Origin: an uncultured Bacilli bacterium
GTDB lineage: Bacteria; Bacillota_I; Bacilli_A; RF39; UBA660
Reading direction: 5' to 3'
Length of the DNA stretch: 64,000 bases
NCBI GenBank assembly: GCA_947589735.1
Contig: CANQCR010000006.1
Span: 6,161 to 70,160, forward strand
Shown here: positions 1 to 64,000 of the stretch, piece by piece
How positions within the stretch are numbered: the first letter of the stretch is position 1
How the letters are laid out: every line of letters begins with the position of its first letter
Notes under the pieces: model-generated
The model's database searches: none
What the model was told of the DNA's origin: nothing
Seen by the model: the letters and a program-made list of their open reading frames with translations, nothing else
Program-made: the position numbers and the translations under genes

Positions 1-95
1 ACACTCCTTATGTCATATTGCATAGCCAAAAATCCAAGCCAAGCTATAACTACTGGAACAAATAGAACAATTGCGATAATATTTCTTTTCTTCAC
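1..95 (-). CDS. partial CDS (first ~31 codons only, continues past the left edge); signal-anchor/TM segment, function unknown
   Basis: GTG at 95 (in-frame TTG at 98) after AGAAGGAAA. Reads VKKRNIIAIVLFVPVVIAWLGFLAMQYDIRS. Truncated by the window edge, so absent from the ORF track. Confidence 0.3.
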   Translation of the reverse strand, partial: MKKRNIIAIVLFVPVVIAWLGFLAMQYDIRS

Positions 96-208
96 CAACT
101 ATATTTCCTTCTTCTCATAGAATAAATTAATTACATATTCATTATACAGTAGAAAAGGAAAAATTAAAAGATATCTAATATATTTAGATATCCTTCGCTT
201 TTTACATA

Positions 209-1102
209 TTAAAGTTCTATTAAATATCCTCCTCTTTCTGCCCTCTCCAATGCCTGGATGATGCTAAAATCAAGAGAATAGGTTGTATCATAACCGATAT
301 TAACCACGTTGGAAGTTTCATTAAAATATTCCTCATGAGGATAATTTTCATCATTTAAAATAACTTTAAAATCGAGATAATTAAGTTCTTTTTTGTTAAA
401 ACTTAAAAAATTAAACAATTTACATTTTTCTTCATTATTTTTATATTTTGGGCAATAGAAAGGAACATTGTACTCATACTCACTATCAATAAATCTCATA
501 TTAGGGATATCATAGCTGAATGTGGGGTTAGTGCTAACAAGATTATAAATGCATGAAATGTTGCATTCATTATAATATTTATCAAAGGGCAAACCACCAA
601 TACGTGATCTATTATATCCAACAATCCTTAATGCTACAAATTTTCCATACCATTTATGATTTTTTAATTCTTCATTCTTTATTTGATATAACAATAAATC
701 ACCAACATTGAACTTGGCACGTACAACTTTAAGTTTTGATACATTTTTCATAGGTGGTTGAGGTGTTAATAACTTATCTTTTAATTTAATAAGTTCATTT
801 TTTCTTTTATTGTATAAATCAATATCGCTATCCCAACGTTCTAAATCTTTTTCACTATCAATATAATAGATAGCTTTATCACGTATTTCAGGCAATAATC
901 TACCATATTTCCACTGAATATCAGCAAGCACAAAATAACATATCATTTCATCTTCATCATAATCGTATTCACTTTCATAACCTTGAATAACACTATATGT
1001 TGCTTCCTCATTTGTCATCCCAATACGTAAACTATTTAAATAATCATCTTTAACATCACAAGCTACATCATCTTGATATAATTTATATCCCCATGCACCC
1101 AT
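209..1102 (-). CDS. hypothetical protein with DUF4259-like N-terminus; C-terminal ~200 aa unknown
   Basis: ORF 209..1111. I prefer the ATG at 1102, 8 nt after AAGGAG, because the GTG at 1111 lies inside the SD. The N-terminus MGAWGYKLYQDDVACDV matches my recollection of the DUF4259 signature. Confidence 0.6.
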   Translation of the reverse strand: MGAWGYKLYQDDVACDVKDDYLNSLRIGMTNEEATYSVIQGYESEYDYDEDEMICYFVLADIQWKYGRLLPEIRDKAIYYIDSEKDLERWDSDIDLYNKRKNELIKLKDKLLTPQPPMKNVSKLKVVRAKFNVGDLLLYQIKNEELKNHKWYGKFVALRIVGYNRSRIGGLPFDKYYNECNISCIYNLVSTNPTFSYDIPNMRFIDSEYEYNVPFYCPKYKNNEEKCKLFNFLSFNKKELNYLDFKVILNDENYPHEEYFNETSNVVNIGYDTTYSLDFSIIQALERAERGGYLIEL

Positions 1103-1248
1103 ATCTTTCACTCCTTATTCACACTCCGGAACTCGTATGACATTTTCTTCTTTAGTTTGACTAGCAACGGCAATATATGAATCCAATTTCCCTTTTTCTT
1201 GGGATTTATGCCATTTATTTGATTATTTGTTAAAAGTGCATTTTTATG

Positions 1249-1845
1249 TTAATAATCTGTATTTACATAATACCAATTTTTATCCCATTCTTCAATCCTT
1301 GTAAGATCATGCCCAGTTTCATTTTCATAAATGTTTTTTTTACCATTTAAACTATAGATTAGTTCAACTGAGCCAGATTGTAATCCTCTAAAAATCCAAA
1401 ATCCAACAACACAACCTTCTTCATCATTTTGATATATAAAAATCTCTCCACTTGTTGAAATTTTTCTATATTTATCAGGTAGTTTGGCATTACCATATTC
1501 ATCAACTTTAATTTTGCCATTTCTAACCATATTGATGACTTCATTTCTTTCATTTTTATAAAGTTTAAACTCTACTTTTGCTTTAATAAATCTCATTGGT
1601 AAAATAAAGATTATAGCTGAAATTAGTAATACTATGGTAGTTAAATAATTAACTAATTTTTTTTCCTTCGAAATTGTAATCTTCAATATAATTATTAAAA
1701 ATATGGATAATAAAATTAAAAACAAAATATCCAATAATACCTTAAAAATAAACAAAAAGCAAAGCAATTCATCAGAATACCAACTTAATATGAACGATAC
1801 GATTAAGAAAATAAACGCTAACACTAATAATATGTATTTCTTCAT
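1249..1845 (-). CDS. membrane protein (N-terminal TM helices plus soluble C-terminal domain), function unknown
   Basis: ORF 1249..1878. The ATG at 1845 (MKKYILLVLAF) follows GAGGGA. The N-terminal half is strongly hydrophobic. Confidence 0.55.
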   Translation of the reverse strand: MKKYILLVLAFIFLIVSFILSWYSDELLCFLFIFKVLLDILFLILLSIFLIIILKITISKEKKLVNYLTTIVLLISAIIFILPMRFIKAKVEFKLYKNERNEVINMVRNGKIKVDEYGNAKLPDKYRKISTSGEIFIYQNDEEGCVVGFWIFRGLQSGSVELIYSLNGKKNIYENETGHDLTRIEEWDKNWYYVNTDY

Positions 1846-2013
1846 TATTACCAATCCCTCATTATCATTATAACACAATTTAACAATAATTTAAGTTGAT
1901 TACCAACACGTAAAATTTAAAAATAGAACGCCCATTTTGTTGAGTGTTCTATTTTGATTATATATGGATGCTATATATTTTTTAGCTATATTCGCCAATT
2001 AACATTAAACATC

Positions 2014-3450
2014 TTATAAAACATAATCGGTAACCATTACTGTTGCAACACATAAGACAACAATGATTACTAAAGGTATTAAAATATATTTAAACCATTT
2101 AGTATAAGGTACTTTTAGATAAGCTAAACCAGCAATTAGATAAACACTAAATGGTGTGATAAGGGCAGATATTCCGTATCCTACTTGCATCATGAAAAGA
2201 CTTAATGGAGATGAGGTTGAACCATACACATCAGCAAATGGCGCTAATAAATTACCAACTAGATTATCAAAGTCAACAAAGAATAAACTATGAATAAAAC
2301 TTGAAAGTAAGACACCAATGGTTTGAATATCAGGGAATAAATCTAATATTTTATTAACAATGGTAAGAACAAAATTACTAGGATTATTGAATGATAAAAC
2401 GATTAAACTTAAAGAAATCATACTAAGACCAACAACTGGTAACATAGCTACTATACCCTTTTTTATGCCATCTAGTGTTTTATTAAAGTCAATGCTATAA
2501 ATAAACTTTAAAACAAGAATTTGAATAATTAGTAAGGCACTCATCGTAAAGCCGGTAAAGAAACCAAAAGGTTCAATCATACCCATAATCGTTTTCATAA
2601 ATGGATAACCGGCAATCGTCGTATTCATAACTTTATCATAAGCATCAGTTAAGCCATCATAATTAAACATATATTTATAGTTAAACATACCGACAATAAG
2701 AATTAGTGTTACAACAATACTGGAAATAACAATTGGTACATAACTCTTTTCTTCTTCATCATCTTCTAATAAAGGTATTTCTTCATTATCAGACTTATTA
2801 TCCTTTTTAAGTAATAGTGTCGCAAGTAAAACAACTAGTAATAAAACGAATAAAACTAAACGTGGAAGAATATTATTTAATCCTAAAGATAAATATATCT
2901 CCCCGTCGACAGAAATAGCTGGACTAAATAATGAGCCAAGTTGTCCCATTAACATTGCGCCAATGGTAGCCGTGAATGTAGTCACACGATTATATTTTAA
3001 TTTCATCAAAAGAGCTGCTACAAACGGTAAGAATAAGAATAGTACTAAAGGTATCCTAAGCGTCGCTGATATAAAAAAGTAAATAAGTGTAACAACGATT
3101 AAGACAAACTTATCACTATTTTCCATCTTTTTACTCATATTATCGATAAGGCGATGATAAGCACCCGTCTTATTTAAAACGCCATATAACATACCAATTG
3201 TTATAAAAGCTAAAATAATATTGCCATAGCCAAAATACATATACGTATTATCTATTTTAGGTACAATGGTTGTCGCAAATTGATTGAATAACATAATAGG
3301 TGCTAAAATAATATCCAACACACCAACAGGATTATAGCCATCTGATGAAAAAGCTCCTGTCGCATAACTGCCAGATACAATAACCCAACTTAATAAAATG
3401 TAAATACATAAGCTTATTAAAAGAACTTTTAATGTTTTTTTATTTTCCAT
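2014..3450 (-). CDS. polytopic integral membrane protein, probable transporter (family not confidently recognised)
   Basis: 478-aa ORF with more than 10 hydrophobic segments and an acidic/Lys-rich central loop. SD GGAGGG lies upstream of the ATG. Confidence 0.55.
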   Translation of the reverse strand: MENKKTLKVLLISLCIYILLSWVIVSGSYATGAFSSDGYNPVGVLDIILAPIMLFNQFATTIVPKIDNTYMYFGYGNIILAFITIGMLYGVLNKTGAYHRLIDNMSKKMENSDKFVLIVVTLIYFFISATLRIPLVLFLFLPFVAALLMKLKYNRVTTFTATIGAMLMGQLGSLFSPAISVDGEIYLSLGLNNILPRLVLFVLLLVVLLATLLLKKDNKSDNEEIPLLEDDEEEKSYVPIVISSIVVTLILIVGMFNYKYMFNYDGLTDAYDKVMNTTIAGYPFMKTIMGMIEPFGFFTGFTMSALLIIQILVLKFIYSIDFNKTLDGIKKGIVAMLPVVGLSMISLSLIVLSFNNPSNFVLTIVNKILDLFPDIQTIGVLLSSFIHSLFFVDFDNLVGNLLAPFADVYGSTSSPLSLFMMQVGYGISALITPFSVYLIAGLAYLKVPYTKWFKYILIPLVIIVVLCVATVMVTDYVL

Positions 3451-3534
3451 ATTATACCCTCCTTATCAATTATATCACAAAAGAATTAATTTCACTATTT
3501 TTTTGATTTAAGGTATAATGAGTTTGGTGATTTG

Positions 3535-4473
3535 ATGTTTCAATATAGCGATTCTAATAAAAGATATCATACTCTAGATTATTTTTATAAACATAAATTC
3601 CACACTAAGGTTTCGAAAATAAGTTTAAATGCTGGATTCACTTGCCCTAATATTGATGGGTCGGTTGGAACAGGTGGATGTATTTATTGTTCAAAATTAG
3701 GTAGTGGTGAGTTTGGTGGTAATCCCAAGGAAGATTTGATAACACAATTTAATAATATTAAAAAAGTGATGGATAAAAAATGGCCTAATAGTAAATATAT
3801 TGGATATTTTCAAGCTCATACTAATACCTATGCTCCCCTACCTATTTTAAAAGAAAAATATGAAACGATTCTAAAGCTTGAAGATGTCGTTGGCCTTAGT
3901 ATTGCAACGCGTCCTGATGCGATAAGCAAAGAATGTCTTGACTATTTAGAAGAGTTAAATAAAAAAACATTTTTGACAGTTGAACTAGGTTTACAAACAA
4001 TCCACGAAAAAACAGCCAAGCTTATCAATCGCTGTCATAATCTAGCTTGTTTTGAAGATATGGTTAAGCAATTACGAAAAAGAAACATCAATGTGGTTGT
4101 TCATATTATCAATGGTCTTCCCTATGAAACCAAAGATATGATGTTAGAAACAGTTAGATATCTAAACAAATTAGATATTAATGGTATCAAAATTCATATG
4201 TTATCAGTTATTAAAGATACTAAGTTAGCTAAGATGTATGAAGATGGTGAAGTTGAACTATGTTCCAAAGATGAATATGTGGATATTGTTTGTGATGAAT
4301 TAGAAGAGTTAAGAAAAGAAATCGTTATTCATCGCATAACAGCTAGTCCTGATAAAGATGCCTTAATTGCTCCCCTTTGGTTAAATGATAAAATTAGTAT
4401 TTTAAATGCCATTGATAAAGAATTAACTAGAAGAGATTCTTATCAAGGAAAAAGACTAGAGAGTAATCTCTAG
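3535..4473 (+). CDS. radical SAM protein, TIGR01212/YtqA-like
   Basis: CPNIDGSVGTGGCIYC region near the N-terminus; ~310 aa. ATG at 3535 follows GGTGA, and a TATAAT lies at 3514-3519. Confidence 0.8.
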   Translation: MFQYSDSNKRYHTLDYFYKHKFHTKVSKISLNAGFTCPNIDGSVGTGGCIYCSKLGSGEFGGNPKEDLITQFNNIKKVMDKKWPNSKYIGYFQAHTNTYAPLPILKEKYETILKLEDVVGLSIATRPDAISKECLDYLEELNKKTFLTVELGLQTIHEKTAKLINRCHNLACFEDMVKQLRKRNINVVVHIINGLPYETKDMMLETVRYLNKLDINGIKIHMLSVIKDTKLAKMYEDGEVELCSKDEYVDIVCDELEELRKEIVIHRITASPDKDALIAPLWLNDKISILNAIDKELTRRDSYQGKRLESNL

Positions 4474-5243
4474 TCCTTTTTAGCTGATCTACTATAGACA
4501 AGATTTAATCTATCAATCCGGTAATGATCAACATTGGTTAGATAGATTTCATAATAACTGTCGTAGCGCATAGCTTTAATATTTTTAGGTTCAAGCGTTG
4601 ATATCGTATATTTATCTTCTTCGACTCCCACGCCAACAATAATAACCCCAGCACTATTATAAGTACTTACTTTAAAATCGACGAAGGTTATATGATCACG
4701 GATAGCCTTTCTATTTTGACTTTCTAATTGGCGCATTTGATGTTCAAATTGATCGTATAAGTCTTTACCTAAAACATCTCTTAGAGCATCATAATCAAAA
4801 TTCATAAAAGACATCTGCATTTTTAAATAAAGGTCTTTGGTAACTTCTTCTAATTCTTTAGCATCATATAAGGTATCAAGGGCTTCCTCTTTCTCATCTT
4901 CAACTGGTTCTTCTTCTTTTACAACTGGACGTCTAACGATAAAATACTCTATTATAACAATTATACTAACGATAATAGATAAGATAATACTAACGAGAGA
5001 AAAACTAACAAAATTATATAGACACACTAAAAGCATATAACTGACATATAGTTGCCTTAAATAGGGAAAATCTTTTTTATTAAAATAGTTTAACAATAAG
5101 TAAAGTGATAAACCTAAATAAATAATCGTTCCTATATGCATATTATTTATGGGTGTAAAATAAATGACTAACGATAAAATTATCATCCCTAAAAAATAAG
5201 GTAAAAAAGTTTTTAACGAACTTATCATACTTATCACCTGCAT
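4470..5243 (-). CDS. membrane protein with C-terminal Tim44-like domain
   Basis: N-terminal TM helices, an acidic linker, then LYLKMQMSFMNFDYDALRDVLGKDLYDQF, which is typical of bacterial Tim44-like domains. Confidence 0.6.
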   Translation of the reverse strand: MQVISMISSLKTFLPYFLGMIILSLVIYFTPINNMHIGTIIYLGLSLYLLLNYFNKKDFPYLRQLYVSYMLLVCLYNFVSFSLVSIILSIIVSIIVIIEYFIVRRPVVKEEEPVEDEKEEALDTLYDAKELEEVTKDLYLKMQMSFMNFDYDALRDVLGKDLYDQFEHQMRQLESQNRKAIRDHITFVDFKVSTYNSAGVIIVGVGVEEDKYTISTLEPKNIKAMRYDSYYEIYLTNVDHYRIDRLNLVYSRSAKKD

Positions 5244-5271
5244 ATTAATATTTTATCATAGTTTTGATAAC

Positions 5272-5298
5272 AAAAAAAGAGAAACACGTGTTTCTCTT
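5272..5298 (-). terminator. rho-independent terminator after rpoC
   Basis: Perfect palindrome AAGAGAAACA/TGTTTCTCTT overlapping the rpoC stop, followed by a T7 run on the minus strand. Confidence 0.8.
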
Positions 5299-8200
5299 AA
5301 TCAACTAATTCTTGTTCTAAGGCCTCTAATGGTTCTTCTTTTAAATTGTCTAATTCTAAGGCATAATCAGCATTACGATACTTTCTAGCACCTGTACCAG
5401 CTGGAATTAATTTACCAATTAAGACATTTTCCTTTAAGCCTTGTAACATATCAACTTTACCATGAATAGCAGCATCGGTTAAAATACGTGTTGTCTCTTG
5501 GAATGATGCGGCTGATAAGAAAGAATCAGTTTCCAAAGATGCTTTAGTAATACCAAGTAAAACAGGCACACCTTTAGCTGGACGCTTTCCTTCAAGGATT
5601 AAGCTTTGATTTGTTTCGGTAAACTTATTATAATTTACCATTGTTCCTGGTAAGAAGTATGAATCACCAGAGTTTATAATCTTAATCTTAGAAATCATTC
5701 TCTTAGCCATAATCTCAACGTGTTTATCAGAAATATCAACACCTTGAGAACGATATACTTTTTGAATTTCTTTCAAGATGTATTGTTGCGTTGTAATTGG
5801 GTCCGTTACAGCAAGTAATTCTTTTGGATTGATAGCACCAAAAGTTAAAGTATCACCGGCGTTAACTTCATCACCTTTTTCAACACATAATTTAGCACCA
5901 TAATTAGTTGTATATTTTTTCGTTTCAACATCGTTTTTAACATAAACGATGAAATTGCCATTACCTTCTTCGATTTCGCTTACAACACCGCTAATCTCTG
6001 AAATTAAGGCTTTACCTTTTGGATTACGAGATTCAAATAATTCTTGAACACGAGGTAAACCTTGGGTAATATCGTCACCAGCGACACCACCAGTATTGAA
6101 TGTACGCATCGTAAGTTGTGTACCTGGCTCACCAATTGATTGCGCAGCCATAATACCAACAGCTTCACCCTCTTCAACAATTGTACCGGTAGCAAGGTTA
6201 CGACCATAACATTTGCAACATACACCGTGATCCTCTTTACAAGTTAATACTGTTCTGATTGGAACTTTGGTAATACCAGCCTTCTCAATCTTATCAGCTA
6301 ATTGTTCAGTAATATAAGTATTACGTTCACAAATTGTTTCCTTTGTTTCAGGATGAACAATTTTCATACTTGTATAACGACCAACGATTCGATCGTGTAA
6401 TGTTTCGATAACGGTTCCATCTTTTTCGTTAATGAAAGCTTCAACAACAACACCATTTTCCGTACCACAATCTTCGGACTTAACAATGATATCTTGAGCA
6501 ACATCAACTAAACGACGCGTTAAGTATCCAGCATCAGCTGTCTTTAAAGCGGTATCAACGGCACCTTTACGAGCACCATGGGTTGATAAGAAGAACTCAC
6601 TAATAGTTACACCATCTGAGAATGATGATACAACCGGTATCTCTTCTGATTTACCATTTGGTTTACCAAATAATCCACGCATACCAACTAGTTGGGTATA
6701 TGATCCCATATCACCACGAGCTTTAGAGTTCATCATAATGCAAATTGGATTATCTTGATCTTCAGCAACCATCTCTTCAAGTTCTTTCGTAACTTTATTC
6801 TTAGCTTCAGTCCATAAAGATATAACTTTTTCATATCTTTCATCTTCCGTTATTAAACCACGTTTAAATTGTTTATTAACTTGATCGACCATAACTTGTG
6901 TTTCAGCAACGATTTCACCTTTTTTACGTGATGGTTTAATATCACTAATAGCGATACTAATACCAGAAATGGTTGAATATTTAAATCCTAAATCTTTTAA
7001 CTTATCAAGCATAACAGATGTTTCCGTTGTTTGATAACGTTTATAGATTTGCGCAATTAACTTAGTTAAAACACCTTTCGCAAAAGCTGGTACTAATGGC
7101 ATTTCTTTGATAGCTTCAGGAATATTCGTACCTGGCTCTAAGAAATACTTAGCAGGTGTAATTTTTTCAATGTTTTCTTCAGTACCATCGTTAATATATT
7201 GGAAAGTATCAGGGAAAATTTCATTGAATAAAACTTTACCTGGTGTGGTTACTAAATATTTATTAGCATAAGCATCAGGGAATAACTTATGTTTAAATGC
7301 TCTTACAGGAATAGCAATTCTTGTATGAAGAGTTATTTCTCTTCTTTCGTAAGCCATTAAAGCTTCATCAGGACTCTTGAAGACACGTCCTTCACCTTCT
7401 AGATTAGCTTTTTCAATCGTTATATAGTAGTTACCTAAAACCATATCTTGGCCTGGCGTAACGATTGGTTTACCATCAGATGGTTTTAAGATGTTATTAG
7501 CACCTAACATAAGAATTCTAGCTTCAGCTTGAGCTTCTTCAGTAATTGGAACGTGAACAGCCATCTGATCACCATCAAAGTCAGCATTGAAAGCAGCACA
7601 TACTAATGGATGCAAACGGATACTACGTCCCTCAATTAATTTTGGTTCAAATGCTTGAATACCAAGACGGTGTAAGGTTGGAGCACGGTTTAACATAACA
7701 GGGTGTTCCTTTATTTTTTCCTCAACAACATCCCATACTCTTGGGTCTTGATTTTCAATCATCTTTTTAGCTACTTTAATATTGCTAGCTATTTCTTTTT
7801 GAACTAAGCCATTGATAACATGTGGTTTGAATAACTCTAAGGCCATTTCTTTTGGAATACCACATTGATACATCTTCAAGCTTGGTCCAACAACGATAAC
7901 AGAACGGCCAGAATAATCAACACGTTTACCTAGTAAGTTTTGACGGAAACGACCTTGTTTACCTTTTAACATACTAGATAATGATTTTAATGGGCGGTTA
8001 CCTGGACCGGTGATGTTACGTCCTCTTCGGCCATTATCGAATAAGGCATCAACAGCTTCTTGTAACATACGTTTTTCATTTTGAATGATGATACTTGGAG
8101 CACCTAAATCGATTAATTTCTTTAACCGGTTATTACGATTAATAACCCGGCGATATAAATCATTTAAATCACTCGTTGCAAAACGTCCACCATCTAATTG

Positions 8201-8932
8201 AATCATTGGACGAAGTTCTGGTGGAATAACAGGAAGAGCTGTTAAAATCATCCACTCAGGACGGTTACCTGATTCAATAAAGGCATTTAAGATATCTAAA
8301 CGTTTAACAAGACGAACGCGCTTTTGACTAGAAGAATCCTTAATTTGTTCAAGTTCTTCTTTAATCTGATTTAATTCTTTTTCAAGATCAACGCCTTCTA
8401 GTAATTCTTTGATAGCTTCAGCACCCATACCAACACGGAAAGAGTTTCCGTATTTTTCATAATAAGCACGGTATTCTTTATCACTTATCGTTTGTTTTTT
8501 CTCTAAAGGAGCTGGTCCTGGATCCAAAACGACGTAAGAAACAAAGTATAATACTTCTTCCAAGTCTCTTGGCGACATATCAAGAACTAAACCCATTCTT
8601 GATGGTACACCTTTAAAGAACCAAATGTGAGAAACCGGTGTTGCAAGTTCAATATGACCCATCCGTTCCCGACGAACTTTTGCTCTTGTTACTTCAACAC
8701 CGCAACGATCACATATGATATTTTTATATCTTAATCTTTTGTATTTACCACAAGCACATTCAAAGTCTTTGGTAGGTCCAAATATTTTCTCACAGTATAA
8801 GCCATCTCGCTCTGGTTTTAGCGTACGATAGTTAATTGTCTCGGCTTTTTTGACTTCGCCATAAGACCATGAACGAATCTTTTCAGGTGAGGCAATACTA
8901 ATTCTTAATCCAGCAAAACTATTAACATCCAT
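5297..8932 (-). CDS. rpoC: DNA-directed RNA polymerase subunit beta'
   Basis: 1211 aa. [14 protein letters not shown] catalytic motif, zinc-finger Cys near the N-terminus, and position directly after rpoB. Confidence 0.98.
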
Positions 8933-11900
8933 TATTGCTCATCCCCTTCCAAGTCTTTTAATTCATCTAAAGGAGCATCAAACTCTTCAGCTTCATCTTC
9001 TTCAAATTCATCTTCTAAAGACTCTTCATCATCAAAAGTATATTCATCTTCACCATAATCATCTTCGGCAAACTCATCATTGTATTCTTCGAACATTTCG
9101 TCATTTGACTCAACACCTACTTGATCAACCTGTACTTCTTTTGGTTTCTCACTAGGTTGTCCATAGTCATCTTTATCTTGTTCTTCTAATTCTTTAAGTT
9201 CAACAAAGTTACCATTTTCATTTAAAACGGTAATATCTAGTCCTAAAGCTTGGAACTCTTTAATTAAAACTCTAAATGATTCTGGGACACCAGATTTTGG
9301 AATTGGTGTTCCTTTAACTAAAGCTTCATAAACTTTAACACGACCAACAACATCATCAGATTTAATTGTCATCATCTCTTGTAAAACGTGAGCAGCACCA
9401 TATGCATATAATGCCCAAACTTCCATTTCACCAAAGCGTTGACCACCGAATTGAGCTTTACCACCTAAAGGTTGTTGCGTAACCATAGAGTAAGGGCCGG
9501 TTGATCTCGCATGTAATTTATCATCAACCATGTGGTGTAGTTTAATCATATACATAACACCAACACTGATACGATTGTCAAATGGTTCACCAGTACGACC
9601 ATCATATAAAACGGTCTTACCATCTTCATCTAAGCCTGCTTCTTTTAAAGCATCGATTATTTCTTCACGCGTTGCCCCACTAAAGACTGGTGTTGCAACA
9701 TGAATGCCCAATCGTTGAGCAGCAATACCTAGATGCATTTCTAGAATCTGACCGATATTCATACGTGATGGTACACCTAGTGGGTTAAGTAAAATATCGA
9801 TTGGTTCACCATCAGCTGTATATGGCATATCTTCACTTGGTAATACTAAAGAGATAACCCCTTTATTACCATGACGTCCGGCCATTTTATCACCGACAGT
9901 AATTTTTCTTTTTTGAGCGATATAAACACGGATAACTTTAGATACACCGGCTTGTAGTTCATCAGTATCTTCTTTAGTAAAGATTTTAATATCGTGAACA
10001 ATACCGCCACCACCGTGTGGAACACGAAGTGATGTATCCCGAACTTCCCTTGTCTTTTCGCCAAAAATAGCGTGTAATAATTTCTCTTCACTAGTTAATT
10101 CAGCCATACCTTTTGGCGTAACTTTACCAACTAGAATATCATCATCTTTAACCTCAGTACCAATCGCAATAATACCATTTTCATCAAGGTTTTTACGACT
10201 TTCTTCACTAACATTTGGAATATCTCTTGTAAACTCTTCTGGTCCTAACTTCGTATCCCGACATTCAATTTGATAATCTTGAATATGGATAGATGTATAA
10301 ACGTCATCACGAACTAATCGCTCATTTAAGATAACGGCATCCTCGTAGTTATAACCATTAAAGTTCATGAAAGCTACTCTAACGTTTTTACCAAGAGCCA
10401 TCTCACCCATATCCGTACTTGGACCATCGGCAATGATTTGACCCTTCTTAACTTTATCACCGGCTCTAACAATTGGAATTTGATGGTAACAAGTACCAGC
10501 ATTAGAGCGATCAAAACCATTTAGGTAGTATGTATCAACACCACCCTTAGTTTTAACTAAAATCTTTCTAGCATCAACATAGTCAACAACACCATCAGCA
10601 CTAGCAATAATAACAGCGCCACTATCTCTTGCTGATATGGCTTCAATACCGGTACCAACAATTGGAGCTTCAGCTTTTAATAATGGGATAGCCTGACGTT
10701 GCATGTTAGAACCCATTAGCGCTCTTTTACCATCATCGTGTTCCAAGAATGGAATACCAGCTGTTGTAATAGATACAACTTGTTGACTAGATACGTCCAT
10801 ATAATCAACATCTTTAGAATCGATAATAATATTCTCACCACGATAACGAACAGGAACCCGCTCTAAAGCGAAGCAATCATCATCAGTTAAGGCTACTGTT
10901 GCCTGTGAAATATGATAATCTAATTCTTCATCAGCTGTCATATAAACAATGTCATCTGTTAATTTACCATTAATAACTTTACGATATGGTGTCATAATGA
11001 AGCCATATTCATTAATTCTAGCATAACTTGCTAAAGCTGTAATAAGACCGATATTTGGCCCTTCTGGTGATTCAATTGGACAAAGACGTCCATAGTGTGA
11101 TGGGTTAACATCACGAACTTCCATACCAGCACGATCACGTGATAAACCACCAGGTCCTAAAGAAGATAATCTTCTCTTATTTGCAAGTTCAGCAACTGGG
11201 TTAGTCTGATCCATAAATTGTGATAATTGACTACTACCAAAGAACTCTTTAATGGCAGCTGTAAGTGGACGGATATTAATTAATGATTTTGGAGTTACTT
11301 CATCGATCTCTTGGGTAGACATCCGATCACGAATAACTCTTTCAATTCGACTAATACCAACTCTAAATTGATTTTGTAATAATTCACCAACTTGGCGAAC
11401 ACGACGGTTAGATAAGTGATCTATCTCATCAAAATTACCAATACCTTCATGTAAATTTAAATAATATGATACTGAAGCATAAACATCAGATATGGTTAAT
11501 CTCTTTAGATCAATGGTCTGATCATTACCAATAATATTGACAATACGATCAGGATTTTTCTTAGAATATACTTTAACAACTTGAACTTTATTATAACTAT
11601 CTAATTCTTCATTGATTAAAGCTTCTCTAACTCCATAACCGTCAGCAAAAATAGGCTTTAATGCTTCCAATAAATCCTTGGTTATAACATCGCCTTCTTT
11701 AGCGATAACTTTATTTTTTACTTTGATTGTCTCAGCTAATTTACAACCTAAAAGACGATCAACAACATTTAATTTTTTATTAAACTTATAACGACCTACT
11801 TTAGCTAAATCGTATCTAAATGAATCAAAGAATCTAGATACTAATTGGTTTTTAGCACTATCCAAAGTAGATGGTTCACCTGGTCTTAATTTAGAATGAA

Positions 11901-12609
11901 TATCAATTAATGATTCATCAGTATTCTTATTAGCATCTTTTTCAATTGTCCGAAGAAGATATTCATCTTCACCAAACAAGTCAATAATATCATCATCATT
12001 AGATAGACCTAAAGCTCTTAAAAGCGTCGTAATAGGTACTTTTCTTGTCCTATCAATACGAACATAGATTGCATCTCTAGCATCGGTTTCATATTCAAGC
12101 CATGTACCACGTGTTGGAATAATTTGGGAAGTAATAATATGTTTACCATTTTTCTTATCTATTTCGCGTCCGAAATAAACACTAGGTGAACGAACAAGTT
12201 GTGAGACGATAACACGTTCAGCACCATTAATAACGAAAGTTCCACTTTCGGTCATTATTGGCATATCGCCTAAATAAATTTCTTGTTCTTTTACTTCACC
12301 AGTCTCTTGGTTAAAAAGACGGGCTTGAACCTTTAAAGGTGCGGCATAGGTTGCATATCTTTCTTTACAACCTTTTATTGAGTATCTTGGCTCATCAAAT
12401 GAGTATTCACCAAACTCTAAAGTTAAATTTCCAGTAAAGCTTTCAACTGGAAAGATATCTTCGAATACTTCATTGATACCTTCTGTCATAAACCAATCGT
12501 ATGACTTTTTTTGAATTTCTAGCAGATTGCTTAATTCAATTGCATTTTTTGTTTTTGCATAACTTCTTCTTTCTCGATAATCACCGAATTTTTTTACTGT
12601 ATAAGCCAC
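8932..12609 (-). CDS. rpoB: DNA-directed RNA polymerase subunit beta, with a long acidic C-terminal tail
   Basis: Full-length beta-subunit similarity (e.g. [27 protein letters not shown]). Start taken as the GTG at 12609 after GGGGTGA ([19 protein letters not shown]). The TAA stop shares one nt with the rpoC ATG. Confidence 0.96.
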
Positions 12610-12703
12610 TATTTCACCCCATAAACTAATATTTTCGCCGTATATTGCTACCCAAACAATACACGCCACCAATTTATAATTTTACCAAACTGGTATCAAA
12701 TTG

Positions 12704-13288
12704 TCAATAACTTTGACAATCAATTATGTAAAATCCTTTACTGCGATTTATAATGTTAACCTTATATATTTCTTCTAACTTTTTAGCTAAGGTTTTAGCC
12801 CCCTGGTCTTTATGAATAACAAAGATTAAATGACCATTTAAAGTTAAGTGATCTTTAGCCTCAAACAATATCTTATATAATGTTTCTTTACCAACTCGAA
12901 TAGGTGGATTAGTAATAATATAGTTATACTCACCCCTAACATTATCATAGATATTGCTCGCATAGATATTAACGTCAACATGATTTAATTTAGCATTTTT
13001 AGCACTTAACGAAAGCGCTCTTTTGTTAATGTCAACCATATCAACTTGCTTTTGGTGATGGGCAAGATAAATACCAATCGGTCCATAGCCACATCCAAAA
13101 TCTAAAACATTACCATCAATATTATCTAAATTAAGTGATTCTAGTAATGTTCTCGTTCCATAATCAAGCCCCTTTTTTGAAAAAACATCATTGTCCGTAA
13201 AAAAGGAAAAAGGTTCATCATTAATCAAAACCTTAATCATTTTTTCGGCACTTTTAGATGTCGGCTCTATATCAAAATAATGTGCCAT
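12704..13288 (-). CDS. class I SAM-dependent methyltransferase (RsmC/YbxB-like)
   Basis: VLDFGCGYGPIG SAM-binding motif and ITNPPIRVGK (NPP motif). Sits in the position of B. subtilis ybxB, between rplL and rpoB. Confidence 0.8.
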   Translation of the reverse strand: MAHYFDIEPTSKSAEKMIKVLINDEPFSFFTDNDVFSKKGLDYGTRTLLESLNLDNIDGNVLDFGCGYGPIGIYLAHHQKQVDMVDINKRALSLSAKNAKLNHVDVNIYASNIYDNVRGEYNYIITNPPIRVGKETLYKILFEAKDHLTLNGHLIFVIHKDQGAKTLAKKLEEIYKVNIINRSKGFYIIDCQSY

Positions 13289-13370
13289 AAAGCCTCCTAC
13301 TATCTATTCCATAAGACGCCGAAAGCCCATACCAGTAAAACTAGTATAGGCTATTCGCTTCATTACTCAA

Positions 13371-13748
13371 TTATTTGCATTCAACTTCTGCGCCAGCTTC
13401 AACGAATTTAGCTTTTAATTCTTCAGCTTCAGCTGCAGCAACTTTTTCTTTAATGACACCACCGTTATCAGCAATAGCTTTAGCTTCTCCTAAACCTAAT
13501 CCTGTAACTTCTTTAATTAACTTAATAACATTAATCTTGTTCGTACCAGCATTAACTAATACAAAGTCAACTTCGCTTGGTCCTTCATCAGCACCAGCAG
13601 CAGCACCTTGTTGTGCTGGAACTTGGGCAGCTACTGCAGATGGATCTACACCAAACTCTTCTTTCATTAAATCTACTACTTCTTTAATTTCTAAAAGTGT
13701 CATTTCTTTTAAAGAATCAATAATTTCTTGGGCACTTAATTTTGCCAT
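13371..13748 (-). CDS. rplL: 50S ribosomal protein L7/L12
   Basis: 125 aa with an Ala-rich hinge and a C-terminal KAKFVEAGAEVECK. Follows rplJ. Confidence 0.97.
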   Translation of the reverse strand: MAKLSAQEIIDSLKEMTLLEIKEVVDLMKEEFGVDPSAVAAQVPAQQGAAAGADEGPSEVDFVLVNAGTNKINVIKLIKEVTGLGLGEAKAIADNGGVIKEKVAAAEAEELKAKFVEAGAEVECK

Positions 13749-13780
13749 AATCTCTTCCTCCTTTATATTTTATTATTATT

Positions 13781-14275
13781 TTATTCTTGTTCTAAATCTT
13801 TAGCATGTAAGTCTAAGCAGATTGCAAAGTCTCTTACAATACCCATTAAACCACCAGCAAACATTGTAAGTAATCCATCTCGTGATGGGATAGTTGCTAG
13901 TTTCTTTAAGGTTGCTAAATCTGTAATTTGTCCGTCAACGATACCAACTTTCATCTCTAAGTTTGGATGTGACTCAATGAATTTACTAACAGCCTTAATT
14001 GGTTCAACAACATCTTTACCGAAAGCAATAACTTTAGGTCCATTTAATTCATCTTTTAAATCGATATCCAATGTTTCTAAAGCTCGTTCTACTAAAGTGT
14101 TTTTATAAACCTTCAACTCAGAATCACTTTCTCTTAAGCTTCTTCTTAATTCCATTGTTTCACTAACAGTCAAACCATGGTTTTCAAGAAAAATGAAAGC
14201 ATGTGACTCTTGAACGTTCTTAGCGATTTCATCGATAACTTGTTGTTTTTGTTCAAGTATTTTTTGATTAGCCAT
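13781..14275 (-). CDS. rplJ: 50S ribosomal protein L10
   Basis: 164 aa, typical L10 sequence, lying between rplA and rplL. Confidence 0.96.
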   Translation of the reverse strand: MANQKILEQKQQVIDEIAKNVQESHAFIFLENHGLTVSETMELRRSLRESDSELKVYKNTLVERALETLDIDLKDELNGPKVIAFGKDVVEPIKAVSKFIESHPNLEMKVGIVDGQITDLATLKKLATIPSRDGLLTMFAGGLMGIVRDFAICLDLHAKDLEQE

Positions 14276-14440
14276 ATCACACCTCCTAACTAAATAATAC
14301 CGTTTAAAAAAGTCTCTACTACACCGTAATAGAGACTTAAGAGTTTCTTTATCTTTAGCTCCTCGGTAGGATAATTAAGGTTTCCCCCCTACTGTCTACG
14401 GTACTTGCTTCACGCACTATATTATAACATACTAATTTTT
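14276..14440 (-). promoter_or_regulatory. putative L10 (rplJ) leader with intrinsic attenuator hairpin
   Basis: 180-nt untranslated gap upstream of rplJ. Hairpin AAGTCTCTA/TAGAGACTT at 14310-14338 is followed by a T run on the minus strand, just before the rplJ SD AGGAGGTG. L10 leaders acting by attenuation are known in Bacillota. Confidence 0.45.
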
Positions 14441-14457
14441 ATTTGTAAATATTAAAA

Positions 14458-15153
14458 TTAAGCTTCGTAAGCACTTGGATCAATTTTAATACCAGGACCC
14501 ATTGTTGTTGAGATTGAAATGTTTTTAATATATTTACCTTTAACAACAGATGGTTTTGTTTTAATAATTAAAGATATGAAAGCATTTAGGTTCTCAGCTA
14601 ACTTAGAAGCATCAAATGATACTTTACCAATAGCTACAGCAACATTACCAAAGCTATCAGTACGATATTCAACACGACCTTTTTTAACATCTTCAACCGC
14701 TCTTTTGGTATCCATTGTAACAGTTCCTGTTTTAGGATTTGGCATTAAACCACGTGGACCTAAAACGCGTCCAATCTTACCTAGAGCAGGCATCATATCT
14801 GGTGTTGCAATCATCGTATCAAAATCAAACCAGTTTTCTTTTTCAATCTTTTCAATCATATCAACATCGCCAACATAATCAGCACCAGCTTCTTTAGCTT
14901 GACTAGCAGCTTCACCTTTAGCGATAACTAATACTCTTTTAGTTTTACCAATACCATTTGGTAAAACCGTAGCGCCACGTAATTGTTGATCAGCTTTTTT
15001 CGTATCAAGATTTAATCTTAAAACTAATTCAACGGATTCATCAAATTTAGCAACGCTTGTTTCTTTAACTAATGTCGTTGCTTCTAAAGCTGTATATAAT
15101 TTACCTTTTTCAACTTTGGAAGCAGCTTCCGTATATTTTTTTCCTCTTTTCAT
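14458..15153 (-). CDS. rplA: 50S ribosomal protein L1
   Basis: Start moved to the ATG at 15153 ([10 protein letters not shown]) after AAGGAGGAAAAT. Typical L1 sequence. Confidence 0.96.
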
Positions 15154-15223
15154 ATTTTCCTCCTTGTGTGGTATACGCGGATAATTTAATTCCTCCCACA
15201 TGGGAATTTTTATTTATAATTAA

Positions 15224-15646
15224 TTATTCTTCTACTTCAACGCCCATATTGATAGCTGTACCTTCAACAATTTTCATTGCATCTTCAACTGTATAGCAGT
15301 TTAGATCTGGTAATTTAATCTCAGCTATTTCACGAACTTGAGCCTTAGTTAATTTTCCTACTTTTTCGTTTTTACCCTTAGTAGAACCTTTCTTGATGTT
15401 ACCAACTTTCTTAATTAAGAATGGTGTTGGTGGAGTCTTAATTACAAAGGTGAATGTTCTATCATCCATGATAGTTATTTCAACTGGTAATATATCTCCC
15501 ATCTTATCTTTTGTTGCATCGTTATACTTTGTACAAAACTCTTGTAAATTGATTCCTGCTGGACCTAAAACTGTACCAACTGGTGGAGCTGGTGTAGCTT
15601 TACCGGCAGGGATTTGTAACTTAATTGTTTTAACTACTTGTGCCAC
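15224..15646 (-). CDS. rplK: 50S ribosomal protein L11
   Basis: GTG at 15646 after AGGAGGTG. Contains IKLQIPAGKATPAPPVGTVLGPAGIN, the hallmark of L11. Confidence 0.96.
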   Translation of the reverse strand: MAQVVKTIKLQIPAGKATPAPPVGTVLGPAGINLQEFCTKYNDATKDKMGDILPVEITIMDDRTFTFVIKTPPTPFLIKKVGNIKKGSTKGKNEKVGKLTKAQVREIAEIKLPDLNCYTVEDAMKIVEGTAINMGVEVEE

Positions 15647-15778
15647 GAAAAACACCTCCTATATCATTTTTTCGCCGTGGTTCAAATGACATCCGCAAAT
15701 CTTTTATCTCCCACAAATCTATATTTAATGAAATATAGCGAATTAATAATAACATAAAATAATTTATTTGTAAATATC

Positions 15779-16315
15779 TTAATTCGTTTTCTCTATTTCA
15801 CTAAATGCAACTTCAACAACGGTTTCTTGGCCAAACAAATCAAGAATAACTTCTAATTTTTGACCAGCCATATCAATTGTTTTAACTTTACCAAACATAT
15901 TGGCAAAAGCACCGCTGATAACTTTGATGGTATCGCCCTCTTTTAGTTCGTTAGCAACATCAAGACGGCTCATACCCATACTACTTAAAATATTGTCGAC
16001 TTCTTTTGGTGTTAATGGAAAAGGTTTAGCTCCTTTACCACTTGATCCGATAAATCCTGTAACACCTGGCGTATTACGAACGACAAACCATGCTTCGTCA
16101 GTCATAATCATTTCTACTAGGATGTAACCAGGAAACATCTTTGTAACTTTTTCTTTTGCAACTCCATCTTTATATTCAATTTGTTTTTGTTCAGGAACGA
16201 CAACTCTAAAAATGTAGTCTTCCATACCCATTGATGAAGCACGCATCTCTAATTTTTCTTTAACCTTATTCTCGTGTCCTGAATAAGTATTAACAACATA
16301 CCATTCTTTTTCCAT
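15779..16315 (-). CDS. nusG: transcription termination/antitermination factor NusG
   Basis: KEWYVVNTYSGHENKVKEKLE N-terminus and a C-terminal KOW region. Conserved secE-nusG-rplK order. Confidence 0.95.
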   Translation of the reverse strand: MEKEWYVVNTYSGHENKVKEKLEMRASSMGMEDYIFRVVVPEQKQIEYKDGVAKEKVTKMFPGYILVEMIMTDEAWFVVRNTPGVTGFIGSSGKGAKPFPLTPKEVDNILSSMGMSRLDVANELKEGDTIKVISGAFANMFGKVKTIDMAGQKLEVILDLFGQETVVEVAFSEIEKTN

Positions 16316-16503
16316 TAGCCAATCACCGTTCTAATAACACTTAAAATAGCATCAGATAATGAGAAGAAAGCCATAAAGATAATAACGAAAGAAATAGTAG
16401 CAACAGAATAAGTTGCCAAATCTTTCTTTCCTAGCCATCTAACTTTCTTTAGTTCTTTTTTGACACTAATAACAAATCTTGCTAATTTTTTCATTTTTTC
16501 CAC
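16315..16503 (-). CDS. secE: preprotein translocase subunit SecE
   Basis: 62 aa with a basic N-terminus (KKELKKVRW) and a single TM helix. Overlaps the nusG start by 1 nt. Confidence 0.9.
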   Translation of the reverse strand: MEKMKKLARFVISVKKELKKVRWLGKKDLATYSVATISFVIIFMAFFSLSDAILSVIRTVIG

Positions 16504-16633
16504 CTACTTTTTTCGTCGCTTATTTTTTCAAAATAAAAACACGTCTCTGTGTCTAGATATAAAATAGCATATCTTATATTTAAAGTCAAGATTTATTCGT
16601 GTTTTTATGATGATTTTCTTTATATTTTATACG

Positions 16634-17386
16634 CTAACCAATTTTTCGTTTTTGAATATTATAGATAACCTTAAGTTTTAACTTCCGTGTGCCTAATTTA
16701 GATAATATGTAAGCTAGTTTCATTTGCACACCAGGAATAATAACTAATTTTTTCTTAAACATCTTCTTAACGGCATAATGCGCTACATATTCACTAGACA
16801 TGCTTGGTACTTTAAACTCAACTTTAGCCACCTTATTAAACTCAGTATCAACGGGTCCTGGGCATAAAGCACTGACATGAACATGACTTTTAGCGCGCCT
16901 TAACTCTTCATATATAGCCGTGGTTAGATTTAAAACATAGACCTTAGTAGCATAATAGCTTGCCATTAAAGGTCCAGCTTGAAAAGCAGCTGAGGATGCG
17001 ACATTTAAAATATAGCCCTTATCTTTTTTCTTGAAATCTTGTAAAAATAATTTTGTTAAGGTATGAACAGCTTTAATATTTAGATCGATCATATCCATTT
17101 CTTTTTCTAATTTTGTCTCGGTAAATGCGCCACACATACCAAAGCCAGCATTATTGACTAAGATATCAATGTCTTCATCTTTTAGTTCTTCATATAATTT
17201 AACACAATTAAACGTACTTGATAAGTCACTTGCAATAATCTTAACATTAGTAGGTAGTTCTTTCTTTAAACGCTCTAAACGTGTCTTTCTTCTTGCCACG
17301 ATAATTAAATCGTATCCCATCGCACTTAACTCTCTTGCGATATCACAACCAATACCAGATGAAGCACCGGTAATTAATGCTTTCAT
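16634..17386 (-). CDS. SDR-family short-chain dehydrogenase/reductase
   Basis: TGASSGIG cofactor motif, NNAG, and the YATKVY (YxxxK) catalytic motif. Confidence 0.85.
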   Translation of the reverse strand: MKALITGASSGIGCDIARELSAMGYDLIIVARRKTRLERLKKELPTNVKIIASDLSSTFNCVKLYEELKDEDIDILVNNAGFGMCGAFTETKLEKEMDMIDLNIKAVHTLTKLFLQDFKKKDKGYILNVASSAAFQAGPLMASYYATKVYVLNLTTAIYEELRRAKSHVHVSALCPGPVDTEFNKVAKVEFKVPSMSSEYVAHYAVKKMFKKKLVIIPGVQMKLAYILSKLGTRKLKLKVIYNIQKRKIG

Positions 17387-17466
17387 ATTATCACCCTATT
17401 TTCATTATATCCATTTATTTTTTTTAATGCAAGAAAATAGCAAAAAAATAATATATTTTTCATATA

Positions 17467-18081
17467 TTATTTTTCATCATTATATTTACGAATTTCTTCT
17501 TTGACTTTACCTTTTATTCTTTGAATAGCATTATCAACTTGTTTAGGCTCTTTATCTAAAATAGCGGCAATCTCACGATAATTAAAATAAGATAGCATCA
17601 AATCAAAAACTTGATCTTCAAAATCCGTTAATTTCTTTTTGACTAAGTTAATAATATCTTCGGTTTCATTTTCATCGATGACAATATTTTCGGGATTGGT
17701 TGTTTCATCTTTTAAAAAGTAATCGAGCATTCCATCTTCTTCGGTATCAAAAGAGATAGATTCATTTAAGTTTTTATGTTTCAATCTTTTAGCGGAAACA
17801 ATAACACTAATAAGTCTTCTTTCAATACATGTTTTAGCGTAAGTATAAAAAGTAATATCTTTTTGTTCGTTAAAGTAGCCGATAGCGTGGTTAAGACCAA
17901 TCATCCCCTCTTGGACTAAATCACTTTTCTCAAGGCCAAGATATGGACAAGATTTCAAAAGACGGGTCGCTAAAGAACTAATAAGTGGTTCATATTTTTT
18001 TATTATGATATTATTGGCTTCTTCGTTATTTTCATTAATATAGGAAATTAATTCATAATCATTCATATCTTCGTATGGCAT
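17467..18081 (-). CDS. sigma-70 family RNA polymerase sigma factor, SigH-like by synteny
   Basis: Region 2 (FYTYAKTCIERRLIS) and region 4 HTH (YREIAAILDKEPKQVDNAIQRIKGKV). Occupies the mrnC-rlmB-sigH position seen in Bacillus. Confidence 0.7.
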   Translation of the reverse strand: MPYEDMNDYELISYINENNEEANNIIIKKYEPLISSLATRLLKSCPYLGLEKSDLVQEGMIGLNHAIGYFNEQKDITFYTYAKTCIERRLISVIVSAKRLKHKNLNESISFDTEEDGMLDYFLKDETTNPENIVIDENETEDIINLVKKKLTDFEDQVFDLMLSYFNYREIAAILDKEPKQVDNAIQRIKGKVKEEIRKYNDEK

Positions 18082-18777
18082 TTAACTTCTTCCTTTGATA
18101 GCTTCAAAAATAACGATACCGGTTGCGACCGATGCATTTAAGCTATTAACATGTCCTTTCATCGGAATACTGGCAATAAAATCACAATTTTCTTGAACCA
18201 AACGACTCATACCTTCACCTTCATTACCACAGACAATTGCACATTTACCACGGTAATCAATCTTCGTATAATCCGTGCCATCCATATCCGTTCCTACAAT
18301 CCAAAAGCCATCTTTCTTTAATTTTTTAATAACATTAACAATATTGCTAACTTCGACAATCTTCATTCTTTCTGCTGTTCCCACACTCGTTTTTAAAACC
18401 GTCCCATTAACCGATACCGAACGGTCTTTAGGAATGATGATACCATCTACCCCAGCAGCTTCACAAGTTCTAATAATGGCCCCTAAATTATGGGGATCAA
18501 CAATATGATCTAAAATAACGAGTAACGGATTTTCATTTACTAAAACATCATCTAAAGAAGCATACTGATAATCAGGAATATCTAAAATAATTCCTTGATG
18601 TAAACCAGGTACTTTTTTATCTAATTCTACTTTAGGTAATTCTTTAACTGGAATATGCTTTCTATTAATTTTATCCAATAGTTCTTTTTCTTTAAAATTA
18701 TACATAACGAAAACTTGATTTATTTTTTTATTATCATCTAACATTTCGTTAGCCACATTTTTGCCATAGACGTACAC
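18082..18777 (-). CDS. rlmB: TrmH/SpoU-family 23S rRNA 2'-O-methyltransferase (RlmB/YacO-like)
   Basis: SpoU motifs NLGAIIRTCEAAGVDGIIIP, IVCGNEGEGMS and SLNASVATGI. Follows mrnC. Confidence 0.85.
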   Translation of the reverse strand: MYVYGKNVANEMLDDNKKINQVFVMYNFKEKELLDKINRKHIPVKELPKVELDKKVPGLHQGIILDIPDYQYASLDDVLVNENPLLVILDHIVDPHNLGAIIRTCEAAGVDGIIIPKDRSVSVNGTVLKTSVGTAERMKIVEVSNIVNVIKKLKKDGFWIVGTDMDGTDYTKIDYRGKCAIVCGNEGEGMSRLVQENCDFIASIPMKGHVNSLNASVATGIVIFEAIKGRS

Positions 18778-18781
18778 TTCA

Positions 18782-19159
18782 TCACTCTCCTATGTTAAAA
18801 ATATAATTCATAATTTCATCAAGACGTTGCCGTCGATTGCTTAAATATAAAAAGCCCATTAAAGCTTCAAAGCCCGTCGCATATTTATAAGTTATAATAT
18901 CCGTACTTTTAGGACGATGTTGCACTTTATGATTACGAGCTCGCATAACGATATTTACCTCTTCATCCGTTAGAACATTATCACTGATAAGTTTTTGTAA
19001 ATATCTAGCTTGCCCTTTGGCACTTACATATTTTGTTGCTTCTTTTTGTAAGTCATTAACTTTAGCAATCTTTTTACTAATTAAATATTCTCTAATGTAT
19101 ACTTCGTAAATAGCATCCCCAAGATAAGCAAGGGTTAAAGAATTAATATCACTATTCAT
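18782..19159 (-). CDS. mrnC: mini-ribonuclease III
   Basis: 125 aa. LAYLGDAIYEVYIREYL RNase III-like signature and ATGFEALMGFLYL. Confidence 0.88.
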   Translation of the reverse strand: MNSDINSLTLAYLGDAIYEVYIREYLISKKIAKVNDLQKEATKYVSAKGQARYLQKLISDNVLTDEEVNIVMRARNHKVQHRPKSTDIITYKYATGFEALMGFLYLSNRRQRLDEIMNYIFNIGE

Positions 19160-20021
19160 TTTCCCACCTATCGAATGTTATCCCTTTAATAATACCATCT
19201 TTGATATCATTAATCACAATTGCGTATACTTTATCATAATCAACTAATCCACCCCGCATAAGGCATCCCCGTCTTTTACCGATGGCATCTAAAACGTCAA
19301 CATAATTTTCTTCTGTAATATCATTAACACCATAACGTTCTTTTAATTTTGAAGGATAATATTTATCTAAAGTTTTTAAGATATATAAAACAACTTCATC
19401 AACTGGTAAGACTTCTTCTTTAATAGCTGTTAGCGAAGCTAAATTGTAGGCTACTTTTTCTTCATCTAATTTAGGCCATAAGATGCCAGGTGAATCTAAT
19501 AGTTCCAAATCATCACTAACCCGAATCCAATTTAATTGTTTCGTCACCCCAGGTTTATTTCCCACATTTGATACTTTCTTACCAGCTAAACGATTAATAA
19601 GGGTTGATTTGCCAACATTAGGGATTCCTACGACTAGAACCCGTATTTTATCACGATTAACGCCCTTACTTAAAAGGCGCGCAAAAGCATCTTTAACTAA
19701 GGCTTCCGTTTGCGTTATTAAAGGTTTTAAATTAGGCTTATCTTCTAAGTTTAGCATTATTACCTTATAACCTTTATCCTCATAATGTTTTTGCCATTTT
19801 TGCGTTTCTTTATAATCACACAAATCACTTTTAGTCATAACTATGATGCGTGGCTTATCTTTAATATATTCATCGATATCTTTTATTTTAGATGAATATG
19901 GCATTCTAGCATCAATGACCTCGTATACGACATCAAAAAGATTTAAGTTTTCACTAATCAACCGTTTTGTTTTAGCCATATGACCTGGATACCAGTTAAT
20001 GTTTGTTTTATTTTCATTCAT
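19152..20021 (-). CDS. rbgA: ribosome biogenesis GTPase A (YlqF)
   Basis: NINWYPGHMAKTKR N-terminus, circularly permuted GTPase motifs (MTKSDL, then GIPNVGKSTLINRL). ATG at 20021 preferred (GGTGAT SD). Confidence 0.9.
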   Translation of the reverse strand: MNENKTNINWYPGHMAKTKRLISENLNLFDVVYEVIDARMPYSSKIKDIDEYIKDKPRIIVMTKSDLCDYKETQKWQKHYEDKGYKVIMLNLEDKPNLKPLITQTEALVKDAFARLLSKGVNRDKIRVLVVGIPNVGKSTLINRLAGKKVSNVGNKPGVTKQLNWIRVSDDLELLDSPGILWPKLDEEKVAYNLASLTAIKEEVLPVDEVVLYILKTLDKYYPSKLKERYGVNDITEENYVDVLDAIGKRRGCLMRGGLVDYDKVYAIVINDIKDGIIKGITFDRWENE

Positions 20022-21042
20022 TTTTATCACCACTATCTTTACTTTCTTTTAGATATTTATTGTAAAATTCATCCATCGAAGATATATATTTTTGATCTTG
20101 AATTAACCTATATTTTTCATATTCGTTCTCAGCTTTATCTACTGCCTTTTTATGGGTGATTTTGCCAGAATGGGTCAAAATGTTTTTTTCTCTAAATTTT
20201 AATAATTTATCCGTTGCATTTATCCAGTCATTCATAGTCATAACTGTGTGTTCGTATGCCATATCTTCTGCATAATCTAAAAAGGCTATGGTTAAACGAT
20301 TTAACTTATTTAACTCTTCTTCAGTTAAATAGTTTTTAGCAATCGAAACATCATACTTATATATTAACCCATCCGGGCTATTTTTCCAATTAGTAAGGCC
20401 CATATTTTCTTTATTAGCATTAGCTCTTGTATAAATTAATTCAGCAGCAGTATGTCCACTTATCGCGTAATGCAATTTGTTTTGTACAACTTTAAAAAAT
20501 GTGTATGCTTCTTCAGCTTTTGGATTATAATCGGATGACGTCGCAATGAATAAATCAGTAATTTTTTGATAGGACATTCTTTCGCTTACTCTAATAGTTT
20601 TAATTCTTTCTAATAATTCATTAAAATATTGTGTGCTAAATTTATTTCCACTTATAAATCTCTCGTCATTTAAAGCAAAACCTTTTATCATATATTCTTT
20701 TAGTATTTTTGTGGCCCATATTCTAAATTCAGTTGCTTTTTTAGAATTAACTCGATAACCAACCGCAATTATAGCATCAAGATTATATATTTTTGTTTTA
20801 TAATTTTTACCATCTGAAGCAGTTATCGAGGAATCCTCGACAACTGACTTTTCATCAAGTTCGTTGTCTTTAAATATATTTTTTAAATGTAGGGATATGT
20901 TATCGGTAGAGCAATCAAAAACTTTAGACATTCCTTTTTGGGTAAGCCATAGAGTTTCATCTTTATAAATAGCATCAACAACAATATTGCCATCTTTATT
21001 TTTATATATTAATAGATTATTTTGCTCTTCTAATTCGTTCAT
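20014..21042 (-). CDS. RhuM-family protein, copy 1
   Basis: Full-length resemblance to the RhuM family (NLDAIIAVGYRVNSKKATEFRIWATKIL, NKENMGLTNWKNSP). Start at the ATG at 21042 after GGGAGATGAGACA. Stop overlaps the rbgA start. Confidence 0.8.
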   Translation of the reverse strand: MNELEEQNNLLIYKNKDGNIVVDAIYKDETLWLTQKGMSKVFDCSTDNISLHLKNIFKDNELDEKSVVEDSSITASDGKNYKTKIYNLDAIIAVGYRVNSKKATEFRIWATKILKEYMIKGFALNDERFISGNKFSTQYFNELLERIKTIRVSERMSYQKITDLFIATSSDYNPKAEEAYTFFKVVQNKLHYAISGHTAAELIYTRANANKENMGLTNWKNSPDGLIYKYDVSIAKNYLTEEELNKLNRLTIAFLDYAEDMAYEHTVMTMNDWINATDKLLKFREKNILTHSGKITHKKAVDKAENEYEKYRLIQDQKYISSMDEFYNKYLKESKDSGDKNE

Positions 21043-21284
21043 TGTCTCATCTCCCTTGAATATGTTTTTAAATGTTGTAATCACCTTTATAATTCTCATT
21101 ATAGAAAATAACCAAGTTGCTATAATCTCGCTAATTTTCCATATTTTTAAACCGTTTTAATAAAATTTTAAAAGATAAAAAGCAAAATTTTTCTTTTATT
21201 TATAAGGATTTACAGGTGTTCTTAATTAAATCGTAATCAATCAATTGATATCGCTTTTTAGGAACTTTTTATTTTCATTCATTT

Positions 21285-22310
21285 TTATTCGCCACTACTT
21301 TTACTTTCTTCCATTAACAAGTCAAAATCTGATTTATATAATTTGTCTTGTTTAACTCTATACTTTTCAAATTCTGTTAATGCTTTATCACAAGCAATTT
21401 CATGTGATATTTTTCCAGCATCTTTTAAAATATCTCTATCATCTGAAAGTAAAAATTTATCTATTCTTGTCGTCCAATCTTCCATTGTCATAGGTATGTT
21501 TCTTTTTGCTCTTGCTTCTGCCAAATCCAAAAATGCACTAACAATTCTTTCTAAATCTTGAACTTCTTCTTTTGATAGATAATTTTTTGCAATGATAACA
21601 TCTGATTCAAGTATTTTGCCATTTGGAGAATTTTTCCATGATGTTAAACCCATATTCTCCTTATTTGCATCTACCCTATCATATATTATTTCAGCAGCAG
21701 TTTGTTTTGAAACAGCATAGTGCATTTTGTTTTGAACTTTTTTAAAAAAGGCTATTGAAATAGGAGACTTAGGGTCATAGTCAATGCTTGTTGCATATAT
21801 ATCTGTTACTTTTTGATAAAATCTTCTTTCAGATGACCTTATTTCTCTTATTTCTTCAAGTAACTGTTCAAAATAATCTTGATTAATAAAAGATCCATTT
21901 TTCATTCTTTCTTTATCTAATACATAACCTTGAATCGTAAAAGTTCTTAAAACACTAGTAGCCCATCTTCTAAATTGAGTGGCCCTAATTGAATTTACTC
22001 GGTACCCTACAGAAATAATTGCATCTAAATTATAAAATTCAACACTTCTTCTAACCTGTCTTTTTCCTTCTAATTGAACCAATTCCATTTTGGAATAAGT
22101 TGAAGTTTTTTCAAGTTCTCCATCCGAATATATATTAATTAAATGTTTTGCAATTGCTGGCTGTTCTACATCAAATAATTCAGCCATAGCTTTTTGAGTC
22201 ATCCAAAGAGTTTCATTTTCATATTTTACTTGAATACCTTTATCTTTTTCTTGTACTTTAAAAGTAATAAACTCTTCAGCACTACTTCTAATCATTAAAT
22301 CTTTTGCCAT
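21285..22310 (-). CDS. RhuM-family protein, copy 2 (roughly half identical to copy 1 by eye)
   Basis: Same conserved blocks (NLDAIISVGYRVNSIRATQFRRWATSVL, NKENMGLTSWKNSP). ATG at 22310 after GAAGGGGGATG. Confidence 0.8.
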   Translation of the reverse strand: MAKDLMIRSSAEEFITFKVQEKDKGIQVKYENETLWMTQKAMAELFDVEQPAIAKHLINIYSDGELEKTSTYSKMELVQLEGKRQVRRSVEFYNLDAIISVGYRVNSIRATQFRRWATSVLRTFTIQGYVLDKERMKNGSFINQDYFEQLLEEIREIRSSERRFYQKVTDIYATSIDYDPKSPISIAFFKKVQNKMHYAVSKQTAAEIIYDRVDANKENMGLTSWKNSPNGKILESDVIIAKNYLSKEEVQDLERIVSAFLDLAEARAKRNIPMTMEDWTTRIDKFLLSDDRDILKDAGKISHEIACDKALTEFEKYRVKQDKLYKSDFDLLMEESKSSGE

Positions 22311-22368
22311 TTTCGCATCCCCCTTCATATGTTCTTAAATGTCGTAATCAACCAGTTGATAATCATTT

Positions 22369-23237
22369 TTAGTAAAATTCTATTTTCTTTGCTTCATCTA
22401 TATATTCATAATTTAAACTATTGCTTTGAGATATAGCTGATTTTTTAGTTTCTTTTTCATATAAATCCTTGGCTCCTTTGGCAACTCCTCCACCACGTTT
22501 TGCTACACTTAAATTTTCTTTTAAACCTGTTGGATGTTCTTCTCTTGCAATATCCCTTGTTGCTATTTCACCAATATTTGTTAGGTCAACTTCAATGTCA
22601 GTCATATTATCTCTCAAAGATTCTTTTCGAAGACCTTTTAATTTTTTATATTCAGAAGCAGTCATATTTGACCAACCTTTATATATTTCGTTAGTTAAAA
22701 GCTTTCGTTAGTTAAAAGCGCATATTCTAATGGTTTAGTAATTCCTCCTTCTTTCCACACATCAGTAAGTTTAAAGCGATCTACTATTCCATTTAATCTT
22801 GCCTTTATCCATTCATCATTATATCCTTTTTTACGATAATATTCTATCGCTCTATTAACGGCAAGTTCAGGATCAAACACTTCATCAATTCTTTCACTTC
22901 CTAAATTTGCAAGCCATAGTTTAAATGGTTCAGCTTTGTTTGATGGAACTGATTCAATTAATCTTAAAATTCCCTTAGTATCTAATACATCAGTATTATA
23001 AAACTTCCCATCTTTGGCTTTTAATTTCAGTTGACTACAAAATGTAGTCAACTCAGACCCTTCTTTTTTCAATCTTAACTTTAATACAGACCAATATTTT
23101 CTAGCATCACTGCTATCAGTTAATGCGTTTATAACATCAACAACACTAAAGTAATACTCTTCTTTTTCACTATTCCAAATGCTTCTTATTTCTTTACCAT
23201 CAAAAAGATTTGAAATTGTTTCTAATTTATTATTCAA
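22369..23237 (-). pseudogene. Bro-N domain (phage antirepressor-like) gene split by a 17-bp tandem duplication
   Basis: ORFs 22695..23237 (TTG start after AGGGGGA, Bro-N-like N-terminus) and 22369..22665. Deleting one copy of the 17-mer joins them in frame as ...EYALLTNEIYKGWSNMTASEYKK... Confidence 0.8.
22686..22719. repeat. perfect 17-bp direct tandem duplication (TTTCGTTAGTTAAAAGC x2)
   Basis: 22686-22702 and 22703-22719 are identical when read directly from the sequence. 17 is not a multiple of 3, so the duplication shifts the frame. Confidence 0.95.
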
Positions 23238-23554
23238 AATTCCCCCTACTTTCTTATTTTTATTAAATGTTAAATGTTGTAATTAAACAATTTATAGTGC
23301 TATATGTTAACTATTTTATTTTCTTTTATTTTAATTAACTTCTTCAATATTTAAACTACTAGAGCAAAGTATTTCACAAGTATAATTATACCATAGAACT
23401 ATGTATTTTTATAATCTTTGTTAGTTCTTCGAATCGAACTTTATACTTAAAAATAATTTTTATTGTAACATATATATTATCAATAAATTCATTAACTAAA
23501 TTCCTAGTTATTAGCTCTATGAAACTTATATTATCTATATAGATAGAATCTAAA

Positions 23555-23579
23555 TAAAAAACTAAGAATAATCTTAGTT
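23555..23579 (-). terminator. rho-independent terminator
   Basis: Stem AACTAAGA/TCTTAGTT with a 4-nt loop overlapping the stop at 23574, followed by a T run on the minus strand. Confidence 0.6.
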
Positions 23580-24193
23580 TAATTCCTTATAATTTGATTT
23601 CATACTTTTCATATAAAATTTTCCGATTCTTTTGGTATCATATTCTAGTAAATTAGGATTTTTTTGTTTGATGACTTTAGGTAAATCAAAATATTTAAAG
23701 CCATAGATGAACACTAGTTGACTATATGGATTACCTCCATAAACTATTCTTTTATCGCCATTTTTAAAAATTAATTTTGTTTTGCGATGGATGTTTTGAA
23801 AAAGGTAGCGAGGATTACTTATTTTATTATACATCATAACAACATCGGAGTATTTATATACATTAACTTTCATTCTTTTGCTAATTATAATATAATTATC
23901 GGTTAATATAAGCCGTGACCAAAAATAGTATATAACCTTATCTAATTTCTCTGTCTCGTTCATTTGCAATAATTTAGAATACACTTTATTAAAAAAAGAT
24001 ATTTCAACAAGATTACCAAGCAATATTATGCTTAGACATACAAATAAAATACCAAAAGATTTTAAATATACCCAAATATCAGCATATAATATAAAAAATA
24101 TAGACGATAATAGCAATAATATATTAGAACATATTAAGTATTTATTTTTCTTTTTTAATTTCTTTTTTCACTTTCGGTATCAATAGCAATCAT
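23574..24193 (-). pseudogene. two-TM membrane protein gene, apparently frameshifted at an A6 tract
   Basis: The 180-aa ORF (23574..24116) has only a TTG start and no SD. A strong SD (AAGGTGG) plus ATG at 24193 opens a 12-codon ORF. One extra A in the A6 tract (24163-24168) would fuse them as MIAIDTESEKKKLKKKNKYLICSNILLLLSSIFF... Confidence 0.5.
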
Positions 24194-24289
24194 CAAACCA
24201 CCTTATTATTTTCTAATTTAAAATGTCATTTAGGGAATTCAGAGAAGATTATCTTTTATATTTATTATTTTTAAATTTGCATGTTTTTT

Positions 24290-24637
24290 TCATAGATTTC
24301 TCTCATTTTCATTAATTATCTTTTCTAAATTAGCTTTTAGTAAATTATATCTATGAAGAGTATTTTTGTTTTTACCGCAATACTTTTTTGGAATCTCTTC
24401 ATTTGGTTCATAAGCAATATCAATCGCATATAAAGAGAATTGATCAGATGTTAAATCGAAATATAAATCATTAATTTTATTAAAATAATGTGTTCCACCA
24501 TCATCAAACCTTATTTTATGAATAGTACCACCAAATAAATCATTAACTATCATTGATGTTACTGCACATTGTCCATAAGTTGGATCATAGTATGAATTAT
24601 ACTCTTCTTAACAACTTGGATATGCTGTTTCTTTACA
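24290..24637 (-). pseudogene. YunG-like domain interrupted by in-frame TAA codons
   Basis: DPTYGQCAVTSMIVNDLFGG, THYFNKIN and DLTSDQF match my recollection of the YunG family. TAA at 24608-24610 and TAA at 24638-24640 lie in the same frame as ORF 24638..25204. Confidence 0.5.
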
Positions 24638-25204
24638 TTAACATTTTAAAAGTAATTTAAATAAATCATCTAAATTATGAATTCCTTTTACTTCTTTAAT
24701 TGGTTTTATATCAAATCTATGCTCATTGAAATAATGTATAACTCTATTACTTTCAGTCAAGAATAAATTTTTATCAATTTCAAAAGTATTTATTAGTTCA
24801 AAATTTTGATCACTATATAAATAGTCTTCTTCTGATTCATCAACAATTCTAAATTCATCTTTTGGAAGTACTCTATAATATTGGTTATTTTTAATAAAAT
24901 TTAAATTAGTTTCTCCAACATATTTATATTCTTCATAAACTGACATTGTAACATATTTATCAATAACACTTTGATAAACAGATATTAATTTTCCTTGTTT
25001 CTTTGGTTCTTTAGTTAATCTTTCTATGTCTGAAATAGTGGCATTATAGAGCCCTGTCCTAGGTGATAAATATTCATATTCTTCATCGTACTCAGTTAGA
25101 ATATTTAAACTATCTATAACTTCACAAATACTACCAATTCCATTTGTTGATAAAACTTTTACTCTATCTCCCTTTTTAATTAATCCACCTTTCATATAAC
25201 ACAC
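24638..25204 (-). CDS. hypothetical protein (possibly the N-terminal part of a former fusion with the YunG-like domain)
   Basis: 188-aa ORF in the same reading frame as the downstream YunG-like fragment. No recognisable motif. Confidence 0.45.
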   Translation of the reverse strand: MCYMKGGLIKKGDRVKVLSTNGIGSICEVIDSLNILTEYDEEYEYLSPRTGLYNATISDIERLTKEPKKQGKLISVYQSVIDKYVTMSVYEEYKYVGETNLNFIKNNQYYRVLPKDEFRIVDESEEDYLYSDQNFELINTFEIDKNLFLTESNRVIHYFNEHRFDIKPIKEVKGIHNLDDLFKLLLKC

Positions 25205-25215
25205 CCGTTTTAATA

Positions 25216-25887
25216 TTAATTCTCCTGCCCTACAGCAATATCTTTTATTTGCGATGGTCTTACTTCAGCTTTATAGAATTCTTTAAATGAATCTTGAAAT
25301 AATTTAATTACATCATATATATCTCTTCCATTTTCATCTGTATATTTTTCTGATTCTCCTGGATTATTTTCATTTATAATATCCCACGGACTAACTAAAT
25401 CATTATCTTCTAGAATATCATTATTTTCAAAAATATCTTTATAATTTTCATCTTTAAAATATAGAAACATTTCATTATATTGGTACTTTCCTATTTCTTC
25501 TTCCGTAAAATGATTGCCTACACCAAAGCTAACTAAGCCATCATTAATTAACACATCACTAACTGGTTCTAAAATCTTTTTAGCTTCTACTTTAGAAATA
25601 CCATCTAAATAATAAACATCATTATGTGTTTCTTTTATTATTCCAATACCGTCTTTCTTTGTTTCTTTTACTACTATTTCATCTTTTAAATTGCAGGGAA
25701 CTTCAAAAAATAAAAATAATCTATCACTATCTTTTTGTCTATCAACAAAATCATATATTAATTTAAGAATTTTATTTGCGCTGACATTAGCTCTGATATA
25801 TTTCAAATTTTCATCTTGTTCAATAGAATATCCATCTTTTAATCCTTTAGAATCTTTAATTTTACTCCCTTTTACAAATTCTAACAT
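25216..25887 (-). CDS. hypothetical acidic cytoplasmic protein
   Basis: ORF 25216..25926. ATG at 25887 (MLEFVKGSK) follows AAAGGTGA. No family recognised. Confidence 0.5.
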   Translation of the reverse strand: MLEFVKGSKIKDSKGLKDGYSIEQDENLKYIRANVSANKILKLIYDFVDRQKDSDRLFLFFEVPCNLKDEIVVKETKKDGIGIIKETHNDVYYLDGISKVEAKKILEPVSDVLINDGLVSFGVGNHFTEEEIGKYQYNEMFLYFKDENYKDIFENNDILEDNDLVSPWDIINENNPGESEKYTDENGRDIYDVIKLFQDSFKEFYKAEVRPSQIKDIAVGQEN

Positions 25888-26026
25888 AATATTCACCTTT
25901 TGACATATATTTACATTATACCACAAATAATTAGGCTTTTACCCCTAACTTACTTAGTCATAATATTTTAATTAGTGTGATGAGTCTATTTTGGCTAACC
26001 AAGCAATAAAAGTATTTTTTACCGCA

Positions 26027-26064
26027 TAAAAAAGGTATTCCAAGCTCAACGAGTAAGGAATACT
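26027..26064 (-). terminator. rho-independent terminator after the NUDIX operon
   Basis: 7-bp stem GGTATTC/GAATACC (26034-26064) followed by T6 on the minus strand. Confidence 0.55.
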
Positions 26065-26131
26065 TCAATCCTCAATATAATTATATATTATTTTATGTGA
26101 CTGATATTACCAAAGCAGTACTTAAATTAGA

Positions 26132-26596
26132 CTATTTTAAATCTTCAATTTTTTTAGATAATATATTCCAATTGTCATCAAAGTCAAAATAAGCATTTAT
26201 TTTTTTACCCTCTAAAATAAGTGGTAGCCAATATTTATCATCAGGAAACATATTATCATAAGGAATATCCGTAATATCAAACCATTTTGGGCACATCTCT
26301 TCCGTCTCTTTAGGTTCACCAATCCATTCACTAGCTACATAAAGATGAAAAACAACATTTCCTTTTTGTCCTTTATAATATTCATCAAAAGAAAGAACGC
26401 CTACTTTTTCATATTGTGTAGGTGTTACCATAATTTCTTCTTCGGTTTCTCTAATCATAGCTTCTTCGGGTGTTTCACCTTCTTCGATTTTCCCACCGAC
26501 ACCATTATATTTACCTTCACCAAAGCCTCGTTTTTTCATAGCTAGTAAAATGTGGTTATCCTTTTTTAATAAACAAAGGGTTGTTTCTAATTTCAT
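26132..26596 (-). CDS. NUDIX hydrolase (MutT-like)
   Basis: NUDIX box GGKIEEGETPEEAMIRETEEE. Confidence 0.8.
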   Translation of the reverse strand: MKLETTLCLLKKDNHILLAMKKRGFGEGKYNGVGGKIEEGETPEEAMIRETEEEIMVTPTQYEKVGVLSFDEYYKGQKGNVVFHLYVASEWIGEPKETEEMCPKWFDITDIPYDNMFPDDKYWLPLILEGKKINAYFDFDDNWNILSKKIEDLK

Positions 26597-26610
26597 AATT
26601 TACCTCTTTT

Positions 26611-27108
26611 CTAGTTTGCAAACGTTTTTAATTTATGAAGTAAGGGAGTCCTGTTTTCTTTTATGATAATAGAATCATCATGCTTCATAATCATTTTAAT
26701 TACATCATCAATATCAAACCATTTAACTTCTGACAATTCTTCTTTTTGAATAGTAAAATCCTTTGGATTATAATTACATTTCATATAATATATTCTAGTT
26801 AAATTAGCGTTTTCTTCTAAAACGTGAAGATCATAATCGTGAACTAGAATACCTAATTCTTCTTTTAACTCTCTTTTAGTAGCAGCAATTAAACTTTCAC
26901 CAGCCACGACTCCACCACTTAAAGGAGCCCATTTATTAGGATTATATTTTTTATTAGCGCTTCTTTTTTGTAAGAGCATCTCACCTTTATCATTGATAAT
27001 AAATACCACTACTTCCCAATGTGGAAGATGATTTCTTCTTGCTACATCTCTCGCAACTACTTGACCAGTAAACTCTCCTTTTTCATTAACAACATCAACT
27101 AGTTCCAT
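26611..27108 (-). CDS. NUDIX hydrolase, isopentenyl-diphosphate isomerase-like subfamily
   Basis: Start at the ATG at 27108 (MELVDVVNEKGE). HWEVVVFIIN, LLQKRSANKK and a NUDIX box GGVVAGESLIAATKRELKEELG. Confidence 0.7.
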   Translation of the reverse strand: MELVDVVNEKGEFTGQVVARDVARRNHLPHWEVVVFIINDKGEMLLQKRSANKKYNPNKWAPLSGGVVAGESLIAATKRELKEELGILVHDYDLHVLEENANLTRIYYMKCNYNPKDFTIQKEELSEVKWFDIDDVIKMIMKHDDSIIIKENRTPLLHKLKTFAN

Positions 27109-27109
27109 A

Positions 27110-27661
27110 TTATAGGCTATCCTCTTTATTGTTTTTAGCGCTATCATTTACGCTTTCAATGCCTTCTTGCTTTTTAATATACGCTAAAATCTTATTTTGA
27201 TTTTTAATAACACTTTCTAACTGTGAATATAATTGTTCAAGAATAAGCTCACTTTTCAAATCAGTCCGATAATCATTTTTATTACGAATCGTATCTTTTT
27301 TAGCTTCTCTGTTCTGGCTCATCATAATGATAGGAGCTTGTAAAGCCGCAAGACATGAAAGCAATAAATTAAGAAGGATAAAGGGATATGGGTCAATAGC
27401 GTCATTTGCAAGAATAACACCGTTTAAAATAATCCAAAGCAAGAGAAAACAACTAAAGCCAATAATAAATGACCAACTACCAGCAACAGCTGAAAGTTTG
27501 TCCGCAACTTTATCACCAAAAGTCATTTTGGCGTCATTTTCTTTATCGACATCAACGGATATAGGACTATTAATCAGTAAATCAATGATTTCTTCTTCCG
27601 TTTTTTCATCAAGATTTTGATGAAGAAGCATTTTAACAATTTCTCTTTTTTTCTTTTCCAT
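27110..27661 (-). CDS. DUF1003-family membrane protein
   Basis: FGDKVADKLSAVAGSWSFIIGF, DPYPFILLNLLLSCLAALQAPIIMMSQNR and a C-terminal coiled coil, as in DUF1003. Confidence 0.7.
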   Translation of the reverse strand: MEKKKREIVKMLLHQNLDEKTEEEIIDLLINSPISVDVDKENDAKMTFGDKVADKLSAVAGSWSFIIGFSCFLLLWIILNGVILANDAIDPYPFILLNLLLSCLAALQAPIIMMSQNREAKKDTIRNKNDYRTDLKSELILEQLYSQLESVIKNQNKILAYIKKQEGIESVNDSAKNNKEDSL

Positions 27662-27763
27662 AATCTCATCTCCATATATAATCGTTTTACCCTCTTAATT
27701 ATACCACATTTAAAAATATTTTAAGAATTTTAAAAGGCCTTAATGGTCTTTTAAAATTCAAAA

Positions 27764-28828
27764 CTAAGCCAGTTTATTGTGATGAATAATTTTATTTAAG
27801 CATTTATCTAACATTTGTCTTATTAAATCGATAAGACAAGCAATTGTAAAGACAATAAAGGCCGAAATTAAAATGTAAAATATTGAAAAGTTACTATCTA
27901 GATGAGTTGCGCTATGAAAAACGTTTTGCCAAATATAATAATCGAAGTATCCATCGTGGAGGATATACACACCTAAGGTTGTCGATGCAATCTTATTAAT
28001 AAACTTATTCGGTTTAATATCAATTTTTAGGAATAAGTAGAAAAGCGACAAACTTAATATAACCATTAAAATAGAGTTAGGTGTCCAAAAATATGATAAT
28101 TCTTTTAAACCCATTTTAGATAAGAAACCACGGAAATGATAAATAACAATAATTGCTAAAAGCATCAAAGAAAACGATGTAAGCGCACTAATGATACTGT
28201 TTTTCTTTTTTTCGAAGAAAGATAGTTTATATCTTTTAATATAAGATCCGACTAAATATAGAACTACACCCCAAATGAATCTTGAAAAATATGGGAAGGC
28301 TTCACTACTGTTATAAAATACGCCCAAAAGAGTTGGGATAATAGAACAAATGATAAGAGCTATAATGATAAGTCTTTTATGCTCATCTTTTTTCATATTA
28401 TTTATTAAGATATTTAAGTATGGTGCAAGAATATAGATATAGACATAAACTGTTACAAACCAAAACTTACCAATGGTAATAGGAAAAAGTAAAAAGAAAA
28501 TATCCTTGATTCTTTTAAACTTATATAGTCCAAGCAGTGACGCTACTAAAACCATTAATAAGTTATAAAATTGTACTTCTAATAATATTTTTATTAGTCT
28601 TTTCAAAGAAAATTTACCATCGACCATAAAATAACCTGTTATCAAAAAGAAAATGTTTACACCTAATTCACCAAATAGATAAAAAGTCTTAACAATAAAA
28701 GAGTTGAAATTTAAAACGTCAAATGTATAACCACTTTTATAGACATAATGAAAACTTATGATTAAAAGCATCGCTACAATTCTTAATAACTCGATATTTG
28801 ATCTACGCATTTCTTTTGAATTATTCAT
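27764..28828 (-). CDS. acyltransferase family 3 membrane protein (O-acyltransferase)
   Basis: NIELLRIVAMLLIISFHY N-terminus, ~10 TM segments, 354 aa. Confidence 0.75.
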   Translation of the reverse strand: MNNSKEMRRSNIELLRIVAMLLIISFHYVYKSGYTFDVLNFNSFIVKTFYLFGELGVNIFFLITGYFMVDGKFSLKRLIKILLEVQFYNLLMVLVASLLGLYKFKRIKDIFFLLFPITIGKFWFVTVYVYIYILAPYLNILINNMKKDEHKRLIIIALIICSIIPTLLGVFYNSSEAFPYFSRFIWGVVLYLVGSYIKRYKLSFFEKKKNSIISALTSFSLMLLAIIVIYHFRGFLSKMGLKELSYFWTPNSILMVILSLSLFYLFLKIDIKPNKFINKIASTTLGVYILHDGYFDYYIWQNVFHSATHLDSNFSIFYILISAFIVFTIACLIDLIRQMLDKCLNKIIHHNKLA

Positions 28829-28866
28829 CTTTTATTCAATACTCCGTTCAACTAGTTAGTTAAAAG

Positions 28867-28914
28867 TTTTTTAATGTATCTCCTGATACATTAAAAAAAG
28901 GGATCCCTTTTTTT
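28867..28914. terminator. compound bidirectional terminator (two overlapping perfect hairpins)
   Basis: TTTTTTAATGTATC-tcct-GATACATTAAAAAA, then AAAAAAAGGGA/TCCCTTTTTTT. Confidence 0.75.
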
Positions 28915-28980
28915 AACTTTAATTATCTACTAGTTATTATATCATAGTTTATTATTTATCACCAAGCAAATCTATGCAAG

Positions 28981-29017
28981 AAAAAAGCTAATATTGTTTA
29001 CTTCAATATTAGCTTTT
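28981..29017 (-). terminator. rho-independent terminator after the GT39-like gene
   Basis: 14-bp perfect stem AAAAGCTAATATTG/CAATATTAGCTTTT overlapping the stop at 29009, with a T run on the minus strand. Confidence 0.8.
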
Positions 29018-30571
29018 AAATCTAACATACTTTTTACCATTAACTTTAGGATATTGGTCATCTAAAATATAGTTTCTGCTAATAAAACTCATAAATTCGT
29101 CACTAAACTTAAATCCTGAGTTAGGTTCAAAAATATATAAAACGTCATATTCTAAGAAATCTTCATTGCTAGCTTCTTCTGGTTCAGCTAACTTTTGATG
29201 ATCAGATACAACTTTAAAAAGACTATTTTGATCGATATCTTCATCATATACATTACTTGGTAATTTTACACCTTTACGCGTAAAATAGTAATCTAAATAA
29301 GTTGATCCTGGTCTTACAATAACCGCGCTTTTAGCGTTATAAGCATCCTTTTCTTTGGCGACTACCGAAGCTATTTGCTTAAAAGGATGAACGCTATTTT
29401 TCATTTCTTTAGAAAAGAGACTAAAGCTTTGTTTCGACAAAATAGCTAAGATACATAAAATAACTACTAAAGTAAAATTAGAATCAATCTTAAAATCATT
29501 TATTTTTAATTCTACTTCTTTTTTATTAATACTAAACTTTAGATGGAGCATTTCCGCTAAAACAAAAGACGTTAAAAGGATAACCTCCGGTAAGACAACC
29601 ATAAAATATCTTTGAACAAATAATGATCCCTTGGGATTGATATACGCACTATAGATATAAGTAGTTAAAAATGTCCATATTATAAATCCTAAACAGACAA
29701 TATACCAAAAATATTCTTTTCTTTTTTTATATCCAAAATATTGTAATAAAACAAGTATAATTCCTAAACCAAATAGTAATAGATATATTTTAGAATTACT
29801 TAATAGGAGTAAGAAAGTATCAATTACATAACTAAGCGTTGGCTTAGAACCCCAATAACTTGAAACGCTAATAACGTGGTTTTTTAAAGTTAAAATAAGC
29901 CAAGGAAGGAAAGATAATCCTAATACTATATAAGGTATAAATAGTTTAATATCCGTTTTCTTTTTAAACCATAGATATACTTCAATCATAAAATAGAATG
30001 GAATAATTAAGCAACCGAACCAATGCGTATATGCAAGTAAAACAAGAGATATCGTATATAGTATTGTTACTTTTAGCGAATGAAGATTATCAATATGCTT
30101 TAAGAAAAGATAAAAAGATAATACTGATGTGAAGAATAAAAGAGCATACGGTCTTAATTCAGCCGCTCCCTGAATCATTAAAAAGGAAGAAGTTATCGTT
30201 ATAAGAAAAGCTATAAAGCCTAAATCTTCACCACCGATTTTTTCACCAATCTTCTTCATCAAATAAGCACTAGCTACAAGGAGAAAAATATTTGGCATTA
30301 ATAACCATACCTCACCATATGGAACAATTTTATTAACCGGATACATTAATAGATAGTAAAGAGGTAAATTATACATATCTTTAGATAAGCTCTTTAACAT
30401 ATCAATAATATTAGGCATATTTAAATATCTTAAAGTAAACTCTAATTCGTCACCCCAAAAGGATGGCTTTCCAACTTTCATTAGCATGAATAAAACTGCT
30501 AAAGCGAGAACTAAACCACAAATAATATTATATATTTTCTTTTTTTTATTTGTCTTTGTCAATTTAGCCAC
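29009..30571 (-). CDS. GT39/ArnT-like polyprenyl-phosphate-dependent glycosyltransferase (GT-C fold)
   Basis: 520 aa, more than 10 TM segments, with a C-terminal soluble domain. General resemblance to the ArnT/PMT family. Directly downstream of the UbiA-like gene. Confidence 0.55.
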   Translation of the reverse strand: MAKLTKTNKKKKIYNIICGLVLALAVLFMLMKVGKPSFWGDELEFTLRYLNMPNIIDMLKSLSKDMYNLPLYYLLMYPVNKIVPYGEVWLLMPNIFLLVASAYLMKKIGEKIGGEDLGFIAFLITITSSFLMIQGAAELRPYALLFFTSVLSFYLFLKHIDNLHSLKVTILYTISLVLLAYTHWFGCLIIPFYFMIEVYLWFKKKTDIKLFIPYIVLGLSFLPWLILTLKNHVISVSSYWGSKPTLSYVIDTFLLLLSNSKIYLLLFGLGIILVLLQYFGYKKRKEYFWYIVCLGFIIWTFLTTYIYSAYINPKGSLFVQRYFMVVLPEVILLTSFVLAEMLHLKFSINKKEVELKINDFKIDSNFTLVVILCILAILSKQSFSLFSKEMKNSVHPFKQIASVVAKEKDAYNAKSAVIVRPGSTYLDYYFTRKGVKLPSNVYDEDIDQNSLFKVVSDHQKLAEPEEASNEDFLEYDVLYIFEPNSGFKFSDEFMSFISRNYILDDQYPKVNGKKYVRFKS

Positions 30572-30576
30572 CTCTT

Positions 30577-31512
30577 TTATTTCAAGCTTAATAAAGCATC
30601 ACTTAAAAGTTTATCTAACATTGGGATATCAATATAAAGAAGAGCTACAGCTAAAGCACAAAATAAACCGCATAGTAGTAATAATTTCTTTTCTTTGTAA
30701 AGTTTTTCAGGCTTTTGAACAGCTGAATCTGATTTAAAACTTATATGTAAATAATAGCAATATAAAATACACATAAAAGGAATACATAAAACAAGTTCAA
30801 TACGATATTTAATTAAAAAGGTTGTAAATAAGAAGATAGATACAAGAGCATAGAAAATAGAAGACAAAAGCAAACTATTTTCAGTATACTTCGCAAATGA
30901 TTTACGATATAAAGATGCTTGCTCTGGATCATTAATCATCCGATATTCAGCATATCTTTTTATACCCATCAAAAAGGCACCAAACATCCAATAACCTAAA
31001 ACGATACTTACTGGTGGTAGATAAACATCTGTAATGATAAACCAACCAAGTAATAATCTTAAAGCATTATTAACAGATTCACTAATAACATCTAAAAATG
31101 GAACATCTTTCGTACGCATTGGTTTAACATTATACAAAACACCCATTATTAATAAAACTAAATCCGTAATAAAGAATGGGAAAGATACAAACCAAGCAAA
31201 TAATAAACCAATAACAGCTAAAATGGCATATTCAATATAAATAATACTTTTCTTAACATTTTGGCTTACTAAAGGACGATTCTTTTTCGTTGGATGATAC
31301 TTATCAAACTCGGCATCTAAATATTCATTAATAACATAATTAGCAGATGCCACAAAACAAGTTCCAAGGAAACCTAAAATAATATTGTAAATAACATTAA
31401 CATCAAACTTAAAATTATCAATTAAAATAACAGCAATTAAAATTCCTGGCACAATAAATAATTGCTTTATCCAATGATCTGGTCTTGCTATTCTTACATA
31501 TGGATTTTTCAT
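30577..31512 (-). CDS. UbiA-family prenyltransferase (decaprenyl-phosphate phosphoribosyltransferase-like)
   Basis: ANYVINEYLDAEFDKYHPTKKNRP (NxxxD/DxxxD-type motif) and ~8 TM segments. ATG at 31512 preferred. Confidence 0.7.
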   Translation of the reverse strand: MKNPYVRIARPDHWIKQLFIVPGILIAVILIDNFKFDVNVIYNIILGFLGTCFVASANYVINEYLDAEFDKYHPTKKNRPLVSQNVKKSIIYIEYAILAVIGLLFAWFVSFPFFITDLVLLIMGVLYNVKPMRTKDVPFLDVISESVNNALRLLLGWFIITDVYLPPVSIVLGYWMFGAFLMGIKRYAEYRMINDPEQASLYRKSFAKYTENSLLLSSIFYALVSIFLFTTFLIKYRIELVLCIPFMCILYCYYLHISFKSDSAVQKPEKLYKEKKLLLLCGLFCALAVALLYIDIPMLDKLLSDALLSLK

Positions 31513-31683
31513 TAATATCAACTCCTATAATTTTATTTTTACATTTTTCCTTAATAATATGTAAATTGACAATCAATAACATTGTATCAATCATCTACTA
31601 ACTTTGTCAAGATGAGATAGGATAAGTTAGGTTTAAAAAACTATCATCTATCAAGTTAAGAACAGCATTAAAAAATAATTAAA

Positions 31684-32418
31684 TTAATCAAATAATCTTT
31701 GTTGCATCGCATCAGGATCTTCTAAATACATTTTATATGTTTGATATATTTCTGTATCTTTATATTCAATCTTTTTAAAATTGTTGTTTAAATCACGAAT
31801 CTCACCATTACGATAACTGATTAAAATAGGTGAATGCGTTGCAATAATGAATTGACTCCCCTCTTTAACTAATTCATCAATAAGACATAGTAACGTCATC
31901 TGACGCATTGGTGATAGTGCGGCTTCTGGTTCATCTAATATATAAAGACCATGATCGGTAAAACGATTTTGAACAAGTTTGATAAAAGATTCACCATGAG
32001 AACAACTATGAAGGCTCCCACCATATGAATCATATAAATTCGTATACTCATTTTCCGTTACTAACCGGTCCAGTTCCGTAGAAAAATTATAAAAGCTTTC
32101 GGCTCTTAAGAAAAACTTTGTCTTGGCCCGATTATAAGTAGATAAAATTAAATAATCAGATAAATCAGATGTCGTATTGTTAGTAGTAAAATTGAAATTC
32201 TGGGTTCCACCTTCCGCATTTAAGCCCAAAGATACCGCAATAGCTTCGATAAAAGTTGACTTCCCAGTTCCGTTTTCACCGACGAAAAAAGTAACCGGCT
32301 TTGTTAACTTTAACCGGTCAAATGTTTTAACAACATCTAAATTAAAAGGATAACGATCAAACGTTGGAACATCATCACGTTTTAATGTTATCTCTTTAAT
32401 AATTAAATCATTATCCAT
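31684..32418 (-). CDS. stand-alone ABC/SMC-type ATPase (AAA_21/COG3910-like)
   Basis: Walker A GENGTGKST, signature-like SHGES, Walker B LYILDEPEAALS and H-loop ATHSP. SD AGGGGG. Confidence 0.75.
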   Translation of the reverse strand: MDNDLIIKEITLKRDDVPTFDRYPFNLDVVKTFDRLKLTKPVTFFVGENGTGKSTFIEAIAVSLGLNAEGGTQNFNFTTNNTTSDLSDYLILSTYNRAKTKFFLRAESFYNFSTELDRLVTENEYTNLYDSYGGSLHSCSHGESFIKLVQNRFTDHGLYILDEPEAALSPMRQMTLLCLIDELVKEGSQFIIATHSPILISYRNGEIRDLNNNFKKIEYKDTEIYQTYKMYLEDPDAMQQRLFD

Positions 32419-32432
32419 TTATATACCCCCTA

Positions 32433-33980
32433 TTATGATGCCCGTAAAACTTTTTGCTTATTAATTTCATATTGTTTACTTAATTCACTACGCATTTCTT
32501 TTTCCATGTTTCTTTTCGTTTTAAGATCTTTTTCCAACTGATTAAGCATGGCATCTACTTCCTTATAATTAGGTATATATTCGGCATAAGGCGCAAAACG
32601 ATTTTGGAATATTTCTTTTAACGCACCAACTTCGTTTAAAGAATCATCAATTAGACGCATTGTCGTACTAATAGCATCTTCCGTTTGAAATATTTCGCGT
32701 TCAATACTTTGATACTTTTCTTTAATTTGTGTTTTTTCTACCTTTTCAGGAACGAGGCTAGCTTTTAATTCAGTAAGGCCTCTATTTATTAAACCGGTTC
32801 CCAGCATAACACCAAACAAGCGGTGGTTCGTTAACGGTGTTGTTAAAATACCAGCTGTTATTCTTAAGAAAGATGCTAACATCCGGCCCGTTTGGTAAAT
32901 ATATTCCGTTTTTTTAACAATTTCCGTTTCAATTTTACTTAAGTGGTTCCATAACTCAGCAATAATTTTTTGCTGACGGATAACTTCTTCCATAATTTGT
33001 TTTTCAAAATCATCTAAATAAATCGTTTGTTTTTTAGCTTTATCGAAGTCTTCATCACGACTAGTAATTTCCACATTTTTATCGTCAATATCCCCTTTTA
33101 AGGATTCTTTTTTAGCATCCTCTTCAAGAATACCATCGATTTCATCAACTTCTTCTTTACATACATCAACAAGCGTTTCCAATTCATCTAAACGAGCCTT
33201 ATCACGGTAATCGGATATAGCTGTAATAAGAGGAATACTATCTAAAAGGTCATAATCTTCAAAGGCATATTTTTCTTTCATCGCTAAATAGCGACTCTTT
33301 AACGCATCAATTTTTTCCTGTAAAGCCTTATAACGCTCTTCTAATTTTGCCATATCTTCCTTGGTGTGTTGCTCTTCGAGGTCATCTTTAATACCATCAA
33401 TCTCATCCTTTATTTCGGTTAACAATTCTTTACTATCAGAAATAAAAGTTGCGACTTCATCTAATATGACAATTTCATCTTCTCTTTTAGCAATTTCATC
33501 ATCAATCGCGATAACCTCATCAGGTGGCATCATCCCAACTGGAGTTTTAGTACTGATAACTTCATAATAATTAAAATCATCAAAGTTAACATCTTCAACA
33601 CTTGGATCAAATGCCGTAACTTCTTTGCCAAGATTAATAAGTGTTGATAAATCATGTGAAGTTAAAATCGGTTTTTCTTCTAAATCTTGGGCTTGATCTT
33701 TAATTGAACGGGCTTGGGAAGCATTTTTCTGAGGAGGAAAAGCTTCATCATTTAAAGGACGTAAGGTATCCTCTAACACAGCTTTATCCTCTTCATCAAG
33801 GTCTCTAGCACCTAAATCAATATCAAAAGTTTGAAGTTTAGATAAATAATCTTTTATCTTCGAACGATCATCTTTATTATATGAACTTCTTTTTTTCATC
33901 TGGTCCATATAACGACGACGATACATCATACTAATCAACCGGTCATTAACTGAACCTTTAGCTCCTCTACTACCATTCAT
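32433..33980 (-). CDS. large coiled-coil protein with basic N-terminus, acidic middle and C-terminal hydrophobic segment; function unknown
   Basis: 515-aa ORF with SD GAGGGA and a TATAAT about 25 nt upstream. Ends 14 nt before the ATPase gene. Confidence 0.6.
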   Translation of the reverse strand: MNGSRGAKGSVNDRLISMMYRRRYMDQMKKRSSYNKDDRSKIKDYLSKLQTFDIDLGARDLDEEDKAVLEDTLRPLNDEAFPPQKNASQARSIKDQAQDLEEKPILTSHDLSTLINLGKEVTAFDPSVEDVNFDDFNYYEVISTKTPVGMMPPDEVIAIDDEIAKREDEIVILDEVATFISDSKELLTEIKDEIDGIKDDLEEQHTKEDMAKLEERYKALQEKIDALKSRYLAMKEKYAFEDYDLLDSIPLITAISDYRDKARLDELETLVDVCKEEVDEIDGILEEDAKKESLKGDIDDKNVEITSRDEDFDKAKKQTIYLDDFEKQIMEEVIRQQKIIAELWNHLSKIETEIVKKTEYIYQTGRMLASFLRITAGILTTPLTNHRLFGVMLGTGLINRGLTELKASLVPEKVEKTQIKEKYQSIEREIFQTEDAISTTMRLIDDSLNEVGALKEIFQNRFAPYAEYIPNYKEVDAMLNQLEKDLKTKRNMEKEMRSELSKQYEINKQKVLRAS

Positions 33981-34041
33981 AGTTATCCCTCACTGCCATT
34001 AATTATAACATTAATTTCTTTTTTATAAAAGATATTAAGAC

Positions 34042-34067
34042 AAATAAAAAGATAGAATAATCTATCT
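34042..34067 (-). terminator. rho-independent terminator after lepB
   Basis: AGATAGA-ttat-TCTATCT hairpin starting at the TAG stop, followed by TTTTTATTT on the minus strand. Confidence 0.6.
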
Positions 34068-34650
34068 ATTTATCTAGTTTAAGTTTTCCAAAAACTTTGA
34101 AAGGATATAGTCTAAAAGAAGCCGTACCAGAGATTTGATCTTTACTGATTAATCCTAAATAGTTACGACTATCTGATGAGGCCTTTCTGTTATCACCCAT
34201 AACAAAATAGTATCCTTCCGGAATAACAGCATAATTATCAGTTACTTCCTCTAAAGTAAAGTCACTTGTTATACAGTCACTTACAACATCTTTAATCTCT
34301 TTATTGTCAATATACAATTTACAATCTTCATACTTTATATGTTCACCAGGTAAGCCAATAATTCTTTTAATAACTTTCGTATCTTTGGCATTAGCGACAA
34401 CAATATCAAAACGTTTAAATGATTTATCCAACTTATTTAAAAGTAAGATTTCTCCATCTTTTAAATAAGGATACATTGAGTCCCCTTTAACACTAACTGG
34501 CGTTATAATAAAAGTTCTAATTAAAGCAACAACAAAAATAATAACGACATAAGGAACTAATTCTTTAAAGAAGTTACGAACCCGATCAGCAGGATCTAAA
34601 ACCTCTTCTACTACTTCAACCTCTTTTATTTGTTTTTTTTCTTTTGCCAT
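34066..34650 (-). CDS. lepB: signal peptidase I
   Basis: S26 motifs VKGDSMYPYL, VIKRIIGLPGE and VMGDNRKASSDSR. ATG at 34650 after GGTGAT. Confidence 0.9.
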   Translation of the reverse strand: MAKEKKQIKEVEVVEEVLDPADRVRNFFKELVPYVVIIFVVALIRTFIITPVSVKGDSMYPYLKDGEILLLNKLDKSFKRFDIVVANAKDTKVIKRIIGLPGEHIKYEDCKLYIDNKEIKDVVSDCITSDFTLEEVTDNYAVIPEGYYFVMGDNRKASSDSRNYLGLISKDQISGTASFRLYPFKVFGKLKLDK

Positions 34651-34681
34651 TTTTATCACCTATCAAAAAAGGCTTTGCAGC

Positions 34682-35035
34682 CTAATTTCTTTCTTTAATC
34701 TTTGGTGTCTTACTTTGTTTTCTAATATAATTCAATTTAGCTCTTCTTACTTTACCTTTTCTTACCACATTAATAGAATCAATAATTGGTGAGTTAACAG
34801 GGAAAGTCTTCTCAGCACCAACATTACCAGACATTTTTCTTACGGTAAATGTTTTACTAACGCCTGAACCTTTGATAGCCATAACTAGACCTTCAAAGGC
34901 TTGAATTCTTGTTTTTTCAGTACCTTTAGAATCAACTTCTTTAATTTTAAGGTCAACTCTAACAGTATCACCAACTTGAAAATCAGGTACATCAGTACGA
35001 ATTTGTTTATTAGTAATCTTATCTAATAAATTCAC
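34682..35035 (-). CDS. rplS: 50S ribosomal protein L19
   Basis: GTG start. [29 protein letters not shown] and [21 protein letters not shown]. Confidence 0.95.
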
Positions 35036-35107
35036 AATGTCACGCTCCTTTTCTTTACAACGTGATCATAAAGCACACTCCAGCGGATCACATCGATATT
35101 CATTCTA
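35036..35107 (-). promoter_or_regulatory. rplS promoter (-10 TAGAAT) plus structured leader (possible L19 leader)
   Basis: TAGAAT at 35102-35107 (minus strand). The leader contains a GTGATC...GATCAC hairpin ahead of the SD AAAGGAGCG. L19 leaders are known in Bacillota. Confidence 0.4.
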
Positions 35108-35145
35108 CCATATTTTTTTTAAATATACAAGTTTTTTATGCTTTT

Positions 35146-35820
35146 TTAAAAAACGTTTTTCGTTTTAATCTTCTTTTTAAACTTATATAATTTAGCTGGT
35201 TTCTTTCCTTCGAACTTACCTGTTCTTTTCGTATCCTCAATTAAATCTAAATTAAGTAGTTTCTTTCGAAAATTACGACGATCAAACTTTTTGTTTAAAA
35301 TAGCCTCATATGTTTTTTGAATTTCCGGAATCGTAAACTCATTTGGAAATAAAGCTTTTAAAATATCGGTACTGACAATTTTACTTCTTAAATAAACTAA
35401 AGCTTCGGCAAGGATTTCTTCATGATCAAAACCTAAACCAGGGATTTTATCAATCGAAAACCAATCAGCATTTGATGTATTAATTGTCTCTCTTAAAACT
35501 TTAACCCGGCTAGAATCGATAACGCCAATATAAGCTACGGCAATCATCCGCATCACCGGTGAACGATCAACTTTACCAAATGTTTTAAACTGTTCGATAT
35601 CAATATCAGTAATACCCGTCTTCTCATATATTTCCCGTTTAGCGCCGGAATCTAAATCTTCATTATTATATAAAGCCCCACCCGTTAAAATCCAATCGCC
35701 TTTATAAGGTTCATTTTTTCTTTTAACAAGTAAAACTTTTGTTACCCCTTGTTCAACAGTAAAAATAGCTGTTATGACATGTATTCCTTGATTTTTATAT
35801 AACGCATTACTTTTTTTCAT
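35146..35820 (-). CDS. NUDIX domain plus C-terminal winged-helix protein (NrtR-like regulator)
   Basis: NUDIX box GGALYNNEDLDSGAKREIYEKTG, then a C-terminal TIPEIQKTYEAILNKKFDRRNFRKKL winged-helix-like region. Confidence 0.6.
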   Translation of the reverse strand: MKKSNALYKNQGIHVITAIFTVEQGVTKVLLVKRKNEPYKGDWILTGGALYNNEDLDSGAKREIYEKTGITDIDIEQFKTFGKVDRSPVMRMIAVAYIGVIDSSRVKVLRETINTSNADWFSIDKIPGLGFDHEEILAEALVYLRSKIVSTDILKALFPNEFTIPEIQKTYEAILNKKFDRRNFRKKLLNLDLIEDTKRTGKFEGKKPAKLYKFKKKIKTKNVF

Positions 35821-35821
35821 A

Positions 35822-36265
35822 CTATATAGAACTTATTCTTTCTTTAACAACTTTACTTACATAACTCATATCAGCTTTACCAGTAAGTTGTGGGGATAAA
35901 ATTTTCATAATCTTGCCCATATCAGATGGAGCTTGAGGATTAACCTCGCTAAAAGCATCGTCAATAGCCTTTAACACATCTTCTTCTGACATTTGTTCTG
36001 GCATATATTCATTTAAAATAGCGATCTCAGCATTGGCTTCATCGATTAATTCTTGGCGATGGCCTTTTTCAAATTCGATAATTGATTCTTTACGCATCTT
36101 AATTTGCTTACTGATAACAGCGATAACTTCATTATCATCTAATTCTTTTTTCTTATTGATTTCTTCTAGTTGCATTGCACCTTTAATCATTCTTAGAACA
36201 GACAAACGTTCCTTATCTTGATTTTTCATAGCTTGCATTAATTCTTTTAAAATTCTTTCTCTCAT
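35822..36265 (-). CDS. yqeY: GatB/YqeY domain protein
   Basis: Start at the ATG at 36265 (MRERILKELMQAMKNQDK). Typical YqeY sequence, immediately upstream of rpsU as in Bacillus. Confidence 0.8.
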   Translation of the reverse strand: MRERILKELMQAMKNQDKERLSVLRMIKGAMQLEEINKKKELDDNEVIAVISKQIKMRKESIIEFEKGHRQELIDEANAEIAILNEYMPEQMSEEDVLKAIDDAFSEVNPQAPSDMGKIMKILSPQLTGKADMSYVSKVVKERISSI

Positions 36266-36318
36266 AATATCCTCCTTTTTAACAAATAAAGAGCTCAAAG
36301 GGCTCTTTAGGATTAATC

Positions 36319-36513
36319 TTAGTAGTTATTTCTTTCTCTTCGACGAGTATTTTTAATACCCGCATCCTTTTTCTCTCTTCTACGAACGCCTGGTTTTTTA
36401 TATCCATCTTGACGTTCGCGCGCTTTTTTAAGAAGGCCGTCTCGAGCACTTTTCTGTTTCATAGTACGAATGGCACCATCAACATTACCATTTTTTACGA
36501 TTACCTTTGACAA
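36319..36513 (-). CDS. rpsU: 30S ribosomal protein S21
   Basis: TTG at 36513 after AAAGGAGGGAG. SKVIVKNGNVDGAIRTMKQK, then a basic C-terminal tail. Confidence 0.9.
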   Translation of the reverse strand: MSKVIVKNGNVDGAIRTMKQKSARDGLLKKARERQDGYKKPGVRRREKKDAGIKNTRRRERNNY

Positions 36514-36542
36514 TTTTCTCCCTCCTTTCATAAGCTAGCAAT

Positions 36543-36571
36543 ATTATAGCACCATTTATTAGGGTTTTCAA
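36543..36571 (-). promoter_or_regulatory. sigma-A type promoter of rpsU
   Basis: TTGAAA, a 17-nt spacer, then TGcTATAAT (extended -10) on the minus strand. Confidence 0.6.
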
Positions 36572-36589
36572 GAAAAAACTTAGGAATTT

Positions 36590-36622
36590 TAAAAAAAGAA
36601 CCCAACGTTTAATTGGATTCTT
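36590..36622 (-). terminator. rho-independent terminator closing the bacteriocin-like operon
   Basis: 10-bp stem AAGAAUCCAA/UUGGGUUCUU (one G-U pair) followed by T7 on the minus strand, 10 nt after the pepB stop. Confidence 0.75.
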
Positions 36623-36631
36623 TTTAGGAAT

Positions 36632-36799
36632 TTAAATTTTACAACATGATCCTGATAAAAGGCGCCGAACGGCTGTTCCAAAGGCCTGTCCTAATTCAAA
36701 AGACAACTCAGCACCGCGGACAAGGGTTGAAAGTAGACTAGCGGATATGTTAGTACCACCCATTATATCTAATAATTCCCCTTTTGATAATTCTACCAT
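36632..36799 (-). CDS. double-glycine leader peptide B (55 aa precursor, 40 aa predicted mature)
   Basis: My own translation (too short for the ORF track). AAGGAGGG SD, ATG at 36799. MVELSKGELLDIMGG / TNISASLLSTLVRGAELSFELGQAFGTAVRRLLSGSCCKI, TAA at 36632. Confidence 0.7.
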   Translation of the reverse strand: MVELSKGELLDIMGGTNISASLLSTLVRGAELSFELGQAFGTAVRRLLSGSCCKI

Positions 36800-36808
36800 A
36801 ATCCCTCC

Positions 36809-36952
36809 TTAATTACATTTTAATGGTCGAATAAGGCCATCTAAAAAACCAATCGCAAATGGTGTGCCGAAAGCAATGGCCGCAATAACGCCAATACTAA
36901 GTTCAAACCCACCATCAATTTCCTTTAATTCATCAACTTTTAACTCTTCCAC
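36809..36952 (-). CDS. double-glycine leader peptide A (47 aa precursor, 32 aa predicted mature)
   Basis: My own translation. AAAGGTGG, 6 nt, then GTG at 36952. MEELKVDELKEIDGG / FELSIGVIAAIAFGTPFAIGFLDGLIRPLKCN, TAA at 36809. Confidence 0.7.
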   Translation of the reverse strand: MEELKVDELKEIDGGFELSIGVIAAIAFGTPFAIGFLDGLIRPLKCN

Positions 36953-37418
36953 TTCTAACCACCTTTCTTAGTTTATTAGTAAAATATTGATACAAGGTTA
37001 TATCCCCATTATCAATCTTCACTTCTAAAACATTACTATCAAAATTAAGTTCCTTCTCTAATTTGCAATCAAAGAAAGCCTCCCAATACTTAGAAGCATT
37101 GATAAGATAATAATTATCGCTCATCTTGATTAACTGGCAATGAACTTCTTCGTCATTAATGATTAGATAATTGCGATTTTTCTTCTTAAGAAAATCTTCA
37201 TTAACGGTAAACTGAATATAACTATCCTCTTCATTTTTTACTACTTTAGCATAATATATATCATATGATTTAAATCGATAAAACAAACTGATTAACAATA
37301 ATAAAATGCTGCCTATTATTAAAGCACTAATCCAAATGATTATTTTACTTTCTAATTTTTGATTAAAAATAACCCTAGCATTATTAAAAATATCGATTTG
37401 TTCAAGTTTCTCGTGCAT
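36933..37418 (-). CDS. small single-TM protein, possible truncated HlyD/LcnD-type accessory protein or immunity protein
   Basis: 161 aa with an N-terminal cytoplasmic segment, one TM helix, then a soluble domain. Overlaps the ABC gene stop by 17 nt and the pepA start by 20 nt. Confidence 0.5.
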   Translation of the reverse strand: MHEKLEQIDIFNNARVIFNQKLESKIIIWISALIIGSILLLLISLFYRFKSYDIYYAKVVKNEEDSYIQFTVNEDFLKKKNRNYLIINDEEVHCQLIKMSDNYYLINASKYWEAFFDCKLEKELNFDSNVLEVKIDNGDITLYQYFTNKLRKVVRSGRVKS

Positions 37419-39567
37419 TTGTTAAAGCTCCATCTTTTAAGATTAAAGAGGCATCATATAAATCAGCATTTTCGCCTCGATGCGAGACAATTACAATTGT
37501 TTTTTGCCTATATTTTGTAAATAAGTTTTTTAAAATCTCTCGTTCCGTTTTAATATCGACTTGATTTAACCCCTCATCGATAAGTAAAATGTTAAACTTT
37601 TTAAGTAGCGTTCTAGCTAAAACAATTCTTTGCCTCTCACCACCCGACAAATTAAAACCATTTTCTTCAAGCAACATATTAAAACCATTTTTACTCTTTT
37701 TCATAATTTCATCAACATAACACATTTTTACGACTTCATTAACCTTTGAAAAATTAATTGATTGATATAATGTAAGATTATTATATAAAGTATCTGTAAA
37801 TAAATTTTCATTTTGACTGATATAACATATTCCATTAGTTTTCATATAATCATTAATATCGATATCATTTATATAAATGGTATCCCGACTAACTGGGTAG
37901 TATTTCATCAAAACTTTAAGTAAAGTACTTTTACCACTACCACTAGGTCCTAAAATTAAAATCTTCATACCTTTTTTGATGTCTAAATTTAAGTTTTCTA
38001 AAATTAACGTTTCTTGATTATAACTATAATTCAAATTTCTAATTTTTATATCACCTTTATAGATATCATCATTGCCATTATTAATCACACAATAACTAAT
38101 ATCCATTAATCTTTTAAGAGCAAGATCAAACTCACGAATATCTTTTTCTAAACTAACTACACGTTTAATCGGATCAAAAAAATAAGTTAATATGGCACCA
38201 AAAGATAATAGACTACCAAATGTCATTTTTTCATTGATAACTAAAATAGCGCCCATACTATAAATAACTATTAAGCCACTATCAGCGATAAGATTTCGCC
38301 AAAAATGTTGAAATGCTTGCATACAATCGTGTTTATGGGTTTTACGTAGTAACTTAACAAATTTCTTTTCAAAGACATCATCAATGGTATCAGCAATACC
38401 TAAGCCCTTGATTGTCTCAAAATTATTAATTCCTTCTAACATTGTATTAGTAGCTTCAACGTTATCTTTTTTAATCTTTCTAATCGCATCATCAAAATAA
38501 TCTTTAAAAAGAAAATAAATAATAATATATAGAATAAGAATAATAATCGTTAGTAAACATAGTTTACTATTTATTAAAAAAAGGAAAATGAATGAACATA
38601 ACATTAATGGTATATCAATAATAACTGTTAATAATAATTTACTAATTGTGGTTTTAATAACACTAATATCTAAAATGCGGGTAACTAAATCACCAGTCGT
38701 TTTTAAGCGATAATATTTATAAGGAAGCGATAAAATCTTCTTAAAAGTATCCAAAGTTAAAGCAAGATTAATCTTTTCACTCAAAAAGATAAGAATCTTA
38801 GTTTGAAAATACTCCGTGATATTTTTGAGGAACGTTAGAATGATAAAAAGTAAAAGAACTAAGATAATTCCCTCTTGACCTTGATAAGAAGTTATTGATG
38901 AGCTAATACACTCTAAAAAAAATGATCCACCAATGGCAAATATAGTCACAAAAAAAGATAAAAAACAAAGTTGTTTAATTAATTCTGGATGTGTTTTAGT
39001 GATATGGTTGATGAGGTTAAGTTTAAAATTATTTTGTGCTTCCACTGGTATTTCATCTTTAGGATAAAGCAAGATCATTACGCCACTAAAAATAGATTTA
39101 AAAATATCAAAAGACATTTTCATCATTTTGTTAGCTGGATCAGCAATTAACAATGTTTGACGAGCAAAATCAATTTTATAAATGACAACGAAATGACGAT
39201 AAGTATTGTTAATAATAACATTGGCAATGCAAGGTAAAACAATATTATCCTCATTTATTTCATCAAGATTACATTTTACCCCCTTAGCTTCAAAACCGAT
39301 TTCGCTAGCTCCTTTAACGATATGATACGCACTTGTTCCGGTCTCTGTTATATTAAGTAATTCTCTAATTTTTGGTAAACTTAAATAACCCTTATAATAA
39401 CTGATAATCATTTGAAGACAGGCAGCCGCACAATCATATACTTCCTCTTGCTTATAAAACGGATACTTTTTAATTCTATCACCTCCTACTATATTATTAT
39501 TGATATAGCGTGTATTTCCTTTTTTAAATTTAAAAAATTTTGCAAAAAGCAAAATTTTATTTTTCAT
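37402..39567 (-). CDS. bacteriocin/competence-type ABC exporter with N-terminal peptidase C39 domain
   Basis: C39 triad context YDCAAACL (Cys), RHFVVIY (His) and IADP (Asp), a six-TM ABC membrane domain, Walker A GPSGSGKST, LSGGERQR and LLIDEG. Start uncertain: ATG at 39567 or 39594, or an atypical start after the AGGAGGTGA at 39479-39487. Confidence 0.88.
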   Translation of the reverse strand: MKNKILLFAKFFKFKKGNTRYINNNIVGGDRIKKYPFYKQEEVYDCAAACLQMIISYYKGYLSLPKIRELLNITETGTSAYHIVKGASEIGFEAKGVKCNLDEINEDNIVLPCIANVIINNTYRHFVVIYKIDFARQTLLIADPANKMMKMSFDIFKSIFSGVMILLYPKDEIPVEAQNNFKLNLINHITKTHPELIKQLCFLSFFVTIFAIGGSFFLECISSSITSYQGQEGIILVLLLFIILTFLKNITEYFQTKILIFLSEKINLALTLDTFKKILSLPYKYYRLKTTGDLVTRILDISVIKTTISKLLLTVIIDIPLMLCSFIFLFLINSKLCLLTIIILILYIIIYFLFKDYFDDAIRKIKKDNVEATNTMLEGINNFETIKGLGIADTIDDVFEKKFVKLLRKTHKHDCMQAFQHFWRNLIADSGLIVIYSMGAILVINEKMTFGSLLSFGAILTYFFDPIKRVVSLEKDIREFDLALKRLMDISYCVINNGNDDIYKGDIKIRNLNYSYNQETLILENLNLDIKKGMKILILGPSGSGKSTLLKVLMKYYPVSRDTIYINDIDINDYMKTNGICYISQNENLFTDTLYNNLTLYQSINFSKVNEVVKMCYVDEIMKKSKNGFNMLLEENGFNLSGGERQRIVLARTLLKKFNILLIDEGLNQVDIKTEREILKNLFTKYRQKTIVIVSHRGENADLYDASLILKDGALTNARET
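39479..39525 (-). promoter_or_regulatory. conserved ~47-nt element, copy A (GGAAAT-N9-ATCAATAATAATATAGTAGGAGGTGA)
   Basis: The 26-mer at 39479-39504 is identical to 56476-56501. GGAAAT recurs 9 nt further upstream in both copies. The element includes a consensus SD. Confidence 0.5.
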
Positions 39568-41719
39568 CCCGTAAACTATTAATTCCCATGTCATAATATT
39601 TTTGAGGATTTTCTAAAGATATGTTTTCATAATGATAAATATAAGTTAAATTATCTTTCTCTTCAACTTTAAAGTGATTATTAAACTTATCTTTAAGATA
39701 GGCTTCTTCATGAGCTACATGATACTTATCTAATAACTTATACTTACTAACCATAGCCTCAATAGGTCCTGATATAATTAATTCTAGATTAGGATGCTTT
39801 TGATAACGTTTATGATAAGCATCAATGATTTTAACTATTTGATGGTCATTTAACTCATATGATAAAGTTACTCTCCTAGCGCCCATTGCATGAAGTAAAG
39901 CGACACTATATGAATTAACAACATTAAAAGAAAAATCCGTTACACAATTATCATATTTATATAGGCTTCCTAATTCCCCAATTAATAATGGCGCATCTTC
40001 CTTAGTTAACCTTTCTAAAACGCGTGGTATTTTTAAAATTAAATTATCATGGGGATATTTATCCCATATATCGTGACCTACATATATCTCTTGGTAGTTA
40101 TCCTTTTTTATTTTAGCGTAGTCTTCTATTTTACTAATAGCTAAAGTTCTAACTCTTTCTTTAGGAAAATCCTTAACATCTCTCCTATACTCGCCCTTGG
40201 TAACTGGTATTTCATATAACCTTTTTTCCGTTAGTAAAGATATGGCCGTTCTTCTTAATTCATTAATTTTTCTAATTGGAATAAAAATATTATCATCGCC
40301 ATGAAAGCTAGTTACAGAAGCTTCAAAAACAGTACCGCCTAATTTAGCCATTTGATCTTTTATCACCATCACACTCGTTGGTGAGGTAATACTTTCTTGG
40401 ACAATAAAATCGCTTTTAGTAACACAGGTATTAATGCCATCCGTGATAGTTAATGTCAAAGGCTTACCTACATAAGCATCAATATCTAAAGATACGCTTA
40501 CCTTTCTTTTTTGACTAGCAATTTTTTTATTTATATCATCAATAAGTTTGGTATCAGTTGTTTTAACAACCTTAGATCCGACACTAATATCCCCTTTAAA
40601 AGGAATTTTAATAATAGAACTAGCCCCAGCTTCTTTTACTTTCACCCCGTTAAGATAAATAACATCAACTTCTTTACCAACGTCATCCCCACCAACAATG
40701 CGAATACCATCTTTAACACACACCGGTTTAGTCAGTTTTATCGTGACTTTTTTGCCATCATAATTTAAAACCTCACCAATATTGATACCCAAATGATTAG
40801 GTCGATAAGAATTCGTTATTTTAGTCTTATCTTCATTAAAGATAAATCCTTTGGTAAACTCCCGGTTAAAAAGACTTTTAATGTCTTCAATATCATCATC
40901 ATTTATCTTTACCTCTCCAGTTTTAAAATAACTGTCAATGGCTTTACGATATAAACTGGTAACCATATAGACATACTCTGGTCTTTTCATCCGTCCTTCA
41001 ATCTTAAATGAATCTATACCTGATTCAATTAATTCATCGATATGCCTTAAAGTCATCAAATCTTTCATACTAAGCAAATATTTTTCATCATTTACTTTTT
41101 TATTATCAACAATTAAATCATATGGTTGCCGGCAACACTGCGCACAAGTTCCCCTATTACCACTTCTACCACCAATTAAACTACTCATCAAGCACTGTCC
41201 AGAATAACTCACACATAAAGCGCCATGAACGAAAACTTCAATCTCAATATCCGTTTGTTTTTTAATTTCGGATATTAATGATATCGGTGTCTCACGAGCC
41301 AGAACTACCCTTTTTGCCCCTAATTTTTGAACAAGCTTAACCCCTTCTAAATTATGAATATGCATCTGCGTTGAAATATGGATTTCTAAATTAGGATACG
41401 TTTGGTGAATTAAATCGAACATACCAATATCTTGAATAATAACCGCATCAACATTAGCGTGATGCAAAAAAGATACATACTTAAGAAAATTCTCGACCTC
41501 ATCTTCATAGATTAAAGTATTAATTGTAACGTATACTTTAACACCATATAAATGAGCAAGCTTAATCGCCTTAATTAATTCATCGTTATCAAAATTACTG
41601 GCAAAGCTTCTTGCACCATATAATTTTCCCGATAGATATACCGCATCACATCCAGCTTCAATAGCAGCAATTAAACTTTCAAAACTACCAGCTGGTGCTA
41701 ATAACTCTGGCTTTTTCAT
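39557..41719 (-). CDS. peptidase U32 family protein (long, two-module form)
   Basis: MKKPELLAPAGSFESLIAAIEAGCDAVY N-terminus and U32 signature EVFVHGALCVSYSGQC. ATG at 41719 preferred. Confidence 0.85.
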   Translation of the reverse strand: MKKPELLAPAGSFESLIAAIEAGCDAVYLSGKLYGARSFASNFDNDELIKAIKLAHLYGVKVYVTINTLIYEDEVENFLKYVSFLHHANVDAVIIQDIGMFDLIHQTYPNLEIHISTQMHIHNLEGVKLVQKLGAKRVVLARETPISLISEIKKQTDIEIEVFVHGALCVSYSGQCLMSSLIGGRSGNRGTCAQCCRQPYDLIVDNKKVNDEKYLLSMKDLMTLRHIDELIESGIDSFKIEGRMKRPEYVYMVTSLYRKAIDSYFKTGEVKINDDDIEDIKSLFNREFTKGFIFNEDKTKITNSYRPNHLGINIGEVLNYDGKKVTIKLTKPVCVKDGIRIVGGDDVGKEVDVIYLNGVKVKEAGASSIIKIPFKGDISVGSKVVKTTDTKLIDDINKKIASQKRKVSVSLDIDAYVGKPLTLTITDGINTCVTKSDFIVQESITSPTSVMVIKDQMAKLGGTVFEASVTSFHGDDNIFIPIRKINELRRTAISLLTEKRLYEIPVTKGEYRRDVKDFPKERVRTLAISKIEDYAKIKKDNYQEIYVGHDIWDKYPHDNLILKIPRVLERLTKEDAPLLIGELGSLYKYDNCVTDFSFNVVNSYSVALLHAMGARRVTLSYELNDHQIVKIIDAYHKRYQKHPNLELIISGPIEAMVSKYKLLDKYHVAHEEAYLKDKFNNHFKVEEKDNLTYIYHYENISLENPQKYYDMGINSLRDEK

Positions 41720-41763
41720 AAAATCACCAATTACATTATATAGTAATTGGTGATTTTGAGCAA

Positions 41764-42579
41764 CTAACATTCATCTAGATGCGAAGATGTATCTAGTCCT
41801 AATCCTTTCGAAGTAACATATTCTTCAAGCATTTTAAGATTATTAATGAGTTCTTCATTTAAAGTGAATTTGAAAAATGTTCCTGCTGTCATTTCTTTTT
41901 TTATACTTAATAGAGGTTGACTTGAAATAACATTCATTTTACTAAGAGAATGACTTTTATTAGAACTACAACTTTTTAAAAAACTATATTCTTCCAAAGG
42001 ATTATAACAATCCATTAAAGTTTTGGTTTCATTATAATAATCTTTACTAATTCGCTTATAATCTTTGAATGAACTATTACTTATCAAAATATTATTATCT
42101 TTCATTAAATGTTCAATTATATCTTTATTCTCATCATAGATATGACTATTAACGATAAAATTATAATTTTTAAAAGGATATTCTAGTGATAAAGCAATAT
42201 TACCACTATCAAGTTCTATAAAAAAATAAACACTAGCCTTTTTAGGATTACCTTTAATAATATATTTATCATAATTATTAGATAAGGATATAGTTGGTAA
42301 GACATTATCATACTGGTAGTATTTAGAATCATAATATCCTATTTTACGCATTTCATTATAGCTTTTATCAATATTAACTTTTTGGCCACACCATCCGGGA
42401 ATAATCGTTTTATCGATTATTTGAGCATCTTCGGCGGGCTGTTCAAAGGATGCATATTTATCTTTAATTTCTAGCATTACTTCATCGGTGTTTTTAGCAA
42501 TCATCGCTGTTTTTTCCGTCATAAAAAAGCTAAAACACATCAATGTAATTAGGCCAATATATTCAAAATATTTACGCAT
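41764..42579 (-). CDS. membrane-anchored hypothetical protein
   Basis: 271 aa, an N-terminal TM helix, then a soluble domain. Family not recognised. Confidence 0.5.
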   Translation of the reverse strand: MRKYFEYIGLITLMCFSFFMTEKTAMIAKNTDEVMLEIKDKYASFEQPAEDAQIIDKTIIPGWCGQKVNIDKSYNEMRKIGYYDSKYYQYDNVLPTISLSNNYDKYIIKGNPKKASVYFFIELDSGNIALSLEYPFKNYNFIVNSHIYDENKDIIEHLMKDNNILISNSSFKDYKRISKDYYNETKTLMDCYNPLEEYSFLKSCSSNKSHSLSKMNVISSQPLLSIKKEMTAGTFFKFTLNEELINNLKMLEEYVTSKGLGLDTSSHLDEC

Positions 42580-42619
42580 AAACCACCTAATTATATATAT
42601 GTTTTAGCTTAAAGCATTT

Positions 42620-43723
42620 TTACAAATTATTTAAATCTCTTAATTCATCAAGAACAAACTCGCCATCTTCACGAATTAAAACATCATCAAAATAAACTTT
42701 TCCGCCGCCATATTCCGGACGTTGAATCCATACTAAATCCCAGTGAATAGCTGAAGTATTACCATTGTTGCAATCCGCATAAGCCATACCCGGTGTGAAA
42801 TGGATACTACCTTTGATTTTTTCATCATATAATATATCTCCCATAGGATCTAAGACTTTCGGATTAACCCCAAATGAGAACTCCCCAACATAACGAGCAC
42901 CTTCATCGGTATTAAAGATTTCTAGAAGAGATGCATTATCACCATCACACGTAGCAGAAATAATCTTACCATCTTTAAAAGTTAAACTGATATTATTATA
43001 GATATTCCCACGATATGGACTTGGCGTATTATAGGTTATCGTTCCATTAACACTATCTAAAACGGGTGCGGTATAAATCTCGCCATCAGGGATATTCGCA
43101 TTCCCGCAACATGGAATGGCGGGCATTCCTTTAATGGAAAAAGTAATATCGGTATTAGGCCCAACCATATGAACTTTATCCGTTTTTTCCATCAATTGTT
43201 TTAACGGCTCTAGTTTATCCCGCATCTTTGAATAATCGACATTCATCACTTCAAAGGCATAAGTCTTAAACTCATCCAAGCTCATCTTCGCTTTATAAGC
43301 GTCAACTAGTGATGGATAATTAAATAAAACCCATTTACGTTTGTTAACCCTAATCTCATCATATGGCTTACGTTTTAAATCATATTTGTTAACCATCTCA
43401 AGAGGAATTGATTTTGTCTCATATTCATTTTCGGTATGTTTAACATAAATGATACTATCAAAATTATCCATCTCAAAAGATGCATATTTGACAAGTTGAT
43501 CGATAAGGCGGTCATTACCACCCCTAAGCATTAAGGCATCTAATTCTTTATCCATCCTTTTATATATTGGTACCCCACCCCGGTTAAATACTTCTTTAAT
43601 TAAGGCTTTAACCATATCAAGAGCGTCATCGGTATAATACATTATTAAAACTCTTTCATCAGGTTCAACATTGATGGAATATTCGACAATTGTCTTCGCT
43701 AATTTATTTATTTCTTCACTCAT
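42620..43723 (-). CDS. ampS: aminopeptidase, M29 family (AmpS/PepS-like)
   Basis: 367 aa with overall M29 resemblance (PDGEIYTAPV, EFSFGVNP, GSIHFTPG). Confidence 0.8.
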   Translation of the reverse strand: MSEEINKLAKTIVEYSINVEPDERVLIMYYTDDALDMVKALIKEVFNRGGVPIYKRMDKELDALMLRGGNDRLIDQLVKYASFEMDNFDSIIYVKHTENEYETKSIPLEMVNKYDLKRKPYDEIRVNKRKWVLFNYPSLVDAYKAKMSLDEFKTYAFEVMNVDYSKMRDKLEPLKQLMEKTDKVHMVGPNTDITFSIKGMPAIPCCGNANIPDGEIYTAPVLDSVNGTITYNTPSPYRGNIYNNISLTFKDGKIISATCDGDNASLLEIFNTDEGARYVGEFSFGVNPKVLDPMGDILYDEKIKGSIHFTPGMAYADCNNGNTSAIHWDLVWIQRPEYGGGKVYFDDVLIREDGEFVLDELRDLNNL

Positions 43724-43776
43724 ATAATCACCTATTTTCTATATATATCATATCATATTATGAAAGGAGCAACAAT

Positions 43777-44025
43777 ATGTACAACAACTTTATACCCTAT
43801 CAAACTAGTCAGACTAACCGCATCAATGACGCCTTTTTTAGTAATGATTTAAATCAAGATGAACGCGTTTTCGGTGGCTTTTTAGGTCCTTTTATTTTAG
43901 GTGGGATTACTGGTGGCTTAGTTGCCCCATATTTTACTGGTAACAATTATAACTATAATCGTCCTCCTTATTATAATAACAATTATTACTATCCTCCTTA
44001 TTATTATGGACCATATTATTATTAA
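43777..44025 (+). CDS. small Gly-zipper/TM protein with a Tyr/Asn/Pro-rich tail
   Basis: ATG at 43777 after AAAGGAG. Sequence ...GGFLGPFILGGITGGLVAPYF, then NNYNYNRPPYYNNNYYYPPYYYGPYYY. Its own terminator follows. Confidence 0.6.
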   Translation: MYNNFIPYQTSQTNRINDAFFSNDLNQDERVFGGFLGPFILGGITGGLVAPYFTGNNYNYNRPPYYNNNYYYPPYYYGPYYY

Positions 44026-44026
44026 T

Positions 44027-44056
44027 AAACAGTTTATTTTAACTGTTTATTTTGTT
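44027..44056 (+). terminator. rho-independent terminator
   Basis: AAACAGTT-tatttt-AACTGTTT followed by ATTTTGTT. Confidence 0.7.
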
Positions 44057-44077
44057 ATAATTAATTAGGGTGATGAT

Positions 44078-44716
44078 ATGGCATCAGCAATTATTCATAT
44101 GTGTGTAGCTAAAAAAGTTAGTGAACATTTTAATTTTGATAGTAAAGAATATTATTTAGGGTCCATCGCTCCTGATTTATCGAAACAAATTGGAATGACA
44201 AAAACAGCTTCTCATTTTTTAAACATTCATCAAGAAGGTGTTCCTAATATTGAGGCCTTCTTAAATAAATATAGAGATACCCTAGATAATCCCTTTAATT
44301 TTGGCTATTTTGTTCATTTATATACTGATAGGGTGTGGTTTAAAGAGTTTATGACTAAAGCCAAGTTTAATAATTGTGTTAAATTACTTGATAATACCAT
44401 TATTGAAACATCAGAAGAAGAAATATGGAATCTTATCTATAATGACTATACTAATTTAAATACCCTTTTATTAGATGAATATGATTTAGATTTATCGCTT
44501 TTTTATGAAGATTTTAAAGTTCCTGATACGACTATTGATGAGATACCTGTTCAAAAACTTGATATTTTATTAGAAAAGATGGCGGATATTATTATGATGG
44601 CTAAAACCGATAAAGAATATGTTTTTGATCTTGATACAATCAATTACTTTATTGATTATTGTTCAGATAAAATCATTAAAAAAATTGATGAATATGGCCT
44701 TAAAGTTCCTAAATAG
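44078..44716 (+). CDS. zinc-dependent phospholipase C-like / metal-dependent hydrolase family protein
   Basis: AIIHMCVAKKV, GSIAPDLSK, ASHF and GYFVHLYTDRVW, a His/Asp pattern like PF00882-type proteins. Confidence 0.55.
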   Translation: MASAIIHMCVAKKVSEHFNFDSKEYYLGSIAPDLSKQIGMTKTASHFLNIHQEGVPNIEAFLNKYRDTLDNPFNFGYFVHLYTDRVWFKEFMTKAKFNNCVKLLDNTIIETSEEEIWNLIYNDYTNLNTLLLDEYDLDLSLFYEDFKVPDTTIDEIPVQKLDILLEKMADIIMMAKTDKEYVFDLDTINYFIDYCSDKIIKKIDEYGLKVPK

Positions 44717-44777
44717 GAACTTTTTTTAATAACAAAAGATTATTTGTGTGCTATAATGCATAAGGGAGGCGGATAAT

Positions 44778-46112
44778 ATGATTGATAATGTTAAAGAATT
44801 AATTGAGCAAAACAAGTATCAAGAACTTAAAAAAGTTATTGCTGAGCTTAATGAAGCTGACATTGCGGAAATTCTAGAAGAAGTAGATGATGACATTCTA
44901 ATTAAGGTTTTTAGATTATTACCGAAAAATATCGCTGCTGAAACTTTTGCCGAATTAGAAATACCTAATCAACAGCTCATCATCAATTCCTTGACTACTA
45001 AAGAAGCTGCAGCCATTATCGATGAAATGGCCGCCGATGACGCAACCGATTTAATTGAAGAGATGCCGTCGAATGTTGTTAAAAAAATTCTTTCACAAAC
45101 AACAGTGGAAACAAGAAAAGATATTAACCATCTTTTACACTACCCTCTTGCTTCAGCTGGTAGTATTATGACGGTTGAGTTTTTAGATATTAAAGAAAAT
45201 GTTACCGTTAGTAAAGCCCTAAGTACGATTAGAAGAAAAGGCGCTAACATGGAAACACTTGATACTTGCTTTGTTCTAGATAAAGGAAGACGCTTAAAAG
45301 GAACAATTTCGCTTACCGAAATTGTTCTTGCAAGTCCTAATAAGCTAATCAAAAATATTATGGAAGATAAGCCTATTTGTGTCTCAACTCTAACCGATCA
45401 AGAGGAAGTTGCTAGTATGTTCCAAAAATACGATATGACGGTTATGCCGGTTGTTGATAGTGAAGAACGTCTCGTCGGTATTATTACGGTTGATGATATT
45501 ATGGATATTATGGAAGAAGAGACAACTGAGGATATTGAAAAAATGGCCGCTATTGTACCAACCGAAAAACCATATTTACAATTAGGTCTTTTTGATATCT
45601 GTAAAAGTAGACTACCTTGGTTATTATTTTTAATGATTAGCGCGACTTTTACTAGTCGCATCATTGCAAGTTATGAAGCATCTTTAGCAAGCTATGCGGT
45701 GTTAACGCTATTTATTCCGATGATTATGGACACTGGTGGTAATGCTGGGGGTCAATCATCGGTTACTATTATTAGATCTTTATCTTTAAAGGAAGTCGAG
45801 TTTAAAGATTCCCTTAAAGTTTTAGGAAAAGAACTACTCGTTGGCCTTATCTGTGGACTTGTTTTAGCCATTTGTAATTTTGGAAAATTACTGCTAGTTG
45901 ATAGAGTATCCGTAACAGTTGCCTTAATCGTTTGCTTAGCTCTTCTTATTACCGTCGTCTTTGCTAAAATTATTGGTTCTATCTTACCAATACTGGCATC
46001 CAAAGTTCATCTTGATCCTGCCGTTATGGCTAATCCTATCATTACCACCATTGTTGATGCCCTATCCTTAATTATTTATTTTCAAGTTGCTAGTCATATT
46101 TTAGGTATATAA
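44778..46112 (+). CDS. mgtE: magnesium transporter MgtE
   Basis: MgtE N-domain, a CBS pair, and a TM domain with PMIMDTGGNAGGQSS. Confidence 0.93.
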   Translation: MIDNVKELIEQNKYQELKKVIAELNEADIAEILEEVDDDILIKVFRLLPKNIAAETFAELEIPNQQLIINSLTTKEAAAIIDEMAADDATDLIEEMPSNVVKKILSQTTVETRKDINHLLHYPLASAGSIMTVEFLDIKENVTVSKALSTIRRKGANMETLDTCFVLDKGRRLKGTISLTEIVLASPNKLIKNIMEDKPICVSTLTDQEEVASMFQKYDMTVMPVVDSEERLVGIITVDDIMDIMEEETTEDIEKMAAIVPTEKPYLQLGLFDICKSRLPWLLFLMISATFTSRIIASYEASLASYAVLTLFIPMIMDTGGNAGGQSSVTIIRSLSLKEVEFKDSLKVLGKELLVGLICGLVLAICNFGKLLLVDRVSVTVALIVCLALLITVVFAKIIGSILPILASKVHLDPAVMANPIITTIVDALSLIIYFQVASHILGI

Positions 46113-46148
46113 AAAAGTGAGTTCATTCATTTGAACTCACTTTATTTT
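46111..46148. terminator. bidirectional terminator between the convergent mgtE and rny genes
   Basis: 10-bp stem AGTGAGTTCA/TGAACTCACT flanked by an A run and a T run. Confidence 0.8.
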
Positions 46149-47695
46149 GCCTCTTCAGTAGCTCTTGTTTCTCTGATAACAGTTACTTTAATCGTACCCG
46201 GATATTGAAGTTCATTTTCAATACGTGTCTTAATATCCCGAGCTACTTTATGACTTGTTAAGTCATCTACTTCTTCTGGTTTAACAACAACTCTTAATTC
46301 CCGACCAGCTTGCATTGCATAAGCTTTATCAACGCCATTCATCGTATTAGCAATCTCTTCTAAATCATGTAATCTTTGAACATAATTTTCTAAAGAATCA
46401 TTTCTTGCGCCAGGGCGACTTGCCGATAAGGTATCAGCTATCGCTACTAACTCAGCAATAATACTGGTTGGTTCTGTATCACCATGATGGGATTCAATTG
46501 CGTTGATAACGACATCTTTTTCTTTATACTTACGCGCTAGATTAGCACCTAATTCAACATGGCTACCTTCCATTTCATGATCAATGGCTTTACCAATATC
46601 ATGGAATAAACCAGCTCTTTTAGCAAGCATAACATTTTCGCCAAGTTCAGCAGCCATAATGCCAGCTAGATTAGCAACCTCAATGGAATGTTGTAACACA
46701 TTCTGTCCATAACTAGTTCTAAAGTGTAAACGTCCTAAAATCTCAATTAATTCAGGATCAACTTTGGTAATACCTAAATCAAATAAAGCCGCATCACCAT
46801 ATTCTAAAATCTTCGCTTTCATATCTTTACAAGTTTTATCATAAACTTCCTCAATGCGAGCGGGATGAATACGTCCATCCTTAATTAAGGTATCAATTGT
46901 CACACGGGCAATCTCCCGTCTTAATGGATCAAAACTTGATAGAACAATTGCCTCTGGAGTATCATCAATAATTAAATCAACACCTGTAACAGCTTCAATC
47001 GTTCGAATATTTCTTCCCTCACGACCAATTATTCGACCCTTCATATCTTCACTTGGAAGATCAACAACGGTTACAGTTTGTTCCGATGCAACATCACTAG
47101 CATATTTTTGCATTGAAGACACTAACAATGTTTTCGCATTCTTATCAACGACTAATTTAGCTTCAGCTTCTTTTTCTTTAATTAAAGCTGCAATTTCTAA
47201 AGACATCGTCTCTTCAACTTGCTTTAAAATAATCTCTCTAGCTTCCTCTTTCGTATAACAAGCTATTTTTTCAAGTAGTTCTAATTGTTGTTGTTTTATT
47301 TCCTCCACTTTTGCCTGTTCGTCTTGGATAACATTTTGTTTATTTATTAAATTATTTTCTTTTTCCTCAAGAGAAGTTTCACGATTAGTTAAAGATTGTT
47401 CCCGTCTTTCAATACTTTCTTCACGGGTATACAATCTCTTCTCGTTTTCTTTTAGTTCATCTTTTTTCTCTTTTATTTCTTTATCTGTAGCTTCTTTTAA
47501 TTCACGGATTTCATCTTTAGCTTCAGCTAAGGAATCTTTTTTTAATTTATCGGCCTCAGCTCTGGCTTTATCTAAAATGTCATCAGCTTTATTAATTGCC
47601 TTTGTCCGTCTTATATAATTAAATATAAACATTGCAATGATTCCAACACCCAATCCTGCAAGGATTAGCAAAATGGAGATTAAAATATCTGGCAT
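46142..47695 (-). CDS. rny: ribonuclease Y
   Basis: N-terminal TM helix, coiled coil, KH domain ([24 protein letters not shown]) and HD domain (HDIGKA). ATG at 47695 after GGAGGAAAT. Confidence 0.95.
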
Positions 47696-47771
47696 AATAT
47701 TTCCTCCATTTCTATAGTTGAGCATTTTCACACTCTATACTTATTGTAAATTGAAATAGGTATTTTGTCAA

Positions 47772-47805
47772 CCAAAAAATAAAAGTGATTTTATAAATCA
47801 CTTTT
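47772..47805 (-). terminator. rho-independent terminator after recA
   Basis: AAAAGTGAT/ATCACTTTT stem overlapping the recA stop, with a T run on the minus strand. Confidence 0.7.
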
Positions 47806-48820
47806 AGACATTTTTAGGTTTATGATCTTCTTCAAGATAATAAGTACGGACTTGTTTTTCAATCTCTTCAGCCATTTTAGGGTTTTGTTTTAACCACTCT
47901 TTGACATTTTCTTTACCTTGGCCAACTTTCTCACCCTTATAAGCATACCAAGCTCCACTTTTCTCTAAAATGCCAGCATCTGCGCCTAAATCAACAAGTT
48001 CACCTAACTTAGATGCTCCCTCACCGTACATGATATCAACAGAACATGTTTTAAAAGGTGGCGCCATTTTATTCTTAACGACTTTGATATTAGCCTTACT
48101 TCCAATAATATCTGTTCCTAATTTGATTTGTTCACCCTTACGAACTTCAAGACGGACAGATGCATAGAACTTCAAAGCCCGACCACCCGGCGTAGTTTCA
48201 GGGTTACCAAATAGGACACCCACTTTTTCTCTTAATTGATTGATAAAAATACAAATCGTATTCGTTTTATTAATAACACCAGATAGTTTTCTTAAAGCTT
48301 GACTCATTAAACGAGCTTGAAGGCCAACATGAGCATCGCCCATTTCCCCTTCAATTTCCGCTTGTGGAACTAAAGCGGCTACAGAATCAATAACAACCAC
48401 GCTAATCGCCCCACTACGTACTAAAGCTTCACAAATCTCTAAAGCTTGCTCACCATTATCAGGTTGACTAAGTAATAACTCATCAATGTCAACACCAATC
48501 TTAGCAGCATAAGTAGGATCTAAGGCATGCTCCGCATCAATAAATGCTGCCCGACCACCTAATTTTTGAGCTTCAGCTATCGCATGTAAAGCAAATGTAG
48601 TCTTACCACTTGATTCAGGGCCATATATTTCAATAATCCTTCCCTTTGGATAACCTCCAATTCCTAAAGCAGCATCTAAAGATATAGAGCCACTTGATAT
48701 AACATCGATTTTTTGGTGTTGGTGCTCACCTAATTTCATAACAGCACCTTTACCAAATTGTTTTTCAATATCTTGCATTACTTGTTCTAATGTCTTGTCC
48801 CCAGTTGTTTTAACTGCCAT
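47804..48820 (-). CDS. recA: recombinase RecA
   Basis: GPESSGKTT Walker A and full-length RecA similarity. ATG at 48820 after TAGGAGGT. Confidence 0.97.
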
Positions 48821-48865
48821 AATGTACCTCCTATCGCTTACATTATCATTATACAATAGTAAAAA

Positions 48866-49408
48866 TTAGTTGTCAATACTTTTTGCGAACATTTGTATGT
48901 TTCTCTTTGAAGACATCACAAAATGACTATTTTTCTTATGTTTACGATAACTATATAATTTTAGTAATCCATATAGTATGATTAGATAACCGCCATTTAA
49001 AATAAATGATTGATATATGCTTTTTAATAGTTCGTCTAAATTAAATGTTTTAACTTGAATCATAACTAAAAAGCCATAATTTAAAAAGCGGAAAAGACAA
49101 ATACTTAAAAAGCCAATTAAAAGCGTATTGATAATTTGGTTACGAAAAAAGCGGAAAAAAAGCATAATCATTAAACCAATAAGCATAAAGATATATACAT
49201 AAAGGAAAAAGGTATTGGTATAAACAACATCATATAATAATCCTAAAATACCGATAGCGATTAAAAAATTCCTTTTATCGTGCATCAGATATGGATAAGT
49301 TACAACCATCACCATAACTGAAAAAAGGGGCAAGAATAAACTATCACCATAGAAAAGCGTTGATAAAATACCATCTAAAATAAAAGATACTAACATTAAC
49401 CAGATCAT
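48866..49408 (-). CDS. mreD: rod shape-determining protein MreD
   Basis: 180 aa, 5-6 TM segments, overlapping the mreC stop (typical mreCD coupling). Confidence 0.65.
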   Translation of the reverse strand: MIWLMLVSFILDGILSTLFYGDSLFLPLFSVMVMVVTYPYLMHDKRNFLIAIGILGLLYDVVYTNTFFLYVYIFMLIGLMIMLFFRFFRNQIINTLLIGFLSICLFRFLNYGFLVMIQVKTFNLDELLKSIYQSFILNGGYLIILYGLLKLYSYRKHKKNSHFVMSSKRNIQMFAKSIDN

Positions 49409-50265
49409 GGTGTTAACGCCTTCCTTTTTAATACTGATACGTATTTTATCTTATCAAAATTAACGGATGGTGTAACCTCAACAAGCTTTCCTAAGTCAAA
49501 ATTATCAGTTGTTACATTTTTAACATAACCGATTAAAATGCCACCTGGAAACTTATCGCTTAAACCAGTTGTCGTTACATAGGCATTAACATCAATATCC
49601 CCAGCATAGCTAATGCCCTCAATCATATAAACGCCCTTTTTTTCATCATAACTACTTAAAATACCATTAGCATAAGTATCATTATTTAAAGCAATTTTAA
49701 CCGAAATACGATTATGATAATTTTTAGCTGTTAAAAGTTGGACATTACTACTAAAATAACTGGTATCGGTAATATATCCAACTAAGCCATCATTAATAAC
49801 GACAGCCATATCAAGAGTAAGACCATCTTTAGTACCTTTATCAATGACAATACGGTCAAACCACTTACCGATATCGCGGCTTACAATCGTTGCATTTATT
49901 TTTTCATAATCGGATAGACTACTATCTATTTTTAATAGTTCTCTTAACTGCTCGTTTTCTTTAGCTAGTTCAGCAATAGTTGCATCCTTTTGGGAAACAC
50001 CCTCTAACTGTTCTTTAGCTTTCTCATACTTTTGATAGACGTCTTCTTTAGCATTAAAAACGTCAATCTTTTCTTTAACATAGTTGACCGGCTTTGCTAG
50101 AAAATCGATAGTTACGGAAAAAGCATCACGAATAGCTCCTTCCACAATTGTTAACTGCCGATGGTGGAAAGAAAAATAAATAGTTAAAGAAAATGTTACG
50201 ACGAATAGAAAAGCAATTATACCATTACGAATATATTTTCTTCGTTTATACCTAGAATTTTTCAT
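49405..50265 (-). CDS. mreC: rod shape-determining protein MreC
   Basis: N-terminal TM helix, coiled coil (ELAKENEQLRELLKI), then a beta-rich domain (GLVGYITD). Confidence 0.8.
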   Translation of the reverse strand: MKNSRYKRRKYIRNGIIAFLFVVTFSLTIYFSFHHRQLTIVEGAIRDAFSVTIDFLAKPVNYVKEKIDVFNAKEDVYQKYEKAKEQLEGVSQKDATIAELAKENEQLRELLKIDSSLSDYEKINATIVSRDIGKWFDRIVIDKGTKDGLTLDMAVVINDGLVGYITDTSYFSSNVQLLTAKNYHNRISVKIALNNDTYANGILSSYDEKKGVYMIEGISYAGDIDVNAYVTTTGLSDKFPGGILIGYVKNVTTDNFDLGKLVEVTPSVNFDKIKYVSVLKRKALTP

Positions 50266-50317
50266 AAATCACCTTTTTTTGACACCTATTATACTAAAAG
50301 TTAAAATTTTTTTAAAG

Positions 50318-51001
50318 TTAAATATCACCATTTTCTAAAAAACTATAATAATTTTTATGGCCAATGATAATATGATCTAAAATTTTAATCCCTAAAAGTT
50401 TACCAATTGCCACTAAACTCTTTGTCAGTTCAATATCTTCTTTACTTGGGAAAACATTATTAGCTGGATGATTATGAACACAAATAATTGAGGATGCACT
50501 ATAGTAGTATGCTTCTTTAAACACTTCACGGGGATGCACCACGCTATAATTAATCGTTCCAATGAAAAGAAGTTTTTCAAACACAATTTTTTTAGCATTA
50601 TCTAAATAAACGCAATAAAAGTACTCTTGTTTCTTATTATGTAAAATGGGATAGTAATAATCAAAAACTAGTTTTGAACTATTAAAAGTCTTACTGACAA
50701 TACTAGGCGTATAATTATTAATTCGCTTGCCAAGTTCAATTGCCGCTAATAAAACACAACTCTTTTTAATACCTATACCTTTAATATTAACTAAATTAGC
50801 ATAATTAAAATTATTTAAATCACCAATATTATTTAGTTTCATTAAAATAATACTAGCGAGTTCTTTAGCTGAATACTGATTCGTACCCGATTTAATCAAG
50901 ATAGCGATTAACTCTTCATTCGTTAAACTAGATGCCCCTAGAGTTATTAATTTTTCATACGGCCTTTCATCAACAGGCAAATCATGAATGCGCACGGTCA
51001 T
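50318..51001 (-). CDS. radC: RadC-family JAB-domain protein
   Basis: HhH-type N-terminal domain and JAMM motif HNHPANNVFPSKEDIELT. Confidence 0.9.
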   Translation of the reverse strand: MTVRIHDLPVDERPYEKLITLGASSLTNEELIAILIKSGTNQYSAKELASIILMKLNNIGDLNNFNYANLVNIKGIGIKKSCVLLAAIELGKRINNYTPSIVSKTFNSSKLVFDYYYPILHNKKQEYFYCVYLDNAKKIVFEKLLFIGTINYSVVHPREVFKEAYYYSASSIICVHNHPANNVFPSKEDIELTKSLVAIGKLLGIKILDHIIIGHKNYYSFLENGDI

Positions 51002-51452
51002 TGATGACTAACTCCTCATACTTTGATAGAATCTGACTACACACTTCACCGATAACAGCCTCATCCTGAGTATTGGAAAGTAGCTTATCAGCATTAGTTA
51101 AATAATTAACATAATCTTTATTAGTTAGGACATATTCTTCAATCGTCACTTGATATCCTAACGTTTTAAAATACGCTTCTAATTTTTGACAATTATCATT
51201 ATCAGTTGTTATACCGACATAAGCACTATACTTTCCATCTTTTTCAGTATAGATATAGTTAGCTAAAGCAAGTGTATTTTTCTCAAGTTCTTCTAAAGAC
51301 GCATATTCGCCATATTTGATAAAGTAAGCATTAACCCCATCCAAAGCTACTTGTTTGATACCATGATAATTATGATATTCTTCAAGTAGTGTTTTACCTA
51401 AAAAGAAACCCACAGCTAACCCAAATAAAATTGATATAACGTACTTTTTCAT
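50982..51452 (-). CDS. membrane-anchored SPOR-like domain protein
   Basis: ATG at 51452 (MKKYVISILFGLAVGFFLG), then a domain resembling SPOR (GVNAYFIKYGEYASLEE...YSAYVGIT). Confidence 0.5.
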   Translation of the reverse strand: MKKYVISILFGLAVGFFLGKTLLEEYHNYHGIKQVALDGVNAYFIKYGEYASLEELEKNTLALANYIYTEKDGKYSAYVGITTDNDNCQKLEAYFKTLGYQVTIEEYVLTNKDYVNYLTNADKLLSNTQDEAVIGEVCSQILSKYEELVINDRAHS

Positions 51453-51578
51453 TCTATCACCATCTTTAATATATTCTTTTTTTGTGTCTAAGAATGTCGA
51501 TATAGACAAAAGCAAAATAACATATTAACACATCTTTGACAATTTTCTCTTTTTCATAATTAGAATATTTTTTCACCC

Positions 51579-51608
51579 AAAAAAAGAGAAATAGCGATAC
51601 TATTTCTC
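51579..51608 (-). terminator. rho-independent terminator after ftsK
   Basis: GAGAAATA/TATTTCTC stem followed by T7 on the minus strand. Confidence 0.8.
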
Positions 51609-51624
51609 AATTTCTACAATCTTT

Positions 51625-53886
51625 TTATTCCGCAGAATCATCTTCCGCATATTTTTTTAATACCTCACGTGGTTTTGATCCATTAGGTGGACCAACAATT
51701 CCTCGTTCTTCTAACAAATCAATGCATCTTGCTGCTCTATTGTAGCCAAGGCGAAAACGACGTTGTAAAAGTGAGGTGCTAGCGCGGCCTTGTTCAATGA
51801 CAAAGTCAACAATCTCATCATATAGTGGTTCCTCAGTGGCATCTTTTGAATCACCATCAACCATTGAAGAAGACCTCATTTCTTCATCATCCATCACTAG
51901 CGTTTCATCATATCTAGCAACTTGTTGTTTACAACAGTAGTCAACAATCGCTTTTGTTTCATCTTCGGAAATGAAAGTACCTTGAATACGAATAGGAACA
52001 CTTTCGCCCTGTGGTAAATAAAGCATATCACCTTTACCAAGAAGTTTTTCCGCACCAATCATATCAAGAATAGTTCTAGAATCAATTCCACTTGATACGG
52101 CAAAGGATATTCTTGATGGAATATTAGCTTTAACAACACCGGTAATGACATCCGTTGATGGTCTTTGCGTGGCGACAATTAGATGAATGCCGGCGGCTCT
52201 TGCCATTTGAGTAATCCGCATAATGGAGTCTTCTACTTCTTTTGCAGCAACAAGCATCAAATCTGCTAACTCATCGATAATAACGACAATATAAGGCATC
52301 AATTTCTTCTTTTCAGAATCTGGTAAAGAAGCATTTTCGCGTCTTATCCGTTCATTATAACTCGTTATATTTTTATTGTTGTTTCGTTCAAATAATTCAT
52401 AACGATTTTCCATCTCAACAACAATTTTCTTTAAAGCAATATTAGCTTTTTTTGGATCTGTAATAACAGGCGTTAAAAGATGAGGAACCCCGTTATAAAC
52501 AGATAATTCAACCTTTTTAGGATCGACTAAAACAAGTTTTACTTCATCTGGTTTAGCACGCATCAAAATAGTAGCTAAGAAACTGTTGATACCAACCGAT
52601 TTACCAGAACCCGTTGACCCGGCCACCAAAAGATGCGGTGTTTTATCGATTTCCATAAACATAGGATTACCCATAATATCTTTACCTAAAACCGCCAAAA
52701 GTTTCTTTTCTCTTTTAGGATCATACTCATTAGCTCGCGCAATAATTTCTCTTACACTAACCATTGAAGTATGTTTATTAGGTATTTCAATACCAATGGT
52801 ACTCTTACCAGGAATTGGCGCTTGAATACGCACATCTTTAGCAGCTAAATTAAGAGCAATCTCCCGGTTTAAACTCAAAATTTTATTAACTCTCGTTCCC
52901 GCTTTTATCTCTAATTCGTACTGCGTTACTGATGGTCCGACATGAGCAGATACTACTTTGCTTTCAATACCAAAATCGAGAAGAACTTTCGTAATAATCG
53001 GAATATTATTTTTAATTTGTTCTTGATTTTCTTTACTATTACCCTTCATTGGTTTATTAAGTAAACTAAGAGGTGGATACTCCCAATTAACTGACGTGTA
53101 AGCGTTTTCTTCTAGGGTATCACTCGCTTCAGCCCGAACCTCCGGTTTAGTATGCATCTCTTCCCTTTTAATAACTTCCCGGTGATCTTCACTAGACGCA
53201 TCTGTAACTTCAACTTCATCATCCAACTCGTCATCGTCATCTTCGTCTTTGGTTTTACTAGCTGACTGTTTATGAATTGTTGATGCAAGTGAATGCATTC
53301 CACTTTTCGTCTTTTTAATCGCATCATAAATAGATAAGCCGGTAAACATAATAAAGCCACAAATAATGACAGCGATTGAAACCACAACTGTTCCATCTTT
53401 GGTTAGAAGGGATACCATAACGGATGCTAGGGCACCACCAATGATACCACCACCAATATCAGGGCTAACATTAAAAGAAGTTCCCGTCTTAATAAAGTTC
53501 ATAACATTATTAAAAGTACTTTCCATTACCTTTAGGGTATCCGTAGAAAACTTAAACGTATCCGGATTCTCAATAAAGTTTAAATGCGATAGCGTTAATA
53601 CAGCTAAAGCAATAATATATAGACCAATTAATTTCGTCGTTAATAATTTAGGCTTTTTGCGAGTAACAATCATATAAACACCGCAAATACCTACAAGTAG
53701 TAGTAAAACAGCCCACCAATCACCGACTAAAAAAGCGGCAAATCCCCTAATAATATCAGCTACTTTACCAAAAGGAAGGCACCCAATAATCATAATAAGG
53801 ATTAAACCTATTCCTTTTAAATCCGTTGTAAAACTATTCTCTTTAGCTTCAGGCTTATTTGTCTTACGCTTTTTTTTCTTTGCCAT
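51625..53886 (-). CDS. ftsK: DNA translocase FtsK/SpoIIIE
   Basis: N-terminal TM helices, an acidic linker, a motor domain with GSTGSGKSV, and a C-terminal gamma wHTH domain (LLQRRFRLGYNRAARCIDLLEE). Confidence 0.95.
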   Translation of the reverse strand: MAKKKKRKTNKPEAKENSFTTDLKGIGLILIMIIGCLPFGKVADIIRGFAAFLVGDWWAVLLLLVGICGVYMIVTRKKPKLLTTKLIGLYIIALAVLTLSHLNFIENPDTFKFSTDTLKVMESTFNNVMNFIKTGTSFNVSPDIGGGIIGGALASVMVSLLTKDGTVVVSIAVIICGFIMFTGLSIYDAIKKTKSGMHSLASTIHKQSASKTKDEDDDDELDDEVEVTDASSEDHREVIKREEMHTKPEVRAEASDTLEENAYTSVNWEYPPLSLLNKPMKGNSKENQEQIKNNIPIITKVLLDFGIESKVVSAHVGPSVTQYELEIKAGTRVNKILSLNREIALNLAAKDVRIQAPIPGKSTIGIEIPNKHTSMVSVREIIARANEYDPKREKKLLAVLGKDIMGNPMFMEIDKTPHLLVAGSTGSGKSVGINSFLATILMRAKPDEVKLVLVDPKKVELSVYNGVPHLLTPVITDPKKANIALKKIVVEMENRYELFERNNNKNITSYNERIRRENASLPDSEKKKLMPYIVVIIDELADLMLVAAKEVEDSIMRITQMARAAGIHLIVATQRPSTDVITGVVKANIPSRISFAVSSGIDSRTILDMIGAEKLLGKGDMLYLPQGESVPIRIQGTFISEDETKAIVDYCCKQQVARYDETLVMDDEEMRSSSMVDGDSKDATEEPLYDEIVDFVIEQGRASTSLLQRRFRLGYNRAARCIDLLEERGIVGPPNGSKPREVLKKYAEDDSAE

Positions 53887-53953
53887 TTTATCACCTGTAT
53901 TCTCTTCTTATAGTATAACATAAATAAAACGTAAATACTACTGAAAAAAGCTA

Positions 53954-54118
53954 CTAACTATTAGCAGCTCTTTGATCAAAATTATTAAAATTCTCGCTCC
54001 ATACATCCTTAATCTCTGGCCATAAAAAGAAAACAAGCACAGCAGCTATTGCAACAAATAAGATAATCTTAGGCCAAGGACTCTTCATATGGGGGTCTGG
54101 TTGTCCAACCTTTGGCAT
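53954..54118 (-). CDS. small single-TM protein (54 aa), not in the ORF track
   Basis: AGGAGGAATACA SD, then ATG at 54118. MPKVGQPDPHMKSPWPKIILFVAIAAVLVFFLWPEIKDVWSENFNNFDQRAANS, TAG at 53954. Confidence 0.55.
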   Translation of the reverse strand: MPKVGQPDPHMKSPWPKIILFVAIAAVLVFFLWPEIKDVWSENFNNFDQRAANS

Positions 54119-54219
54119 TGTATTCCTCCTATCTTCTATATTAAATATAACACATTTTTAAAAATAATCATATACTTTTTTTAAAAAACATATAATTTAT
54201 TAGATTTGGAGGAATGAAA

Positions 54220-54714
54220 ATGGTCAATAAAAAAGGTGTATGGTTCTTAACACTATTTAGTCTAATTCTTGTTTTAAGTGTCTACTATATTACAATGCCA
54301 ACAGAACTACTAATAACTAGGCCTGTTTCTAAAGAAGAAGATAGCCCAACTGTTCAAACCGAAGACAGCACGATTCTAGTAGCTCTCAGGGTAGAAGATG
54401 AAGAAGCGGTTGAAAAAGAAATCGAATCACTAAAGAAAATTATTAGTGACTCATCTTCTTCCATCGAGGATAAAAATACCGCCTTTGAAAAAATGAAAGA
54501 AATAAACGCCAATCGTAGTAAAGAAGAAATCCTTGAAGAAAAAATAAAAGCTACCCATAACTTAGACACTTTCATAAAAATTAAAGGTAATAATATTAGT
54601 GTCACTATCAATACTTCTACACATAGTACAGAGCTTGCCAATAAAGTTATGCGAACAATTCAAGAAGACTATAAAGAACAAATGAAAATAACTGTTAAGT
54701 TTCAAACAGCTTAG
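54220..54714 (+). CDS. SpoIIIAH-like protein
   Basis: KKGVWFLTLFSLILVLSVYYITMP closely recalls the SpoIIIAH N-terminus. ATG at 54220 is 6 nt after TGGAGGA. Confidence 0.6.
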   Translation: MVNKKGVWFLTLFSLILVLSVYYITMPTELLITRPVSKEEDSPTVQTEDSTILVALRVEDEEAVEKEIESLKKIISDSSSSIEDKNTAFEKMKEINANRSKEEILEEKIKATHNLDTFIKIKGNNISVTINTSTHSTELANKVMRTIQEDYKEQMKITVKFQTA

Positions 54715-54795
54715 CAGTTATTTTTTCACGTTTTAAAGTATCAACGCATATTATATTATGAATATTGTATCCACCCTACTAGGAAGTGAGGATTT

Positions 54796-55002
54796 ATGAA
54801 TAAAAGCATTTTGACTAAAAGAGAAAAAGAAGTTTTCAATTTATTAATACAAAATTACACGACCAAAGATATTGCTAAAGACTTAAAAATAAGTGAAAAA
54901 ACAGTTCGTAATCATATTTCTAATACCATCCAAAAACTCGGTGTTAAAAGTCGCGCTCAGGCCGTCATTGAATTATTAAAATTGAAAGAAATAACACTAT
55001 AA
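54796..55002 (+). CDS. LuxR/GerE-type HTH transcriptional regulator (68 aa, HTH only)
   Basis: LTKREKEVFNLLIQNYTTKDIAKDLKISEKTVRNHISNTIQKLGV. Confidence 0.8.
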   Translation: MNKSILTKREKEVFNLLIQNYTTKDIAKDLKISEKTVRNHISNTIQKLGVKSRAQAVIELLKLKEITL

Positions 55003-55050
55003 AAAGACATTTTACATGTCTTTTTTTCATACATTAATATAGAGGTGAAT

Positions 55051-56001
55051 ATGTTAAAAAGAATTTGTCGAAAAAAATTAATTATCTCATCCACCGTTCT
55101 TCTTATTATCGGGATTTTATACTGTCTTCCAGTCTCAAAAAAAGAATCCCCTATCAAAACAGAATTAAACTATGTAAACTATGACATTAAAACCAATGAA
55201 GTCTATTTATTAAATAAAAACAATTACCTAACCCGGGTTAAAATTGCTACGGAAAATACCGATGAGGAATTAGTAGATGAAATCCTTAATATTTTAATAT
55301 GTGATGGTGAAGGCGAAGATAAAATACCTAACGGGTTTCAGTGTACAATCAATAAAGATACGAAAATTAATAGTATTTCTCTTAAAAATAAATTATTAAA
55401 ACTTGATATGTCGGATAACTTTTTAGATACATCTAAAGAATTAGAAGAAAAGAGTTTAGAATCTTTAGTCTATTCTCTAACCGGTATCGATGAGGTTGAT
55501 CAAATTATTGTTTATCTTAATGGTCATATTCTAACTAATTTGCCCCAAAACAATATTAATCTTCCATCTACTCTATCCCGTGACTTTGGTATTAATAAAA
55601 AGTACGAATTAACGAGTAGTAAAAATATTGACAGAACAACCATTTATTATATTGATCGAAATAATGATAATATCTACTATACACCTGTGACTTTAGTTAG
55701 TAATGATGCTAGAGAAAAAATAGAAATTATTGTTGATGAGTTAAGTAATAAAATTTTAACTAATAATCTAGCTAGTTATATGAATAACAATACGCGCATT
55801 TTAAATAGTGAAATTAAGAATAATACGATGTATCTTAATTTTAACGAGAATATTTTAAACGATTTTGACAATAATAGTATTTTAGAAGAAGTCATTTATA
55901 CAATCGCTCTTTCCGTTAATGATAATTATGATATTGACAATATTTTCTTTAACGTTAACGATAAGGAAATTCTAAAAACAACCGTTAAATCACTTGAATA
56001 A
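55051..56001 (+). CDS. GerM-like (GerMN domain) lipoprotein/membrane-anchored protein
   Basis: ATG at 55051 after AGAGGTGA, a signal anchor with Cys, and two repeated ~130-aa modules. Sits next to the gerE-like gene. Confidence 0.45.
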   Translation: MLKRICRKKLIISSTVLLIIGILYCLPVSKKESPIKTELNYVNYDIKTNEVYLLNKNNYLTRVKIATENTDEELVDEILNILICDGEGEDKIPNGFQCTINKDTKINSISLKNKLLKLDMSDNFLDTSKELEEKSLESLVYSLTGIDEVDQIIVYLNGHILTNLPQNNINLPSTLSRDFGINKKYELTSSKNIDRTTIYYIDRNNDNIYYTPVTLVSNDAREKIEIIVDELSNKILTNNLASYMNNNTRILNSEIKNNTMYLNFNENILNDFDNNSILEEVIYTIALSVNDNYDIDNIFFNVNDKEILKTTVKSLE

Positions 56002-56047
56002 TCATATTTTTTATTGTATAATGTACTTGTTCCTTGGGAACGGGTAT

Positions 56048-56124
56048 GTCTCAGTAGCTCAGCTGGATAGAGCATCGCCCTTCTAAGGCGAGTGTCGGGG
56101 GTTCGAATCCCTCCTGGGACACCA
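56048..56124 (+). tRNA. tRNA-Arg (anticodon TCT), CCA encoded
   Basis: Hand-folded: acceptor stem GTCTCAG/CTGGGAC, AGCTCAGCTGGATAGAGC D-arm, anticodon stem TCGCC/GGCGA with loop CTTCTAA, GGTTCGAATCC T-arm. 77 nt. Confidence 0.92.
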
Positions 56125-56137
56125 CGTTTTGATAGCG

Positions 56138-56169
56138 AAGCCTTGTATTATAAGGCTTTTATTGTTTTT
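56138..56169 (+). terminator. rho-independent terminator after the tRNA
   Basis: AAGCCTT-gtattat-AAGGCTT followed by TTTATTGTTTTT. Confidence 0.75.
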
Positions 56170-56244
56170 AAAGGGAAAAGTCGCCGTTTTTATCATAAAA
56201 ATGTAAATATAAATTGCGATAATTTTAATCAATATTTGACAAAA

Positions 56245-56268
56245 ACAAGACCAAAACAAGACCAAAAC
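56245..56268. repeat. 11-bp direct tandem repeat (ACAAGACCAAA x2, then AC)
   Basis: Read directly at 56245-56255 and 56256-56266. Lies between the tRNA and the first prophage-side gene. Confidence 0.9.
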
Positions 56269-56315
56269 TAAATACCATTAATTACAGTCAAACAATAAAG
56301 CTAGTCATCTTTTGA

Positions 56316-56471
56316 CTAGCTCATTAGTGGAACCATTTTAAAATAGTTGATAGGCTCTTCGCTACCGACAATTTTATCAAGAAAGTTTCGCAATTCTTCA
56401 AAAAACATTAATGATATCATAACATCAGTATCGTCAATTAAGTTATAGAATATTGTTGTTTTCTCGCTCAT
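56316..56471 (-). CDS. small acidic protein (51 aa), not in the ORF track
   Basis: AGGAGGTGACAAA SD, then ATG at 56471. MSEKTTIFYNLIDDTDVMISLMFFEELRNFLDKIVGSEEPINYFKMVPLMS, TAG at 56316. The hairpin AGCTAGTCA/TGACTAGCT overlaps the stop. Confidence 0.55.
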   Translation of the reverse strand: MSEKTTIFYNLIDDTDVMISLMFFEELRNFLDKIVGSEEPINYFKMVPLMS

Positions 56472-56475
56472 TTTG

Positions 56476-56522
56476 TCACCTCCTACTATATTATTATTGA
56501 TTTAATGTTAATTTCCTTTTAT
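56476..56522 (-). promoter_or_regulatory. conserved ~47-nt element, copy B (same as 39479-39525)
   Basis: 26/26 identity with 39479-39504, and GGAAAT at the same 9-nt offset. Confidence 0.5.
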
Positions 56523-56545
56523 TTTTTATGAGTTTTGAAATGTTA

Positions 56546-56573
56546 TTGACGACTGACCTACTTATGATATAAT
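56546..56573 (+). promoter_or_regulatory. strong sigma-A promoter with extended -10
   Basis: TTGACG (56546-56551), 16-nt spacer, TGaTATAAT (56565-56573). Drives ORF 56637..57071. Confidence 0.6.
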
Positions 56574-56636
56574 ATATACAAAAAAGGAAGAGAAAAAAGA
56601 AGTTAACAAAATAATTTATGGATTTTAGGAGAATTT

Positions 56637-57071
56637 ATGAAGTCAAAAGAATGGTTAAAAGCGATGCGCAAGAAAATTAAACCTAATCAAAAACAACTTA
56701 ATGACGAATCAGATGTTAATAAAACTACCATCGAAAACACAGGACATAGCCGTAAACAAGATTTTGAACAAACACGAAAAGCAATCGATGAATATTTTAA
56801 AGCGAAAGACAAAGGAACTTTTAAATTGTCATATGATTGTGAAGATTTAATTGAAGAAATCAGACAAGATATTGAAGAGTTTGGAGAAAACCACGAATGC
56901 ATTTTGATTTATAAAGTTATAGACGGAGCTTTCATCTTTACAAATTACGATTTCATTACGGATGAAGAACCATTTAATCCTGAAAAAGAATTAAACGACA
57001 ATGAATATTATATAATCGCAACATTTAAATATGCTTTAGACGTTTTTGAAAAGCAAAACACAATAATTTAG
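56637..57071 (+). CDS. hypothetical protein with degenerate XRE-like N-terminus and unknown acidic C-terminal domain (prophage accessory 'moron' position)
   Basis: SD AGGAGA. WLKAMRKKIKPNQKQLNDESDVNKTTIENTGHSRKQ resembles an HTH. Opposite strand to all surrounding phage genes. Confidence 0.6.
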   Translation: MKSKEWLKAMRKKIKPNQKQLNDESDVNKTTIENTGHSRKQDFEQTRKAIDEYFKAKDKGTFKLSYDCEDLIEEIRQDIEEFGENHECILIYKVIDGAFIFTNYDFITDEEPFNPEKELNDNEYYIIATFKYALDVFEKQNTII

Positions 57072-57076
57072 TGAAT

Positions 57077-57110
57077 AAAAAGAACTAGTTAGAACCAACT
57101 AGCTCTTTTT
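57077..57110. terminator. bidirectional terminator between the moron gene and the endolysin gene
   Basis: AGAACTAGTT/AACTAGCTCT stem (one mismatch) flanked by A and T runs. Confidence 0.7.
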
Positions 57111-58062
57111 ATATTTTTTTCAACGCTTTTTCTTGGTACCATCCAGTCGTGCCAAATGCATTACCAACCTTATATGGATATTTTGCACCAGCTATATAGT
57201 CCTTGATTTTTCTTTTATATCCAATTCCACCAGCGGTATGCCCTTTCCCACTTGCTTGACTATTACCATTGCCTATAATTTGTACCTTATCTCCTTTTTC
57301 TAGGCTTTTTTTGGGTTCTGACGACGGTTTAGTCGTTTCGGTAGGCTTCGCTTCATTTTGAGGCGTTTCTTGAGGTTTTGGAGGGTCTACTGGTGTTGAC
57401 TCTGCTTTTTTAGTATATCCGTTTAGTCCTTTTTCTAACATAATGTTAGGATAATCTTTATAGGCATAGTCTTGGTCACATACCACACCGGCCACTTTAT
57501 TTGTTCTTACATAATTTGAGCTACCACCGAACTGCCACATTCCGTGCTTTGGACTTGCAGGGTTAGATTTGCTCCAATTAGCAAGCCACTTGTCATAAGG
57601 TTTAATTATTGTACTATCTATTTTATTTTTAAACCAGTTGGAATTAGCATAGACACTGACATAATATCCTTTACCTTCTAAATATTCGCAAAAGCCTTTT
57701 ACAGCTTCAGCTACGGCTTTCTTGCTTGCCTTGCTCTGATATTTCGTATCTTCAACATCTATAGCGATTGGATATTCAAATTGCTTTCCTTTTAAACAAT
57801 TCTTATACATATATTCGGCTTCAGCTTGTCCATTTGCATAAGTTGTTGCCCTAGAAAACCAATATGCACCTACTTGAATACCATTATTTTTAGCATTTTT
57901 ATAATGACTTTCAAAACATTTGTCTTTAGCTTTAGATGTTCCATTTCCAGAACCAGTATAACCAGCTCTTATAATGGCAAACTTGACGCCCTCACTTTTT
58001 GCCTTTTTAAAGTCGAATCCTTTCTGCCATTCTGATATATCAATACCAAATATTTTATTCAT
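57109..58062 (-). CDS. phage endolysin: GH25 muramidase plus C-terminal SH3-like cell-wall-binding domain
   Basis: FGIDISEWQKGFDFKKAKSEGVKFAIIRAGYTG (GH25), a Pro/Thr/Lys linker, and a C-terminal GDKVQIIGNG...GWYQEKALKKI. ATG at 58062 after GAAGGTGA. Confidence 0.9.
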   Translation of the reverse strand: MNKIFGIDISEWQKGFDFKKAKSEGVKFAIIRAGYTGSGNGTSKAKDKCFESHYKNAKNNGIQVGAYWFSRATTYANGQAEAEYMYKNCLKGKQFEYPIAIDVEDTKYQSKASKKAVAEAVKGFCEYLEGKGYYVSVYANSNWFKNKIDSTIIKPYDKWLANWSKSNPASPKHGMWQFGGSSNYVRTNKVAGVVCDQDYAYKDYPNIMLEKGLNGYTKKAESTPVDPPKPQETPQNEAKPTETTKPSSEPKKSLEKGDKVQIIGNGNSQASGKGHTAGGIGYKRKIKDYIAGAKYPYKVGNAFGTTGWYQEKALKKI

Positions 58063-58063
58063 C

Positions 58064-58327
58064 TTATTCACCTTCCATTGTTTTATCTTTTATATGAAAT
58101 AAGTCATAAAGACCGGCAACCCCAAAGGCTGCACCAAAACAGATTAATCCTGCAATCAATGGATCGCTAATCAAACCTGTATCTATCGTTATTATTGTTG
58201 CAATAATGCTAATTATTAGATTCTGTAGTGGGATTAATCTTGATGGGACTAGATTGTTTTTGAAAAACATACCTAAAAGTCCCGTAACAACTGCTGTTAC
58301 AACCGCAACAATTATTTCAACCGTCAT
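58064..58327 (-). CDS. phage holin
   Basis: 87 aa, 2-3 TM helices and a charged C-terminus. Immediately upstream of the endolysin. SD GAGGTGAT. Confidence 0.8.
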   Translation of the reverse strand: MTVEIIVAVVTAVVTGLLGMFFKNNLVPSRLIPLQNLIISIIATIITIDTGLISDPLIAGLICFGAAFGVAGLYDLFHIKDKTMEGE

Positions 58328-58336
58328 ACTATCACC

Positions 58337-58729
58337 TCATTTCTTAATTTTCATAACCTTGTTCCAGCGAGAATGAATATAACTATTTCCGTGATAAACA
58401 TTTGTATATTTGTCATAAGCGTCATAGGCTCGCTCGGTTTCTAAATCACTGACATTTACGCCTTCTTCAACATCAGCAAGAAATCTTACAAGATAGTTTT
58501 TACATTGATCCTCTCCTAAACAATTTAATTTATTATTAAAATCTTTTATTAATTTATCTATTTTATCGTCTATTTCTTTTTTATTTGTGACCATTTGTTT
58601 TGTTATGGGGTCAGCTATCGCTTTCTGGAATATTTTTTTCGCATATTTAATCAAAAGCAGACAACTTCCTATAAAAGCCGCAAGAAATCCAACGCTAGAA
58701 GCCAATGTTCCTAATGTTATATTTTCCAC
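58337..58729 (-). CDS. phage membrane protein upstream of the holin (XhlA-position lysis accessory?)
   Basis: GTG start, an N-terminal TM helix and a coiled-coil middle. Placement just before holin-lysin. Confidence 0.5.
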   Translation of the reverse strand: MENITLGTLASSVGFLAAFIGSCLLLIKYAKKIFQKAIADPITKQMVTNKKEIDDKIDKLIKDFNNKLNCLGEDQCKNYLVRFLADVEEGVNVSDLETERAYDAYDKYTNVYHGNSYIHSRWNKVMKIKK

Positions 58730-58745
58730 TTTTTACCTTCTTTCT

Positions 58746-59180
58746 TTACTTCTTTGTAAACTTTAATTCTACAGTAGTTAATTGTACCCCAAGAGCCATA
58801 TTGTTAGCCGCAGTTGACGCTTTTTTTAGCGTTAAAGTAACATTGACTGAAGATCCAGAAGACCTAACTGCTGTTAAAGTGCCACTATCACTTAAATGGC
58901 TATATTCAATGACATAGCCTCCGGTACCACCACGAACAGAAGCAATTATATCTAGAACTTCGATATTCATATCTTCAGGAATAAACTTGTCAACAGGTAC
59001 GTTAAAGATAACTTGTGTTCTTCCTGTAGTTAAATATCCTCCAACGGCTATAACTGATGAATTAGTAAAGATTTCACCATCTTTAAAAGCCATATTGTCT
59101 AAAAGGTTACTTAATAGTTTATTTTCATATGCAATTGAATCAGCTGTAATTTTATAATTATTCGTTTTCACTAAATCCAT
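58746..59180 (-). CDS. small tail-tip/fibre-like protein, paralog C
   Basis: Start at the ATG at 59180 (MDLVKTNNYKITADSIAYENKLLSNLLDN). Shares its N-terminal motif with the two upstream genes. Confidence 0.55.
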   Translation of the reverse strand: MDLVKTNNYKITADSIAYENKLLSNLLDNMAFKDGEIFTNSSVIAVGGYLTTGRTQVIFNVPVDKFIPEDMNIEVLDIIASVRGGTGGYVIEYSHLSDSGTLTAVRSSGSSVNVTLTLKKASTAANNMALGVQLTTVELKFTKK

Positions 59181-59202
59181 TAATTGCGCTTTTAAATAAA
59201 CT

Positions 59203-59694
59203 TCATAATTCCTGAATAGTAACTGTACACGAATCACCCTCAATAGCTAAAGCAAGCACTCTAGGATTAGCATAAATGCTAATAATATCACCAGCTTTTA
59301 AGTCAAGGACACAGTCAAAATGTATCGGTGTTGGTGAATAATTAACATTTCCGGAGGTGCCTATAAATACCCTGTTTAAAGCACCATTAACATAAATCAA
59401 TATTTGATTGTTAATAACGCCAGCATATTGGATTTGAAGAATAGTTGCTCCTGAAATACGAGCCAAACATTTCTTCTTTATTTTGATATCCCCATTTGAT
59501 AATTCGAATGCATCGCCAACTTTTATTCGAACAACATCTAAATTAAGCTTCACTTTATCATTTGCTTGGATTAACTGTGCACGTTCAAAGTAAACATCCA
59601 ATAAGGATTTGTCTAGTATTTTATCTAATGTTTTCTTTTTATGAGCTATTGAATTGGATGATAATTTGCATCCGTCAGTTTCGTATAAATCCAT
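59203..59694 (-). CDS. small tail-tip/fibre-like protein, paralog B
   Basis: MDLYETDGCKLSSNSIAHKKKTLDKILDK N-terminus, beta-rich remainder. Confidence 0.55.
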   Translation of the reverse strand: MDLYETDGCKLSSNSIAHKKKTLDKILDKSLLDVYFERAQLIQANDKVKLNLDVVRIKVGDAFELSNGDIKIKKKCLARISGATILQIQYAGVINNQILIYVNGALNRVFIGTSGNVNYSPTPIHFDCVLDLKAGDIISIYANPRVLALAIEGDSCTVTIQEL

Positions 59695-59707
59695 TTCATT
59701 TTAATAT

Positions 59708-60109
59708 TTAAGCTGCTGGTCCCATAGCGCACCACATTACACTTGTCGAGGTTGTATTAGTTCTTGTAACATAAATATCTACACTATCAGTAGTTATGTT
59801 GGCCGTACTTACACCTTTGACAGTTGTTCCTGGAACTGCCGTGTTTGCAGACGCAACGACTCGAGGTGCCATTGCAAATGGTTTAGTAAAAATCACTGTT
59901 GCTTTTGTTGGGGTATTTGCTACAGGAGTAACAGATATATTACCCATTTCAATTGCAAAATCACCTATTCTTAAATAAGTATACCAGCCATAATTAGTTT
60001 CAACTTTCAAGTCATCAAGTACTTGCTCGACGGTTTTGTTGTTGTGGTAAGCCACATTATCTGACCCTAGAAGAGAACCATCGTTAAATCCAACGATATC
60101 TAGTGCCAT
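59708..60109 (-). CDS. small tail-tip/fibre-like protein, paralog A
   Basis: SD AAGGTGAT. GSDNVAYHNNKTVEQVLDDLK motif, then a beta-rich C-terminal domain typical of fibre head domains. Confidence 0.55.
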   Translation of the reverse strand: MALDIVGFNDGSLLGSDNVAYHNNKTVEQVLDDLKVETNYGWYTYLRIGDFAIEMGNISVTPVANTPTKATVIFTKPFAMAPRVVASANTAVPGTTVKGVSTANITTDSVDIYVTRTNTTSTSVMWCAMGPAA

Positions 60110-60324
60110 AGGATCACCTTGCTTAAATATTTATACCTCCTTCCATTAGGAGATATAAGAAAAGGAAGGTATCGCTTATTAAAAAGCTCCCTCCCTTCTG
60201 CTTTTTGTATACAAAGATATGTTCGTTCGTTCGTTCGTTCGTTCGTTCGTTCGTTCGTTCGTTCGTTCGTTAAAGCATATCTCGTCATGTTTAGCTTGTC
60301 AATAACTTTTTCAATCTTTTTCAT
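60100..60324 (-). CDS. 74-codon ORF carrying the tetranucleotide repeat (coding status uncertain)
   Basis: Good SD AAGAGGTGA overlapping the stop of the upstream tail gene. MKKIEKVIDKLNMTRYAL, then (TNER)4 from the repeat. Ends 10 nt inside the next gene. Confidence 0.4.
   Translation of the reverse strand: MKKIEKVIDKLNMTRYALTNERTNERTNERTNERTYLCIQKAEGRELFNKRYLPFLISPNGRRYKYLSKVILWH
60221..60271. repeat. perfect tetranucleotide microsatellite (GTTC)12 plus GTT
   Basis: Counted directly: 12 full GTTC units plus GTT, with no interruptions. Confidence 0.98.
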
Positions 60325-60335
60325 TATTTCACCTC

Positions 60336-62090
60336 TTAATTTTCTTCTTCTTCTTCAAAAGTACCTATCTTTTTAAACAATCCAGTTTCTGGGAATATAT
60401 TTTTACCATTATGATCTATCAATTGAACTATTCCTTTATCTTTATCTTTCAAAATATACGCTGGAACTAATTCATCATTAATGCATAGCATTCCAATAAA
60501 ATTAGCATATCCATCAGTTAAAGCCATCATATATTGTGATTTTGTTTCGCTATCTGAAAGACTATCACTCTTTAAAGCTAAATCAGTAACTACAAACTCA
60601 ACTGTAACTTCGCTATCTTCCAGCAATTCTATATCTAATGTTCCATTAAAATTAAACGAGTTTTCCGACACTGTACATTCTGCGTTCTTGTATTCGCTAT
60701 ACTCATTACTATTTAATTTATATCGATATTTTAGTGTTGGAACATTTTGCTTTAAGCCAAAATTGTTATTCCAAAAGGTTCCGTTGCAGCTTATATTTAC
60801 TTTTTTTGAAGTTGGTTCTTCCCTCTCCACAATAACAGATTTGATAGATGGACCATTATAGTTTAAATACTTATAATCGCCATCTTCTATTGTCGATAAT
60901 TTTTTGGTTTTAATATCAGTGTATGAACCTCTAGTGTCTCGTAATTGGAATCCAAAAGTAGCATTTTCTAAATCTATAGCGTCATATATTTTATTGCCTT
61001 CCTTGATAATATTTTTTGCATCATTAAGGTCAAAAATATAATCATAAACTTGAGCTTCATCACTTAATTTTAAGTTATAAAACGAAGCTTTGATTTGCGA
61101 AATGCTTTTTATAAAAATATCAGTTGTTCCTGTTAGTTCTTTTGATAATGCATCAATAGTTTCTAACTTCGAATCAAAGGTTATAGATGATTTTGTTCTA
61201 GAACAATGCCAATCATAAGTTTTAGAATCAGTACCTAAAAGTGTACCGTTTTCATCATAGGTAGATAATTTATAAGTTATTGGTATTTTACCTTGAATAT
61301 CTTTTGAAATATCATAAAACTCAATTTCTTTTGACAACAACTCTTCCAGAGTTAATGGAAAGGCCAAATTAACATATTCACTTACACTAGGCGTCGTTTT
61401 ATCAAAAACAACATTAATTCCCTTGCTAATAGAAAAATTATCAGCTATTACTCCACTCAATAATTTTCCAGATTTATCGGAAAAAGAATATTCCAATTTA
61501 TGTTTAAAAGTCGTGGTTGCACTTGTTATTTCTAAAGTCTCGTATGATGGATATGCGTTGTTTGATATAGTGACTAGCTTTCCACTATTAATCGTACTAG
61601 CTCTAGGGATTTTCGTTAAAGCTGTATTTGTTGTTTGAACAGTGCCTGATGCTGGAACATAAGATGCACTTGTATTTTTTGTCCAAACTGCCTTTGCATA
61701 ACCACTTAAAGAACCATCGACTTTATGAGTTACTGTCACCTCTTTTGTTAAAGAAGAAGATGCACCGGTACTTAAGCTTTTAACTGTCTTTGTTCCTAAA
61801 AGTCTGTCGCTATTAGTATTGTCATCGTGCCAATATATTTTTAATGTTGGGGCATACCCAGAATAACTTCCTGTTCCGGATTTTATCGTTCCTGTTACAC
61901 TCAATGTTGATGTGTTATCTAATATTGAAGTGCTTTTTTCATTAAACGAAATTGATAAGGTAAAAGTTCCTAATCCTTTTATGGTCTTGCTTGCCGAATT
62001 AGAAGCAGCCAATAAAACATAACCATCTATTTTCGATAATCTTTCAGTGTTAACAAAATCTATTTTTATATTATTATTCAAGAGAATCAC
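60336..62090 (-). CDS. phage tail structural/receptor-binding protein (DUF859-like N-terminus?)
   Basis: 584 aa, Ser/Thr/Gly-rich beta-type N-terminal region and an acidic C-terminus. Sits between the Tal-like gene and the tip genes. Confidence 0.5.
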   Translation of the reverse strand: MILLNNNIKIDFVNTERLSKIDGYVLLAASNSASKTIKGLGTFTLSISFNEKSTSILDNTSTLSVTGTIKSGTGSYSGYAPTLKIYWHDDNTNSDRLLGTKTVKSLSTGASSSLTKEVTVTHKVDGSLSGYAKAVWTKNTSASYVPASGTVQTTNTALTKIPRASTINSGKLVTISNNAYPSYETLEITSATTTFKHKLEYSFSDKSGKLLSGVIADNFSISKGINVVFDKTTPSVSEYVNLAFPLTLEELLSKEIEFYDISKDIQGKIPITYKLSTYDENGTLLGTDSKTYDWHCSRTKSSITFDSKLETIDALSKELTGTTDIFIKSISQIKASFYNLKLSDEAQVYDYIFDLNDAKNIIKEGNKIYDAIDLENATFGFQLRDTRGSYTDIKTKKLSTIEDGDYKYLNYNGPSIKSVIVEREEPTSKKVNISCNGTFWNNNFGLKQNVPTLKYRYKLNSNEYSEYKNAECTVSENSFNFNGTLDIELLEDSEVTVEFVVTDLALKSDSLSDSETKSQYMMALTDGYANFIGMLCINDELVPAYILKDKDKGIVQLIDHNGKNIFPETGLFKKIGTFEEEEEN

Positions 62091-63744
62091 TCTCCAAATC
62101 GCTTAAGTCTTCGATAAGGTGTTCAAGGTGATATAATCCAACTGCTTTTTTAGTACCTGAAAAATGTTTTGATGTAATATTTGTAGGTTTCATCTTTAAA
62201 CTTTGAATTTGAATGCTTTCGACAGCAATTAATTTATTAAACCCAGCACCATTTTTATTAAAAATAGATATTAATGTTGATAGATTATATATTCTTAAGC
62301 CAGCATTATCTAATAAAGAATTAATTTTTTCGCCAGTACGACCAATTTTAAGACCTTCTGTTTGAAAACTAAAGTTCATATCGGTTATTATTCCGTTCAT
62401 AGTATCCAAACTATTTTTTAAATTATTATCTGCATCTTTAAGCCTATCTAGCTCATCTTGCATATTTTCTAGATTGTTTAATTGGTTTTGCTGCTCTTGT
62501 ATCGTTATATCGAAGCTATTACTTGTTTGCTCTAATTTAGACAATCTAGTTTCTTGATCTCCTAAATTATCGTTAGTCTCTTCAACTGTCTGTGTAATTT
62601 CGCCTAATTGTTTATTAACATCAATTTCAACGCGCCGTATTGCCTCTCTCACCGATGGTAATTGTTTTGTTTTTATCTCTTGTTCTGTTAAAGCGGGACT
62701 TTCTATTACACTTCCAAAAGTACCATCATATGTAAATGTGTGTTTTAGTAAGTAAGTGTCCAATTCTCCTTTATCCGAAATGACTCTAATTTTATCACCA
62801 ATATTTAAGAATGGTTTACCATAACTACTAGTTAGCTTTAAATCAATATATTTAAGTCCTAATAACCTCTCATAGATTTTAGGCATTGCCATTTCTCTTA
62901 ATTCTTGGCTATGCAGGATATAATCCTCACTTATAATTAATTTATGTTCTCCATTTAAAGCAATACTTTCATCATCTTGTTCTGTAACATTCTCATCATC
63001 AACCTGACTATTCTTTATGACAATAACATTTACAGGCCCATATTGAATATCTCCACCCTCTAAAGTAACATATTCACTCATTTCAAAGGTGTAATCTGGT
63101 TCATCATTTTGGCTTAACCATCCCAAGTCAATCGTGTCATCAATTAAATCAATAACAACATATGAGCAAGCCACAGTCGCCACGGTTTGAAGTACAATAC
63201 GATTAGTTTCGTTATTAGTAAAAGGATTATCAGTTATAGGAATATCTCCGTTTAAAATATCTGTTGTTTTTGGATTAAGCTCTAATTGTTTGCAAACATC
63301 AACATATAAATCTTTCAAGGTTTTATCGCCTGTTGAATAATCAATTTGGCATTCATATTTATCATCGATATGTATACCAAGTTTGTCATACCCTACAATT
63401 TGGCCCATATCGGCCGTGATTTCGCTTTTTGGACGTTCGACGATATAATTACCCATATTGATATATTCAACCGTATCATCGTCGAAAAGTACGCCAATTT
63501 GAGCGTTTATTTGCTTATCAGTCAAATTAATATAGCTATTTATATCCAATAATGATGCGTCTAAAGATTTTACATAAACAGACCCAACAATATTGCCGTT
63601 GTTATAGCAACCACTTGTAATAGAAAAAGATTGTAATCTATCACTATTTGTTAGTGGCTCGTCATATCCATCTATTGTTAATTTTCCTAATCGATTTGAA
63701 TTGCTATCGTTTTTGCACTCTTGAATTAATTTTTCTGTTGCCAT
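62074..63744 (-). CDS. phage tail protein (Tal / tail-associated, prophage-tail family)
   Basis: 556 aa with a coiled-coil segment (LSKLEQTSNSFDITIQEQQNQLNNLENMQDELDRLKD). Position after the Dit-like gene. Confidence 0.55.
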   Translation of the reverse strand: MATEKLIQECKNDSNSNRLGKLTIDGYDEPLTNSDRLQSFSITSGCYNNGNIVGSVYVKSLDASLLDINSYINLTDKQINAQIGVLFDDDTVEYINMGNYIVERPKSEITADMGQIVGYDKLGIHIDDKYECQIDYSTGDKTLKDLYVDVCKQLELNPKTTDILNGDIPITDNPFTNNETNRIVLQTVATVACSYVVIDLIDDTIDLGWLSQNDEPDYTFEMSEYVTLEGGDIQYGPVNVIVIKNSQVDDENVTEQDDESIALNGEHKLIISEDYILHSQELREMAMPKIYERLLGLKYIDLKLTSSYGKPFLNIGDKIRVISDKGELDTYLLKHTFTYDGTFGSVIESPALTEQEIKTKQLPSVREAIRRVEIDVNKQLGEITQTVEETNDNLGDQETRLSKLEQTSNSFDITIQEQQNQLNNLENMQDELDRLKDADNNLKNSLDTMNGIITDMNFSFQTEGLKIGRTGEKINSLLDNAGLRIYNLSTLISIFNKNGAGFNKLIAVESIQIQSLKMKPTNITSKHFSGTKKAVGLYHLEHLIEDLSDLESDSLE

Positions 63745-63745
63745 G

Positions 63746-64000
63746 TTATAACTCTACCAACGCTTGAGACACGCCATTATAAATCTGAATAAGTTTACCA
63801 TTTACTAAATAAGGTAATAAAGTTTGAGCGCCCCTATCACCACGATAGCATTTTATTGTCTTCCACTTTCCAGTAAACGGATTATAAAACTCTACTGTAC
63901 ATTTTGGCGACTTGCCTATTTCTTTATAGAAATCGATTAGTTCATCTTGTGTAAGTGGTCTCGTAGCTAAATCTAGTCGGTATTTTTGGTTAATAATATT
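63746..64000 (-). CDS. partial CDS (C-terminal 84 codons): phage distal tail (Dit)-like protein
   Basis: Open frame from the window edge to TAA at 63746. ...CTVEFYNPFTGKWKTIKCYRGDRGAQTLLPYLVNGKLIQIYNGVSQALVEL. Stops 1 nt before the next ATG. Confidence 0.45.
   Translation of the reverse strand, partial: NIINQKYRLDLATRPLTQDELIDFYKEIGKSPKCTVEFYNPFTGKWKTIKCYRGDRGAQTLLPYLVNGKLIQIYNGVSQALVEL

Follow-up and report, generated by a model that had tools for sequence, protein, structure and literature searches.

A stretch of DNA of 64,000 nucleotides (hereinafter, the window) carries on its minus strand what appears to be a four-gene operon, encoding in order a peptidase-containing ABC exporter (PCAT), a 161-aa membrane protein and two small peptides, pepA and pepB. 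A pair of peptides with double-glycine leaders behind a leader-cleaving exporter, recurrent upstream of rpsU in numerous uncultured gut Bacilli, points to a two-peptide bacteriocin as the most likely product. Specifically, the operon probably makes and exports a class IIb-like, membrane-active bacteriocin whose sequence family is new and whose architecture is unusual. An earlier note on this DNA had proposed such an operon; translation, domain and fold checks recovered each of its sequence features in place, and the comparative evidence below upholds its core claims, the antimicrobial function being predicted.

The coordinates of the operon and its parts are collected in Table 1. Neighbouring genes overlap or abut. 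The 161-aa protein gene overlaps the end of the ABC gene by 17 nt and the start of pepA by 20 nt, and pepA and pepB are separated by 9 nt on the same strand. Only 100 nt separate pepB from rpsU, and this gap is occupied by a terminator, which closes the operon, and the rpsU promoter. None of 200 shuffles was as stable as the terminator fold, and the promoter (TTGAAA-17-TGnTATAAT at 36571-36543) matches at 11 of 12 positions, consistent with the clean boundary that had been described. At the other end, a hairpin followed by a T-run separates the U32 peptidase gene from the operon, and relatives have a hairpin of other sequence at the matching position. The adjacent 5' region contains the element AAAGGAAAT (39523-39515), an AT-rich box and the Shine-Dalgarno (SD) sequence AGGAGG (39487-39482). 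Its DNA is invariant across relatives, although they do not share one reading frame there. Of 22 distinct loci, 15 have an AGGAWWW element some 30 nt before the SD, and an Rfam search of the region gave no family match.

Table 1. Features of the operon and its flanks, in window coordinates
Feature	Position	Strand	Remark
Exporter (PCAT), probable CDS	37402..39474	-	ATT start 39474
Longest ATG ORF of exporter, 730 aa	37402-39594	-	overlaps U32 gene
C39 leader-peptidase domain of exporter	39055..39468	-	Pfam PF03412, residues 43-180 of 730-aa ORF
161-aa single-pass membrane accessory protein	36933..37418	-	overlaps ends of both neighbours
pepA precursor, 47 aa	36809..36952	-	GTG start at 36952
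pepA leader	36952-36908	-	
Mature pepA, hydrophobic, 32 aa	36907-36812	-	
pepB precursor, 55 aa	36632..36799	-	ATG start at 36799
pepB leader	36799-36755	-	
Mature pepB, amphipathic, 40 aa	36754-36635	-	
Intrinsic terminator (hairpin, then U-run) closing operon	about 36590..36622	-	fold dG -16 kcal/mol, z = -4.4
Hairpin + T-run after U32 peptidase gene	39534..39558	-	dG -8.4 kcal/mol, z = -2.2
Conserved 5' region of operon	39482..39523	-	DNA invariant across relatives

The exporter most likely starts at the ATT at 39474 rather than at the ATG at 39594, the outer limit of the range in the earlier note. The conserved AGGAGG precedes this ATT by 7 nt, and the reading frames of relatives also favour it: in two loci (L009 and L018), no canonical start codon is found before the catalytic Cys. 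The protein contains the Pfam domains Peptidase_C39 (4e-33), ABC_membrane (4e-34) and ABC_tran (8e-25). Its best PDB sequence match is PCAT1 of Clostridium thermocellum (4ry2/8vp3, E = 5e-103), an alignment over residues 42-725, starting at KKYPF, rather than evidence of orthology. The catalytic Cys (codon at 39432-39430) lies within DCAAACL. Residue by residue, DCAAACL, HFVVIY and ADP align with DCGAACL, HFVVIY and ADP of PCAT1, so that the Cys, His and Asp contexts are kept as proposed, and the ATPase motifs are intact and aligned as well. The score against TIGR01193 (peptide cleavage/export ABC transporter), 376.1 bits, is below the curated cutoff of 523.85. The exporter is a divergent member, although it keeps the domain architecture of a PCAT and the catalytic residues. 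It differs from PCAT1 in its cargo, which here would be a conserved peptide pair.

The 161-aa protein is predicted to be oriented N-in, with residues 24-46 forming the TM helix, a beta domain outside the cell and a helix at the C-terminus (AF2 model, pLDDT 76.7). It belongs to a new small family: a profile search retrieved 162 cluster representatives, about 60-170 aa in length and mostly 125-165 aa, and Pfam gave no match. Membrane-fusion or periplasmic adaptors (HlyD family, MacA, Spr0693, LcnD/ComB-type) share its topology, namely N-in with one TM helix and an extracytoplasmic beta-rich domain, and its gene position beside an ABC exporter. They also lead the Foldseek list for the model, with E about 0.1, TM-scores about 0.3 and none at E <= 0.001. 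In contrast to these adaptors, the 161-aa protein has no coiled-coil hairpin, lipoyl domains or sequence match (0 of 52 family members match Pfam HlyD) and is one third of the usual size. A C39-ABC transporter with a small protein is likewise found in the Mycoplasma pair NF045998 (Mbov_0121-family C39 ABC transporter) and NF045999 (MAG1140 family small protein), also from low-GC Bacilli or Mollicutes. The exporter scores 299.4 bits against NF045998 (E = 5e-89; curated cutoff 500), and the 161-aa protein 15.9 bits against NF045999 (E = 0.011; curated cutoff 35), which 11 of the 52 family members match weakly (E <= 0.01, best E 6e-5). The relation to this pair would be distant at best. The structure of PCAT1 was obtained with no accessory partner, and such a protein is likewise missing from many relatives of the operon. 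As many related operons do without the 161-aa protein, it is not essential for export. It may be a minimal type II membrane adaptor, with a role in export or self-protection that is, for the same reason, probably auxiliary.

The two peptide genes are present as described, each with its own SD, a 15-residue leader and one GxxxG. The SD of pepA is AAAGGTGG and its product, given as leader/mature part, is MEELKVDELKEIDGG/FELSIGVIAAIAFGTPFAIGFLDGLIRPLKCN; pepB follows AAGGAGGG and encodes MVELSKGELLDIMGG/TNISASLLSTLVRGAELSFELGQAFGTAVRRLLSGSCCKI. Both are canonical double-glycine leaders: positions -4, -7 and -12 are hydrophobic, position -8 is Glu and positions -2/-1 are Gly-Gly. The Gly-Gly is invariant in 37 pepB and 7 pepA sequences. 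In orthologue alignments, the GxxxG of pepA, GFLDG (G35xxxG39), and Cys46 are invariant, and the conserved core reads F.IG..DG..RPL.C. The invariants of pepB are GQAFG (G37xxxG41), an RR pair and Cys53. C-terminal Cys residues occur in both peptides, as had been noted; of the adjacent pair in pepB, only the second is conserved. The pepA family is hydrophobic (GRAVY 1.18), and the pepB family is amphipathic with a mean charge of +4.1. Compared with the family average, the peptides of the window are less cationic, with net charges of 0 for pepA and +2 for pepB, a point against the bacteriocin reading. The AF2 model predicts one long helix for pepB, at residues 15-49.

Consistent with the earlier impression that the mature sequences were unrecognised, neither mature peptide matched Pfam or NCBIfam, profiles of both precursors found no relative in the PDB, and neither mature part resembled any characterised bacteriocin in the database and profile searches. 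The pepB precursor likewise gave no family match in Pfam, NCBIfam or PDB. The pepA precursor scores 29.5 bits against NCBIfam TIGR03949 (lactobin A / cerein 7B class IIb; cutoff 21.5), but the match is leader-dependent, and only three of seven orthologues, including that of the window, pass the cutoff, the other four falling below it. Because mature pepA alone does not match TIGR03949, the similarity lies in the leader and the Gly-rich hydrophobic start, not in the conserved core.

We took the defining features of class IIb bacteriocins from a published review (PMC2850506). There, each peptide has a double-glycine leader of 15-30 residues, the leader is removed by a dedicated ABC transporter whose N-terminus carries a C39 peptidase, both peptides have GxxxG helix-helix motifs, and the operon of the peptide genes always includes an immunity gene. 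The window has paired genes, double-glycine leaders, a C39-ABC exporter (with cleavage inferred) and GxxxG in both peptides. Further likenesses to lactococcin G, plantaricin EF/JK and other characterised loci are two different peptide genes side by side, leaders of 15 residues, helical, hydrophobic or amphipathic mature peptides with GxxxG (predicted here) and an accessory-protein gene beside the transporter; lactococcin G also has its dedicated C39-ABC exporter within the operon (PMC2850506). There are also differences. The mature peptides are unrelated to any characterised member, each has one conserved C-terminal Cys, the operon in the window has no immunity gene, and the accessory protein is only 161 aa, has no HlyD/LcnD match and is missing from many relatives. 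The locus, moreover, is chromosomal, fixed beside rpsU and conserved over a broad clade rather than strain-variable.

In a two-peptide bacteriocin system, the C39 domain would cut after Gly-Gly during export, releasing a 32-aa pepA that is hydrophobic and has a TM-like helix with the tail DGxxRPLxC, and a 40-aa pepB that is helical, amphipathic and cationic. The two would pack through their GxxxG faces, and a disulfide may join their single conserved Cys residues. They would then permeabilise target membranes, with a membrane protein as the probable receptor.

The pepB family is large and unnamed (53-57 aa; 834 clusters in a profile search) and occurs in "Bacilli/Mollicutes bacterium" MAGs, including human-gut contigs. 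We surveyed 56 distinct pepB variants. In 48 of 51 distinct loci pepA adjoins pepB, always in the same order, and 27 of the 28 loci with sufficient upstream flank contain the exporter gene. The operon usually lies just upstream of rpsU-yqeY: in 23 of 30 loci, rpsU follows pepB within 1.5 kb, and it keeps this place when the genes on the other side of the operon change. The order ABC, accessory, pepA, pepB, rpsU recurs where the identity of the accessory protein is only 45-68%, and also at 27-32%. No plasmid copies of the locus were found. A typical bacteriocin varies from strain to strain, whereas this locus is conserved to a much greater depth and holds its position far more strictly. Bacteriocins are usually patchy and mobile, and deep conservation beside rpsU across a wide clade is atypical, which counts against the bacteriocin reading.

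This distribution raises the question of whether the peptides are weapons at all. A core physiological or communication role across the lineage (for example, as a membrane-associated pair serving signalling, envelope function or kin recognition) would explain vertical inheritance at a fixed position. It would also fit the size of the family, its highly conserved mature sequences, the constancy of rpsU despite changing upstream neighbours, the lack of plasmid copies and the many surveyed operons, that of the window included, without a candidate immunity gene; the conserved promoter-region element, for its part, suggests common regulation. We nevertheless consider such a role unlikely. None of the surveyed loci has a sensor kinase or regulator nearby. 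The mature peptides, with their 30-40 aa, their hydrophobic or cationic-amphipathic character and their GxxxG motifs, resemble class II bacteriocins, not known pheromones. Pheromones, moreover, usually diversify into pherotypes, whereas pepA and pepB are conserved.

Double-glycine pheromone systems (ComC/BlpC with ComDE/BlpHR) have a cognate histidine kinase and response regulator (HK/RR) nearby and a short mature pheromone. Consistent with the earlier note, no HK/RR pair or modification enzyme was found within about 6 kb in the window or the examined relatives. Together with mature lengths of 32 and 40 aa and ComC/BlpC scores far below cutoffs, this argues against a system of that type.

Many relatives have a gene for a third small membrane protein after pepB, with a C-terminus that resembles that of pepB. 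This protein is a candidate immunity factor, probably acting as a tethered decoy, a role that argues against a physiological or communication function of the pair. No homologue of it was found within the 64-kb window, and the whole clade of the window is without the gene. The lack of an immunity gene, which weighs against the bacteriocin reading, reflects a loss specific to this clade; the absence proposed earlier therefore holds for this clade and not for those relatives. Because the clade has lost the third protein, self-protection would have to come from elsewhere.

If the operon does make a bacteriocin, pepA and pepB could still act independently, as two one-peptide (class IId) bacteriocins or as an inducing peptide and a bacteriocin. 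The two are unrelated beyond the leader (hhalign of the mature parts, P = 0.07) and differ in physico-chemistry, and the leader of one orthologue weakly resembles BlpC or ComC. We regard independent action as quite improbable, given the adjacency and constant order of the genes among the surveyed loci and the one invariant GxxxG and one invariant Cys in each peptide. An inducer, in addition, would have no HK/RR to sense it, and the ComC and BlpC scores argue against one.

Both peptides are encoded by real genes under strong purifying selection. Against the nearest relatives, dN/dS of the mature part is 0.05-0.08 for pepA and 0.03-0.05 for pepB, and neither ORF shows an indel even among relatives with synonymous sites close to saturated. 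That the ORFs arose by chance in an AT-rich spacer or are decaying remnants, with the exporter serving a substrate encoded elsewhere, is hardly credible: the sole curated family match being leader-driven would suit it, but it is effectively refuted by dN/dS far below 1, hundreds of homologues of equal length, an SD for each gene and a leader scan of the window. This relaxed six-frame scan for double-glycine leaders gave nine matches, among which only pepA and pepB combine a canonical Gly-Gly leader with a hydrophobic or amphipathic mature peptide. The genes had been called unannotated, which is only partly so: both have been predicted by the gene callers of public collections, as unnamed hypothetical proteins without function.

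The operon comprises genes for a C39-peptidase ABC exporter, a 161-aa single-pass membrane protein (the accessory protein) and two small peptides with double-glycine leaders, pepA and pepB, which lie last, before rpsU. The features that the earlier note claimed for it are all present as stated, as checked by translation and by domain and motif analysis, and unnamed predictions of all four proteins are already in public collections. A relaxed scan for GG leaders in six frames of the whole window gave nine matches, among which only pepA and pepB combine a canonical Gly-Gly leader with a hydrophobic or amphipathic mature part. pepA is hydrophobic (32-aa mature part; GRAVY of 1.18, a family figure). 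The 40-aa mature part of pepB is amphipathic and cationic (charge +2 in the window, family mean +4.1), and its predicted structure is one long helix. A hairpin with a U-run (dG −16 kcal/mol, z = −4.4) lies downstream of pepB; beyond this terminator is an rpsU promoter of the extended −10 type (11/12 match).

Positions of the features discussed, in the window unless another locus is named
Feature	Position	Strand	Details
Operon	36590-39594	minus	
AAAGGAWWW element	39515-39523	minus	
Exporter ORF	37402-39594	minus	Peptidase_C39, ABC_membrane and ABC_tran domains
Apparent exporter initiation region	39472-39487	minus	AGGAGG, 7-8 nt, in-frame ATT
Accessory gene	36933-37418	minus	overlaps the exporter end by 17 nt and the pepA start by 20 nt
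pepA	GTG 36952 to 36809	minus	47 aa, MEELKVDELKEIDGG/FELSIGVIAAIAFGTPFAIGFLDGLIRPLKCN; SD AAAGGTGG upstream
pepB	ATG 36799 to 36632	minus	55 aa, MVELSKGELLDIMGG/TNISASLLSTLVRGAELSFELGQAFGTAVRRLLSGSCCKI; SD AAGGAGGG upstream
Third-protein gene, related locus L021	1002-1181		
Third-protein gene, related locus L022	5759-5935		
Third-protein gene, related locus L024	about 6147-6314		
Protein of 515 aa	32433-33980	minus	no Pfam match
Protein of 271 aa	41764-42579	minus	N-terminal hydrophobic segment; no Pfam match
RhuM-family and Bro-N gene region	21285-24116	minus	
RhuM-family gene	21285-22328		
Bro-N domain gene (180-aa ORF)	22695-23237	minus	
Second 180-aa ORF	23574-24116	minus	
Ribosomal protein L10 leader	14297-14419	minus	RF00557, 71.9 bits
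tRNA	56048-56121	plus	

pepA and pepB are not chance or decaying open reading frames. Specifically, their lengths are identical, with no indels, in relatives whose accessory proteins are only 45–68% identical, and among the nearest relatives, at synonymous divergence of 0.55–1.1, the dN/dS of the mature parts is as low as 0.03–0.08. More distant pairs give values of 0.16–0.47 or are saturated.

Rabbit-gut metagenome contigs and MAGs labelled "uncultured Bacilli bacterium" contain the operon too. The word index limited a search with pepB as a single sequence to one homologue; a profile built from locus-derived orthologues returned 834 clusters. Every one of the best 120 has E < 1e-17, and almost all are 53–59 aa long. 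The clusters are labelled hypothetical and come from MAGs of "Mollicutes bacterium", "Bacilli bacterium" and "Firmicutes bacterium"; one JGI entry carries the label "bacteriocin-like protein". A consensus search of the PLSDB plasmids found no pepB relatives. We annotated 63 further loci from metagenomes, several human-gut contigs among them, with local profiles. Counted over 56 distinct pepB variants, with loci having enough flank as denominators, pepA lies immediately upstream of pepB in 48/51 loci, a C39-ABC gene lies upstream in 27/28, and rpsU lies within 1.5 kb downstream in 23/30. The rpsU adjacency is kept even where the upstream neighbour is other than the U32 peptidase gene. A minimal operon of ABC gene, pepA and pepB, with neither the accessory gene nor the third gene described below, occurs in L033, L058, L062, L064, L065, L067-L081 and L085-L087; some of these loci do not adjoin rpsU. 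In one of them, L071, ybeY is near the operon, as is a long ORF that we take to be a YqfD-like gene. Thioredoxin and cysteine desulfurase genes are near some related loci only and were not treated as linked, because their side and distance vary. One related locus, L019 (CAVDCT010000018.1), from a MAG named "Roseburia sp. AF12-17LB", has a Bacilli-type operon with the synteny seen in the Bacilli MAGs from rabbit gut; a labelling or binning error in this record is probable.

Conservation within the peptides is concentrated at a few positions. In pepB, GG, G37xxxG41, R45, R46 and C53 do not vary among 37 diverse members. The family-wide consensus of pepA is ...F.IG..DG[YF].RPL.C[NRK], and 47 of 48 variants keep a single GxxxG and a single Cys. 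The two adjacent C-terminal Cys residues described earlier for pepB are both present in the window, but only the second is conserved in the family. An inter-peptide disulfide between the single conserved Cys of pepA and that of pepB would be compatible with these sequences; the habitat is anaerobic. At the level of sequence, the operon structure is tight and the pairing of the peptides obligate. The leader peptidase and the exporter are intact, the peptides are under purifying selection, and GxxxG and Cys are invariant in pepA and in pepB alike.

The peptides of class IIb bacteriocins associate via GxxxG (PMC2850506). Gene pairing, GG leaders, a dedicated C39-ABC exporter and GxxxG are all found at this locus, consistent with the proposed two-peptide bacteriocin-like reading; unlike class IIb systems, the locus has no immunity gene in the same operon. 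The mature parts, which the earlier note did not recognise, likewise have no match in Pfam or NCBIfam. pepA scores above the cutoff of TIGR03949; the match depends on the leader and is no evidence on mature pepA, because the mature part alone finds nothing. A PDB sequence search with the precursor profiles of both peptides gave chance matches only and no solved class IIb peptide, and a literature search by conserved motif strings found no paper containing these motifs. The system is probably a bacteriocin. In this mechanism, the C39 domain of the exporter would cut after GG during export, releasing 32-aa pepA and 40-aa pepB, which would associate via their GxxxG faces, in the manner of class IIb peptides, and damage target membranes.

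The exporter aligns end to end with PCAT1 (E = 5e-103), and the exporter motifs DCAAACL, HFVVIY and ADP match the catalytic Cys, His and Asp contexts of PCAT1, in agreement with the earlier claim that the C39 contexts are kept. The exporter also has intact Walker A, signature, Walker B and H-loop motifs.

The accessory protein has no Pfam match and a weak NCBIfam match. Its profile matched 162 clusters with E <= 1e-3 among 1.84 billion representatives; their lengths run from ~60 to 170 aa, and most are 125–165 aa. The AF2 model (pLDDT 76.7) begins with a short helix at the N-terminus, followed by a TM helix (24–46), a beta-rich part (48–141) and a C-terminal helix. The membrane-fusion proteins Spr0693, MacA, BesA and MexA dominate the top of its Foldseek list, at E ~0.1 and TM ~0.3; none of the matches is significant, and membership of the HlyD family is not claimed. 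The protein works, in our reading, like a minimal adaptor. It is not essential for export, because in 18 distinct related operons pepA directly follows the ABC gene and the accessory gene is absent. The Mycoplasma MAG1140 family is weakly matched by 11 of 52 sampled accessory members, and its companion, the Mycoplasma Mbov_0121 ABC family, is matched by the exporter, in both cases with scores below the curated cutoffs.

Many relatives carry a third gene, 3' of pepB and overlapping its end, for a protein of 50–58 aa with a basic N-terminus, a single TM helix with LLPxIIP, and then ..G...GT.IR......C (L021, L022, L024 and many of L025-L066; missed by gene callers in L024). The last 25 residues of this protein align with the C-terminal half of pepB (hhalign probability 90%, P = 1.8e-6), whereas hhalign of pepA against either the third protein or pepB gave nothing. 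The third protein is a candidate immunity factor, putatively a membrane-tethered decoy of pepB. The third gene occurs only together with the accessory gene (both in 18 loci, accessory only in 8, third only in none, neither in 18; Fisher p = 1.6e-6, phylogeny not corrected for), and the window with close relatives of it accounts for six of the eight accessory-only loci. In the window, the third-protein profile finds no homologue, its best match being pepB itself. The remark that the locus lacks an obvious immunity gene holds for the clade of the window, from which the third gene is absent, but not for the many relatives with this candidate.

The main alternative is that the pair has a non-antagonistic, lineage-wide role. 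The deep conservation of the operon, its fixed position beside rpsU and the frequent absence of the immunity candidate from related operons all point this way. Against it, there are no sensor genes near the window operon or the surveyed related loci, and the physico-chemistry of the peptides is bacteriocin-like. The best assignment for the locus is a two-peptide system of class IIb-like type, in which the peptide families and the small accessory family are new and the evolutionary pattern is unusual. A stronger reading is an undescribed lineage-wide system of uncultured Mollicutes-like gut Bacilli, set apart from classical class IIb bacteriocins by Cys-linked peptides, by self-protection (where there is any) through a tethered pepB mimic, and by vertical inheritance as a core trait beside rpsU, perhaps for kin recognition or physiology and not for warfare between strains; it strikes us as rather unlikely.

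Bacteriocins are a common kind of system; the new and testable aspects here are the accessory/decoy module and how broadly the family occurs among uncultured gut Bacilli. If active, the peptides would be two-peptide bacteriocins whose sequences form a new family, and would offer a new scaffold for antimicrobials and a way into the study of competition within the gut niche. The carriers are widespread, scarcely studied low-GC gut Bacilli, human-gut organisms included. Three testable questions are raised: the role of a 130–165 aa accessory protein dispensable in related operons, whether a tethered protein that mimics one subunit of a bacteriocin can confer immunity, and the reason why a deep clade keeps a bacteriocin-like locus at one fixed place in the chromosome.

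Comparison of related loci suggests a non-canonical start codon for the exporter gene. In the window, L009, L018, L048 and L036, a conserved AGGAGG is followed after 7–8 nt by an in-frame ATT (ATA in L018) with KKYPF right after. From the upstream in-frame stop to the catalytic Cys, neither L009 nor L018 contains an ATG, GTG or TTG. In more distant relatives, the position of the ATT is occupied by ATG, TTG or GTG. The start at 39594 (longest ORF) and the public gene calls of 670–730 aa are probably wrong. About 30 nt 5' of the SD, immediately past the upstream gene's terminator, is a conserved AAAGGAWWW element, which 15 of 22 distinct related loci share at the equivalent place and which is followed by an AT-rich TATGWTAT-like box. 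Its sequence in the window, AAAGGAAAT, is that of the −35 consensus for sigma-H, RNAGGAWWW (PMC8510167), but no RNNGAATWW −10 lies at the right spacing, and a sigma-H promoter was rejected. An upstream ORF or leader peptide was also rejected, because the DNA is conserved while the reading frame differs among relatives. An Rfam search of the operon, this element included, gave no family match.

The synteny of the 271-aa and 515-aa proteins around the operon is kept in several relatives. Elsewhere in the window, the RhuM-family and Bro-N domain genes point to what is left of a small mobile element or prophage. In this region, the two ORFs of 180 aa, considered as duplicates, are unrelated to each other. 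The only Rfam matches at gathering score in the window are the L10 leader and one tRNA.
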